From NCBI GenBank assembly GCA_013239625.1, contig MU055178.1, forward strand, positions 8,306,873 through 8,370,872: a DNA stretch of 64,000 bases, given 5' to 3'. The translations under genes were made by a program, and so were the position numbers. This DNA is from Lama guanicoe (taxonomy: Eukaryota). The notes below the pieces were generated by a model. The model saw only the letters and a list, made by a program, of their open reading frames with translations. It was not told the origin of the DNA and did not search any database. Shown piece after piece: positions 1 through 64,000 of this stretch; the stretch's first letter is position 1; each line of letters opens with the position of its first letter.

Positions 1-199
1 TTTTGAAAATCTCTAAGCATATTTAGAGTAGTACTATCATTATTAGCGCTCACTGACTGGCTTCTGATCGTTAATTCCTCTCTAGATTGTTGTAGGGATC
101 TGGCACCGGCCCAGCGGCAGGCCTAGGATGGAACTGGGATGAGGAAGGGGGGGATCTGTACAGCGCGAATTCTAGAGCACTGCGGAAGAGGTGCAGAGG

Positions 200-960
200 A
201 GGGCGCTGGGTGGGGCCCACCTCCTTTGGTGCGGCTGGCGTCGCCACTTTAAGGCGGCGGCGGCGCGAGCAGGTCTATGGTAATGAGCCGCCGCCGCGGC
301 CGCCGCCGCTCTGCAGAGCTTGCCCGCCCGCCGAGGCGAGGGAGCGTGGGGCTGGGCCCGGGGCCGCGGCGACAGCAGCAGCGGCGGCGGGGACGCGGGG
401 CACGAGCGGGCGGCGCGGGACCGTCGGTGGTGTCCGGGGCCAGGCCGGGGTCTCGGTGCGCAGCTCTGCGGGCACAGGTGGGCTATCTCACGGGGAGCAA
501 GGGGCACTCCGGAGATCGCGGGGCCAGCAGGGCCAAGGGCGCGAGGGGCCCGCGGGCGCAGGTGGCGAGAGGCGGGTGTGTGAGTGGAGGCGCGGCGCAG
601 CCTGTGGTGGTTGGGGTGATCCGGGCCCTGGCCCGCTTCGGGGACCGGTGGGACCCCGGGCGCGTCCGAGAGCGCAGCGCCCGGCCCGGCTGAGGCATCA
701 AGGAGCAGGCCCCGCGAGGCGCACGAGTGGCCCCCGGGGACTGGCGCCCGGGCCTGGGCATGAGGCGCGGCGGGGCCGGCAGGAGCGGGAGGAGGAGCCG
801 CCGCCGCCGTTGACCCGGCCGGCCGGGAACAGGGAGAGATGCGGAGCCCGGCGGCCCGCGCCCCTCTTCCAACGCCGCTGCCGCCGCTGCTGCTACTGCT
901 GCTGCTGCTGCTGCTGTCGCCACTACTAGGAGACCAAGTGGGACCCTGTCGTTCCCTGGG
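200..960 (+). promoter_or_regulatory. CpG island promoter / 5' leader of CELSR2
   Basis: Very GC- and CpG-dense stretch with GCC/GGC runs directly upstream of and overlapping the CELSR2 ATG at 839. Confidence 0.85.
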
Positions 961-3900
961 GCCCGGGGGACGCGGCTCCTCGGGGGCCTGCTCCCCCGTG
1001 GGTTGGCTCTGTCCAGCCTCATCCTCGAACCTCTGGCTCTATACCAGCCGCTGCAGGGATGCGGGGACCGAACTGACTGGCCATCTGGTGCCCCATCACG
1101 ATGGTCTGAGGGTCTGGTGTCCAGAATCCGGGGCCCACATCCCCCTGCCGCCAGCCCCTGAAGACTGCCCCTGGAGCTGTCGTCTCCTAGGCATTGGAGG
1201 CCACCTTTCCCCACAGGGCAAGCTTACCCTGCCCCATGAGCACCTGTGCTTAAAGGCCCCACGGCTGAGATGTCAGTCCTGTAAGCTGGTGCAGACCCCA
1301 GGGTTCAGGGCAGGGGGAAGCTCAGCAGAAGAGCCCATGGGTGGGCGTCGGAAAAGGAATGTGAATACAGCCCCTCAGTTCCAGCCCCCCAGCTACCAGG
1401 CCACAGTGCCCGAGAACCAGCCAGCTGGTACACCTGTGGCATCTCTGCGAGCCATCGACCCTGATGAGGGTGAGGCAGGTCGGCTTGAGTACACCATGGA
1501 TGCCCTCTTCGATAGCCGCTCCAACCATTTCTTCTCCCTGGACCCAATCACTGGTGCAGTAACCACAGCCGAGGAGCTGGATCGTGAGACCAAGAGCACC
1601 CATGTCTTCAGGGTCACAGCACAGGATCATGGCATGCCCCGACGCAGTGCCCTGGCCACACTCACCATCTTGGTGACTGACACCAATGATCACGACCCTG
1701 TTTTTGAGCAACAGGAGTACAAGGAGAGCCTTAGGGAGAACCTGGAGGTTGGCTATGAGGTTCTCACTGTCAGAGCCACAGATGGTGATGCCCCTCCCAA
1801 TGCCAATATTCTGTACCGCCTGCTGGAGGGGCCTGGGGGCAGCCCCTCTGAAGTCTTTGAGATTGACCCTCGCTCTGGGGTAATCCGAACCCGTGGGCCG
1901 GTAGATCGGGAAGAGGTGGAGTCCTACCAGTTGACGGTGGAAGCAAGTGACCAGGGTCGGGATCCCGGTCCACGGAGCGCCACAGCTGCTGTTTTCCTGT
2001 CTGTGGAGGATGATAATGACAATGCCCCCCAGTTCAGTGAGAAGCGGTATGTGGTCCAGGTGAGGGAGGATGTGACCCCGGGAGCCCCGGTACTTCGGGT
2101 CACAGCCTCGGATAGAGACAAGGGCAGCAACGCCTTGGTGCATTACAGCATCATGAGTGGCAACGCTCGGGGACAGTTTTACTTAGATGCCCAGACTGGG
2201 GCTCTGGACGTGGTGAGCCCTCTTGACTACGAAACGACCAAGGAATATACCCTAAGGGTTCGGGCCCAGGATGGCGGCCGTCCCCCTCTCTCCAACGTCT
2301 CCGGCCTGGTAACAGTGCAGGTTCTGGACATCAATGACAATGCCCCCATCTTCGTCAGTACCCCCTTCCAGGCTACTGTCCTTGAGAGTGTCCCCTTAGG
2401 CTACCTGGTTCTCCATGTCCAGGCCATTGATGCTGATGCTGGTGACAATGCCCGCCTGGAATACCGCCTTGCCGGGGTTGGGCCTGACTTCCCCTTCACC
2501 ATCAACAACGGCACAGGCTGGATCTCCGTGGCTGCTGAGCTGGACCGGGAGGAGGTTGATTTCTATAGCTTTGGAGTAGAAGCCCGAGACCATGGCACCC
2601 CAGCACTCACTGCCTCAGCCAGTGTCAGTGTGACCATCTTGGATGTCAATGACAACAACCCGACTTTTACCCAACCGGAGTACACAGTGCGGCTCAATGA
2701 GGACGCAGCTGTGGGCACCAGCGTGGTGACAGTGTCGGCCGTAGACCGTGATGCCCACAGTGTCATCACCTACCAGATCACCAGCGGTAACACCCGAAAC
2801 CGCTTCTCCATCACCAGCCAGAGTGGTGGTGGGCTGGTGTCCCTCGCCCTGCCGCTGGACTATAAACTTGAACGGCAGTATGTGCTGGCCGTCACTGCTT
2901 CCGATGGCACACGACAGGACACAGCACAAGTGGTGGTAAACGTCACCGACGCCAATACCCATCGTCCTGTATTTCAGAGCTCCCACTACACAGTGAATGT
3001 TAACGAGGACCGTCCAGCAGGCACTACGGTGGTGCTAATTAGTGCCACAGATGAGGACACAGGTGAGAATGCCCGCATCACCTACTTTATGGAGGACAGC
3101 ATCCCCCAGTTCCGCATTGATGCAGACACGGGGGCTGTCACTACCCAGGCTGAGCTGGACTACGAGGACCAGGTGTCCTACACCCTGGCCATTACTGCCC
3201 GGGACAATGGCATTCCCCAGAAGTCTGACACCACCTACCTGGAGATCCTGGTGAATGATGTGAATGACAATGCTCCTCAGTTCTTGCGGGATTCCTACCA
3301 GGGCAGCGTCTATGAGGATGTGCCCCCCTTCACCAGCGTCCTGCAGATCTCAGCCACTGACCGTGACTCTGGCCTTAACGGCAGGGTCTTCTACACCTTC
3401 CAAGGGGGCAATGATGGAGATGGTGACTTTATTGTAGAGTCTACATCAGGCATTGTGCGAACACTGCGGAGGCTGGATCGTGAAAATGTGGCCCAGTACA
3501 TCTTGCGGGCATATGCAGTGGACAAGGGGATGCCTCCGGCCCGCACACCCACAGAAGTGACGGTCACTGTGTTGGATGTGAACGACAATCCACCTGTCTT
3601 TGAGCAGGATGAGTTTGATGTGTTTGTGGAAGAAAACAGCCCCATTGGGCTGGCTGTGGCCCGAGTCACAGCCACTGACCCTGACGAAGGCACCAATGCC
3701 CAGATCATGTACCAGATCGTGGAGGGCAACATCCCTGAGGTCTTCCAGCTGGACATATTCTCTGGGGAGCTGACCGCCCTGGTGGACTTGGATTATGAGG
3801 ACCGGCCTGAATACATCCTGGTCATCCAGGCCACGTCAGCTCCCCTGGTGAGCCGGGCTACAGTACATGTCCGCCTGCTTGACCGCAATGACAACCCGCC

Positions 3901-4148
3901 GGTGCTGGGCAACTTTGAGATTCTTTTCAACAACTATGTCACCAACCGTTCTAGCAGCTTCCCAGGGGGTGCCATCGGCCGGGTGCCTGCCCATGACCCT
4001 GACATCTCTGACAGCCTGACTTACAGCTTTGAGCGGGGGAATGAGCTCAGCCTAGTCCTGCTCAATGCCTCCACCGGTGAGCTGAGGCTGAGTCGGGCAC
4101 TGGACAACAACCGACCTCTGGAGGCCATCATGAGCGTGCTGGTGTCAG
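839..4148 (+). CDS. CELSR2: CELSR2 exon 1 (signal peptide, prodomain, cadherin repeats)
   Basis: 1109-aa ORF; donor TCAG|GTAAGG. Confidence 0.97.
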
Positions 4149-7100
4149 GTAAGGAAGGGCCCCGCTGATTGGGGAGTGGGGGTGACCCTTGGGGGAGAAC
4201 CTGGGCAGCCGTCCAAGGGAGAAAGTGCTGACCCGCCTCTCTACCCCATATGGTATGTGGCCCAGCGGTTGAGCGGCAGGAGGCAGCTTGGGAAGGAGCC
4301 CTAGGAATCCTGGTAGCTGTGCTTGCCAGCCCACCGCCCCAGGCCAGGCTGGGCTGCTTCGGTTGGCTGCCCCCTGCCTACCAGCCTGGGACGTGGTGGG
4401 GGAAGTGTTGTGAGGCTGCCCTCACTATGGCTGCCAAGAATTGTGAAAAAAGGCGCGTGGAAGACTAGGGTCTGGGAGAGCTGGGAGAGGGATGGAGAGG
4501 ACTGCGGCCAGAGAGGCGAGCTGGCCCGCTCAGCACCCCTGCACACCCCCCGACAGGGTACCCCTGTGATCTCATACGGCCTTCTGACAGAGCTGAGGCT
4601 ACGGGGGCACAGGGTTGCTGCTGCGGGGTCAGGACCCTGCAGTAGGGCCCCTTCTGGCTCCCGGCTGAGCCACAGACCGGCTGAGGGGGACTTTGTCTAG
4701 TACATTCTTTTCCCTCCAGGCAGAAAGAGCCTGGCCTGGCTCCCCCTTCAGAGCTCCCACAGGAAGTGAGGCCAGAGCTTATTGTCTCTGTCCAAACAGA
4801 CCCCACTGTCAGAGGTTGTGGTTTGGGGTCCGGCTTGGGGGAGGGGCTGCAGTGAAGCCAGGGGCAGGCTGAGGTTTCCTGGGTCCCCATGGGCTGTTCT
4901 TAGACTCCAGGCCTTCCTTGAGGGCCGTGAGAGCCTGTGCTCAGGGGATGGGGTGTGGGGACCACTATGAGCCAGGAGACTGGTGGCTCCTGAGGGCAGA
5001 GCCCCCTGATCCAGTGGTGAGAGAACAGAATTCTGGGGCGTGGGAGCCTGGCCGGGACCCAGGCTGGGCATTCCAGCTGCTTGGCCAAGCGCTCAGCCTG
5101 CAGACTCCCTGGACGGAAGGGCTGGGGGAGGAGAGTTGGGGTGGGGGCGACAATCTGTCTTTTCTGTTGGCTACAGGGAGTCGGCAGCAGCAGCAGGAGC
5201 GGGCCAGCCCCAGGTTGCTGAGCCCCTTCCCCAAGCTGGGGAACAACTGGGACCCTCTTGAGGGGCTCATTGTTAGCTGCACTCTGGGGATGGGTGGGTC
5301 AGGGTACCCCCACTCCAGACACATCAAGGTGGGGAGAAAAAGTAGAACCTGGAGGGCTTCACTCCCATTCCAGGAGTCTGTGCTGGGAGGGGAGTGAGAG
5401 GAGTGCAAGACACAGGGCGTGGCTTCAGCCCCCTCCCCATTTGTGGTCCTACCTGGACAAATGCCTCCCCTGCCCCACTCCTCAGGTGGCCTTAGGAACC
5501 AGGGCAAGTGAGCTTTTAGAGGTCATGGACAAGGCTCTGTGCCTCTTGAAGCTTCAGTTCGCCTTCAGGAGGAGAAAGTGGGAGCTGGAACTCCTGTATC
5601 TCCTATCTCTTATCTCGTGGCCTTCTCTGTGCCGGGAGGCAGTGGGAAGGGGTAGAGGAAGCGCCTTTCCTGCCTGTCCACCCTCACGTCCTCCCTAGGT
5701 GAGGGATGGGGCAGAGGGGGCCCCGCCCCGCTTTTCTGCTCCTACCAGGAGAGAGCCCCAGACTTCGGCTCCCCTAGAATAGAGGGGGAGGCCTTGGCTA
5801 GCCCTCCAGCACTAGCCCCACCCTCTCCCCTCGGCCCTGACCCTTGGAGGCAGTCACCACGGCAACCCCAAAGTTCAGGGAGGCTGGGGTGAGGGGGATC
5901 GACTCCCACTGCCCCTTTGTTTTCTTTCTCTTGTTCTTTGTCTCTTCTTTCTTTCCTGCTTCTGCCCTTAGGGGCCCTTCTGCACTGCCCTGTCCACTGC
6001 GCTTTCCACATCTCCTGTATAACTCTCCTCCTTTCCCACTTTCTCCGCTGCTGGCTCTTTTCCTGGGTCTTTGTCTTCCCTGTTTGGGCTCCCTGTTTAT
6101 GCCTCTCTGACTTCCCCCTTTCTTGTTCCCTGTGGCTGCAGCTGCCCCAGCTTGGGCTGGATGGCTCTCCTGAAGCCTGAATTCTCCCTGCCTCTTTCTT
6201 ACTCTGCCAGGACTCACAGGAGCGCCTGTCCTTGGCTTGGTCAGCCCGCAGAGGGGCAGACCCCCTCCAGGCCTACACCTTCCATTGGCACATCTGCCAG
6301 GGGGAGAGAGGCTTGGAGTCTGATTCTGCTACAGTCTGGGACTTGGCACTTTTCCAGGTGTGGCTGGCTGGGCTCTGGACACAGGTGGTGTTTCCTGGGG
6401 TCAGGGTCCATCCCAACCATTTTCTGTCCAGGAAGATGGCTCAGGCAGAGCACCTCCCCATCCCTGTTCCTTCCGTTGTCTTTGTACCTGAGGGGTGACC
6501 CAGGTCAAGGCAGGGGAGAGGAACAAAGAGGAAGGAGAGAGCAGTAGGTTGACTGCTGGGATGGGGGACAGTAGCAGAGGGGGCAGGTGGCCACAGATGG
6601 TGGACCAGATGGGAAGCAACAGAGACACACTGGGCGAGGGGCACAGGCGGGGCTTGGGGCCATAGGGAGGAGTGCCTGTTCCCAGGGCTGAGTGGTGGTG
6701 AGGTTTTCTTGCTCATTGGCCCTGACTGCTCCCTCCTCTCCCTGATCAGTTGAGAGTACTCTGTGTGGACTCCTGGGCTGCTTTCTGCTTGGAGGGACTA
6801 TCCCACCAAGGAATCACTGGCACCAGGTACACAAGAGCCCTGTGCCAGCTCCATACCTAAGTGCAGGGGGGTCTGAGAGAGGGAGAAAAATAGAGCCTGA
6901 GGTCATAAATCTGGGCAGGCTTCCTGGCACAGGTGAGTTTTAGGGCGGGTTAGAAAACTAGGAGGACTGTGGGCTGGTGTCTTGGTAGGCCAGGTAGGAA
7001 GAACAGCCTGTTCAGTAGCTGCAAGTCAAGAGTAGGAGGAGCAGAAGTGGGTGATGACAGGCAGGCTTGCTGGTGAGAGCAGGCGGGCCTTGGCATTCTC

Positions 7101-10100
7101 AAGCAATGAGGCTGGAGGGCAAGTGGGCAGTGGGCTGAGGACATGGCTGAGATGGGTGTCTGGCTTTAGCACCCCCTGCCCCCGGGCTCAACTGAGCCAC
7201 CAGGGTAGTTAGCCATCTCAAGTCGGTATGACATAGAAGTAGAATCTATTCCCAGATCCCTCCCCTACTCCCACCCCACCCCAGAAACACCAACTCCTGC
7301 CCCACTCCTGCTAGCATGTCCTTTTAATAGCTACTTGGGCCTCTTTTGCTGTGTTTTAAAGACCATTTCTTCATTATGGAGACTGAATAGATTCTCATGA
7401 ACATCTTAGTATTTACCGAACACCTACTATGTGTACACCTTGTAGTAAATAAAAAACATGAATATCCCTTATAGCCCTGCCAAGCCATTTCCCCCTCCCC
7501 TTGGCCTCCAGCTTTCATTCTGAGCTAAGTAAAATCCATTGCCATGTATTTGTGCATTCAGGTGTGCATGGTATTTCTGGACTTAGGGTGTGTGGGTGGA
7601 GTGAGACACCAGAGTGTTAGTACTTAGCTACTTATAAGTGAGTGTGTGGCCTGGGGGTGTGCCAGGCACTTGGGTGTAATGCAGTGAGCCAAGTGGGCGA
7701 TGAGTAGCTGGAGGCCCTGGGGCTAGAGGAGTGGTCAGCCCAGCAGGGCTCCGTGTGGGGCTCAGGGTGGAGAGCTGCCCAGGGCCTTCCATCTCTGGTC
7801 CCCAGAACCCCATAGCATCAGGGAAGTGGGTGGTGCTGCCACCAGTAGGGTGGCTCAGCTGGATTTCTTGGGGCAGGGGCCCCCCAGGCTACCCTCAGCA
7901 GTCTAGAGTTAGGCGGGAAGAATGCTTTGTGTGGGGCGTTGCCATGGGGATAGTGGGCCTGCGCCCAAGCAGCCATGGGGCTCAGTGGGAGGGGGACTGG
8001 GTGGCCCACTGACCCAGTTCACCCCCGACTCTCTGCTGCAGTGGGGGAGGGAGAACACAGCCAGGGTCACAGTTATGGTAGTGTTGGGACACAGAGGCTG
8101 TGAGGGAGCAGGAGGATTGTATTTGTGATTCTCTCGTGGTGCTCTGGGCCCCGTAGAGAGGTTAAGACAAAGACAAAACAGGATTCTTGTTCAGGGAAGC
8201 ATTGAGTCTGGTATAAGGGAGCAGGTCCCAGGGCTTGGGCAAGGCAAGGTGCACAGAAAGTAAAATAATATATTCACTACTTGCTATTGTTCTTGTTTTA
8301 AAATTCAACTAAATATTGTTGATGTGCCCTTGCTTCACAACAGAGGGTTTCTGGAAAATATGCAAAGAAAACTTCTGAAAATCGGTCCTCTTAAGTGCCA
8401 TTGGGGGCTAATCCCTCAAGGAGTGACTCACCTGACTTACGCATAACTTCCGAGGGCACCTTTATGCCAGTTAGAAAAGGGGACCCCTTCTTGGCAACTG
8501 GGCAGTGCAGGAGTGTGCAGGCTGGATTTCAGCCGGCACTTGCTGCCTTCACCCGGTGCCCCTACCCAGGGCCAGGTCTCTGGCGCAGCACCTCTGTTCT
8601 CCCCGGTCCTGACCGTCTGGCCTCTCCACAGACGGCGTGCACAGTGTGACCGCCCAGTGCGCACTGCGCGTCACCATAATCACGGATGAGATGCTCACGC
8701 ACAGCATCACGCTGCGCCTGGAGGACATGTCGCCGGAGCGCTTCCTGTCGCCCCTTCTGGGTCTCTTCATTCAGGCGGTGGCTGCCACGCTGGCCACCCC
8801 GCCAGACCACGTGGTGGTCTTCAACGTGCAGCGGGACACCGACGCCCCCGGCGGCCACATCCTCAACGTGAGCCTGTCGGTGGGCCAGCCGCCGGGTCCC
8901 GGGGGCGGGCCGCCCTTCCTGCCCTCCGAGGACCTGCAGGAGCGCCTGTATCTCAACCGCAGCCTGCTGACGGCCATCTCCGCACAGCGCGTGCTGCCCT
9001 TTGACGACAACATCTGCCTNNNNNNNNNNNNNNNNNNNNNNNNNNNNNNNNNNNNNNNNNNNNNNNNNNNNNNNNNNNNNNNNNNNNNNNNNNNNNNNNN
9101 NNNNNNNNNNNNNNNNNNNNNNNNNNNNNNNNNNNNNNNNNNNNNNNNNNNNNNNNNNNNNNNNNNNNNNNNNNNTGAGACTGAGGTGGACCTCTGCTAC
9201 TCGCGGCCCTGTGGCCCCCATGGGCGCTGCCGAAGCCGTGAGGGCGGCTACACCTGTCTCTGCCGCGAGGGCTACACGGGTGAGCCCTCACCGAGGGAGA
9301 GGGACCCCTGGGGGCGGCCCTGGAGGACTAGCTGCGGTGCCAGCACAATCGGGCTAAGAACAGGGGTGGCCTCATTCCTTTTTAGGGTAAGGTACAGGGT
9401 GCACTGGCCATTCACAAGTCCCCCCTTGCTCTTTCACAACCACCAAATGGGAAAGTCAGAGAGGGAAGCCTTCTCCCCACTAGGCAGTGTAACGGAGTTC
9501 TAGAGCCAACCTGCTTGCATTTGTATCCCAGCTTTGACAATAGTAGCTGTGTGACCTTGGGCAAATTACTTAACCTCTCTGTGCCTTAGTATTTTTAAAT
9601 GAAGATAATGACTCCACTTACATCATAAAGTGGTTGTGAGGATTAACTTAATTAATTTAATATGTATGAAGAGCTGGCCTGTAGGAAGTATTATGTTGGC
9701 TGTGATTTAAAAGAAGGCTGAGGTCACTTGTTCCTGGTCTCATCTCACAGCTTGATTAGAGGCTGGGCCTAGTACCTAATCTCTCCCTACTACTGAGTGA
9801 TTTACTCTTCTGAGTTGCAACGAGTGCTTGTCTTCCCAGGTATTAAAGGGAAGATACAAAAGGGCTGGGGAAACTGGAGAGGTTTGGGTGTGGGGGTAGG
9901 GGTTTCAGAAGATCACTGCACCTGTGTGACACCGAGCATCATAGTCCCACCCTTGCCCAGGTGTGTAAAACAGGGTCCTGACTAAAAGACCTCCCTGTTG
10001 GCCTGTTTCCTCCCTGCATACTCACCGCCACAGGGGCCAGAACACCCCTAAGCTTGCTTGGTAGCCCTCGCACTGAAGGCCACCGGCGTCTTTACACATC

Positions 10101-13100
10101 TTGTCCCCAGCCTTTTTCTGGATGCTCACTGCCCCTGCTTTGTGCTCCTGACTCCTCCCTACAGGTTCCCATTTCTACTCATGACATCCCCTTCTCTCCT
10201 CTATGAGCCTTTCCTTCCCAGATGCCTTAGGTCTGGCTCCCTCTCCTCCAGAGCCATGCCCACTGGCTCTGCCAGCAGTGGTAGGCAGGCCCCACCACCT
10301 TCCCTCCTGCATCTTCCTGCCCAGAACTTGCCAGACTTGACTCCTCTCAGCTGCTACTGTGGGTGGGGGGAACAGAGGGCTGGGCTTGGGGGAGGGGAGG
10401 AAGTCTTTGTCCAGGAGGATGGGGTGGGGGGGGTGCTTAGAGTAGGCGAACAACAGTTTCCATGGAAACGAGAGCCAGTCACTAGGCACTGGAGCTGAGA
10501 ACCTATCTCTAGAATCTGGGAATGGGGAGGGAGAGAAAGGGGTGGATTTTTCCATCTGATTTTGGAATTTGCAGCTCCTCCATTGAATCCTGGTCTATGC
10601 CCAGGGCTTGGTTCCCTACTCTCGCAGCATTTTCCAAGTGCACAGAGGGCCTCAGTCTGGGCGCCAGGGCTGCCCCATTCCTGGAGAGTCCCTAGCTTCC
10701 CGCCTATACCTCCGCATAACTCTGACAAATCCAAGTGGAAGCCTGGTCTCATCCCTAGGGAGAGAAACAGATCTTGGCGCCTGACAGGGACAAAAGCACC
10801 AGTGGGCGGGGGGGTTGGCACCAGCCCTCGTGCTATACTGCAGGCCTTTCCTTCCATGTGTACTCACCCCTGCAGGGGCCAGAACACCCCCAAGCTTGCT
10901 TGGTAGCCCTCGCACCGAAGGCTACTAGGGCTTGGGCCTTATGATCAGTGACCTCGTAGGCTTTGCTCTTGAGGCCCAAACAGTGGTATGGAAGGAACTG
11001 GGGGCTTCATGGAACTTGCAGGAGAGAGGTACATGGGATTGTGGTGAGAATGGTCCAGTGGGCGGGGGTTTCATGGACCTCAGAGAAGATGAGCATACGA
11101 GGGGAAGTGGGGGTGCCTGGGAGAATTTGGGAGTATTATGGGGGTCACAGGAGACCATGGAAGCATCACTGGGTGGGAAGGAGTCCCAGTTCCCCTCCTC
11201 CTCCCCCCCAGGCACTTGGTGCTCACCTGATTTACCTCTTGCCCAGGTGAGCACTGCGAGGTGAGTGCCCGCTCAGGCCGTTGCACTCCGGGTGTCTGCA
11301 AGAATGGGGGTACCTGTGTCAACCTGCTGGTGGGCGGCTTCAAGTGCGACTGCCCGTCCGGAGACTTCGAAAAGCCCTTCTGCCAGGTGACCACGCGCAG
11401 CTTCCCTGCCCGCTCCTTCATCACCTTCCGGGGCCTGCGCCAGCGCTTCCACTTCACCCTGGCCCTCTCGTGAGTGCCGGGGCGTGGGGCTGGGGGCCCA
11501 GGGGAGCCTGGGCGCTTCCTGTTCTGTGGGCAAGGGAGGTCAGGCAGCAAAAGTGCTCAGAGCTGGTTGTTGGCAGAGCCAGGTCTGCGCTTGGATTTGT
11601 GTGCATTCTTTGCCGGCAGGCCTCCCTCACACACCAGGGCCACCCATCGCTTCTCCCACCCCACACCCTCAAGGGTGGGAGCCAGGATGCCAAGGTTCTG
11701 GTCCTGGTTTGGGCTCATCTTTCACACTCTAGCCACATGTCCCATAGCCTTGGCCAAAGAGTCAGCCCTCTGGAGGGTTCTGAGTAGGATCAGGGCTAGT
11801 TAGGTGGCTGGAGTGCTGGCATTCAGGTAGGTGCCCCATTCTCTGCCCCCACCCCCCACTCCTGCTCAGGTTTGCCACCAAGGAGCGCGACGGGCTGCTG
11901 TTATACAACGGGCGCTTCAACGAGAAGCATGACTTTGTGGCCCTCGAGGTGATCCAGGAGCAGATCCAGCTCACCTTCTCTGCAGGTGATCCCAGTGGCC
12001 CCATGTCCTTGCCCATCTCCTAGAGGCTCCAAGTCTCTCGGCCCTTGACCCCAAGTCACACACTCTCCCAGCCAGATCTGGGGCCAGCCCAACCATGAGC
12101 ACACCCTCCCCATGCCCAGCCCTCATCTGGTGTCCCAGCTCACCTGGGTCCTTTCCCCAGGGGAGTCGACCACCACCGTGTCCCCATTCATGCCTGGAGG
12201 GGTCAGTGACGGCCAGTGGCACACGGTACAGCTGAAGTACTACAATAAGGTGGGTGTGGGAGGGGGCAAGGAGTTGGAGGGCTCTGTCCTTGGCTCAGGT
12301 GCTCACCCAGACCTGGGTGGCACTGTATTCCTGGGGGCTGGTCATGGCACTTCTGGCTGAAAGGGAAGGAGGGAGGGGTGGAATTTGCCACCGTGCTGGG
12401 CATTCCCATTCCACTGGGGGGTGTAGACGCTGCCTGTTCTGTTAGACAGGCACATACTTAAATGGACATTGAAGAAGGTAAGCATGTAGGTCATGTGGGC
12501 ACACATTTGTGTGGTGTGTGTGTATGTACACGCATATATGTGTGTAGGGCTGTACACAAAGGTGGTCAGTGTGTGCTGGTGTCTTCGTGCCTGCCCATGA
12601 ACTGAGTGGCTCCTGTCCCTTCTTTCTCATCTCTGCTCTGCCCTGTCCACAGCCACTGTTGGGCCAGACAGGGCTCCCACAGGGCCCATCTGAGCAGAAG
12701 GTGGCTGTGGTGACCGTGGATGGCTGTGACACAGGTGTGGCCCTGCGCTTCGGAGCTGTGCTGGGCAACTACTCCTGTGCTGCCCAGGGCACCCAGGGTG
12801 GCAGCAAGAAGTAAGCAGGGGAGGGGGCTAGGGGTGCGGTGAAGTGTGGGGCCAGGCAGCTGGGGAGGGTTGTAAGGGAGGCCTTTGGGGGCCTTAAAAT
12901 GGGAACCAATTCAGATGAGGGCCTTCCCTCCCCTTGCTTCTCTTTGCCGCTGCTCAGCTCTCTGTGGGGACTGGGGAGGGGGGCAGGAGTGAGCAAGATT
13001 GGGGGATTAGAGCTGAGCCTTGCGCAGTGGTCTGGGGAGGGGTGGGCAGATGAGAGCAGCTCCAGGTTGGGGCTCCCCTTCCCCCGGCTGCTCTGCAGGG

Positions 13101-16100
13101 CCCCTGGGACTCCTGGCTTGGTGCAGGGCGCGGGGAGAAGGAAGAGCAGGAAGTGCCCACTCTCCCTCATGTCGCCACCATTTTTGCTCCCCAAGGTCTC
13201 TGGACCTGACAGGGCCCCTGCTGCTGGGCGGGGTGCCTGACCTGCCCGAGAGCTTCCCCGTCCGCACCCGGCACTTTGTGGGCTGCATGAGGAACCTGCA
13301 GGTGGACAGTCGGCATGTCGACATGGCCGACTTCATTGCCAACAACGGCACCGTGCCTGGTATGGGAGCTGGGGTGGGGGCAAGGCCAGGGACCCAATGC
13401 AGACAGGTATGAGGACACCTGCATGTGGGGGTCTCGAAGCCCCCTCCAGCCACTGCCCCAGGTTTTCTGTTTGGAGCCTCTGCTTGAGCGCCCTCCTCTC
13501 CATTCTAGGCTGCCCTGCCAAGAAGAACGTGTGTGACAGCAACACTTGCCACAATGGGGGCACCTGTGTGAACCAGTGGGATGCGTTCAGCTGCGAGTGC
13601 CCTCTGGGCTTCGGGGGCAAGAGCTGTGCCCAGGGTAGGAGGGGCAGCTTTCAGAGGCCAGGGCTGGGAGCCGTCAGCAGTGCTGGGAACACTGGCAGGG
13701 TCGGGGCAGGTACTGGGCAGGGCCCAATTCATCTGGGCTGTGGGTGGAAAAGCGTGTCTGGGCAGAGCCCTGAGAGGGTAGCATGGGAGACAAAGGGCCC
13801 AGTCAGGGGCAGGCCTGGGCACAGTGCAGGGCGGGCCCAAGGCAGGTAAGTGCTCTAGAGGGCAGGGCCGATGTGGAGAGTGGGCACCAGGAGAGGCTGT
13901 GCCCTGACTCCCATAGAGCCATCGCTGTTGAGCATCGTAGTCTGGGGGCACTAGGCCACTCCGCCCCTCGGCATCTGCTGTTATCTGCCTCCCCAGAAAT
14001 GGCCAATCCGCAGCGCTTCCTGGGCAGCAGCCTGGTGGCCTGGCATGGCCTCTCGCTGCCCATCTCCCAACCCTGGCACCTCAGCCTTATGTTCCGCACA
14101 CGCCAGGCCGACGGCGTCCTGCTGCAGGCTGTCACCAGGGGGCGCAGCACCATCACCCTGCAGGTAACGCAGGGAGGGATAGGGGGGCAGGCTGGCCAGG
14201 GTTGGTCAAAGATGGCAGGGCGGAGTCTTTCCCCTGAATGAAGAGGCAGCTGGGTTCGTTTGGTGGATCGGTGCTGCCATCTGTTGGGGCCAAGGGAAAT
14301 ACATTTTCCTCTCTGGCCTCAGCTGAGCAGTAGGATGGGTTTGGTGGTCCAGGAAGGAGAACAGTGGGTTGGAACAAGAGCTGATGAAGGCAGGCTGCTG
14401 ACGCTCTTTTCTCCCGGTGCCAGCTTCGGGAGGGCCACGTGGTGCTGAGCGTGGAGGGCACAGGGCTCCAGGCCTCATCTCTCCGGCTGGAGCCCGGCCG
14501 GGCCAATGATGGCGACTGGCACCATGCACAGCTGGCACTGGGAGCCAGTGGGGGCCCCGGCCATGCCATTCTGTCCTTTGACTATGGGCAGCAGCGGGCA
14601 GAGGGCAACCTGGGCCCCCGGCTGCATGGGCTGCACCTGAGCAACATTACAGTCGGGGGAGTGCCTGGGCCGGCCAGTGGTGTGGCCCGCGGCTTCCGGG
14701 GCTGTTTGCAGGTAAGTATCCTCCCCTGCCTTCCCATCTCCAGCACCTGGAGGCCTTCTCTGCAAAGAGCCAACACTACCCCTGTCCCCCCAGGGTGTTC
14801 GGGTAAGCGAGACGCCTGAAGGTGTTAGCAGTCTGGATCCCAGCCATAGGGAAAGCATCAATGTAGAGCCAGGCTGCAGCCTGCCAGACCCCTGTGACTC
14901 GAACCCGTGCCCTGCCAACAGCTATTGCAGTGATGACTGGGACAGCTATTCCTGCAGCTGTGATCCTGGTATGCCAGGGATCCAGGGACAGTGCGGGGGT
15001 CTTACTCTGGCCCTTCTGTGTGATCTGGGGCCAATCACATCACCTCTCTGAGTCTCTCCTCCTGCACTATAAGCTATAGCAGCTGGTATGATGCTCAGAG
15101 TAGAAAGAGGTGGACGAAGGCAGGTGTGAGGAAAGTGCCAGGGGAGGGTTGGGATTAAGCCTCTCCTGTCCTTCTGGTCCCAGGTTACTATGGTGACAAC
15201 TGTACTAACGTATGTGACCTGAACCCATGTGAGCATCACTCCACATGTACCCGAAAGCCCAGTGCCCCCCATGGCTATACCTGCGAGTGTCCCCAAAATT
15301 ACCTTGGGCCGTACTGTGAAACCAGGTAAGTGGACTAGGGCATGCAGCAGCAGGTCCCAGTGGCCACTGCCTACATCTGGTGTGTCCCTCAGAGCACTGA
15401 GAACCTGGCTGAGCCACAGCCAGAGTCAGAAGGGCCACACATGGCTCCACCAGATGGGGGTGGAAGAGGGAGCTCATTCCTGCCTGGGCCCTTCTCTGCA
15501 GGATTGACCAGCCTTGCCCCCGAGGCTGGTGGGGACACCCCACGTGCGGCCCATGTAACTGTGACGTCAGCAAAGGCTTTGATCCAGACTGCAACAAGAC
15601 AAGCGGCGAGTGCCACTGCAAGGTGACAGTCTCGACCTAGGCCTCCATAGTGGGTGCCTGGGCCTCTGTTCTGTACCTCCTGGGCTCTTAAGTGGGGCAG
15701 CGGAGAAAGCCTTCCTGCAGAGAACTGGGGGTAACGTGCCTTGGCTCCACTACAGTGGGCAAGTGGCTGTTGTCCTCATGTGTCTAGGGTGTGGGGGGAC
15801 CCAGGACCTATACTTAACCAGCAGGACAGTGGGCCAGCTGTCCTGCTTTTTTGCAGCCTGTTCTGTTTGGCTGGTGCTCCATTGGTGGATTAAACTCCAA
15901 GTAAATAATTGTTACGTATTTTGAATATACTACTCTGGTGCTGGGGACCTGAGGTCAGAGAATGAGTCCATGAGCATCCAAGGAAGAGAGCCTGAGCCAG
16001 TGACCCCGTCCTCCCTCCTCCCTCCCAGGAGAACCACTACCGGCCCCCTGGCAGCCCGACCTGCCTCCTGTGTGACTGCTACCCAACAGGCTCTCTGTCC

Positions 16101-19100
16101 CGAGTCTGCGACCCTGAGGACGGCCAGTGTCCATGCAAGCCAGGCGTCATTGGGCGCCAGTGTGACCGCTGTGACAACCCTTTTGCTGAGGTCACTACCA
16201 ATGGCTGTGAAGGTGAGGCTCCTGCAATAGGTAGCCCTCCCCGCTGTTTGCCAGACCCCAGTGTCCTGGGGAGGCCAGGGCCAGGGGCTGGTTGCAGGCC
16301 TGCGGCTGCTGAGGGTGGGCTGGGGAGCCTGGCCAGAGCTGTAGGGGGACAGCTGCTCCTGAGTGACCGTCTGTGCTTCCCTGCAGTGAATTACGACAGC
16401 TGCCCACGGGCCATTGAGGCTGGGATCTGGTGGCCCCGTACCCGCTTCGGGCTGCCTGCTGCTGCCCCCTGCCCCAGAGGCTCCTTTGGTAGGTGCTGGA
16501 GGCCTGGAATGTGAGATTGAGGTCTTGGCCTCTCATCAGTGGGGTGAAGGTGGGGAGCCCCTGGCTGCAGATCCTGGGACCCTACTTTTCTGGGCTCGAG
16601 ATCCTGGAGACTCCACATTCCATACTTCCTTGGCTCACTGTTCCCCTGCTCCCACGGCTGCCTAGGTGAAGGGTGCCTATATCCTGGACTCTTAAGAAAA
16701 GTGCTGAAAATCCTGCAGTGTGCCTGGCACAGGGCTGGGTACTAGAGATTCAAAGTTGAGTCATGCAGGTTCCCATCCTCAGCTCACCACCTAGTACTGG
16801 AGTTATGTCTAGGGAGTAGGGTAGGGGAGGTAGGGTGCTGTCCCAGGGGACCAGCCCTGGGATGGGAGCTGGCGCTGGTCCTTGGATTGATGATGAGCAG
16901 TTCATAAGCAGAGAATGGAGAGAGTGCAAGGTGGTGGCTAGAGAGGGACCACCACGTCCGGGGGCTCCAGGCCATATGCTCTGTGCTCTGTAGCCCTCAT
17001 CTGGGCTGATGTTGCAGAGTTTTTGGCTCTGGTGTTCTCCACACACGCCTCCCTGTCTTCACCTAGGGTACAGGAGGGCAGGGCCTTCGTCTTCTTGTCT
17101 CCTGTCTCTGGCCCATGAGGGGCCGACCCCAGAAGGACTCAGCCAGGTCTCAGCAGTCTCCTGTCTCTCTCCCTGAGGCCTCCTGTGTCTCTCCCTCTTG
17201 GCTTCCTTTCCTCAGGGACTGCTGTGCGCCACTGTGACGAGCACAGAGGCTGGCTCCCCCCAAACCTCTTCAACTGCACATCGGTCACCTTTTCAGAACT
17301 GAAGGGCTTTGTAAGTGAAGCTTCTCATCTCCATCTCCTTACTCCCCCCTCACCCTACCTGCCCCCGCCAGTATGACTTAACCTCCTCCCCAGCTTTGAG
17401 AAAGGGGACTCTGGAATTCTAAACCCTGCCTCCCAGGGCCCCCACCTGGAGCCCTTTTACTCCAGAGTTCCAGTTCTGCCCTTTGGGTACCTCACTGCCA
17501 TCCTCCTGTGCTAACCCCCTATCTGACTCCATCCCAGGCTGAGCGGCTACAGCGAAATGAATCAGGCCTGGACTCAGGGCGCTCCCAGCGGCTGGCCCTG
17601 CTTCTGCGCAACGCTACCCAGCACACGGCTGGCTACTTCGGCAGTGACGTCAAGGTGGCCTACCAGCTGGCCACACGGCTACTGGCCCACGAGAGTGCCC
17701 AGCGGGGCTTTGGACTTTCTGCCACACAGGATGTGCACTTCACCGAGGTGGGGCTTGGAGTGGGCAGGGCTGGGGGTGGTGGTCATGGTGAGTGAGCTTG
17801 CTCCTGGAAACCTGGGGGCAGAGTGGGGGACACTCCTCACCCCTGCCTTTAGGGAGTTCCCAGCTGGTGTGAGGCCTCCATGAGACCCCCTGAGCCACAG
17901 CCCATCACGTGGGTAATTTAGAGTGCCTCTTCCCAGTCCCTTTCATAGCAAGGTGCCCACAGAAAATGATATTTGTACTGGGGCCTGGTTTGATCAGGTT
18001 CCTTGGAGCAAAGGCCCTGTCCATTGTGCCAGGGCAGGGAGGAATCAGCATCTGGTACATCTTTATGGGTACAGACACAGGGCCTGGGAAGCTCTTAATG
18101 AGGACGAAGGATTAGAGAGAGGGGCATGGTGGGGGCAGAGGTAAGCCAGGGCAGGTCTAGGTACAGGCTGGGGCCTGGTGGTGGGGATGAGAAGGTGTGA
18201 GCCTGTGGGCACAGCCCACCGTGACTGCCCATTCCCAGAATCTGTTGCGGGTGGGCAGTGCCCTCCTGGATGCAGCCAACAAGCGGCACTGGGAGCTGAT
18301 CCAGCAGACGGAGGGTGGCACCGCTTGGCTGCTCCAGCACTATGAGGCCTATGCCAGCGCCCTGGCCCAGAACATGCGGCACACCTACCTGAGCCCCTTC
18401 ACCATCGTTACACCCAACATCGGTGAGGCTGCTGCCCCGACCGGGGAGGGCTTTGTGGAGATAGTTTCTGGCCAGCGTGGCCATATGGGGGGCCTGCCCA
18501 CCTCACCCAGGGTCTGACCTGTGACTTCTTCCTAGTTATCTCTGTAGTTCGCTTGGACAAGGGGAATTTCGCTGGGGCCAAGCTGCCCCGCTACGAGGCG
18601 CTGCGAGGCGAGCGGCCCCCAGACCTTGAGACAACTGTCATTCTGCCTGAGTCTGTCTTCAGAGGTCAGTGGGGGCCAAGGGGTGGGTCAGGGGCCAGGC
18701 TGGGGCGTCTGTGCAGGACCCAGCTGAGTGGACAGTGTTCCGATCCCAGAAACACCCACTGTGGTCAGGCCGGCGGGCCCTGGAGAGGCCCAGGAGCCAG
18801 AGGAGCTGGCACGGCGTCAGCGGCGGCACCCGGAGCTGAGCCAGGGTGAGGCTGTGGCCAGTGTCATCATCTACCGCACCCTGGCTGGGCTGCTGCCCCA
18901 TAACTACGACCCGGACAAGCGCAGCCTGAGGTGGGCAGCTGGAAAGACAAGGAATGGGTGGGGGTGCAGGTTGGGCAGGCGAGGCATAGAGAGGGGCCGG
19001 GGTTGGGGGCATCTCAGGGTGATAAGGGGGTTCCCCCAGCCACATGACTACCATGGTGACTGTGTGCCTGCCCCACTTCAGAGTTCCTAAACGCCCCATC

Positions 19101-22100
19101 ATCAACACCCCCGTGGTGAGCATCAGTGTCCATGACGATGAGGAACTGCTGCCCCGTGCTTTGGACAAGCCAGTCACGGTGCAGTTCCGGCTGCTGGAGA
19201 CGGAGGAGCGGACCAAGCCCATCTGTGTCTTCTGGAACCATTCGATCCTGTGAGCCGGCACTGCCCTACCCACAAGGCTTTGGGAGGAGAGCCCAGGCCC
19301 CTGGGCACTCCACCCTCCTTGTCCCCTGACCCTGCCTCCCTCATGCAGGGTCAGTGGCACAGGCGGCTGGTCAGCTCGAGGCTGCGAGGTTGTCTTCCGC
19401 AACGAGAGCCACGTCAGCTGCCAGTGCAACCACATGACAAGCTTCGCTGTGCTTATGGACGTGTCCCGGAGAGAGGTTGGACTCACAGTGGGCAGCCGCA
19501 GAGCTGAAGGTGGGAGCCCAAAGCACTGGGCTGGGTACTCAGGCCCTGTCCTTTCTAATCCCCCTGGCTCTCTGCCACCCACCCTGCAGAATGGAGAGAT
19601 CCTGCCACTGAAGACACTAACATACGTGGCCTTAGGGGTCACCTTGGCCACCCTACTGCTCACCTTCCTGTTCCTCACTATTCTGCGTGCCCTGCGCTCC
19701 AACCAGCACGGCATCCGACGGAACCTGACTGCCGCCCTGGGACTGGCTCAGCTGGTCTTCCTTCTGGGAATCAACCAGGCTGACCTCCCTGTAAGATGTT
19801 CCTCCTGGCACAGAAAGCTTCCTCGGCTCCCAGCCCTCTCAGGCTCCCTGATGAGTCCTCCGCAGCGCCCCCTCAGTCCCTGCTCCCGCAGCTGGGACTG
19901 ATGCTCCTGGCCCAGGGTTCCCTCCCCTCTAGCTCCCCCTTACTTCCCCAGCACCCTAGAGGTACTTTCCTCTGGCCCAGACTCGCCCTGAAGCACCTCC
20001 CAACCCCCAGGCTCTCCTCCCCTGCCTGGTGAGAGCAGAACCCATGCTCTGGGTGTGCCCTGGTCACTGACTCACAGTGGCCTTGGCCCTCAGTTTGCTT
20101 GTACAGTCATCGCCATCCTGCTGCACTTCCTGTACCTCTGCACCTTTTCCTGGGCTCTCCTGGAGGCCTTGCACCTGTACCGGGCACTCACCGAGGTGCG
20201 CGACGTCAATGCTGGCCCCATGCGCTTCTACTACATGCTGGGCTGGGGTGTGCCTGCCTTCATCACAGGTACCCCCGACCCCTGTCCCGGGCCTTGAGGT
20301 TCGACATCCCTATGCCCTAGATCCATCTTCATTCCACCACGTTCTCCCAACTCACATCCCAGGCCCGGAGGTCCTATGCCCCTATGTCCGGGGCCAAGTT
20401 CTCCATGAGCAGCCCTCTAATTTAACTCAGCTCCTGAGACCCCTACCCAGGGGCAGGGTCCCCCATCCTGGAGAGGACAGCATGGACAGATGGCGGGCAG
20501 AACCCTTCATCCTCTGCACCTGGCCCTGGGAACCCACTTGACCACCTGATTGATTCCCAAGTCCCTGACCACCCCTTCCCCTGCTGCTATCACCATACTC
20601 CCAGGTCTAGCTGTGGGCCTGGACCCCGAGGGCTATGGGAACCCCGACTTCTGCTGGCTCTCCATCTATGATACCCTTATCTGGAGTTTCGCTGGCCCCG
20701 TGGCCTTTGCTGTCTCGGTAAGTGCTAGAAAGTGGCTAGAGGTGAGCAGGCTGAGTGTGACCTCAGGATCCCCTTTAGGAATGGCTGAGGCCCCCATAGG
20801 GTGGGGTAGAAGTTGTCTGTCCCCTGATGATCCCCCTCACACCTCCCCCTCCCCTGCTAGATGAGTGTCTTCCTGTACATCCTGGCGGCCCGGGCCTCCT
20901 GTGCTGCCCAGCGGCAGGGCTTTGAGAAGAAAGGCCCTGTGTGAGTATGGGGTGTGGGTGCTGGGGCAGTGGACGGGCATTGGCGTGGGAGGCCTCTTGG
21001 CCAGACTCACAGCCCACTCCCTCCCCAGCTCAGGCCTGCGGCCCTCCTTTGCTGTCCTCCTGCTGCTGAGCGCCACATGGCTGCTGGCACTGCTCTCGGT
21101 CAACAGTGACACCCTCCTCTTCCACTACCTCTTTGCTGCTTGTAATTGCATCCAGGTACCTGGCCCAGCCCATGCCCTGTGGGAGCCCCATGGAGATGGG
21201 GGCAGGGGAAGCTTGGCTGTGAGGTGCTTTAATAAGCACTTAGACAGTTGCTGCCTCTTGCCTCCCAGGGCCCCTTCANNNNNNNNNNNNNNNNNNNNNN
21301 NNNNNNNNNNNNNNNNNNNNNNNNNNNNNNNNNNNNNNNNNNNNNNNNNNNNNNNNNNNNNNNNNNNNNNNNNNNNNNNNNNNNNNNNNNNNNNNNNNNN
21401 NNNNNNNNNNNNNNNNNNGAGGGGTTGTGGGGAGTGGGAAGAGGCAGGAAGCCCAAGGAGCCTGTGCTTTTGTCCCACTTTCTCTCCATCCTTAAATCCT
21501 TTCCTGGAAGGAGGAAGGGGTGGTGAAATGGTATGTGTGGCCTGGGGGGAAGGGGACATGGGTAGAGGGGTGGGGAAGAGAATTTTGACTTGGAGGAGAT
21601 GGGAATGGAGCTTAGAAGAAAAAGGTTGAGGAAGTGGCCAAGACGGATAATCAGGTCATAAATGCCCACACCTGAGAATCCCTTGTGCGTCTTGGTCAAT
21701 CTTTTGTCTCCCAGGATGCTTTCAGGAGACAATTCCTGGTGCCATCTTTTGCCAGCAAACCCTTATGCAGCTGAGTCCAGGGTGCTGGGGGTGCACACAG
21801 AATGGCACAGCTATGGCAGAGCTACGGCCCCTGTTAGGCCCTGAGTCAGGGGGCAGCAGAGATGTGGGGCCTCTCTCTTCCAGTCCTGGGCAGATGGGAG
21901 TGGAAATTCTCTCAGCCCTTCCACTTCCCAGCCTGGGGCCCCCACATCCTACTCCCCGGCTTACTGATCTCTCTCTTCCCTGCCTAGTCCTACAACTGCC
22001 CTAGCCCGTTCACAGACGGAAGGCTGTACCAGCCCTACGGAGACTCCGCTGGCTCTGTGCACAGTGCCAGCCGCTCGGGCAAGAGTCAGCCCAGCTACAT

Positions 22101-23725
22101 CCCCTTCCTGCTGAGGTGAGCTCTGGCGATGGGAGGGTGGGGCAGGGGAGAAGAGCATCCGGCATGTTAGACCCAGACCAGCGACTGCTAGGGGTCATGG
22201 AGCACACACCATGGCTGACACGGTGGCAGCTTGAACTAGAAGCAGTGAGGGACCTGGGGCAGGAACGGGAAAACCCAGGAAAGAGAATGGGACACCGGAC
22301 GAGGAGCCAGGCTGACGCTTCCAGTATATTTTGTCTTTTCAGGGAGGAGTCCACACTGAACCCTGGCCAAGGGCCCCCTGGCCTGGGGGACCCAGGTGGC
22401 CTATTCCTGGAAGGTCAAGACCAGCAGCATGGTGAGGACGGAAGCTCCTGATGGCCAGGGAAGGTGGGGGGCGCTGCTGCCTAACTTTTGCTGAGGGTGG
22501 GCAGAGGTGGATGGGCTGCCTGTGATCTCTCCCCCACTTCCCAGATCCCGACACAGACTCTGACAGTGACCTGTCCCTGGAAGATGACCAGAGTGGCTCC
22601 TATGCCTCTACCCACTCGTCAGACAGCGAGGAAGAGGAAGAGGAGGAGCGGGAGGCCGCCTTCCCTGGAGAGCCAGGCTGGGACAGCCTGCTGGGGCCTG
22701 GGGCCGAGAGACTGCCCCTGCACAGTACCCCCAAGGGTGGGCCAGCGCAGGGTTGTGGCTTTGTAGGGCAGTGGGAGGGCAAAGGATCTGGGATTCCTGG
22801 GAAGCAAGACTAGGGTAGTGACTCTCCTAGCTGTCTGCCTCATCTACTTCCTTTCTCCACCAGATGGGGGCCTGGGACCTGGGAAAGCCCCCTGGCCAGG
22901 AGACTTTGGGACCACAGCAAAGGAGGGTGGTGGCAGTGGAGCCTCTGAAGAGCGGCCGAGGGAGAATGGAGATGCCATGCCTCGGGAGGGGTCCGTGGGC
23001 CCCATTCCAGGACCTTCTGCCCAACCTCACAAAGGTGAGTGGGGAATGCCCAGCTGTGCTTTCCCCATGAGCAACCTCACACCTCACCTTGGCCCTGTGG
23101 CTGGCAGGGCTCTCTAGGGCAGCCCCCTGCTCCTTCCACCTGCTCCTCATGGCTCCCGCCCTTTGGCCCACAGGCATCCTCAAGAAGAAGTGTCTGCCCA
23201 CCATCAGCGAGAAGAGCAGCCTCCTACGGCTACCCCTGGAGCAGGGCACAGGGTCTTCCCGGGGCTCCTCAGCCAGCGAGGGCAGCCGGGGAGGGCCCCC
23301 TCCCCGCCCTCCACCCCGGCAGAGCCTCCAGGAGCAGCTGAATGGGGTCATGCCCATCGCCATGAGCATCAAGGCAGGCACGGTGGATGAGGACTCATCA
23401 GGCTCGGAGTGAGTGTGGCTGGGTGGGCGGGACAGGGTGCAACCCAGCATAGGCCCTGCCGCCAGACCACCCCAGGCCTTTCTGGTTGGCAGAGTGTGGC
23501 CCAGCTCCCTTTAGGCGACGTGCCCACAAATACAGTGCCCTGTGGGGTCAGCCCCGCCCAGCATTGGGCAGAGTGAGGGAGGGTGGGGAGCTGGGGTTGC
23601 TTTTCTGTTTCCTTCTTCTGGTGAAGCTTCTGTCTCCTCTGCTCCAACTAACCCTCTGTCTGCCTTTTTCTGTCACTTTCCTTTCCTGCCTCTCCAGATT
23701 TCTCTTCTTTAACTTCCTGCATTAA
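839..23725 (+). CDS. CELSR2: Cadherin EGF LAG seven-pass G-type receptor 2 (Flamingo homolog, ADGRC2), 34 coding exons, about 2922 aa
   Basis: Leu-rich signal peptide, furin site RRKR (1346-1357), cadherin repeats (DxNDNxP, LDRE/LDYE), EGF, two LamG, EGF-Lam, HormR, GAIN/GPS (CQCNHM|TSFAVLM), 7TM, C-terminus EFLFFNFLH*. All visible exon boundaries are GT-AG and phase-compatible. Confidence 0.98.
887..916 (+). repeat. Coding (CTG)n repeat encoding Leu10 of the signal peptide
   Basis: (CTG)2 CTA (CTG)7. Confidence 0.9.
8632..9279 (+). CDS. CELSR2: CELSR2 exon 2 (partly N-masked, 9020-9175)
   Basis: DGVHSVTAQC...CREGYTG; CAG acceptor, GTGAG donor. Confidence 0.95.
9495..9700 (+). mobile_element. 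MIR SINE
   Basis: Core motif gctgtgtgaccttgggcaaattacttaacctctctgtgcct...gttgtgaggatta. Confidence 0.8.
10031..10922 (+). repeat. Dispersed 50-bp direct repeat pair (10031-10080 and 10873-10922) in CELSR2 intron 2
   Basis: caggggccagaacaccccYaagcttgcttggtagccctcgcacYgaaggc, 48/50 identical. Confidence 0.9.
11247..11469 (+). CDS. CELSR2: CELSR2 exon 3 (EGF, start of LamG1)
   Basis: EHCEVSARSGRC...FTLALS; AG/GT. Confidence 0.95.
11870..11985 (+). CDS. CELSR2: CELSR2 exon 4
   Basis: FATKERDGLLLYNGRFNEKHDF; AG/GT. Confidence 0.95.
12161..12249 (+). CDS. CELSR2: CELSR2 exon 5
   Basis: ESTTTVSP...DGQWHTVQLKYYNK; AG/GT. Confidence 0.95.
12653..12810 (+). CDS. CELSR2: CELSR2 exon 6
   Basis: PLLGQTGLPQGPSEQK...GGSKK; AG/GT. 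Confidence 0.95.
13196..13359 (+). CDS. CELSR2: CELSR2 exon 7
   Basis: SLDLTGPLLLGGVP...NNGTVP; AG/GT. Confidence 0.95.
13509..13634 (+). CDS. CELSR2: CELSR2 exon 8 (EGF)
   Basis: CPAKKNVCDSNTCHNGGTC; AG/GT. Confidence 0.95.
13997..14163 (+). CDS. CELSR2: CELSR2 exon 9 (LamG2)
   Basis: MANPQRFLGSS...TITLQ; AG/GT. Confidence 0.95.
14424..14711 (+). CDS. CELSR2: CELSR2 exon 10 (LamG2)
   Basis: LREGHVVL...GFRGCLQ; AG/GT. Confidence 0.95.
14794..14968 (+). CDS. CELSR2: CELSR2 exon 11 (EGF)
   Basis: GVRVSETP...YSCSCDP; AG/GT. Confidence 0.93.
15184..15325 (+). CDS. CELSR2: CELSR2 exon 12 (EGF)
   Basis: YYGDNCTNVCDLNPCEH...YCET; AG/GT. Confidence 0.93.
15502..15622 (+). CDS. CELSR2: CELSR2 exon 13
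   Basis: IDQPCPRGWWGHPTCGPC...CHCK; AG/GT. Confidence 0.93.
16029..16212 (+). CDS. CELSR2: CELSR2 exon 14 (laminin-type EGF)
   Basis: ENHYRP...CDCYPTGS...NGCE; AG/GT. Confidence 0.93.
16387..16488 (+). CDS. CELSR2: CELSR2 exon 15 (HormR)
   Basis: NYDSCPRAIEAGIWWPRT; AG/GT. Confidence 0.93.
17216..17310 (+). CDS. CELSR2: CELSR2 exon 16
   Basis: TAVRHCDEHRGWLPPNLFNC; AG/GT. Confidence 0.93.
17538..17747 (+). CDS. CELSR2: CELSR2 exon 17 (GAIN)
   Basis: AERLQRNES...QDVHFTE; AG/GT. Confidence 0.93.
18239..18422 (+). CDS. CELSR2: CELSR2 exon 18
   Basis: NLLRVGSALL...VTPNI; AG/GT. Confidence 0.93.
18536..18664 (+). CDS. CELSR2: CELSR2 exon 19
   Basis: ISVVRLDKGNF...PESVFR; AG/GT. Confidence 0.93.
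18750..18930 (+). CDS. CELSR2: CELSR2 exon 20
   Basis: TPTVVRP...YDPDKRSL; AG/GT. Confidence 0.93.
19082..19249 (+). CDS. CELSR2: CELSR2 exon 21
   Basis: VPKRPIINTPVVS...CVFWNHSI; AG/GT. Confidence 0.93.
19349..19475 (+). CDS. CELSR2: CELSR2 exon 22 (GPS cleavage site and tethered agonist)
   Basis: GGWSARGCE...CQCNHMTSFAVLMDVSRRE; AG/GT. Confidence 0.95.
19590..19790 (+). CDS. CELSR2: CELSR2 exon 23 (TM1-2)
   Basis: NGEILPLKTLTYVALG...NQADLP; AG/GT. Confidence 0.95.
20094..20268 (+). CDS. CELSR2: CELSR2 exon 24 (TM3-4)
   Basis: FACTVIAILLHF...GWGVPAFIT; AG/GT. Confidence 0.95.
20605..20717 (+). CDS. CELSR2: CELSR2 exon 25
   Basis: LAVGLDPEGYGNPDFCWLS; AG/GT. Confidence 0.95.
20861..20940 (+). 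CDS. CELSR2: CELSR2 exon 26
   Basis: MSVFLYILAARASC...KKGP; AG/GT. Confidence 0.92.
21029..21155 (+). CDS. CELSR2: CELSR2 exon 27 (TM6-7)
   Basis: SGLRPSFAVLLLL...CNCIQ; AG/GT. Confidence 0.93.
21269..21391 (+). CDS. CELSR2: CELSR2 exon 28 (mostly N-masked; end inferred from ortholog length)
   Basis: CCCAG|GGC CCC TTC A (GPF) followed by the N-run 21279-21418. Confidence 0.7.
21988..22115 (+). CDS. CELSR2: CELSR2 exon 29
   Basis: SYNCPSPFTDGRLYQPYGDS...IPFLL; AG/GT. Confidence 0.92.
22343..22431 (+). CDS. CELSR2: CELSR2 exon 30
   Basis: EESTLNPGQGPPG...QDQQH; AG/GT. Confidence 0.92.
22545..22736 (+). CDS. CELSR2: CELSR2 exon 31 (acidic region)
   Basis: PDTDSDSDLSLEDDQSGSYASTHSSDSEEEEEE...HSTPK; AG/GT. 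Confidence 0.93.
22864..23034 (+). CDS. CELSR2: CELSR2 exon 32
   Basis: GGLGPGKAPWPGDF...AQPHK; AG/GT. Confidence 0.92.
23174..23408 (+). CDS. CELSR2: CELSR2 exon 33
   Basis: ILKKKCLPTISEKSS...DEDSSGS; AG/GT. Confidence 0.93.
23698..23725 (+). CDS. CELSR2: CELSR2 exon 34, coding part
   Basis: Long polypyrimidine tract, CAG|A TTT CTC TTC TTT AAC TTC CTG CAT TAA (FLFFNFLH*). Confidence 0.9.
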
Positions 23726-25353
23726 CCCTGGGCCGGTGGTTCCTACACCCTGAGGCTCCCTTACCTTCCCCAGCTGCACTCATGCCCCCGCTCCTGTCTT
23801 GTGCTTTATCCTGCCCCTGCTCCCCCGCCTGCCTGCAGCAGCGATGAAACGTCCATCTGAGGAGCCTGGGCCTTGCCGGGAGGGGCGCCCACCCTACCCA
23901 AGGCCATCTAGTGCCAACTCCCTCCCCCACCATCCCCCTCACTGCACTTTGGACCCCTGGGGCCAACATCTCCAAGATAAAAGTTTTTCAGAAAAGAGGA
24001 AAAAAGAAATTTAAAAAAGGATCGCCACTCTTCATGACTTCAGGGATTAATTTTTTTTATACGCTGGAAACTGATTCCCCTTTCCCTCCCCAAAGAGGAT
24101 AGGACCTCCCAGGATGCTTTCCCAGCCTCTCCTCACTTTCCCATCTGCTGTGCCTCTGGGAGGAGAGGGACTTTTGGGGGGCCTGCCCCTTGTTTGCCAT
24201 CACCAAAAGGAAAGGACGAAGCCACACACACCCAGGGCATGAAGCCCTGCGGGCTGCACCGGGCGGGGCCTCAGTGTGGTGAGGGCAGCAGGGCCGAGGG
24301 CTCCCCTCACCCGGCCTTTGCCACCCCTCCCAGGAACTGAAAAAGCCCTGTCCGGAGAGGGGGCAGAAGGACTCAGCACCCCTGGACCCCCAAATGCTGC
24401 ATGAACACGTTTTGAGGGGAACCCGTGCCCCTGGGCGGCAGCCGGGCCTCCCCAGCCCCTCTCCTTTCCCTGGGCTCCGGCCGTGCGCTGCAGTCTGGGT
24501 GTTTGCTCAGTTCGCTGACCCAAAAGTGCTTCATTTCCCTGCCTGACCCACACCGGGGAGGGCCAGTCATGTGTTAAGTTGTGCTTCTTTGCTGTTGTGC
24601 GGGTGGGATGGGGAGGAAGAGGACAGACAGGGCTGGCCCGGCTGCCCCTAGCCGCCTCCAGTCCAGGTCACCCTCGGAGACCAGACAAACCCCACTGACC
24701 TGCTGTGGCCTGAGATATGTTCTATTTTTAACCCCTTCTTGGAATTGGCTCTCTTCTTCAAAGGACCAGGTCCCATTCCTTTCTCCCCTTGCCACCCAGC
24801 TCCCTGTGAAGAGAGAGTTAATATATATTTTTTATTTATTTGCCTTTTGTGTTGGGATGGGTTTGTGCCCAGTCCCAGGGGGTCTGATGTGGCCATTATA
24901 GGTTGGGTATATACCCAGCAGTCCTGGCGAGGGGGCCTGAGTCCCTTCCCCTTGCTCCAGGCTGTCATCTCCCCACCTCTTCTCTCCTTCCTGTTTTGCC
25001 AACTGTTATTCGAGTCACCGTTTATGCTAAGCATGTATTCCAGACTTGTCACCAATTTTCCTCTGGAGCAGGTGGCTTGAAAAAGAGGCTATGGCAGGGG
25101 AAAAAAAAGTGTTCCCGTTTCTCATTTGTAAGGCTGGTCTCTGGCTTTTCTGCCATGAATTACCCCCCTGGCCTCTCCCCTCAGCAGTTCCTACAAAAGG
25201 TTAAAAACTTCACTGGTTTTTACTACTGATGACTTGACTTAAAAAATACAAAGATGCTGGATGCTAACTTGATACTAACCATCTGATTGTACAGTTTTGA
25301 CTGTAAATATGGTAGGATTTTGTGTTTTGTTTTTTCATTTCCCCATACTACTG

Positions 25354-25359
25354 AATAAA
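25354..25359 (+). terminator. CELSR2 polyadenylation signal (3'UTR about 23726-25378)
   Basis: AATAAA after a U-rich region, with TGTA elements upstream (TGTAAATA at 25302-25309). Confidence 0.8.
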
Positions 25360-25964
25360 CTAGTTCTGTGCGGGCTGAGCATTGTCACCATGTGCTTCTG
25401 TGTGGGGCCCTGTCCTCCCAGAGGGAGAGGGGCCTGGTCTCTGGAAAATAAGAGTAGGTAGGGCCCTGGAAGGACCAGGAGGTCAGGGGACTCAGATAGA
25501 TAGTGGCTCATGAGCTTAGCCCCTCCACCAACACCCGACAGTGCTCCCCAAACACCCTCCTCAGCACAGAGCCCATGCCCTGGAAGATGTGGCTAATGGC
25601 AGGAAAGTATCCTTTCTACCAGAACAGGAGGGACTTGTGTGACTGGAGAGGTTGCACAGAGCAGGCAGGATTCCAGCTTAGCCCACAGGGCTGAGTCCTG
25701 TCCTGGGAGCAGAATTCAAGAGGCAGGGAGAGCTGAGTTGAGAGGCTGGTAGGAATGGAAAGGTGCTCCTGACTTCACTTCTCTGGGCCATCTAGTGTTC
25801 TTCCCCATTGGAACTGAAGCAGCTACTCATACTCTAGCCAGCTCTGTGCTCGTCCACATTACTTCTTTTCCCAAGTTTTGTGTTTTTTGCAGATCTATCC
25901 ACAAACTGAAAAGAGTTCGCATGGGGACAATAGAGGAGAACACAAACCCTGGAACCAGACTGAG

Positions 25965-26105
25965 AGACTTAATCTCTCTGAGCCTTAGTTTCTCTGCCTG
26001 CGAAGTGAGGATAATAATAGCGTCCGCCTAATTGAGCTTTTATGAGAATTAAATGAGTTAACACACGTAAAGTGCTTAGAACAGTTCACAGTGCATAGTA
26101 AGAGG
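25965..26105 (+). mobile_element. MIR SINE 3' part
   Basis: cttaatctctctgagccttagtttc...gaattaaatgagttaac...aaagtgcttagaacag. Confidence 0.75.
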
Positions 26106-26349
26106 CCCTCGCTGGTGCTGCTGGGCGGGGGTGGAGGTAGAATGCATAAAGAGAAAAAGTAGAAAGCCCAACCAAAAGGGAAGGAAGGAAGCAGGTAGTG
26201 AGCAGAAGGGCAGCTGTGGCAGGCAGGCCTCCTCCCCAGCTGGCACTGCCTTCTCAATGCTGCTTAAGCAGATTAGCAGTGAGATTGGAGGGGCTGGTAA
26301 AACTATACTGACCTGGAGGGCGAGGAACTACATGCCTTGTCCTCTTCGG

Positions 26350-26448
26350 CCACCAGGTGGCACCAGGACACAGGTCTGCTTGTTTTGCCTCTGAGGACCC
26401 ACCAGGGCCTGGCCCTCACCCAGGCCACACAAACGTGCCATCTGCTGG
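26350..26448. promoter_or_regulatory. Pair of CTCF consensus motifs (+ 26350-26363; - 26435-26448)
   Basis: CCACCAGGTGGCAC and CCAGCAGATGGCAC both match CCASYAGRKGGCRS. Confidence 0.75.
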
Positions 26449-27680
26449 CCACACCTAAACGTGTGCCTGCGCTTGCTTCTGTCAGAGCAGGCTGTCACCA
26501 ACAGGCCCTGCTCACCAGACACCAGTGCAAGACGCAGCTGGGAAACACACCTGAGATTTCCTTGCCTCTGCCAAATTTCTCCAGAGCCAAATACTCAGTG
26601 TCTGTCTCCACACCCCCTCTCCCAACTCAATGCCGGAATCCCAGAGTGCGGGAGTTGCTGCAAGAGGCCCAGGGAAGGTGAAAGGCTAGGCAGCTGTCAC
26701 TGTGATACAGGTGAATGTGTTAAATGAACCTTAAGATCAGCTGCAAAAAGAAGAAAGCAGTGGAGGGCCCCTGGCCTGGGAACAGGGGATGGGTATTTTA
26801 GTGCCTCAGCAGGGAGCCCGTGGGCGTGTAAACGTATGGAGGGCAGGGCACCAGCTCCCTCTGCCCAGTCGCCTGCTGCCTTCCTTAAGTCATGGCCTGG
26901 CCTCCAGGGAGAGAAGTCCTCTCAAAACTCACAAGGAATTGAGCTGGTTCTGGTTGCAAGAATCATAGGCTGTGAGAAAAGGGAGACCCTTGGTTAAGTC
27001 TGTTAAATGAGTCTTGGTCATTCATTCAACAAACACTCCCATCCTGCACTCAAAATCTTTTTTTCAATGAATGAATGAAATTCTCTGCCACACATAAATC
27101 GTTAACACTAGGCACTGCAGAGGTTTGTAAGTCCTGGTGCCAGCCCTCAAGTCTAGTAGGGGAGAGAAAAAGAGAATATCAGCAATTCTAACGATGTCAG
27201 GTGTTCAGGTACCTTCTGCCTGAGGCGATCAGCAAAGCCAAACACCAGGGTACTCACCCAAGGGCCCCCTCATCCCATCCGTACAGCAGACAAGATCCTG
27301 AGGAGGTCCTAGGAGGCTCCATTCTCTTGCCAGGAAAGGACACCCACGTTTAGGAGATAAGTAATAATTTACCAAAACCTTGGTTTGATAGCCTTATATA
27401 CTGTGAATCAAACTATACTTAAGTTGATCTGGACCTTCTAATAACATGAATCCTGGAAATGCCTGGAAAAAGGCAGTCTGTTCCCAACTAATGCCAACAA
27501 GGGGGCTAGTCATAGGCTAATTAGCTGGAATCTCAAGGCCCAAGGGCCTTGTCAGACCCCTGCCTGGGAGGCCCATCCTGGCTCAACTCACTGGAATTAT
27601 ACAGGCATTTACTCGAAATTTGTTAGAAATTAGAGCAGGACTTACTTTCACATGCACAGAGAATATAGAAATATATTCAT

Positions 27681-27686
27681 TTTATT
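27681..27686 (-). terminator. PSRC1 polyadenylation signal
   Basis: AATAAA on the - strand about 610 nt after the stop codon. Confidence 0.75.
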
Positions 27687-28293
27687 TTAGAAAAATGAAT
27701 ACCATTGAAGTAAGCTTATCATAAACTGGCCTGTTAGGAGCCACAGAATTCACAGGAAACAAGTTCTGGAGACCAGATGCCTGCCTCTGCCTCTCCAAAC
27801 AGGCCGGAGTCCAGTAGAGGATGTGATTCAGGAGGACTGCTTCTCGGAGAGCAGGGAGGTTAGCTACAGAGGCCACTCATATGTAAATGTCCAGTGAACC
27901 CATGCCCTGAACTGGTGCCCGGGAAGATCAAACTCTGGGGTTGGATGCAAGAGTGGGGGTGGATGAGGACAAACCACTCGCTGGCAGTTCTCGTTTTCTG
28001 GTTGTTAACTTCACCACTGGGAGTGGTGAAGTTAAACACCTCTTTTTCTTATTTTGCTTCAACTCAGACTTTGATTTCCCTCCACCTCAACCCTAATCCA
28101 CCCCATCTCCCATGGTTTGTACTCCTGGGGCACCAGTTGTGGTGGCAGCTCTTCCTCCTATCTCTGGGCCAGAATGTGCTGGAGTCAGGCCTGCCTCCAA
28201 AGACAGGGCTTAGGAGGCCGAGAAGAGGCGAGTCCAGGCAGTGACTGACTGTAGTGGTTTGCTACTGAATTCTTGCTTGCTGTCCTGCTCTCT

Positions 28294-30779
28294 TTACCTA
28301 AAGAGACAGAAGGAGGAACTGCTTTAAGTTGCCCTCTTTCACAAGCCCATTTGTCACCAGCTGAATTCAAGTTCTTCCAGGTAGGAAGAAATGGGACTCC
28401 TCACCCCTCCAGGCTCCCCTCCTCAGCCCTATCTTGCCACACAGGATTCGGGACTGATGTGCATAACAGCTTGGAAGCCCAGATGACAGGGGAGAGAGAG
28501 ACAGCATCTCAACCTGTCTTACCTGGTAGGTCCTGGGACTGCAACTTTCCTGGGGGGCTGCAGATTGCTGCGACCAGCACCAGTGACAGGAACATTTGGT
28601 CGCTGAGAAACAGGAACTGGATGGGAGTTTAAAAAAAGACATGGTTATCAGAAGGTTCAAGAGACTTTCTCAAAACAAAAACAAAAACAAAACACCGATG
28701 AAGGCAGAGTGAGTTTGGGATTAGTGCCTTTCTTCCCACCCAAGCTAAAAAACATAAGGTATTTGAAAACTGAGGCTCAAACTCTTTGCCAAGGCCCATA
28801 TTCTCTCCTTAACTCAGTCTCCCCGTCTTCAAACAGAGCTGTAATGAAGGTGGAGAAGGTCACTGTTACCAGCTCTGGGAGGGTGTGGTATTCTTCCTCC
28901 TGACTTCTTGTATTCATTTTCCTCACCTCTGTGCCCTGCGGCACTTGGTCTTGGAAGTCCTTTCCGAGTTGACAGGGAATCTGCAGGAAGGGCACTTTTG
29001 CTGGATGGTACACTCCGGCCAGTGAGTGGCATCCTGCTGGCAGGCCTGGGGATGGCTGATGGGCCAGGTGGTCGACTGGGAGGTTTAGCAGTTGCTCCTT
29101 GTGGCCGAGATGGGCGCTGAGTGTTGCTGGCAGGAGGTTGCAGGGCCAGGACTGGTCTGACAGGGGTAGGTGGGTCTGGTGGAGAGGAGCAGAGGAATTT
29201 TAGGGAAGCTCCACATCCTCCCTCCTCCCATTCACCCAGAGCTTGGCTGCCCAGGCCTTCGCACTTGCTGCTGCTCTCCCACTGGGCCCAGCTTTCCCCC
29301 GGACTGGAGGCGTTGATCGGGCAAGAGGAGAAGATGCTGGGCTTTTGGATGCAGGGAACAGATTGCAAGTGGGCGACTCCTGAAACACAAAGAGAAAAAA
29401 GGACTAGGATGGAAAAAGAATCTGTTCTGCTGGCTGATTAAGGGATAGAGGTGGAGAGTTGCCTGGATCCCAGTAAGGAAGAGCAGAAGTTAGCTGCCAA
29501 CATCATCACCACCACCACCAATGCCATTTATTGAGAGCTTATTATAGACATTACAGCGCTTATACACAGATGCTGAGGTAAGTACTTTGCTTATGGTATC
29601 TTGTTTAATTCCAACAATTCTATGAGGTAGGATTGGACTATCCCTATTTTATCAACAAGGAAACCACGATATGCCTATACTGAGTCATGCACTGTATCTG
29701 GGGACACACATCCAACCCCAAACCTCTAAACTCACCCTTTTTGCGCTGGAGGGCCTCTTTCCAGGTGTTGCCCGAAGAGCCCTGACTGACCCCTTCCTAT
29801 CGCTGCTCCGGAGTCGGGGTGTCAGGCTGCTTGGGGAGGGGGTGCTCCGGGCCAAGGAGCTCACAGTGGGCAGCAGGTCTCGGACAGGACTGTCCTTGAG
29901 CACAAAGGTCTCTCGCCGAGGGCTGGGCTTCACCCTTCGAAGCCCCGGGCCCTCGCCCGCGTTCTCCCGCTCCTGCAGGGCACACTTCTCCAGCTGAGCT
30001 GCCAGCCGGTTGGCCTCGTCAAGGATTTCTTCCAGCTTCTCTGGGCTGAGGGGGCCTAAGCTGAGTCTCGGACCCTGGGGGGCGGGGGCCACTGCATTTG
30101 GGTTACTTCGATGGGAGAGGCCTCGTCGGAGGGGTTTCTCCGGAGTCACCAGCACTGCTGTATCTTCTTCCTCTCGACTGAGACAGAAAACAAACCAGGC
30201 ACCATGCCCACATGGAAAGGAACAGGAGACTGTGCAAGGGAGACTGGGCAAAACCCAGACAACAGAGCCAGGGACACACCCCCAAACCCTGATGCCCATG
30301 CTGGCTGTGAGATCTAAGTGATGAAACACCTGGTTCTACGAGGCCTTCAGCACTTACTGACATTGGAAATTATGTCAGGATGAAGATGCAGCAAATCCAC
30401 TTATCCTTCTTCTTAACACCCTGAAATCTCATTCCTGCTTATCCCTCCTCCCCTCTCCCAGTAGTGTAATAGGGGCCCAAGTCAAACAGCCACCCAGAAG
30501 CCCCAGCACACCCAACCTTGCTAAATTACCAATTCAGGCCTGAGGCCAATAATTCAGCTGTAAGGGGTTAGAGACAAGCATCATTGGAGAAAGTAGGATA
30601 GAGTCTACTACCTGTCAGATGGTGACAGCCCTCCAAAGTCCAAGGTCTCATCCACTATAAACTTTACACCTGTAAGGAAGGAAAGAAGAAACGCCAGCCT
30701 TGGGTCCCTAACACCGCTCTCCATCACAGGGCCTCATTGTTTCCTCCAGGGTTTCCTTACCTTCTTCTAAATCCTCCAT
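28294..30779 (-). CDS. PSRC1: Proline/serine-rich coiled-coil protein 1 (DDA3), about 326 aa; join of 30779-30761, 30669-30612, 30177-29736, 29379-29265, 29175-28927, 28616-28523, 28297-28294
   Basis: [31 protein letters not shown]...[21 protein letters not shown] (GTSE1-like N-terminus), SxIP-type EB-binding motifs (SAIP, SRMP), C-terminus [12 protein letters not shown]; GT-AG, phase-consistent. Confidence 0.95.
28523..28616 (-). CDS. PSRC1: PSRC1 coding exon 6
   Basis: [10 protein letters not shown]...[11 protein letters not shown]. Confidence 0.9.
28927..29175 (-). CDS. PSRC1: PSRC1 coding exon 5
   Basis: [10 protein letters not shown]...[11 protein letters not shown]...AAGHR. Confidence 0.88.
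29265..29379 (-). CDS. PSRC1: PSRC1 coding exon 4
   Basis: [14 protein letters not shown]...GRAAA; donor A|GTGCG. Confidence 0.85.
29520..29670 (-). mobile_element. MIR SINE fragment
   Basis: atttattgagagctt...tttaattccaacaattctatgaggtagg...attttatcaacaaggaaac. Confidence 0.6.
29736..30177 (-). CDS. PSRC1: PSRC1 coding exon 3
   Basis: [15 protein letters not shown]...RPSSAKR. Confidence 0.95.
30612..30669 (-). CDS. PSRC1: PSRC1 coding exon 2
   Basis: [18 protein letters not shown]. Confidence 0.92.
30761..30779 (-). CDS. PSRC1: PSRC1 first coding exon (whole exon 30817-30761)
   Basis: ATG GAG GAT TTA GAA GAA G|GTAAGG. Confidence 0.9.
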
Positions 30780-31239
30780 GTTCCAGCCACAGGAGCAAGA
30801 GTCTGCTTAGGCCTGAGCTGGAGAGAAAACATACCTTTCCTCAGGTCTCCATCCTGCCCAAGACCTCCCAGCTAGACTCAGGGTGCAAGCCAGGGCTTGG
30901 GGGTCGTGCTGGAGGTAAAGCAAGCGTCCCAGGAGTAGCACCTGCCCGTGTAAATACTCCTGTCACCTCCGAGGCAGGTGCGCGTAGGCGCGGGCAGGTG
31001 CAGGCAGGTGCGGGCAGGTTCGGACAACTACCCTGCACTCCTTTCTCCCTCCGCACATTCGCCCCCGCCTCCCTGCGACCGGACCTCTCCACGCTGGGGT
31101 GGTCCACACGCCCTATCTTCCCCCCGGCCACCATCCTCCGGGTTCTTCCTCTCCCCAAGCCACCTTTCTACTCCCCGCGGCACTACAGCCACATCACACC
31201 CCAGCCCACCTTCAGTTTGCACTTTCCTAGCCGACTCAC

Positions 31240-31620
31240 CTCTCGCGGAAGATGCTTTCCTCCTACAATCTAGTCCCGGGAATCAGCTTCGAGGGGGCGG
31301 GGCGCCTTTCGAATATCCCAAGCCCCGCCCATCTTACCATACACGCTCAATGATTGGTGGGGGTCAGCATTCCCCGCCCTCGTGGGGCGGAGCGGCGTGG
31401 GGGGCAGCTGGCCGGAAGTCTGAAGGTGGGCGCCATCCGGAGGGCTGCAGGGGGAGGCCGCGAGCGCGCGCGCGTGCCCGGGAGACCTTGAGGGGCGGGG
31501 CCTCGCGGCGGCGCGCGAGATAATGGGCCAATGAGTGAGGGCTTCGCGCCCTGCCACCCCCTCTGCTGCGCCCCCTCCTTTGACGCCTCTCACGGCCGTC
31601 CGCCCTAAAACGAACGCTCT
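31240..31620 (-). promoter_or_regulatory. PSRC1 CpG-island promoter and non-coding exon 1 (donor after 31240): CHR, CCAAT, GC, ETS and E2F-like elements
   Basis: Donor GAG|GTGAGT; TTCGAA (CHR variant) 31308-31313; CCAAT boxes 31353-31357 (-) and 31528-31532 (+); CCGGAAGT 31412-31419; several GGGCGG; architecture typical of G2/M DREAM/MMB targets. Confidence 0.8.
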
Positions 31621-33944
31621 GTCTGAGAAAAGACGTTTCCTTGGGCTCACTCCTTTTGGAAGCAGATCTGCCGGATTCCTCAGTTCTGATTTTTCCAAAA
31701 TTTCGGAAGCAATTGAACATTCATATTTTAAGTATATTGAGGTTCTCTAAGAAGTGCATCTTCCATCGGCTTTTTAGGCAAGAACATTTGGAACTTGAGG
31801 CACCCGAGGTGTGAAGAAAACAACGGGCTTTTCAGACAGGGAAATTTGGGTTCAAATTCAACCGTGGCTCCTCTGTTGACAAACATATTGTATATATTTG
31901 ACCTCTCTGGGCTTATCTTTGACCCCTCGCTTATCTCAGTGGATCATGACAGTCACAGTATGTGTTAGGAGCATAATTATGAACATCAGGTTTTATACTG
32001 TGTGCCTTAAGGGCTTTTGAGGGTAGTGTTTGGGACTTGCTTCCTCTAAACTAAAAGCTGTGTTTATAAAAAGCTTAAACCTATTTATTAGGGATTTTCT
32101 TTGTTGTTTCCAGGGGTTGCCTGTGAATAGACTGGGCCACCAGTTAACAGAACTTAGAAATGTTCTAGAGATTTTAAGTTAAAAGGCCCTAAAAGAATGG
32201 TTGACGAGCTTTCCCATAAACAAAGAGCCTGAGCTTTTAATCTCCTGACTTTATGACCATTATTTTGACTTTTTATAAGCTTTTTGTTTACTTCCTAGTT
32301 TTTAGTTGTGAAGTTGCCGGGTAGTGTAGTTCGGAGGAGTGAGATGTTAATTGTAATAAATACCACAAGAAGCAAAGGAACCTTGGGATTTAGTGGTGTG
32401 ATAAGATGGGGAGGCCCAGAACATGCAGGCTTGTGTGAGAAAGAGCTGAGAGAAGAGGGTTGCCTCTCTTTCTGTAGGTTCCCTGTGAAGGTGGAATTTT
32501 AGTTCCCTGCAGAGTTCAGATTCTTTGGAGGTGAGAAAACCAGAGCTAGTAGCTTCCCTCTCTCCAGGCAGGTAGTGGCAAATTGGCGATCAGAGAGAAA
32601 GAAGCTGTTCGTTAACCACATTCTTCCTTCCCCTAGGAGCAGCCTGAGAAGGGAGAGTCTTCATCCACCTTCAGGTAAGCGAAGGAGGCAGTTTTAGCAA
32701 ATTGGAAGATCGTTTCTCCTAAAGAAACTCATCTCCAATTTTCTATTGCCAAGTTATGATTTTGAAAGCTGTTGCAGTACAAAGAAAAAGGCATCTACTT
32801 TCTCCTCCAGCAGAATGACAACAAAGCCAGAGTATATAGATTTCAGGCACAAGAATTCTTCACTCAGCGTAAGGCCACTAACCTGGGAAATATCTGTTTC
32901 CCCCAGTTCAACTCCAAAATAATATGTATGAATAGGTGTTTAAGATTTTGCATAAATAGTGAAGAAATGAATTAATGAAGAAATTACACCCCTCCACCCT
33001 GGCCCCACCCTCCCGCACAGGGTAAGCCTTAGTTCAGAAGGTACTTTGAATGTAGTATTGCCTGCATAAATGAAAAAATTAAGGATTCCAGTGCAGTTCT
33101 CCTTGAATGCAGAAGGATTACCTGTGACTGGAGGTCTTGTTCAATGTGAAGATTTTACTCATTCACCATGAAGGCTGAGAATATAAGAACTTTAAGAGAT
33201 GGCCCTTGAGCACTTCAACAAACAGCTGAGGCATGGGACTGTGGCTTGAGACCAGAGTCTGACTGATCCTTGGGACAGCATAGCTGGGAGTATTTCACTC
33301 CTTCCTGACCTATGCCCTGTTTCAGCTGGAGGGAGGCCTCTTAGTCATTGTGTACATGACTGGCTGGCTCTGGACTCTGCCCCCAGCCCCCAACCTCCCT
33401 CTCAACATTTTCAGCAGGGATTCCACAAGTGCATTAGACCCTACAAATGATTTGTGTGACTATTTTCTCAATTTTTCCAAGGATGCTATGCAACTAGTAA
33501 CATTCTAGGTGCACAGGAAGAAGGTGATTTATGACATACAATGAATGCTGGGTACATTGGGATTCTCATAATTCTCATAGAACTCTGGTTGAGAAAGGCT
33601 GGAATACATAGATGCTTGGCGTCAACTGAAAATAGACCTTTGGTCTGAAAAGAAAAGCTCTTCACACTCAGCCAAACATATCCCCTTCCTCCTCAAAACC
33701 TCTCCTAATATTTACTACCACCTAGAAATCTTTTCTTTCTTAAACCCATAATTCCAATTCAGACCCATGCAGTGGAGTCACTGGGTAGAAGAGATGGGAG
33801 GAAGTAAGGAAGGCTTGACGTCAAACAGACCTGGTTCAAATCCTAGAACTTCAGCTCTCCAGATACATGACTTGGAACAGTTTATAAGCTTGAAGTTACT
33901 CATTTGTAAAACGAAGATTAAAAGCCTGATGTTCAGTGATGCCT

Positions 33945-34410
33945 AGAAAGCTGTTTCAGTTACGCAATATTTAGTGGCTTGAAGCAACAGCAAATATTCA
34001 TCTCATGATCTTACCATTTGGGCAGGGCTGTGCAAGAATAACCTGTCTCTACACGAGGAGTAGATTGAGCCTCACTAGGGCTGAGGGGTCCAAGGTGGCC
34101 ACACATGTCTAGGGCTGTGGTGCTGGCTGTCAGCTGGGATGCTTAGTTGTCCTCCAGGCAGCCTCCCATAATTCAGTAATCTATCCTGAGATTCTGTACA
34201 GGGGAGCTGACTTCCAAAAGCAAAAGTAGAAACTACAAGACGTCTTAAGATTTAGCCCCAGAACTGCCATAGCATAACCTCCACTATATTCTTGTGGTCA
34301 AAGCAGGTCACATGGTCAGCCCAGATTCAAGGGGAGGAGAAACAGGCTCCAATTCTTGTTGGGAAGAAGAATACCATGCCCATATTGGGATGGGAGGAAT
34401 TGTCACTATC
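33945..34410. mobile_element. MaLR (MLT1-family) solo LTR, boundaries approximate
   Basis: ttagtggcttgaagcaacagc...gtgctggctgtcagctggg...ggtcacatggtcagcccagattcaagggg. Confidence 0.65.
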
Positions 34411-34912
34411 TTTTGCAAACTCCATCACAGGATACCTTCAATATCTTGTTTGTTAGAAGAATGAAAAGTGTAAGCAAGAGCACCTCCCCTTTATTCTTTC
34501 CTCAGGGTTTAATGAGACTCTGCTCCAGTTTCTTCAGTATCTCCCAGCCCTCACATCTTAGTGCTCTGCCTTTAATTAGTTATATGTACATTTATGTCCT
34601 GCTGTCTGTGTCTGTGTGATAGATGTGCATTCTGTTTTCCAACTTAAACTGGAAAGCACAGAGAGGAAGAGAACAAGTCATCTTCAGCACTGCTTTGAGC
34701 ACCTGGTACTGTATAGAGTTGTCATAGACTGTCCAGAGAAAAGGACAGTGTTAGAAACCTCTGTGAAAGAGAAGGTGGATATGGGAAGAGAAAGGAGAGT
34801 CTGGGGGTCTGCAGATTCCATACGATCTGGCTAAAGGATTCCAGCTTTCTCAATGGTTTTCCATATGGAAAGGCTCAAACAGATGGACACTTATGCACTG
34901 AGGAGTCGCACC

Positions 34913-34918
34913 TTTATT
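34913..34918 (-). terminator. MYBPHL polyadenylation signal (non-coding last exon about 35125-34895)
   Basis: AATAAA on the - strand; acceptor tctctcccag| before 35125. Confidence 0.65.
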
Positions 34919-36190
34919 TAGATTAGTGCAAACCAGACACTGTGCTGGAGCTCCTTAAGAACACAATCTCACCACAGTCAGGCTTCCTGGAGGCACAGAA
35001 AAGAGAGGGGATGTTGTGACCGTAACAGCAAACAGCCAGAGCACATCCAGGATGCAGAGGCAACCCCCTTTCACAGTCCCTCGGTCCTGTGCTCTGAATT
35101 TACCCGGCTTAGTGGCTGGCACTGGCTGGGAGAGACATAAGAGGGCAACTAACACTAACAAGGCTAACACCAAAACAACATGACATTAACATTAACCTTA
35201 ACCTTAACGCAGAGAGGGAATGGAGAGATGGCGAGAGAACTGGCTTTGCAAGCCAACTGGCAGGGAGAGCTCTCCTGAGAAGCCTGTACTTTTAATGCAT
35301 CCCTTAGGGTTTTCATTTGCTCTGTATCAGTGAGAGGCTTAAGTAAATGTTTTCTGGGATGGAATTCATTCTTGGTTTTTATCAACCGGAAGCTGCAAGT
35401 CAGAGGAGACGTTGGGAACCAGTTCTCTCCAATTCTCTCATGAGCCTCCTTTTCATATCACTCACCAGTTTGTACACAACATTTCTACTGTGAATGATTT
35501 AGAATCTGAAGGAGTTATCAAATGCTAAATGATGATCTGAAAGGCCCTTTGCCAATAATGTGCTACTTCAGACCACATACCCACATGTTCGATTATTATT
35601 GACATATAATGATAGTGGTGGTTTTCTTCTCTTGGAAAGGAAAGGAATCCAGAAACTTCAAAGTAAAAGCAAGCAAACTAATCTGTTTTTCACCATGCTT
35701 AAGATACTGAAGTAGAAACACTTAATTGACAGGAGCATCTTCCTCCCTCCTTTTCCATGCTGTCACCATGCAGTAGGGGTGACTGTCAGCCATCCTCCAC
35801 TCCTGATTGTTTCCTTGACACCTTTTCTTATAGCACCTACCCACCTGCCTCCCACAAACCCCCTTACAGTTAGGTAGATACTGCCACTTTTCAGAGGGCC
35901 ATTAGATTTAATTCCTACCATCAATTTGAGGAGTACAGATAGACAGAGGATGTGACAAAATTAGACCTCGTTTTTAGTAAATTCCCTCCACAGGGATGCT
36001 AGTATTAGCTTACCAACAAAAGTGATTGAAAGAAAAGCGGTCACCAGTGAGTGTATGATTGAAAGGCTCAGGAATAGATTATCTGTCCCAGATTCAACAA
36101 CACTAGCCCTAAACATGAAATACTCCATTCATACCCCTTGTCCCTCTTTCCTTACCTTCCTCAGAATTGCCCATGTCCTCTTATGGTGCC

Positions 36191-36201
36191 TCAGTTAGGA
36201 G
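36191..36201 (-). CDS. MYBPHL: MYBPHL exon 8, coding part (exon continues to 36156)
   Basis: ttcttgcag|CT CCT AAC TGA; donor AAG|GTAAGG after 36156. Confidence 0.8.
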
Positions 36202-39200
36202 CTGCAAGAATTTAGACATTTTTCACTGTTAAAATCTCTGGGAAACCTTCTTTTGGAGCATTGGGAAGGGATATACTTCCAGGTTTTTCGGGAGTCCATG
36301 GTGCTAATTAGTCTATGCATAGAGAAGAATAGGACTTGTAATGGCCAATCATTCCTGATTCATACTACACATACTTAGAGAATGCCCACTGTGTGTCCGA
36401 AATTGGGCTCGACACTGGGGGACAAAGGCGAAAAAGATGGTCCCTGCCCTTGAAATTCTCACAGTTTATGGGAAAACAGATCAGTAAATAGATACCTATA
36501 AAATAATATGCTAAATGCAATGATGGAGATCTAAGCAAGGTGACAAGAATGGATAAATGAATGAATACTTTAAAAGAGGTAGAGAGGATGTGCAATAGTC
36601 CCTCTTAACAAATCAGAGACAGGAAGTCCTCTAGTTTGCTTTAAAGCCCAACAAAGAGCTATAGCCCTCCTGGACTGAGTCAGAAGATTGTATAGATTAA
36701 AGAAAAACGATCCAGGTGAGGTCCAGGAGACTTGGCCTATTTTCATCGTAGTACCAGCTCCTCAATTAACCAACACTGGAAATCTCCAGTAAACTGATTG
36801 ATTACCTCTCTGTGCTTCAGGTTTCTCCTTTGAAGAACAGAAAGCAATTCTTCCTATATTAAGAATTATGATGGTGAAAAATGAGATAGTGGATAAAGAC
36901 AGCTCCTCAAATATATCCTGATGATGACAGTGATGAGAAGGCCTGAAGGGGGAAGCGAGCCGAGCCCTCCTCCCTATAGGCTTGTGTCTCTGCTCTCCAC
37001 TTTTCCACCTATGGAGGGAGGAGGTGATGCACCCTAAAGTGTGAATTCTGCCCTTACCTTTCACATCTACCCGACAGTCCACGGACGCCTCCCCCAGGGG
37101 ATTAACCGCCTTGCACGTGCAGATGCCCCCGTCAAAGGGACCAGGCTTGCGGATTTCTAGGGAGCAGATTCCCAGGTGGGTGAGGGCTCTGTGCTTGGGG
37201 TTGCCTTGAATATCCATCTTGTTCTTCAGCCAGATGATCTTCGGCTGGAAGATAAGGTGAGGGGGCAGCAAGGGGTGGTAAGAACCAATTGTTCTCTCTG
37301 TGCTCAGTCTCTGGGACTCTTTGCCTTCAAGGCTTGGGGACACACTGGCCAGGGGAACAGTAGGAGTAGGGTGATTTAAGAACAGATGGTACAGGGATCT
37401 GGGAGAGGTAACAGCCTTCTGGAAAGCTCCCTATCCCTGACGTTTGCGAAGGGGTTTTCCTGCCGGTATCTTAGCAGCCTCCCAAGCTCCTTCTCTTGGT
37501 TGAAAAGAGACCTTGCCTTGTTCATCAGGTATTCCTGACTAGAAAAAGGGTGTTTCTTCTGTTCCATCCTGCTCAAGCAGACCCTTCATGGACCAGAAGC
37601 GCTGGGTGTCAGAACCTCCTCTTTTTCATATATACATTGTTGAATCACTGATAGTCTATCCCCACCCTTGGCTCAGGAGTCACTCCTGTCCCCTCTGGTT
37701 AGAAAGTAGATTATAGAGTGGGCTTATTAATACCCTTTCTGAGATGTTAGCTCCCTGTGGTCTGGCCCAAGACTAATACACAACAGGTACTTGGTGAAGG
37801 TATTCATGGTGTTTTATGCCATGTGTGGAGGACAGAGCCTAGATTGTAAACATAATAAAACAATAGATTGTAAGTCGGGTTGTGGCCAAAGGCTAAACTC
37901 CAGGCAGCTAGCATGTGCACAGTCACCCTGATCAGATGAGCATTGGGGGTGAGCAAGGAGAAACCAACAGGACTCCATCACCCCTGCCAGAGAAACAATT
38001 TTGAAGCTCATGCCCAATTGCCAGCAGATCAGAAAGTGACATCTCCATATACAAGGCACAAACACTTCAAGGAAAACTGGAAATATTCTCCACATCAGCC
38101 TGTCTTGGACTCCAGTGCCCTGAGTGTTCTGATGAAACTTGATGTGGAAGAGGCAGATGATGGGGACAGGAACAAATGTTTTGGTTAGAATCTCCTTGGA
38201 CACAGCGAAGGTTAGAGCAGGAGCAGAAAGCAGCACAGCACAGCCACCCACAGACCTCCCTGCTCACCTTGGGCGAGGCGCGGACGCAGCAGAAGAGCTG
38301 GGTGTCGTAGCCAATGACTGTAGTGCAGTCCGCCAGAGGCTGGGTGAACTTCTGGGCTTCAGAGAAATCTCGCTGAGCAAAACCCTTGGTCTTGTGAACG
38401 GTAGCTGAGGGGGCCAAATAGGGCCTTGCCGTAGTGCCTGAGCGCCCCATCCCTCTTCACCTCTGCACCCTTAACTCTTCCCGGCTCCAAGTCACAGTGT
38501 CTTACCTGCTTTCTGGATGTGGGCCAGGTCGGCAGCGATAGGGGCTGTCTCACTGAGCCCACACGGGTTCTCAGCAAAGACTCGAAAAGCATAGGAGTTG
38601 CCGACGATGAGGTTGGAGACTGTGCAGCTGGTGCGGTGACAGCGCTCCTGCACCGTGAACCACAGCTGTGGGGTCCCGAGAAGATGCCTTGAATGACACC
38701 CTAGTTTTGTGAATTCACTCCAGCTCAGCCCACCCAGTGCAGATCCCAGAACCCCATTCCAGAACGTGCTGTCCGTCTTCCCCTTCCTCCCAGCTGGGCC
38801 TCATCCCAGACTTAGTGTCAGCCTTCTGCACCGTGTATCCTAGGAGTGCCGCGTTGCCCGTGTCTCGGGGTGGTGTCCACTCCAGGGCAGCGCTGGAGCC
38901 CCAGACATCCACCAGCTTGATACTCTGAGGAGGGCCCGGCCTCTCTGAAAGGGCCAAGAATGCCAGCAGACTTGAGGACATCACTCCAGGAGGGTCCCTC
39001 CTCTTCTGCTCAGCCACCCCACCCTTCACCCACCACTGCATCCCACAGCCCCACTTTCCCAGCTCTATGTGCTGGCTCCTCCTCAGGCTGGAGAGGGAGC
39101 CCCTGAGAACCAACCCATCTCCCATTCCCCTGACTGTACCGATCACCGGGATGTCAATGGTGGCAGTGGCCTCCAGCCTGCCCAGCTGCACACTGAGCTG

Positions 39201-42200
39201 GTAGCGACCCGAGTCGGCACGCTGGGCCTCTCGGATGAAGAGGATGGAGTCATGGTCCCCATTCCGCACACTCACACGACTGGTGTCCAAGGCGCAGCCA
39301 TCATGTGTCCAGATGCCTCGAGGTTTGGGTCTACCCTGAGAAATGGAAAGAAGGCTGTGAATGGCCCCCAGAGGCCTCTTGCCCCTCTTGGTTGCGGGAG
39401 GGGTCAGATCCATCAGGTCCACATGGTGACTTGATACACGGCTGCAAATTCCTTGAGTGAGAGGTTGGTGGACTGTCCCAGGGGACTCCCATCTCTCAGC
39501 AACAGCCTCAGGACCATGGGAAAGGGGGATGGCTTTGAGTCTCCCACTGAGAGTCTGGGTCATGGACACCCAGGGAAGCTGGGACTAACAATAGCTGCCC
39601 AAACTCCCGAGAGCCCTCAAAACTGAGAGCTCCCAGACCTCTGCTGACCGAAGGGCGTGGGTTAGCCTCAAGTCATCACATGGGGCATGACCTGACCCAT
39701 GACCAGACCTGACCCAACCCAAACCCCCCTCGGGAGAGCTGATGGAAGGGCCATTTGGCCTCAAACTTCTGGTGACATGCCCCTTCCATTCAAAGCTAGG
39801 GTGACTGTCCTACTGCTAGCAGGACTCTTGGTTTCTATTTCCAAATCAAAACCCTGGCCTGGTCCCACCCGTGGACTCAGCATGGAGTGTGGCATCATCA
39901 CCTGGAATGGGATTAGTAGGTTCACAGTGTCTCCAACCTTCTGGATGTAGGTCTGCCTCAGGGCCTGGGGGAGCCAGATCTTGGGGTGCTCTGAGTGATG
40001 GAAAGAGAGAGCAGGGGATGGTGAGCCTCCTGTAGGGGGAAGAGTAGCACTCAGAGGAAGTGGGTGCTGCATCCAGCCATGCTCCCTGGGCAGGTGACCC
40101 AGGCAACAGCAAACTAAGCCCTTTCTCAGGGGATGGGAAGATCGCTCCCACTGTCTAGCTGGGATTTAGGGATGAGCAACTGGCTGAAGGCTCCTCTAGA
40201 GAGCGTTAAAGTGGTGGCAGAAAGAACACTGAAGTGCAAGCCTGACGCCTGCTTCTCCTACTTTGTAACTCTCATCCACTGACTTTTCACTGACTGAGAT
40301 TTCTTTTCTCTGTTTGTGCACAGGCTAGTCCAGTCTGTGTGGTTTGTCTTTCCACCCCTTTTCTACATTTGTCCTCAACGACACTCCTTTAATCAAGGCC
40401 ACTTTCAATGTTAATCCTGACCTCCAAGTGTCAGCCCTGCTCCCCAGTTTGGTGCCAGACCCCGAGGAGAAAGCTTTACATTCTGCAGGTAGAGGCAACA
40501 CCCTGGACCCACAAGAACAGAACTGGTGTCACTGCAGAGGGAGCTGGTGTCTGGGTCCCTTCCTCTGTGGAGCCGCCCTGTTCAGGGGCCTGCACAGTGT
40601 CTTCCAGTTTGTGGAGGATCACTTTGTACGATTAGAATCTGGGGAAGATTAGGTCCTCTTCTCACTTCCCCTTGATCTTCCAGGCGTGTTCCAGTGAGAG
40701 GAGAGATTAGATTATGTTTTATTGGCTCCCAGGATGAAGATAGGAGATGCTCAGGGAAGTGCTGAGTGTAACGTTTGGAAAATGACCAGATGTAATTTCC
40801 TCTTGGGATACCTCGGTCAGTCTTGGCTGAGGAGATGCAAACATCCCACCTGGGGTCCCTTGGAGGCCTGGCTGAGACCTACTCCACTTTCTGGCCCTCT
40901 GGGGGTCCTGTCTCCTCCTTTCTCAGGCAAAGACAGTCCCCTGCTGCTGCTGTCTTACGTGGAGTGTGACAGAACTTCGATCCCACCGACTCCCTGGCCC
41001 CTCTCCACAATTCATTCCCAGCAGTTGGAAGAACTCCACCCTAGTCCACAACCGTGACAAACAGCACAACGGCTTGATAGCAGATTCCAGACTTTTTGAT
41101 ATTTATTTCCCTGTAAGTACATTCCTGAACATTCACCCCAATATACGTATGCTTACTTACAAATTAAACTGTTTAAAATGTATATTACATAATGCAGAAT
41201 TTTAAAAGATGAAATTTAAAATAGAATAAATGAAGATTCTAAGAAGTTCTTCCTACACCTCAATTTGTAAACCATTATTTAGATCACACCTGTAGTTTGC
41301 CTCCATTACCATCTTCACATCAGCTGGCCTTTGTAAAATGAATATAAGCACAAATATTCAGCGCATGCTATCCATTGTATTTACCTAGTTTCCTTTTTCC
41401 CTTGTGACTTATGTTTTAACCTGGGTTGTGCTGTCTTAGACTGTGCCTCACCCCTGCCCCGACCAAGACAGGCACTGAGTGACCCGGGGCCCCGCTGTGC
41501 CCTGAGCGCCGTCCTGCCTGAGTGGCTCAGCAAAGACTCAGCACGGAGCCCAGGCGGCTGAACAACCCTGTCTGGCGTCCCTCTGTCCGACGTTGACGGT
41601 TTGGGAGGAGGCGGGGCATGAAGAACAGAAGAAGTGTTGTGTGATGTGTTCCTCTCCTGTGGCCATCTTGGCAAGTGACCAAGGTGTTGAGAACAGGCGG
41701 ATGTGACTTAAGGGTTTTCTGAAAAAAGAGGGTGGCAATTGAAAAGGAGGGTTGAAACCTCAGCTTGGGCTTGGTTCCCCCGCTGCTGGGTGGGGAAATG
41801 ACCCTTCACGCTTGCCGGAGAGAGGCCTGGCGAGAAGCTAGCCCTGCTGTCCCCTGCTCTGCCTCCAGAACATCTGAGTTATGAAGGACCTTGCTGAGCA
41901 CCCAGAACAAGAAGACTGAAAGGAAAGGGCTGGGAGAGAGAAACAGATTTGTTGCAGATCTCCTGGCCGGTTGTGAAGCTGTGCTGGCACCAGGATTCCT
42001 GCCTCCCCATCTTGAAAGTATGTCTAAAGGACCATTCTCTGAGCTTGACAGTGTATCTGTCCACTTACCTGCCCTCCAGTGTCCATCTGGGAACTGGGCA
42101 CTGGAGTCTGGGCTCTGGCAGTGATCTTACCCCTGGAGGGAAGAGGCAAAGAAGGGAAGGCAGGGGGACACACTCAAGGATTGAAAAGGTTGAGGTGAGG

Positions 42201-45200
42201 AAAGGAAGCCAGGCTGTCCCGCCTGGAGGATGTGCCAAATGAGTGCTGCTCTGGTTAGACCTCAGGTAGGAAGTGGGCTTCTACAGGTAGGTGCATGCTG
42301 ATGTGTGTTCCCACTTAATGCTTCTCAGAAAAGGACCTTGGAAAAGGTTAGCATTGTTTCACCTGAACTAAGGAGAAAAATCGAAGAAATAAGTTTATTT
42401 GGAACATAAGCTAACATGGGGGAATTAGGCTGGTCCTGAGATCCAGAGGGGATCCCAGCAGGGACAGAGAGACAGAGGAGAAAGCTGACAGCTAGGATGG
42501 TGGTCTCTTCCTCCCTGGAGGGCTCCTGGGCCAGTTCTTTGCGTATAAGTGGGGTTCCTGGACAAGAAGATGAATCGATAGGGGACAAACTTAATTACTA
42601 GAATGCGCCAACTCTGAGGATCAGTAGGAGAGGATTCTGCTCTCAGCAGTCTCCCAGCCCCCAGTGGGATGAGCTTGAGGTCAAAGCCGCTGACAAAGTG
42701 CAGGAGGTGGCAGAAGAGTGTGTGACAGCTCCAGGTGCCTGGGTGGCAGCAAGCTCTCGCTCAGCTCAAGCCAGGCCTTTGGTCTGCCCAGCAAACAAGA
42801 GCCATCTGACCCTTTGCTAAGAATGATAATTGGAGGGCTCATGTGGGGCATCTCTTTCCACACATCCGCAGTCAAGTGAGGCGTTAATTGTACTGACCTT
42901 GGAGAAGCATGGCTTTCCCTGGCGCCCAAGGTCTTTCTCCTCCTCAGACGCCAGGAGGGATGTGAACCAGACTGGAGCCCTAAAGCAGAACCTCAGTTTT
43001 CTAAGACCAAGTCTGTGACAGCTGCCACTTGGTCTTCTCCTTCACAGAGTCTTAGGGAAAAGGCATTCGGAAAGTCTTTTGAGAGCCATTGGCTTCTGAG
43101 CTGTGCTGCTCTCAGCACTGAATTTCTTTCAGACAGAGACCCTGTCTAATTCTTTCTTAAAAATTAGTGGAGAAGGAGACTACTTAAAGCTCAGAGACCT
43201 CAGCTCCTCTTGATTAGAAAATCCCTCCTAATTCTACCCTGATTTCATTCTGCTGAACTTTATACCCATTTCCTTATTCTCCGCTCATGGGAAATAATTG
43301 TTCATATCCCCTCATAACTTGGTTTCACATGGCTGAAGACTTTCCTCCAGAGATTCCCCAAGAACTGTGTAGTTCAGATTGATGTTATTAATTATGGCCG
43401 GGAGAGTGAACAAGACAGACACCTTCAAAGAGTCTGTGTGTGTGCGTGCATGTATGTGAGAGTGTGTAAAAATGCAAGTACGTGTGTGTGCACGCACACA
43501 CGTGCACAGGCCTGTGTGGGTGAGTGGTTACCAAAAGAGGGCAAAGGCAAAGTGAGCTATAGCTTTCAAAACAAAAAACAAAAAACAAAAAACCAAGGAA
43601 TTTCCAGGGATCCAAAAAGTACCAGCATTTCTTCACTTAGAAACATTAGTAGACATGTAGGGTGTGGCCTTGACCTTATCAGAAACCTGTCTGGAGGAGT
43701 GTGATGGACAGAAGTGTGGTGACTTCAAAAGCACCTTTTGAAAGACAAGAGTGTCACCTCCTTGAAGACCATGAAACTAAGGTCAAAAAACAAAAAAATA
43801 AAAGGACAGAACTAAGCAACAGGTCTCTGAGGAGAAGACCCCAGCTCCCCTCCCCTTGTGGCAGTCTCCCCCTCATGCTGCTGACTTTGGCCCTAGCTCT
43901 GTGTCACTCACCCAGCACTGCTCCAGTCATGATTCCTGGTGATCTCAACACCCATCCTTCCTGTACCTGCAGGGCCTCTCACATCCTTGCCCGCCAGTCC
44001 TCTAGTGACTTTTGTCCTCCCCTGCCTCAGCCCCTGGTTCCTCTGGTCATTCTCTACACCAATAACTGCAGCCCCTCTAGAATCTGAATTTCAAGCATCC
44101 CACTCTCTCAGCACCACCTCCATGACAGAGATGTCTAACTGCCTACAGAAATGTCTACCCATAGCCTCTTCTGTAGTATAGTCCTCTCTGAGAAGGGGCT
44201 GTCCCCCTTGCTCTGTGACGATGAGACTAGTTCTTGCCAGTGAGACTTCTGAGCCACGGGTTTTAATAAGTAAGTTCTCAGTTTCCCCTCTGCTAGCTGT
44301 ATGCAGATGGTCATGGGGCCCGAAGGCATGGCGGAGCCATGAGATGGAGGAGACCCGGAGCCCTCGGTTAGTGCAGAGAACTAGCCACTGAGTAGGAACA
44401 CTTGCTTTCGGTTGTTTTGCTAGTAGGAAATAAACATTTGTTGTATTTGAGCCTTAGACTCTGAGGCCTGTTTGTTTCACCAGCTAGCTTGCCCTGACAG
44501 ACAGTCTCTATCCCTCCAGCTTGCCCCTTCTAGTGCTCCTCCAGCAGTGACCCTTCAGCGCACTGAGACCTCTGATCCATTATCCTCCCACTTGTTCACT
44601 CTCTATCACCCTCTCTCATCTTAACACTTTTTTTCCCACCCAACTTAGATTCCATGGTCGTCATTATACTCACTCCCTTGCATACCCACTCAAATCCTTT
44701 AATCCTTTTCTATTTCATTGCATCCTCCTAGCAATACCCAACCCCAGCTAAATACTTTCCACCCACTCAGAGCCTGCATCCTCACAGCCAAACATAACTG
44801 GGGAAAAACACAAAACTATGCTGACTTTAAATTGATGGCCGCTACTTCCAAATTGACCTTGGCCATTCTAGTTCATTCAATTTCCTGTTTTCCTGGGGGA
44901 CTGTTGCACACCCTCCTCTTCTAAAACTTCCATACTTTCTCCTGCATCCTTATTCTGAGTTGACAGTCTTGCTAGTGTCTAAGGCCTGCCTATAGCCTAT
45001 TGTTAACTAAGCAGTCAGAAAAGTCTTAAAACCTATACCTAATCATGTCAGTTCTCACCTAAGACTCTGTACTGGCTACCCATTGGTCTCAGAGTTGAAC
45101 CAGTGTTCACAATGGCTCTGCTACCTCTTTGACACCAAACCTGCTATTCTCTCCCTCATTCTGCTACAGTCACAGTGGCCCCAATCCATAAGGCACACTC

Positions 45201-48200
45201 CTGCCTCAGGGCCTTTGCACTTACTGTTGTCAGTACATGGAAAACCTTCCCCCCAAATACCTGCACGCATTGCTCTCTCATCTCCTCTAAGTTGCTGCTC
45301 AAATCACCTTATTAAACGAGACCTTCACTGAATATCCTGTTTAAATCAACAAACATGCTTGCCACCCCTAACACTTTCTTTCTCTGCTTTACTTTTCAGC
45401 ATTAGCACTATCTGGTATTTTATATATTTTATTTGCTTATTTATTTATTATCTTTTTACACTAGAATGTAATCTCCAAGAGGGAAGTTGTTTGTGCCTAT
45501 TTTGTTCATTTTTGTATCAGTGCTTGGCACATAATAGACACAAAATAACTATTTGTAGAAGGAAGAAGGAAGATAGGAAGGGAAGGAGGGTGGGAGGAAG
45601 GTTATTTCCAGGCATGGGACTCAGCATTGCAAGCTTAGGAGACAGAATAGTCCAGACTGAAAGAGGACACATGGTCAGGCGGAGCAATTGTGCTGAATCA
45701 GCAGAGATGGGCTCTCCCTCTGGGTCTCAGGGTCTCGTCTTCTCCATGTCAGGGGGCAGCCTGTCCCCCAGCCTCTCACTATTGCAGAAGCTCTCCTCTG
45801 GCCCCTGCCCAGCATTGCCTCTGGGACACTGTGTCTCTGAGTAGTGCTGAGGGTGACAGAGGATGGTTTCCCAGTGCTGGCCACCTACTTCTGCTTATTT
45901 AGCCGTGGAGCGGGCTTTCTTGACTAACAGCTCAGATAGTGTTGGCCAGTTGCAGTTTGTTTTGACACTGCAAATTAATTTCTGCTTCTGATGCTTGCTC
46001 TATTTCACATCTGCTTACCTGCTCACTGCAAGGGCTCTCTAGGTCCCATAGAGCTCCCTCTAAGGAAGAGGAGGAGTTACAAGGAAGGAAAAGTTCTTGG
46101 TGCTCGCTTGGGGGCGCTGGCTTGGGGGCCTGTGCCATGGCACCCTGAAGACCTCTGAATGGGCTTCAGTGATTCTGTGAACTCCCTGAATTTTGCTGAG
46201 TATTTTCCTTGGGGCAAGAGTCCACAGATTTCATCAGATTTTCCTAGGGGTCTGAATCTATTAAAAGGTTAAGAACCCTGATTTAGTTCAACCCCTCAAT
46301 TTACAGATGAAAAAATGGAAGTCCAGAGGGGTGAATTGCCTTGCCTATAGTCACAGGATAGAGCTAGGGCTCGAATCCATGTCTTCTTTTTCCAACTGGA
46401 TAACAGGTGCGAATACACTATGCAGAGTGTCACAAGGGGTCCTCACTGCCAGCGACCTCTGGGATGCTGCTGGGTTGAGCCTCTAAATGCTGGTGCCCCT
46501 GAGCCCGCAGTGCAGAGCCACCATGCATGAGAACAGGGCTCTTCAGGCTGCCCTTGTGGGCCCCGCCAGGCGCTGTCAGGGGCCGACTGTCCACAGCACT
46601 CACCCTGTGACCAGAGGGAGGAGTGTGGGAGAGGCGAGTGCCCTCCCCCAGGGTTTCGTGGAGACGAGCAGTCAGGGGGTCATCCCGGTTCTCATTCTCT
46701 CTCTGCCTGTGACTTATGTTTTATTCCCTGGACCGTCAGGGAAAGAAACTGCTTTTCTGCCTCAAGATCATCCCAGCCTGATATGTTCCCAATAACTTCT
46801 GCTCCCTTTACTTACTGTTCAGTGGGGCAAACTCAGCCAGCTCTCTGTGCTTGACATTCAGACAGCTTCTGAAAACTTAACATCTTCCATTAGGATGATA
46901 AGAAGCAACAAGCACACCCTGCAGAACTCTATTTGCAGGTAGAACTCAGTCTTCACCCCTGACTGGGAAATATTTTATTATCTATTCACATCTTGGTTTG
47001 GCCTCTTCCAAGGCACTTTGGATTATCTCAACAATCCTTTCAAGTACCCTACCAGGTAGATATTGTTAGTCACCATTTTACAGACAGGAAATTGAAACTG
47101 GGCTTGGCCAAGGTCACGGAGCTGCTGGAGCAGCACTGGGAATTGAATCTAGATCTTGTCTTCTCCTTCTGTCTCTCCTGACCCTGGGATTCCATGGTGC
47201 CTTGTTTGTGGTCTTTGCAACTTCTGCATTGAAGAGGTCAAGGGACCAGAAGTCAAGGGGACTTTGTGCAGGGAACTGTTTTAAATGTTTCATGCAGCCC
47301 CAATTACCAGTTGGGAGAAGGGAAAAGCTGGGCTCCTGCCTTCCACCTCCGTTGGCTGGGCCAGGTGCAGTGGGAGACACCCCAGCTGAATGTCCCAGAG
47401 CTCTTAGCTATGGAGGCCCCAGCCAGGGGCAGTTTTTGGGGTGGGTGGCAAGGCTGCTGGCAGGGAAACCTGGGGCTGGAAGGGGCACCCACCACCTCCA
47501 AGCTTGAAAATGTCTCTTTACTCAGAGGCTCACAGGGACCACAGAGGAGAAGCCAAATGCTTCTCCCCAAGGGGCTCTGCTTCCATGGAGCTCAGACTTG
47601 GAGAGGCTGACATTTCCTGGGGTGGGGGTTTTGGGGTTGGTCCCGGACCCATGGCACTGCTGAGGGTGACACAGAGTGTCACATACTGTTCACCACTTAG
47701 CCTCTCAGTGGCTAGAAGCTTTTCATTTCCTTCTTCTCATCCCTCATTCCCTTTCTGACTGGCCTTAGTATATCAGGTCCTCCTAGTCCCTGTGACAAGA
47801 CATTTTTAAAAGGTAATAATATAAACCTATCACTATAAGTCACTGTAAAGTGCCACAACTCCATTCACTGACTTCTCAGGTAAAAAGCAAAAACCCAGCA
47901 AAGACACTTGAACAGCAAGCAAGAATCCACCGAAGAAGGGGGTGGGGGCTCCAAAGGATGCTCCTCTACCCCGAGTACCAATCCCATGAAGCTGTTTAGT
48001 TCTGCAGAACCACAGAGGTGCAGTCAGGCGGTAGAATATCCTCCCAACTCCCACAGGTCGACCTCCCCTCTCCCCACCCCCATGGGTCACCTTCTATGGG
48101 GGGCAGGAGCTGGGGAGTGGCGCTGCCGGCCCCCCGCTGAGGTGAGGCCTGGGGTCGGTCAGCATCGGCTGGGCTGGCTTCCTTCACCTTCAGGGTCGAT

Positions 48201-48235
48201 CCCAGGGCCACCTCCGGAGCTGTGGCTGCCTCCAT
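36191..48235 (-). CDS. MYBPHL: Myosin-binding protein H-like (Ig-Fn3-Ig), 354 codons; join of 48235-48091, 39990-39902, 39335-39140, 38944-38805, 38665-38506, 38404-38268, 37244-37058, 36201-36191. Intron-4 donor is AT instead of GT, so this may be a pseudogene or loss-of-function allele
   Basis: [10 protein letters not shown]...; [30 protein letters not shown]; [16 protein letters not shown]; [16 protein letters not shown]...CRVDVKAPN*; located between PSRC1 and SORT1. Confidence 0.92.
36350..36560 (-). mobile_element. L2 LINE 3' fragment
   Basis: catacttagagaatgcccactgtgtgtc...atggtccctgcccttgaaattctcacagttta. Confidence 0.6.
37058..37244 (-). CDS. MYBPHL: MYBPHL exon 7 (Ig)
   Basis: [13 protein letters not shown]...[25 protein letters not shown]. 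Confidence 0.93.
38268..38404 (-). CDS. MYBPHL: MYBPHL exon 6
   Basis: [23 protein letters not shown]...CCVRASPK. Confidence 0.92.
38506..38665 (-). CDS. MYBPHL: MYBPHL exon 5 (Fn3)
   Basis: [36 protein letters not shown]...HIQKA. Confidence 0.92.
38805..38944 (-). CDS. MYBPHL: MYBPHL exon 4 (Fn3), followed by non-canonical ATGAGG
   Basis: [15 protein letters not shown]...[12 protein letters not shown]. Confidence 0.88.
39140..39335 (-). CDS. MYBPHL: MYBPHL exon 3 (Ig)
   Basis: [13 protein letters not shown]...DSGRYQL...IDIPVI. Confidence 0.93.
39902..39990 (-). CDS. MYBPHL: MYBPHL exon 2
   Basis: [29 protein letters not shown]. Confidence 0.93.
43890..45560 (+). mobile_element. L2 LINE remnant interrupted by an MLT1-type LTR (about 44130-44502)
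   Basis: L2 3' motifs cctgcctcagggcctttgcact...ctagaatgtaatctccaagaggg...gtgcttggcacataatag; nested LTR has gaaataaacatttgttgtatttgagcc. Confidence 0.65.
46280..46390 (-). mobile_element. MIR SINE fragment
   Basis: atttacagatgaaaaaatggaagtccagagggg...gtcacag. Confidence 0.6.
47020..47160 (-). mobile_element. MIR SINE fragment
   Basis: ccattttacagacaggaaattgaaact...gccaaggtcac. Confidence 0.6.
48091..48235 (-). CDS. MYBPHL: MYBPHL exon 1, coding part
   Basis: [22 protein letters not shown]...LLPPIE; G|GTGACC. Confidence 0.92.
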
Positions 48236-48289
48236 GCTGGGCCACCCCGAGGCTGGGCTCCAGAGGAAGATTTTCACTGTTGGTGGTGA

Positions 48290-48700
48290 GGGAGGGGGTG
48301 AGCACCTGCTCTCCGGTCTGGCCTCCCTAGGGTCCCAGCCACAGGGTTATGTAACTGGGCTGGCCTTTTCCCACCGAGCTACTCCCAGCAGGGCTGAAGC
48401 AGGGGCTAGGGGAAGAGGCGGGATCAGACTGCGGCCCAGAATAGCCACAGCAGGAGGGCAGGGTGGCCCTGTTATCTTGGGAATGAGAGGACACCTCTCA
48501 CACAGCCCCAGGGAGAGAGGGGAGCACTTGGGCTTCAAACAGCCCCTCCCCGCCCAGACCATCCCTCTAGCTTCTGTTGGGAGGATTGGGTGACATCTCG
48601 GCTCCTGACCTCGAGCTCATCCAAGGGTGTCCAGGTCCAAAGGAAGGGGCCCCAGGATTAGTTGATTCACCGGCACACCTTTAACCGGTCTCTCCCTCTC
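48290..48700 (-). promoter_or_regulatory. Putative MYBPHL cardiac promoter
   Basis: E-box CACCTG 48303-48308, GATA AGATAA 48472-48477, T-box half-sites (AGGTGT) near 48491 and 48675, NKX2-like CAAGTG 48525-48530, all just upstream of exon 1; motif-level evidence only. Confidence 0.45.
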
Positions 48701-48799
48701 CGCTCCCACCCTCACTGAGTTGTAAAGCCTTGTCATCTGGACCCTGTGGGGGCGGCCCCATCCTCTCCACTCCCTCAGTAGCAGTGGAGGGAGCTGGAC

Positions 48800-49280
48800 C
48801 CCTGGTTCACTTTTGACTCCATCACCAACTGGCTGTGTGACTTCTAACACATCACAGGCTCTCTCAGGTCTGTTTCCTCATCTGTAAAATGGAGATGACA
48901 ACAGCCATAGGGTTGTTGTGAGGATTCAAAGAGGTAATCTGTGCAAAGTGCTTAGCAGAGTGTAGATAGATGTAAGTTATTTTTAGGTCGGGCTAGCGCT
49001 TGCCCCTTTCAGAGCTCTCTTGCCTATGAGAGAAGTACAGATGAAGTGAAAGGCAGCAGTGGTGGAGGGAGGAGAGCCAGGGGCATAAGGTCAGAGGGCT
49101 TGAGTGTGACTCTGGGCTCTACTACTCACACATTTGCTAGGTGACTGTGGGGAAATCAGAGTAATCTGAACCTCAGGTCCCTGGTCTATGAAACAAGGGA
49201 TGATGATGCTACCTACGACTGTGCTGAGGATAAAACATCAGAAGTATATGAAAGTGGCCAGAGCACAGTAGGTGTTAGTT
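48800..49280 (+). mobile_element. Two tandem MIR SINEs (about 48800-48960 and 49080-49280)
   Basis: ggctgtgtgac...gtttcctcatctgtaaaatggag...gttgtgaggatt...aaagtgcttagcag. Confidence 0.7.
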
Positions 49281-49415
49281 ACACACTAAAGATCCTGTAT
49301 GAGGCTCACCAAACCGCCATCATTCTGTGTGTTCTGTACACTCTATCCAAATGATCTGGTTTCCCATCATACTGTCACTTTCTCATCTCCAGAAGCTGGC
49401 ATCCCCTCTGTGAAT

Positions 49416-49439
49416 ACACACACACACACACACACACAC
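49416..49439. repeat. (AC)12 microsatellite
   Basis: Read directly from the sequence. Confidence 0.95.
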
Positions 49440-50826
49440 GAGACTTTTTAAGAGATGTTTTACGTTCACAGCAAAGCTGAGTGGAAAGTAGAGTTCCCGC
49501 ATACCCCCTTCCATCCCCACCACGCCTTTATTTTTTTATGGAAACAAATGAGTGGGGTTTAATGAATGAGCTCCTTGCTCATTTTTCCTCTTTAGCCCTC
49601 GATCTGGGGACAGTCAATAGGATCCCAGGAGCCTGTGTGGGACAGAGACCCAGAACTCATTTTTGCAACCTGTACAGGGGCTGAGGACCACGATAAGCAG
49701 TAGACACACCTCAGGCCCAGGAAGCTGTTCAGGAGCTAGGATGGGTTGGTAAGAGGCTGCACTGTGTCATGTCAGCACTTGTGTAAAGGCCTCTCTGACC
49801 TATTTCTCTTGTCTGACCCAGCCAAGGCCCTTAGGAGTCCAAACAGTCCCCACGCCAGGGAACTCTGAAGGCCCCCTCTTATACCCCATTTAACCTATGC
49901 TTTGATGAGACTGGCCTAGGCTCTCGATCTTAGCTCTTCGTTGCAGTGAAGGTATGAAAGAATCAAATAAAAAATTGCAGATTCCTAAGGTCTTGTCCAT
50001 CGGAAAGGCTAATTTAATAGGTCTGGTGGGATCTGCATTTTAAAAGGCAACCTACTGATTCTGTTGCAGAAAGTCTTAGAACACTATGCTAGATAGAATT
50101 CCTGAAAACCACCTTAGATTATCTCCTGGGGGCCTTCAAGACCAGACCGCAGGCTCCTCAAGAATGAGGTCTTTGCCTTGTCATCTTCAGGCCATGACAG
50201 CAGCATTCATGGAAATACCTTCCAGGATGGCCAGCTGAGAAGCAGTTGTCAGGCTTAGCTAAAGCCTCGGGGCAGGGGGTGGCAGGAACCTCTCCTACGA
50301 CAAATATTTTGGAAGAGAGGAAAGTTGCAACTCTTCAAACATCCTTAAATGAAACGAATCAGGAAGGACTATGAGTAAGAGCAGCAAGAGAAACTTAAGA
50401 GGGGCAAGTGGAAAGATACTTAAGTTAAACTTCTCAGTGTTGTCATTTGTCAAACCTGCTACAAGAACGTGTAATTGAAGAGAGTAATGATATGTTGCTT
50501 TGTCCAGAAGGAAGACTGCAGCAATCGAAACTGAGAAGGTATGTGGGATGGGTCACCTAGACTTTCAGGGAGTAACAAGAAAGCTGGTTTTACAAATATC
50601 CATGGGAGGTAGACTTCTGTAAGCCTAAGTAAGAAAAAAGTGAGTAGTTTTCCCCATAAAGTATCTAATACCTTTTGTACTATGAACACATAGTCCTGGC
50701 TCTTTAATTGACTTATTCTCTGGTTGCTGGAGTTCGATATTTGAGGCTAGAAAACTGGAAAAGCTTTCATGTTAACAAACTGTAGCCTAGTCATTTTGGT
50801 AGGTCAGGTAACAAAGTCCAGTCTGT

Positions 50827-50950
50827 TTTATTTCTAACCCAAATATTGCAAATATACAGAAAATTACCAGTACAAAGTTAAACACGTCCAGATTTATTTA
50901 CAGAATGCTAAAGAAATTTGAGTTTTATTTCCATTTTGTGGAATTTTATT
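50827..50950 (-). terminator. SORT1 distal polyadenylation signal cluster (3'UTR about 55297-50800)
   Basis: AATAAA on the - strand at 50827-50832, 50893-50898, 50924-50929 and 50945-50950. Confidence 0.75.
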
Positions 50951-53900
50951 CTGGGATCTGGCTTTGTGGTGTAACTGACATGGCTCATTGAAACTTGATT
51001 ATCCCACCTCACATGCAATTTTCTGTCCCAAGGGAACAGAAAACTTGGGTTTTTAGCGCACATGCAGTAATGATCTTAATACTGCTTTACACTTTAGTAG
51101 GAAGACAGCTGTCCCACAGCTTGGGGAGAGGGTAGAGAAGTTAGAGAACAAGGAGGGACCACATGCTCAGATAGGGAACAAGAGACAAGAGAGGGTTGGA
51201 CAATAGGCACATAGGGACCCTGAGCATTTCTGTGCACGAGGATAAGGAGGATACCATCAAAACCCTCCTTCCTAGACAACCAAACACATCAGGTGGGCAG
51301 AATCATCAGGCAACATTCAAGTCACCCGATCACAAACTGTGGGCATGCAGAGGATGAGAACTGCATTAAAGATTTGGGACATTTCAATAAATCATTAACA
51401 TGTACACTATACAGTTTATACATGTATATATGTACACACACATATATAGAAAGGTACAGATTAGTTTATGTTATTCTTTATAAACAAGGATGCTTAAGAA
51501 TGTACTGGTGTGGAAAAGATGTGTACAGCAAGTTGTTGAAGCCAATTTCAAATTAATGTTCTAATTCTTATTGTTATAATGCAAAGTAACCTAGAAATCT
51601 CAAAATATTCCTGCCATTTCACTTATCCTCCATCAGGGGAGGCCTGGGCTCTGCTAGGACTCTGCTCCCAGGGCTGCCTGAGCTGGGTAAATCGCGGCAG
51701 ATGGGACAGGAAGTCCGGCACCTGCTGAGTGCAGGTGCTGAGAGTCTGGCCCTCTCTATCACGTGGCAAATCTTAAACTTTGGTTTTTGATCAAAGGACG
51801 GGTAAGTCCATGTTTATTTTCCTGCTTGAGGGAAGGTAGTGGCAAAGTTGAAAACCTGAATCTCTTCCTATTTTAGCAGTTCCAAGTATCCAGGCTTCAC
51901 ACGGGGCAAGGGGGAGGTACCAACAAGAAGCAGGGCGAGCCCTAAGCCCTTGCATATGGGGGCAGGGCTCTTTAGAGCTCTCTTCAAAGGAAAGAGACAA
52001 TCTCTCTACCTGGGTCATTGCCTGGAAAATAAAGAAATGACTGAAGCCGGGCTAGTCCTGCCACCTGGGGCAGAAGTGGGTGGCCCTGAACTCCTCTCTC
52101 CATCCTGGCACCATGATGAAGGCCATGGGAGAGCCAGCTATGGTTTAAAGAGCCAGTGGTGGCCAGCACATTACTTATCTGTCAGGGATGAAAGGCAAGC
52201 TTGGGCATGCAGAGGCCCAGAGGCGAACCTAAGAGTGAGAGAGAGACACACTAGAAAGCCTATTCAGAGGCAGCCAGCAAATTCTAAGCTTCAGTTACAG
52301 CTAACCTACCGAGTCTCCTGAGCCCAGCCTAGAACCACCACAACCCTCCAAACACTTCTACTCCTCTGAGCCGTGTTCCCATTCGATGAACAGTCTGGGT
52401 GTACGTGCCCCTGGTCTCTGGTCTCACTAAAAACCAAAAGCCCCTTTAAGTCCAAGGCATCTCCACCTGGATTTCAGAGCTCAGATCACTTTGGACGGTC
52501 TGATATGTCCAATCTAGCTTACGATGCTAAATTTTATTGCTGAAATAATCTCTTCTGCTTTCATCACACCTGAGACTTTGTACGATACTATGCTTTATTT
52601 CATTTCCAAAGATAAAGCTCCTAACCTAACATCAGTAGGACAAACCAGAAATCTTTTTTTCTTAGACGCTGTCATGGATTTAGGCTGTTTTACTCTCTGG
52701 CAGAGGGCACACACTTGTGAGTGAGCAGGCTGATGCAGAAAGCTAACAGACTGGACCTGTTAGCAGTCCTCAACCAACTGAGCTAGCTAGCTGGCTAGGG
52801 ATGGGAAAGCACGGAGAATGGGGAGGGGTGACTCCTCAGTGCGGATTCCAGCCCTGCACTCTCGAACAGTGACCTTCAACGAGGTGAGGGGCGGTTTCTA
52901 AACACAAATTCAAAACTACCATTACTTTTGTTTTCAGCTATGAAAAATAGGAGAATAAAATTTGTTTACCAAGGTGGCAGAAAAGCGCTCAGTCGCGCTC
53001 TAAAAGAAACACCATGATCCCTGTCCGACAGAACAGCAGGTCCTGTACAAGCCAGCAGCCCTGCCCCAGGCGGCCGGCAGCGGCGCGCGCCAAAATGCGT
53101 GCGACATCCGAGGACAGCCACCGACACTGCTCGAGCCACGCAAGGACCCTAACAACTGGCTCCGTTTCGTACCTTAGTTCTACCTCTAATGGGGATCGCA
53201 GCCCCTGCCTTTTCTTTTTTTTTTTTAATCTCATGAAAATTTGTGAGGTTCAAGTGACATAATGCAAGTGAAAAAGTACTGTGAAAACTGCCAAGTTCCA
53301 CAGAAATCCCAGATATCATTATAGGCAAAGAGCCCTAATCTTACATGGTTAGAGAAGAATATTAGCTTTCCTACATCTTAGAGCCAGCAAGAGAATCACC
53401 ACGGATGGCACGTCCACCCCATGGGTGTATGTGGGGAGAAAAGGCGTAGCGTGTGAGCAGGTTTTTTCTGCCCAGGACAAAGGCTGATACGTTATCATTT
53501 GTGAGCTGGTATAGCTTTGGAACTATTTTTAATTTAAAAACCTTGCAAAATGAATGAGCTTTTCCTAAAAGACTAGTGCTCTCTGGTTCTAACAAACATA
53601 AATGCTCTTCATAAAAACTGCCCTAATCTTATTTTCCAACTGAAACTCCCTGACTCACTTAATTTTACTGCAGTTTCAAAGTCTCTAAAATTCTTCATCC
53701 ACTCCCTCCCCCTCTTTCCCTGCTGCTGTTAATCCATTCTGGTGAGGAGAGAACTGAGCCATCTGCTCACACATTCTGACAAAAGTCAATTTGGCACATT
53801 TACTTTTTACTGACTTTCTAGCCATAAAATGAACTAGCAGCAAAATGGCAGTTACCAAAGAATGTCCCTATCATAATTAATGGCAGAAACTGTGACCACC

Positions 53901-55297
53901 ACAGCAGGTATGCTAAGATTGAAAATGTACTGCTATGTTCCTGTATATCAAATAGTCGAGCTCTATTAAAACGAATTATTGCAGCTTTCCATTACTACAT
54001 GGCCACCCCAAAATCCACCTCGCTACATTCTCTAATTTATTTCATTTTTAAAATGTCAAATGGAAAACTTTTTAAAATTCAAAATATGAACTTGATGTAT
54101 CACACAAAACATCATCTACACTAGAAGTGTATTTTCAGTTGGTTCAGCCAAAAGTTTCATGCCAACAAACTACTTGGCAAAGCTGGGGAAAAGGGGTGAG
54201 GAGGAGAGCCTGGTAAAACGCCAATTTTTTAAAAAAGAGCCTATAAATCGGAAAACCTATCTCGCCAAGGCTCCATGTACAACAGCAACCTAGGAGGAAG
54301 CAAGTAAGCAGCCATTCTAACGATTCACCGCGGAGCTGGCGCAACAGGCAGAGGGGGACGTGGAAGACTGTGACGTGCAGTCCTCAGGGGCTGCACCGTG
54401 CCCGCCGCCGGCCGCTCCATCGGCCTGGGCACTCTGCCCAGGCAAGCCTGAACCCTGTCCTTGAGCAAGTCCACTGGCACACACACAAAGCATGGCTTGA
54501 AAGATCTCGGCAGAAGTAAGAATTTCTCCTTTAATAGGTGTTAAATCTAGTCAATTCTCTGCTGCTCCCTTCTTCCTGCCCCAAGTTAAAAATATTGCCC
54601 TTTAAGTTTTCCTNNNNNNNNNNNNNNNNNNNNNNNNNNNNNNNNNNNNNNNNNNNNNNNNNNNNNNNNNNNNNNNNNNNNNNNNNNNNNNNNNNNNNNN
54701 NNNNNNNNNNNNNNNNNNNNNNNNNNNNNNNNNNNNNNNNNNNNNNNNNNNNNNNNNNNNNNNNNNGAGGCGCTGGTGTGCAATGGTGCTGGAGCAGGGC
54801 TGTCCCCAGATGGAGAAAGGCTGCCCAGGCGGTGCCAGTCATCGCGGCCTCCGTGCTCATCTCTGCAGCTGCTCCGAGTCGGCAGCAGAGCTCACGGACA
54901 GCACCAAGCTGATGCTGAAGCTGGCAGGTGCCCCGGGTAGGCGCCATGCAAAACATGCAATAGTGGGGTTAGTGAAAAGTTCCCTTCAATTCCATTTCAT
55001 TTCCCTTAAAAAACAAAACCAAAACCAAAACCAAAAGGGCCCGTACCTTGCAAAAAGACAGAACTTGAAAAGTTAAAGAATTAAAAAATTTCCCTCTCTT
55101 CTCAGAGCCAATTATAAGAGTGTTTAGGTNNNNNNNNNNNNNNNNNNNNNNNNNNNNNNNNNNNNNNNNNNNNNNNNNNNNNNNNNNNNNNNNNNNNNNN
55201 NNNNNNNNNNNNNNNNNNNNNNNNNNNNNNNNNNNNNNNNNNNNNNNNNNNNNNNNNNNNNNNNNNNNNCCAGCTCGGTCCCAGCTTGTTTGACGAG

Positions 55298-55312
55298 CTA
55301 TTCCAGGAGGTC
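55298..55312 (-). CDS. SORT1: SORT1 exon 20, coding part
   Basis: cttttcag|GAC CTC CTG GAA TAG (DLLE*). Confidence 0.95.
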   Translation of the reverse strand, partial: DLLE

Positions 55313-58300
55313 CTGAAAAGAAAGACATACCCCATATTATTTACAGACCAAAAAGTCCTTATTTTTGGAAGCCATTACTTAGTTTCCAGACCGGCCAAGT
55401 CTTACAGTCATGAAGTTGCTGCTTCTAGCTTATACCATCCTTTGCTTCAATCAAATCTTAATCATGAGTAAGAATAGAATCACTCTTTTTAAAATTTCTG
55501 GACCACCCTTCAAGAAGAAATAGTCTCACCTCATNNNNNNNNNNNNNNNNNNNNNNNNNNNNNNNNNNNNNNNNNNNNNNNNNNNNNNNNNNNNNNNNNN
55601 NNNNNNNNNNNNNNNNNNNNNNNNNNNNNNNNNNNNNNNNNNNNNNNNNNNNNNNNNNNNNNNNNNCCGCCGTTAACCCTCACGCGGTGAGGAAGGATGC
55701 GTTTTTAAATAGGACTGTGGATTTTCTGAGTTTTACACACTCACAGAATGAGTCACACATAATGGAAGCACTGCCCATAGTTGGCATATGGAAAACGTAA
55801 GAGAAGACTTGGGCCTGATGCTTCGGGAACATCACTCCAACTTTTGCCAAACCACCTGCCCTTGGCTGACTTTCTGGTTTGATTGACTTCCGTATTCCTT
55901 ACCTTCCCCCACAGACGTATTTCTTCACAATGAGCACTCCTGCTACGACTGTGACCAGCATCAATCCCACAGTTGCCAGGATAATTGGAACAGAATTCGA
56001 CTTGGAATTCTTGATAAATTAAAACACAAACACAAATAATTTTGGGTGTGCATATTCCAGGACTGAGTTCAAAAAAGAGGCTACTCATTTCCCTCACTTC
56101 TCTGTTGAATGTGTGATCTGCATTCTCTGGGAACTTAGTGATGATACTTTTCCAACCCCCCCATCTCGGTGCTACCAGGAGAGTATCACAGCTGGCAGAG
56201 GACTTCAACTGCCTTGAAGCTGTCAGAACGGTGCAAACTCAGGGGCTCCAATGTCAAAGTTACACTGAAAGCAACTGCCTAGATCAAATGGTAACTGTGA
56301 CTGTTCCCCACTACCACTGTTCGTAAGTCCTGGAGCTTTAAAAGGTGGACCAGGAAAGGGAGACTACGATAATAAGTGGGCTGAATGAATCTAGAACAGG
56401 GCCATTACCTGGGAAGAGGCTGTGCCAATGCTATGTCAGGGAGGCCATCCTATGACACCAAGATTTATTTTTTACTTAATTTTTGGTATGTTCTTATAAA
56501 TAAGCTTTTTCATATCATTGTTTGAGTGTGACCTACCTGCTTCTGGGTGGGAGATAGGGAGTGTGTGTTTTCAATGAATCCAAGAGGAGGCGGAGCTGGA
56601 TTCTGGGACAAGTTGTGTCCCTGTGGGCGGGAGTCCTGTGCAATCACACACACAAACACTCTGAGGACAGCCACCAGGAGTGCAGGGCGGGGGTGCAGAC
56701 GAGGAGGAACTTGCCCCCTGACAAATACACACACCCACACATTCTTCTCCCACTGCGTTCTTAATCCCACCCCTCTTCAGGCCCTTACCCCTTGGAAGGT
56801 TAAACAGGAGGGGACTGCAGATTGTCCACCTCTCAATTCCCAGATTAGGAAACTGGGGCCCACAGTTTACTGCCCCGTCACACTCCTGGCCCAGTGCTTC
56901 TCTAACAAGAGGTCTCCTCTTTACCATATCCCAGCCAGATAGCTCACTGCTACAGATGTGTCATCAGCCCCAAAACTTGCCTCTAAATCAAAACCAGCCC
57001 ATTATTACCATAGTTGAGGTTTTCATTCTGAACACACTTGGCATAACTAGGCAGAGATCTGCCCTACCGATGGTCTGCTGCTCTTCCACATGTGTGAGAA
57101 AGACTCCAGGGCTTTACAGCCACACTTCTTGAGTCTTTCCTACATGACTCCGAGTCTCAGAAATTTCCTCAACCCTATGCTTCTAAGACTTGGAAAAACT
57201 TCACTGAATACCATTTTTTTCCCCAACAAAAAAGTTTTCAGTAGATGAGCTTATCATCAGGTTATGTGATCCATCCTTCATCCTAACAGTTTCTGCGCGA
57301 AGGGAAGCCTGACGGAGGCAGTCTGGCCACTTGTATTCAGTAATAAGGTTCTTGATGCTGCATCTTGACTACTCCTGGCAGAACATGAAACCCCACTGGT
57401 ACCTAAACCAGACCTACTTTAACATACCTGCTTTTCTGGACTCAGAAAGTTGCTCGTGCATTTCTTTTTCAAGTCTTTTACTTCCCGAGCTGGACTCACT
57501 CCACCCTGGCATCTGTCTCCTGGAATTTTACGGTATCTGAGCGGCAGAGAAAATTTGTTAACAGAATACAAGGATGTACTCCTAGATTCTTGCTTACTTC
57601 CTGAAAATAAGATTTGACAACCTACAGAAAGGCTTCTGGTCCTTACACTATCTTCCAGGCCTTGGGGGAGATCCACAGGGATGTTCTGGGGATATTCCAT
57701 ATAGTTTCAGCCCTTGGACAGACCACACATCCCTTGCCTTGCTGCAGGGACAAGCTGCCTTTCTGCCTTAAGAAACTGTGCCAAAGAACTGTGACCTGGG
57801 GAAAGCATGTCAACATGTGGGACAAAAAAGGGACAGAGGAGTGTTTATTGGGGGGCAGGCAGTGAGGCTCCTCTAGAGCAACACTGTCTACTGTGGGGGC
57901 TATTTACATTTAAATCAATCAAAATTATCTCTGTTCCTCAGTCACACTATTGTCAGTAGCCACACAGGGTTAGTGGCTACCGTATCAGACATAGATTTCA
58001 GAACATTTCCACCATCACAAAGGGCTCTATTAGGCAGTATTTTTCTAGCGTGCTCTCCACCGGGGCTCAGATCTGTGTGGAGAGAATCAGCTTTCACTGT
58101 GCCTGGTGGACACCCAGCCATCTCACCCGTTTGTCGTCAGGTGCTCTTCTCTCCCATACAGACAAAACTCCAGGTCGTGGCCCTTCAGCTCTGGCTGTTC
58201 CACACACTTGGAGTCATTTTCTGGACGGAAGTAGCCAAAATCACTGCAAGAATCAGCAAAGAAGGTATCTTTCAAAGTTGCTAAAAGACAGGAAGTGACT

Positions 58301-61300
58301 AGCAAAGAAGGTTTTATGTGGGACAGTGCATGGTTAATATTCCAGAAGGCAGCTCAGGAAGGCCTGTGACATACAAAGAGGTCTGTTTAGGAAGAAACAC
58401 ACACATGGAGAGGGCTTAATTGAGGGAACAACAGCTTATGTTTTGGGCCTGGTGGTCTCAGGACTCAGCAGCCAGGAGTGCCACACAGACCGCCCAGGCT
58501 CTGGGAAGGGAAAGAGTGCAGCCTGCAGGGGGTGGGGGCCCACAGAACTAAGACACAGAGAAACAGGGCGTCAGCAACAGATCTGAACTCAGGGACACTT
58601 AGCAATTCTTCTGTTTACCTCCAAATAACTTGTTATGTTACACCCATGAGGTGCGTGTCACCCCTTCCCCATTTCTGTGTCCCTTTTAGCTTCTCAGATG
58701 GTCCCTGCCTCCAATGTGGATGACCTTTCCTGCCCTCCACTCTATCCCATCTCTCCACAGTGCCACCCATCTGCTCTCCTTCCTCTGCTTTCTGCAGAGT
58801 GACATACCGCCTCCTCTCCAAGGCTGAGCCCCCGACAAGAGCAGCCTCAGCCCCATCCCCCTGACTGCCCCAAGGCCTTGCTTCAGTGACAGTGTGGGAG
58901 GGACCCCCAGCCCCACTCACCCAGTGGCTTCTCCTTAGCTGGCATCTGTCCTCTTCCTTCACCATCCTCTCCCTTACTGGCAAAATTTCTTTAAAAATAT
59001 TTGTAACTTGTTCTGTTCTACTCATTTACTTTTTATTCTGTGCATTTGAAATTCACCCCACCCCTGCAACCTTGGAAATGAATGTCTGAGGCACCCCAGG
59101 GCCCTCCAGTTATACAACCTCGGGGGCTCTGTCTCGTTCACCTTGACCACCTGGTTCCGGGGCACCCGGCACACTGCTGTGCCCCGACCCACCACAGCCC
59201 TGCAGAGCTGCACTCGTCTGTTTCTCTGGTCACTGTTTGCTCTGCTCGCTTCCTACCCAACACAGGCAGATGTTCTCCAAGATCCTATAATTCATTTTCT
59301 TACTCTATTCTGTTCTCCCTTTGTGAACTTAACTATTTTTTACAACTAAAGCTTCTAGGTTTTACCTCTCTTGAGCTCTACTCCTATACTGCCAAATACC
59401 TGCTAGACATCATCACCAAAATCTGCTGACAGAACCTCAAATAAATAAAATGTTCAAAACGCATCACGTTTCCTCCTTTGTGCCAGCCTCTACTGTCATT
59501 TTCTTATGTCTGTCCATGACACTACCTTCCTTTCCACCATCTAATTTGGAAACTTAGCCTGAGCATCCCCCTTCTGGACCCACTCACTTCTTTATCATGA
59601 CCACTGTGATTTCCCCTCATGGCCTATCTTCCAGCACACCCTTCCTGATCACACTGTTGGGTGTCTAAGCTCACATCAGTCCACTGGCTTTAATGAACTG
59701 CTTGTTCCCAGATGTGCATGGTCAAATCTTACGGCTCATCAGGGCTCAGCTCAAAAGCCACTTCCTTGACAAAGCCTTTGACCCACCTCCTTTCAGCTCT
59801 GGATGGAATAGCCTCTCCCTTCTCTAAATCCCCAAGGCACTTACCACCTCTGTTTCCAACACAATTATTTGCATCTTACCAGGAGAGTCTCTAACAAACA
59901 TCCTGTTACCACTTTTTTTGCCCTGTGCACAGCAAGTATTCAGTGAATATTTGGTGAATGTATAGATGCTGCTTGTACTTCAAGGTTTTCTGGCAAGTAT
60001 TTAGGGAAGAGGGTAGGGAAAACAAAAAGATACAGGAGACATCACCCTGCCAATAGCAGGGAGAAACTTCCAGCAGGAAGTTTACCCGTTCAATCCAAAA
60101 TTTCAAGGACCGTACCCTTCCCACTCACAAGGTACACATTTCTCAAGCACATGTGCAGAAGCAACAGCACGTGCAGAGGCATGGGGCTCTGAAGAAGCAC
60201 AGCATGCTTGGCCAACGGCAGAAGCTCAGGTAATTAAGACCCTCGCCTCTGTGCAGTTAAGGATCAGAGTTTCACAGTATCAACCAGCTCTAGCCCTGCT
60301 GTGACATCAAAGTAATCTGAGTGATACTTTCCCCTGTGGAAGTACAGGAGGAAGGACCCCTGGCCATTCCACATACAGATATGAGCCAGACAGGAGGAAA
60401 CACGCTGGGTCAGACTTGGGGTTTTGCTCAGTCTCATGTACTCTGTCACCTGCAGTTCGGGAGAATACGATGTGGGAGGACAGGACTGCTATTTGCTGGC
60501 TCTCTTTTCCAAATCCTTCAGCTTTCTTTTCCAAATCCATTTTTTATCCTTTGCAGGTAACAAGTTCCATAAGATTACTACCTGTGATGTGAAGAAGCTC
60601 CTCTTACTGACACTGCTACCAGGCTACCCAGGGACTCTCTTCCCTTTGCAAAATCAACTAACCCTATGCCAGCCAAGTAACTAATCCTTAAGCCTGGATG
60701 GTCCTGAACTCTAGGGAGTCCACCTTGGTGGCCTGTAAGCATTGATGGGACATATGGACCATACACAGTGATGCCACCTCCTCTCAGGACAGAACCACAT
60801 GCTCTCTGCTCAGTCTTACAGACAACCTCAAACCTAGCGCCCTACCTGCTGAACTCAGGCTGTCAGGCTGTTTGCTGAAGTCCAGTTTCCTCTTAGCTCC
60901 TGTACCACTTTTCTTGGTGCTTCTGTCCTATCACCTTCTCTCTCTCTACTTTTTTATTCTCTCCTCCTTATATACTTCTCTCCTGGCCACAATGGCCAAG
61001 TCAGGATTTCTGGGGGTTGTTGCTGGTTCTCCACATTAATAAGCTGCCTGACATGATAATATAATCTGTCCAATTATTAACAACTTTGTTTCCCTTTCTC
61101 TGCACCTCAATTTCCTTAACAAGAAGCAACAGTTCTCCACTTTTGAGCAAGAAGGGGAATAAAAGGATTTAAATGTTTTTCAACTGTCTTTCGCCTCCTC
61201 TAGCACAGGAAGAGGCTGACAGGGGTCTGAGGGATGCTGGTACCAGAGGAAGTCCTCCAGGGAGCAGGGACAGACAGATGGCTGTTTGGTCACAACATAG

Positions 61301-63708
61301 TCCCGACCGTTCTGGCAGACGGATGACTTGCGGAGCCGCAGGTACTGTTCTTTATAGCCTAAAATGCAGCCATCTCCATAATCTCCAGGGTCTGTGGAGT
61401 GAGCCAACCATATGGTATAGTCCTTCTCTTCACCTAAAGGAAAGATAGGCTGTTCAGGAAACTGCATGGCACAGACTCCACCCACGTGAGGCAGCTGCCA
61501 GGCTATAGGGAGAACAAGGAGAGGGAAAGTGGGGATGTCTGACTTGCTTCCTTTAGGAACTGCTCATGAAAAGTTCCATTAGTGGGAGCCTACTAGTAAC
61601 TGGCATTTCCTCATGACTAAGAACAAGTTTTTGATCTCGCCATCCATTTGAGTTTTAGGAAAAACCTTATTTATTTTGAAGAGGGAAGCTGGATAGAGAA
61701 CCTCTAAGGTTTCTTCCACACTGAGAGGCTGCTGTCTTTAATTCTTATACACCTGTGCCCTCGGTCAGCGGGAGCTGTCAGAGGTAAGCAACTAGATGTT
61801 TGCTCTTAGGACAAGATATCAATTAGCCAAAAGCATGGATTTAATTTCACTATGGGTTAGTTTGCTTCAAACAGAAGGGAAAACATTCTCTTTCTAGACT
61901 TCTAACTCTTGCTGACTGGCTTTCAAATGAAGACTGTTGATGACAGTCAACCTGGCTTAGTATATCATACCATCCACTCCTGGAAAAATGACTCAAAGAC
62001 TATGGCCTAAAGATTGTGGATGAGGTTTTTATTCTTCAGGATAGGAAGACCAGCACAGAGCCCGCTAAAGAGCAGGTGCTTAACAAATCCTTTAATGATG
62101 TTAAACTTCAGGGATAACTGTAGAGCTGCCTGCTGAGGGGAAAACTTATAAGCCAGCTCCTCTACAGCCTGTTTAGGGAATTTAGATAATAATGAAGCTC
62201 CAGTTTTAAATCATGTTGAAACATTTTGTAGAAGAGTAACGTCCACACTGATTGCTTCTGCTTCCTGCAGGAGTCACTGAATTGACATGCTGAGGAAATA
62301 GGGCCCTAATAAAGTCTCATAATGAAAAAAAAAAAAAAATAAAGTCTCATAATGGTCAGGACCAAAATTCAAATAAAGCGCCTCGAAACTTTTGGTCTTC
62401 TACCGTATTATGCCAAATAAGAAACTACGGGTCACAGGTGGTCACTTTTTCTCCAGTTTTTTCTTTTATCCTCCATATTTTCAGTACAATGTCAGCATCT
62501 TTGGTACTGGGCACCTGGGTTTGCTTGTGATTCTTTAGGAACACCTTGCAATAAATATTTTAACTCCTTTCTGAAGTCATTTTCTGGGCCTTTAACATGT
62601 CTTCCAGTTTGAAGTCACAGCATTCGGAAATGGTCAGTGTGGGCTTCACGCCTGCTCAGTAGCCAGACTAGAGCCTCACCCATGACTGATGTTCAAGCCA
62701 AATTCTGCACGGAAACTTCCTCACTTCAACATGTTGATAAGTGACACAATCAGTTAGATGCTCTTTGCAACACACTTCCCTCTAAAGTTTCCTCTTTACA
62801 GTTCTGCTGTTAATCAAGGGTGAAAAACCCTGAAGTAGTTTGAAATAATTTTAGACAAACATAAACATGCATTATCCTTGCAAGCAGAATTCTCAGAAAA
62901 TGTTACAGAGATCTAACAGTGCAAAACTATACTCTCCTATATGGTCCACATGTGGCTGGTCTGAACTGAAATTTACTATAAGGGTGAGTGTAAAATATGC
63001 ACTGGATTTGGAGGACTTGGAAAAAAAAGAATGTAAAATATTTCATTAATAATTTTAAGAGGGGAAGGTATATAGCTCAGTGGTAGAGTCCATGCTTAGC
63101 ATGCACAAGGTCCTGGGTTCAATCCTCAGTACCTCCATCAAAAAAAAAAAAAAAAGACTGTTTAAAAAGTAATTTAAAAATATTGCTTATATGTGGAAAT
63201 AGTATTTTGGCTATATTGAAATAATTTTATTATTAAAATTAATTTTACCTCTTTTACTTTTATAATGTAGCTAGCTGATAGAAGAATTTAAATTATATAT
63301 GTAGCCCTCATTTTACTTCTCTTGGACAGGGCTAATCCAAAGAGAGAAGCTGCTTTTCTGATACCATTCCATTGCCTGCTCACCCACGTGGAAGATCCTT
63401 CAATTCTCTCTTATATACATGATTTTCTTATTCCAGCTAGAAGAAATTAAACTCAATTGGTTATTTAGGAAATGGGCTTACAAGTTTCTCATAGGAAAGG
63501 TCAAAGGAGACACTCACAGTTCCTTTCAAGGATGTCTTTAAAATCAATGGTGTAGGAGACCCACTGGCGAGTCAGGAAAGATTCTGTGAAACCCCAGATG
63601 CTGATGTTCATGGACCTGGCTCCAGGTTCTGAAGCCAGGCCGGTAAAGTAGATAGGCTCCCTGGTAAACATGTAGGTTTGCCAGCACTGACCTTCGTCTG
63701 TGGAGAAC
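55298..63708 (-). CDS. SORT1: Sortilin, 3' part (exons 14-20; gene continues beyond the window); join of 63708-63518, 61433-61244, 58243-58127, 57536-57428, 56009-55903, about 55653-55530, 55312-55298
   Basis: FSTDEGQCW Asp-box, 10CC module (GCILGYKEQ..., [19 protein letters not shown]), [26 protein letters not shown], acidic dileucine tail DEDLLE*. Confidence 0.97.
55530..55653 (-). CDS. SORT1: SORT1 exon 19 (mostly N-masked; start inferred)
   Basis: Only ...AT GAG|GTGAGA is visible next to the N-run 55535-55666. Confidence 0.7.
55903..56009 (-). CDS. SORT1: SORT1 exon 18 (TM)
   Basis: [18 protein letters not shown]...KKYVCGG; AG/GT. Confidence 0.95.
56537..56635 (-). CDS. SORT1: SORT1 alternative exon 17b (99 nt, 33 aa, in frame)
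   Basis: gtgtttgtgtgtgtgattgcacag|[33 protein letters not shown]|gtaggt; resembles the TDP-43-regulated exon 17b known from mouse. Confidence 0.85.
57428..57536 (-). CDS. SORT1: SORT1 exon 17
   Basis: [12 protein letters not shown]...NFLSPEKQ; AG/GT. Confidence 0.95.
57870..58050. mobile_element. MER3-like hAT-Charlie DNA transposon remnant
   Basis: gtagccacacagggttagtggctaccgtatcagaca...agaacatttccaccatcaca. Confidence 0.65.
58127..58243 (-). CDS. SORT1: SORT1 exon 16
   Basis: [17 protein letters not shown]...HLTTN; AG/GT. Confidence 0.95.
59330..59975 (+). mobile_element. L2 LINE remnant
   Basis: tacctgctagacatc...agggctcagctcaaaagccacttcc...tattcagtgaatatttggtgaatg. Confidence 0.55.
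61244..61433 (-). CDS. SORT1: SORT1 exon 15
   Basis: [12 protein letters not shown]...CPCSLEDFL; AG/GT. Confidence 0.95.
62308..62354 (+). mobile_element. Poly(A)-only insertion with a 17-bp target-site duplication
   Basis: AATAAAGTCTCATAATG-(A)13-AATAAAGTCTCATAATG. Confidence 0.75.
62930..63332. mobile_element. MER33-like hAT-Charlie element split by a younger SINE
   Basis: ccacatgtggct...gtgtaaaatatgcactggattt...aaagaatgtaaaatatttcattaataatttt...attaaaattaatttta...ttggacag. Confidence 0.7.
63061..63155 (+). mobile_element. tRNA-Ala-derived SINE (Vic-1 type, camelid)
   Basis: GGGGAAGGTATATAGCTCAGTGGTAGAG (A box), AGC anticodon arm, GGGTTCAATCC (B box), then TACCTCCATC and an A16 tail. Confidence 0.85.
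63518..63708 (-). CDS. SORT1: SORT1 exon 14
   Basis: [12 protein letters not shown]...[11 protein letters not shown]; AG/GT. Confidence 0.95.
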
Positions 63709-64000
63709 CTGAAACCACAGTTAGAGAAAGATCATGACAGAGAATCAACACTATGGGAATATCAGGAAACCATTATGGCTGCTTGATCCCAAATCAGAGA
63801 AAAATTCTTATATTTAGGTGGTGGCTTACTGACTCACAGTTATATTAATTGTTAATGCCTATAGTTAACAGGGAAAAGAGAGAAGGAAAGGGGGGAAGGA
63901 AGAAAGAGGGCGAGAGGGAGGGAGGGGCGGGGGGGAGGAAGAATGAGTAAGAAGAAAATGCCTTTTTAATAAAAATTCTTCCAAAGGAAAGAGAGGTTGG

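Follow-up and report, generated by a model that had tools for sequence, protein, structure and literature searches.

MYBPHL, in the 64,000-nt stretch of DNA analysed here (the ‘window’), carries AT instead of the ancestral GT as the donor dinucleotide of its fourth intron (38803..38804, minus strand; the A at 38804 is a T on the plus strand). The remainder of the gene is intact, and there is no good site nearby at which splicing could be rescued in frame. This much is read directly. The rest—that the base is real, what it does to splicing, how old it is, and how frequent it is in the population—we infer, and the account we prefer, tentatively and at somewhat less than an even chance, is that the allele is real and young and causes loss of function of the full-length protein, in a lineage where constraint on the gene has been somewhat relaxed.

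The gene occupies the minus strand from ~48.8 kb down to 36.2 kb of the window. When the stop-free stretch 39584-38718 was used as a query in a word search, the best matches were the MYBPHL proteins of Vicugna pacos, Camelus bactrianus and C. dromedarius, followed, after the camelids, by those of ~80 other mammals. Pfam recognizes I-set and fn3 pieces on the minus-strand open stretches that contain the exons—an Ig-Fn3-Ig architecture—and local tblastn locates each exon at 90–100% identity to the alpaca protein, P0001. The sequence-only reading had called the gene MYBPHL from the letters alone; the domains, the top matches and the exon identities all agree, and indicate a South American camelid. 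The protein encoded in the window departs from alpaca RefSeq at three residues, two of them derived on the window's side (R107Q and A127G) and one on the alpaca side (G366V). Because of these differences the assembled haplotype is, by its protein sequence, a South American camelid one distinct from the alpaca reference haplotype.

Eight coding exons, all open, total 1062 nt, or 354 codons. (All coordinates that follow are on the minus strand, and a slash marks the border between exon and intron.) The coding part of exon 1 (48091..48235) runs from MEAATAPEV... to ...PPIE and has the donor AAG/GTGACC. Exon 2 (39902..39990; 89 nt) has a canonical acceptor; use of another at 40029, as in the NCBI camelid X1 models, lengthens the protein by 13 residues. 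Exon 3 (39140..39335; 196 nt) encodes the second part of the first Ig domain, and its donor, TCG/GTACAG, is canonical and weak. The Fn3 domain is divided between exon 4 (38805..38944; 140 nt), which encodes the first half and ends ...KADTKSG, and exon 5 (38506..38665; 160 nt), which encodes the second half and has the strong donor CAG/GTAAGA. Between them lies intron 4 (38666..38804; 139 nt), ATGAGG...CCCCACAG. Exon 6 (38268..38404; 137 nt) is in frame if joined to exon 3, exon 7 (37058..37244; 187 nt; donor AAG/GTAAGG) encodes the last Ig domain, and the coding end of exon 8 (36191..36201), CT CCT AAC TGA, follows the acceptor tcttgcag. A search across the 1062 nt for a second lesion—a stop, a frameshift or another defective splice site—found none. 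The earlier description of the remaining junctions as canonical and of the 354-codon frame as open is therefore accurate: the other six introns are GT-AG.

On the minus strand, the border between exon 4 and intron 4 reads ...GCTGACACTAAGTCTGGG on the exon side and ATGAGGCCCAGC... on the intron side. As the sequence-only reading stated, the exon ends AAG TCT GGG and is followed by ATGAGG; GT was looked for at +1/+2 of intron 4 and is absent, AT occupying 38804-38803 instead. Homology fixes the boundary itself, for KSG is joined to LWFTV at exactly the same place in more than 50 orthologues. The ancestral base can be judged from open reading frames called on genomic contigs of other vertebrates, no camelid among them, that run out of exon 4 straight into the intron. 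Where the window has ATG (KSG-M), a valine codon (GTN) is present in 16 of 16 such frames from MYBPHL (KSG-V), and in seven of seven from paralogues (KTM-V or KTE-V). Since all 23 of these non-camelid frames have GTN at that codon, the G at +1 of intron 4 is, on this comparison, ancestral and widely conserved, and the further claim that homology demands GT at this donor is upheld by every vertebrate read-through frame. The change in the window is a G-to-A transition outside a CpG. The 3' end of the intron, ...CTTCTCGGGACCCCACAG, is AG, with 65% pyrimidines in the preceding 20 nt.

In alpaca (two annotation releases) and the three camels, the KSG/LWF junction is normal in all of the NCBI isoforms, and no model carries a low-quality flag. 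The NCBI predictor rarely builds AT-AG introns, so these normal models weakly suggest that the alpaca reference reads GT at the intron-4 donor. They also lend something to the view that the window is simply wrong at this base: that an assembly or consensus error has been made, that the animal has G, and that its gene is intact. That one base alone is at fault, in a gene perfect in every other respect, is in keeping with such an error, too. Substitution errors are rare in finished assemblies, however, and the chance that one would land on an essential splice base is small; R107Q and A127G, derived in comparison with alpaca, suggest a truly distinct haplotype rather than noise; and the accelerated change in the lineage, to which we return, also speaks against a mistake.

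Sequencing runs bear on the same question. Fourteen DNA runs from five coded organisms contain 0.93–0.99 of the sampled words. The nine best, from four coded organisms and some of them possibly from the source sample, contain 0.99 each and never 1.00: between 2 and 5 of 371 words are missing, which is about the cost of one base difference. This shortfall would fit a base private to the assembly, as an error would be, but the missing words cannot be placed in the sequence. All told, we consider an error somewhat unlikely, though a serious contender. RNA runs X15–X18 (of 5 RNA runs; two studies) contain 0.34–0.38 of the sampled words, more than the 0.222 expected from exons alone, and a proportion that fits exons plus the short introns 3–5 (0.374). 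No more follows from this than the presence of intronic RNA or DNA. A scan of JGI metagenome contigs for a 22-base pattern in which the site was R found no match; word searches of the protein collection for camelid read-through frames returned only those of other species; and no paper linking MYBPHL with camelids was found in the literature searched.

What kind of splice site is this? A U12-type intron was considered and rejected: it would be expected to begin ATATCCTT or GTATCCTT, and the actual start is ATGAGGCC. The branch-point motif TCCTTAAC, looked for by eye, is absent from the 139 nt of intron 4. Other species encode Val-Arg at the donor, mostly by codons of the GTN AGG type, as befits a U2-type site. 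The sequence-only reading had likewise dismissed the U12 type, and rightly, there being no ATATCC motif, an AG at the end of the intron, and U2-type sites at the orthologous positions. A rough donor matrix, suited to ranking only, scores the ancestral donor at 8.0 and the present one at about −2; the other MYBPHL donors score from 0.5 to 11.

It might be that the AT is real but tolerated: that the major spliceosome still joins the AT-AG intron leakily, that A-to-I editing restores the donor, or that an isoform in which exon 3 is joined to exon 6, without the Fn3 domain, is sufficient. The perfect preservation of the rest of the frame is consistent with this, and there are precedents. In reporter assays and RNA-seq, use of non-canonical donors ranks GC > TT > AT > GA > GG > CT, so that AT comes third (PMC6280755); an AT-AG intron of ACTR10, derived from GT in some primates, is still spliced, and A-to-I editing rescues three AT-AG sites (PMC4176328). 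The published use of non-canonical donors depends strictly on enhancers and on strong complementarity to U1, however (PMC6280755), and complementarity here is modest. Even with the ancestral G (GGG/GTGAGG), U1 mismatches occur at −3, −2 and +6. At the present site, matches are restricted to −1, +2, +4 and +5, with a wobble at +3, and because of this efficient splicing at the AT donor is unlikely.

Rescue by editing was considered, too, and set aside. ADAR disfavors a G directly 5' of the target A, and G is the 5' neighbor here. Nor is there a stable duplex for the enzyme to act upon: the 321-nt fold around the donor has a minimum free energy of −125.3 kcal/mol against a mean of −127.0 for shuffled sequences (z +0.33), and is no stabler than they are. 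With such a fold and such a neighbor, nothing supports editing. As for the shortened isoform, exons 4 and 5 skipped together remove 300 nt and keep the frame, exon 3 being joined to exon 6 without the Fn3 domain, and NCBI models predict exon 3–6 isoforms of this kind in Felis catus, Prionailurus viverrinus and Vulpes vulpes. This route would be untouched by the donor lesion; that a protein without Fn3 can bind the thick filament is supposition. We think it quite improbable that the site is tolerated by any of these three means.

The other products open to the transcript are mostly defective. Retention of intron 4 leads to an in-frame TGA at 38717-38715, skipping of the 140-nt exon 4 shifts the frame, and the intronic GTs at +71 and +86 do not keep it, all as foreseen in the sequence-only reading. 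The first of these GTs, TGG/GTGGGC (38728..38736), is the best of the intronic cryptic donors, with a score of 4.4, and cannot be joined in frame to the native acceptor; the second scores 2.0. The exonic cryptic donor at −27 that had also been named, ACG/GTGCAG (38826..38834), is in frame at a cost of nine Fn3 residues, again as claimed, and scores ~1.8, against 8.0 for the ancestral site. Right as far as it went, that list of alternatives was incomplete. It missed an exonic GT at −108 that is in frame, scores 4.1 and deletes 36 residues of Fn3; an intronic GT at +39 (CAC/GTTCTG) that is in frame and very weak (score −4.3); and the in-frame skip of exons 4 and 5 together. Nor did it weigh the published cases in which an AT-AG intron is removed all the same, or a mistake in the assembly. 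Shifted-register and paired cryptic sites were all enumerated and rejected, in-frame products coming from weak sites only. By these scores, intron 4 has no good in-frame cryptic donor.

Our preferred reading, of a real and young loss-of-function allele, would then run as follows. A germline G-to-A change at +1 of the MYBPHL intron-4 donor is carried on the assembled haplotype. U2-type introns that start with AU and end with AG are spliced very poorly, and so the full-length Ig-Fn3-Ig mRNA would be largely replaced by RNAs that retain the intron, skip exon 4, or are spliced at cryptic sites. These aberrant RNAs would carry an early stop and so lose the last Ig domain, without which the protein does not bind the thick filament. 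Because its products would stop early, without that domain, the allele would be null or strongly hypomorphic with respect to full-length MyBP-HL. The exon 3–6 isoform, rare, in frame and lacking Fn3, would be unaffected. The lesion looks young, the gene being otherwise without defect, and its origin is probably later than the split from the haplotype of the alpaca reference. Its setting would be a South American camelid lineage whose MYBPHL protein already changes faster than it does in camels.

To gauge this rate, 52 orthologues were aligned; the exons of the window were placed singly, and the alpaca protein stood for the lineage in the tree. Ten amino-acid changes are common to the window and alpaca and absent from camels, compared with two on the camel stem. 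Three of these—T276A, P303Q and Y349H—fall in columns that are invariant in 47–48 other mammals, and two more lie in near-invariant columns: L183P, in the first Ig domain's last strand, and Y373C, in the Y-x-C motif of the C-terminal Ig domain. A quick maximum-likelihood tree gives 0.0415 substitutions per site between the camelid ancestor and alpaca, compared with 0.0135–0.018 between that ancestor and the camels. The llama/alpaca branch evolved at about three times the rate of the camel one, but the excess is of marginal significance, suggestive rather than decisive. A relative-rate count of the window lineage against Camelus ferus gives 12 changes versus 4 (exact two-sided p ~0.08, by hand arithmetic). 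For changes at invariant columns, alpaca ranks about seventh among the 52 rows, level with shrew, naked mole-rat and one bat, and is no outlier.

Because the changes are common to both, any relaxation predates, on this evidence, the split of the window lineage from alpaca. That timing suits an older event: a G-to-A change on the South American camelid stem, shared by alpaca, vicuna, llama and guanaco, with the full-length protein lost for millions of years. The ten common changes, several of them at invariant core positions, fit relaxation before the split, as does a branch three times the length of the camel one; the separation of old-world and new-world camelids is dated to ~16 million years ago (PMC12127551). 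Millions of years of neutral decay should have left some second inactivating lesion in 1062 nt, however, and there is none; with no stop, no frameshift and no second splice lesion, MYBPHL has not been long in free drift. The alpaca models, moreover, keep the conserved junction in every isoform, and the rate excess is marginal, as noted. An old, fixed loss therefore strikes us as a poor bet, much as tolerance of the site does.

Loss of MYBPHL is something that a mammal can bear, to judge from other species. Mice null for Mybphl are viable, with twice the usual atrial cMyBP-C (PMC10741380); in humans, about 1 in 700 people carry the stop allele Arg255Stop (PMC10741380; bioRxiv 10.1101/2024.07.01.601577). 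Truncated MyBP-HL stays out of the sarcomere whatever the position of the stop (bioRxiv 10.1101/2024.07.01.601577), and truncations in general are, on this analogy, like nulls in their action. With viable null mice and a human stop allele at that frequency, a true loss in these animals would be only a moderate surprise.

MyBP-HL is a protein of the atria and the conduction system, and in humans and mice it is tied to arrhythmia and cardiomyopathy. Fixation of the AT allele in one or more South American camelid species would make their members natural knockouts of full-length MyBP-HL; we think this unlikely, but if it has happened, the atrial thick filaments of these high-altitude animals would be filled by cMyBP-C instead, as they are in the null mouse. 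Real and either common or fixed, the allele would amount to a natural knockout, in a large animal, of a gene of the atrial sarcomere that has been linked to atrial fibrillation and dilated cardiomyopathy, and a large and healthy heart of this kind could show whether cMyBP-C compensates fully, and whether an atrium that relaxes faster is tolerated or is even an advantage. The gene would, moreover, have been caught at the first step of pseudogenisation: the change is an ordinary splice-donor lesion, and possibly the one with which a unitary pseudogene begins. Should the base prove to be a mistake of assembly, or the allele rare and private, there is little of interest here beyond a warning for annotation.

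The closest known systems are the classical +1 G>A donor mutations of U2-type introns. The base change is the same, the position is the same, and the context is ordinary for a U2 site (ancestral GGG/GTGAGG); the predicted outcomes—exon skipping, intron retention and use of cryptic sites—are the same also. The classical mutations were found in patients, whereas the change in MYBPHL is in a reference-type assembly of a healthy species, and its effect on RNA is predicted from sequence. The AT-AG intron of ACTR10 is likewise U2-like, went from GT to AT recently in one lineage, and has kept its AG acceptor (PMC4176328). Splicing at the ACTR10 AT is documented by transcripts, whereas the MYBPHL site, only moderately complementary to U1, is read in genomic DNA. 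Human Arg255Stop and the mouse Mybphl null concern the very same gene, and the loss of the C-terminal Ig domain is predicted here, too. Arg255Stop is a stop codon, whereas the camelid lesion is in a splice site within the Fn3 domain, with the difference that an in-frame isoform lacking Fn3 could survive it.

When MYBPHL is probed in public sequencing data with 371 words sampled from window 36700-40200, the nine best-matching DNA runs (X1-X9, from four coded organisms in three studies) behave uniformly: every one contains 0.99 of the words, and none contains 1.00. Each run thus misses only 2-5 words, roughly the loss expected if one base were unique to this assembly. The RNA runs X15-X18, which come from two studies and carry reproductive-system or metatranscriptomic labels, contain 0.34-0.38 of the same words. 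This share exceeds the maximum attainable from exons alone, 0.22, and lies near the 0.374 expected of exons plus the short introns 3-5, and so MYBPHL RNA, or contaminating DNA, is present outside the heart.

Compared with the camels, the window and alpaca have in common 10 amino-acid changes in MYBPHL exons 3-7 (window 37058-39335) that camels lack. Three of these—T276A, P303Q and Y349H—fall in alignment columns that are invariant in 47-48 other mammals. In both the window and alpaca, Y373C alters the Y-x-C motif of an Ig domain, and L183P is placed in a beta strand. The window has further changes of its own, R107Q and A127G.

Among the NCBI entries P0065, P0069 and P0066, the MYBPHL proteins of humpback whale and Amazonian manatee are flagged LOW QUALITY PROTEIN, and that of fin whale has a very long branch. 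These flags and the long branch could reflect a gene that is decaying in mammals with a fully aquatic life, or just poor models.

Two elements used in the NCBI camelid X1 isoform models are present in the window: an upstream coding exon (MGPPPQGPDDKALQL) at 48717-48761, and an alternative exon-2 acceptor, at 39991-40029, that adds 13 residues. In one warthog model, the insert at this position is longer.

The exon-3 donor, TCG|GTACAG at 39132-39142, is canonical but weak, with a rough score of 0.5. Exon 4 is thus flanked by this weak donor upstream and by its own broken donor, in which the ancestral GT has become AT, and the combination may favor the joint skipping of exons 4 and 5, which together encode the Fn3 domain.

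Among the NCBI models of MYBPHL from fishing cat, domestic cat and red fox are isoforms (P0080, P0081 and P0082) in which exon 3 is joined in frame to exon 6, and the entire Fn3 domain is omitted; in a buffalo isoform, P0079, exon 3 is joined to a site within exon 5.
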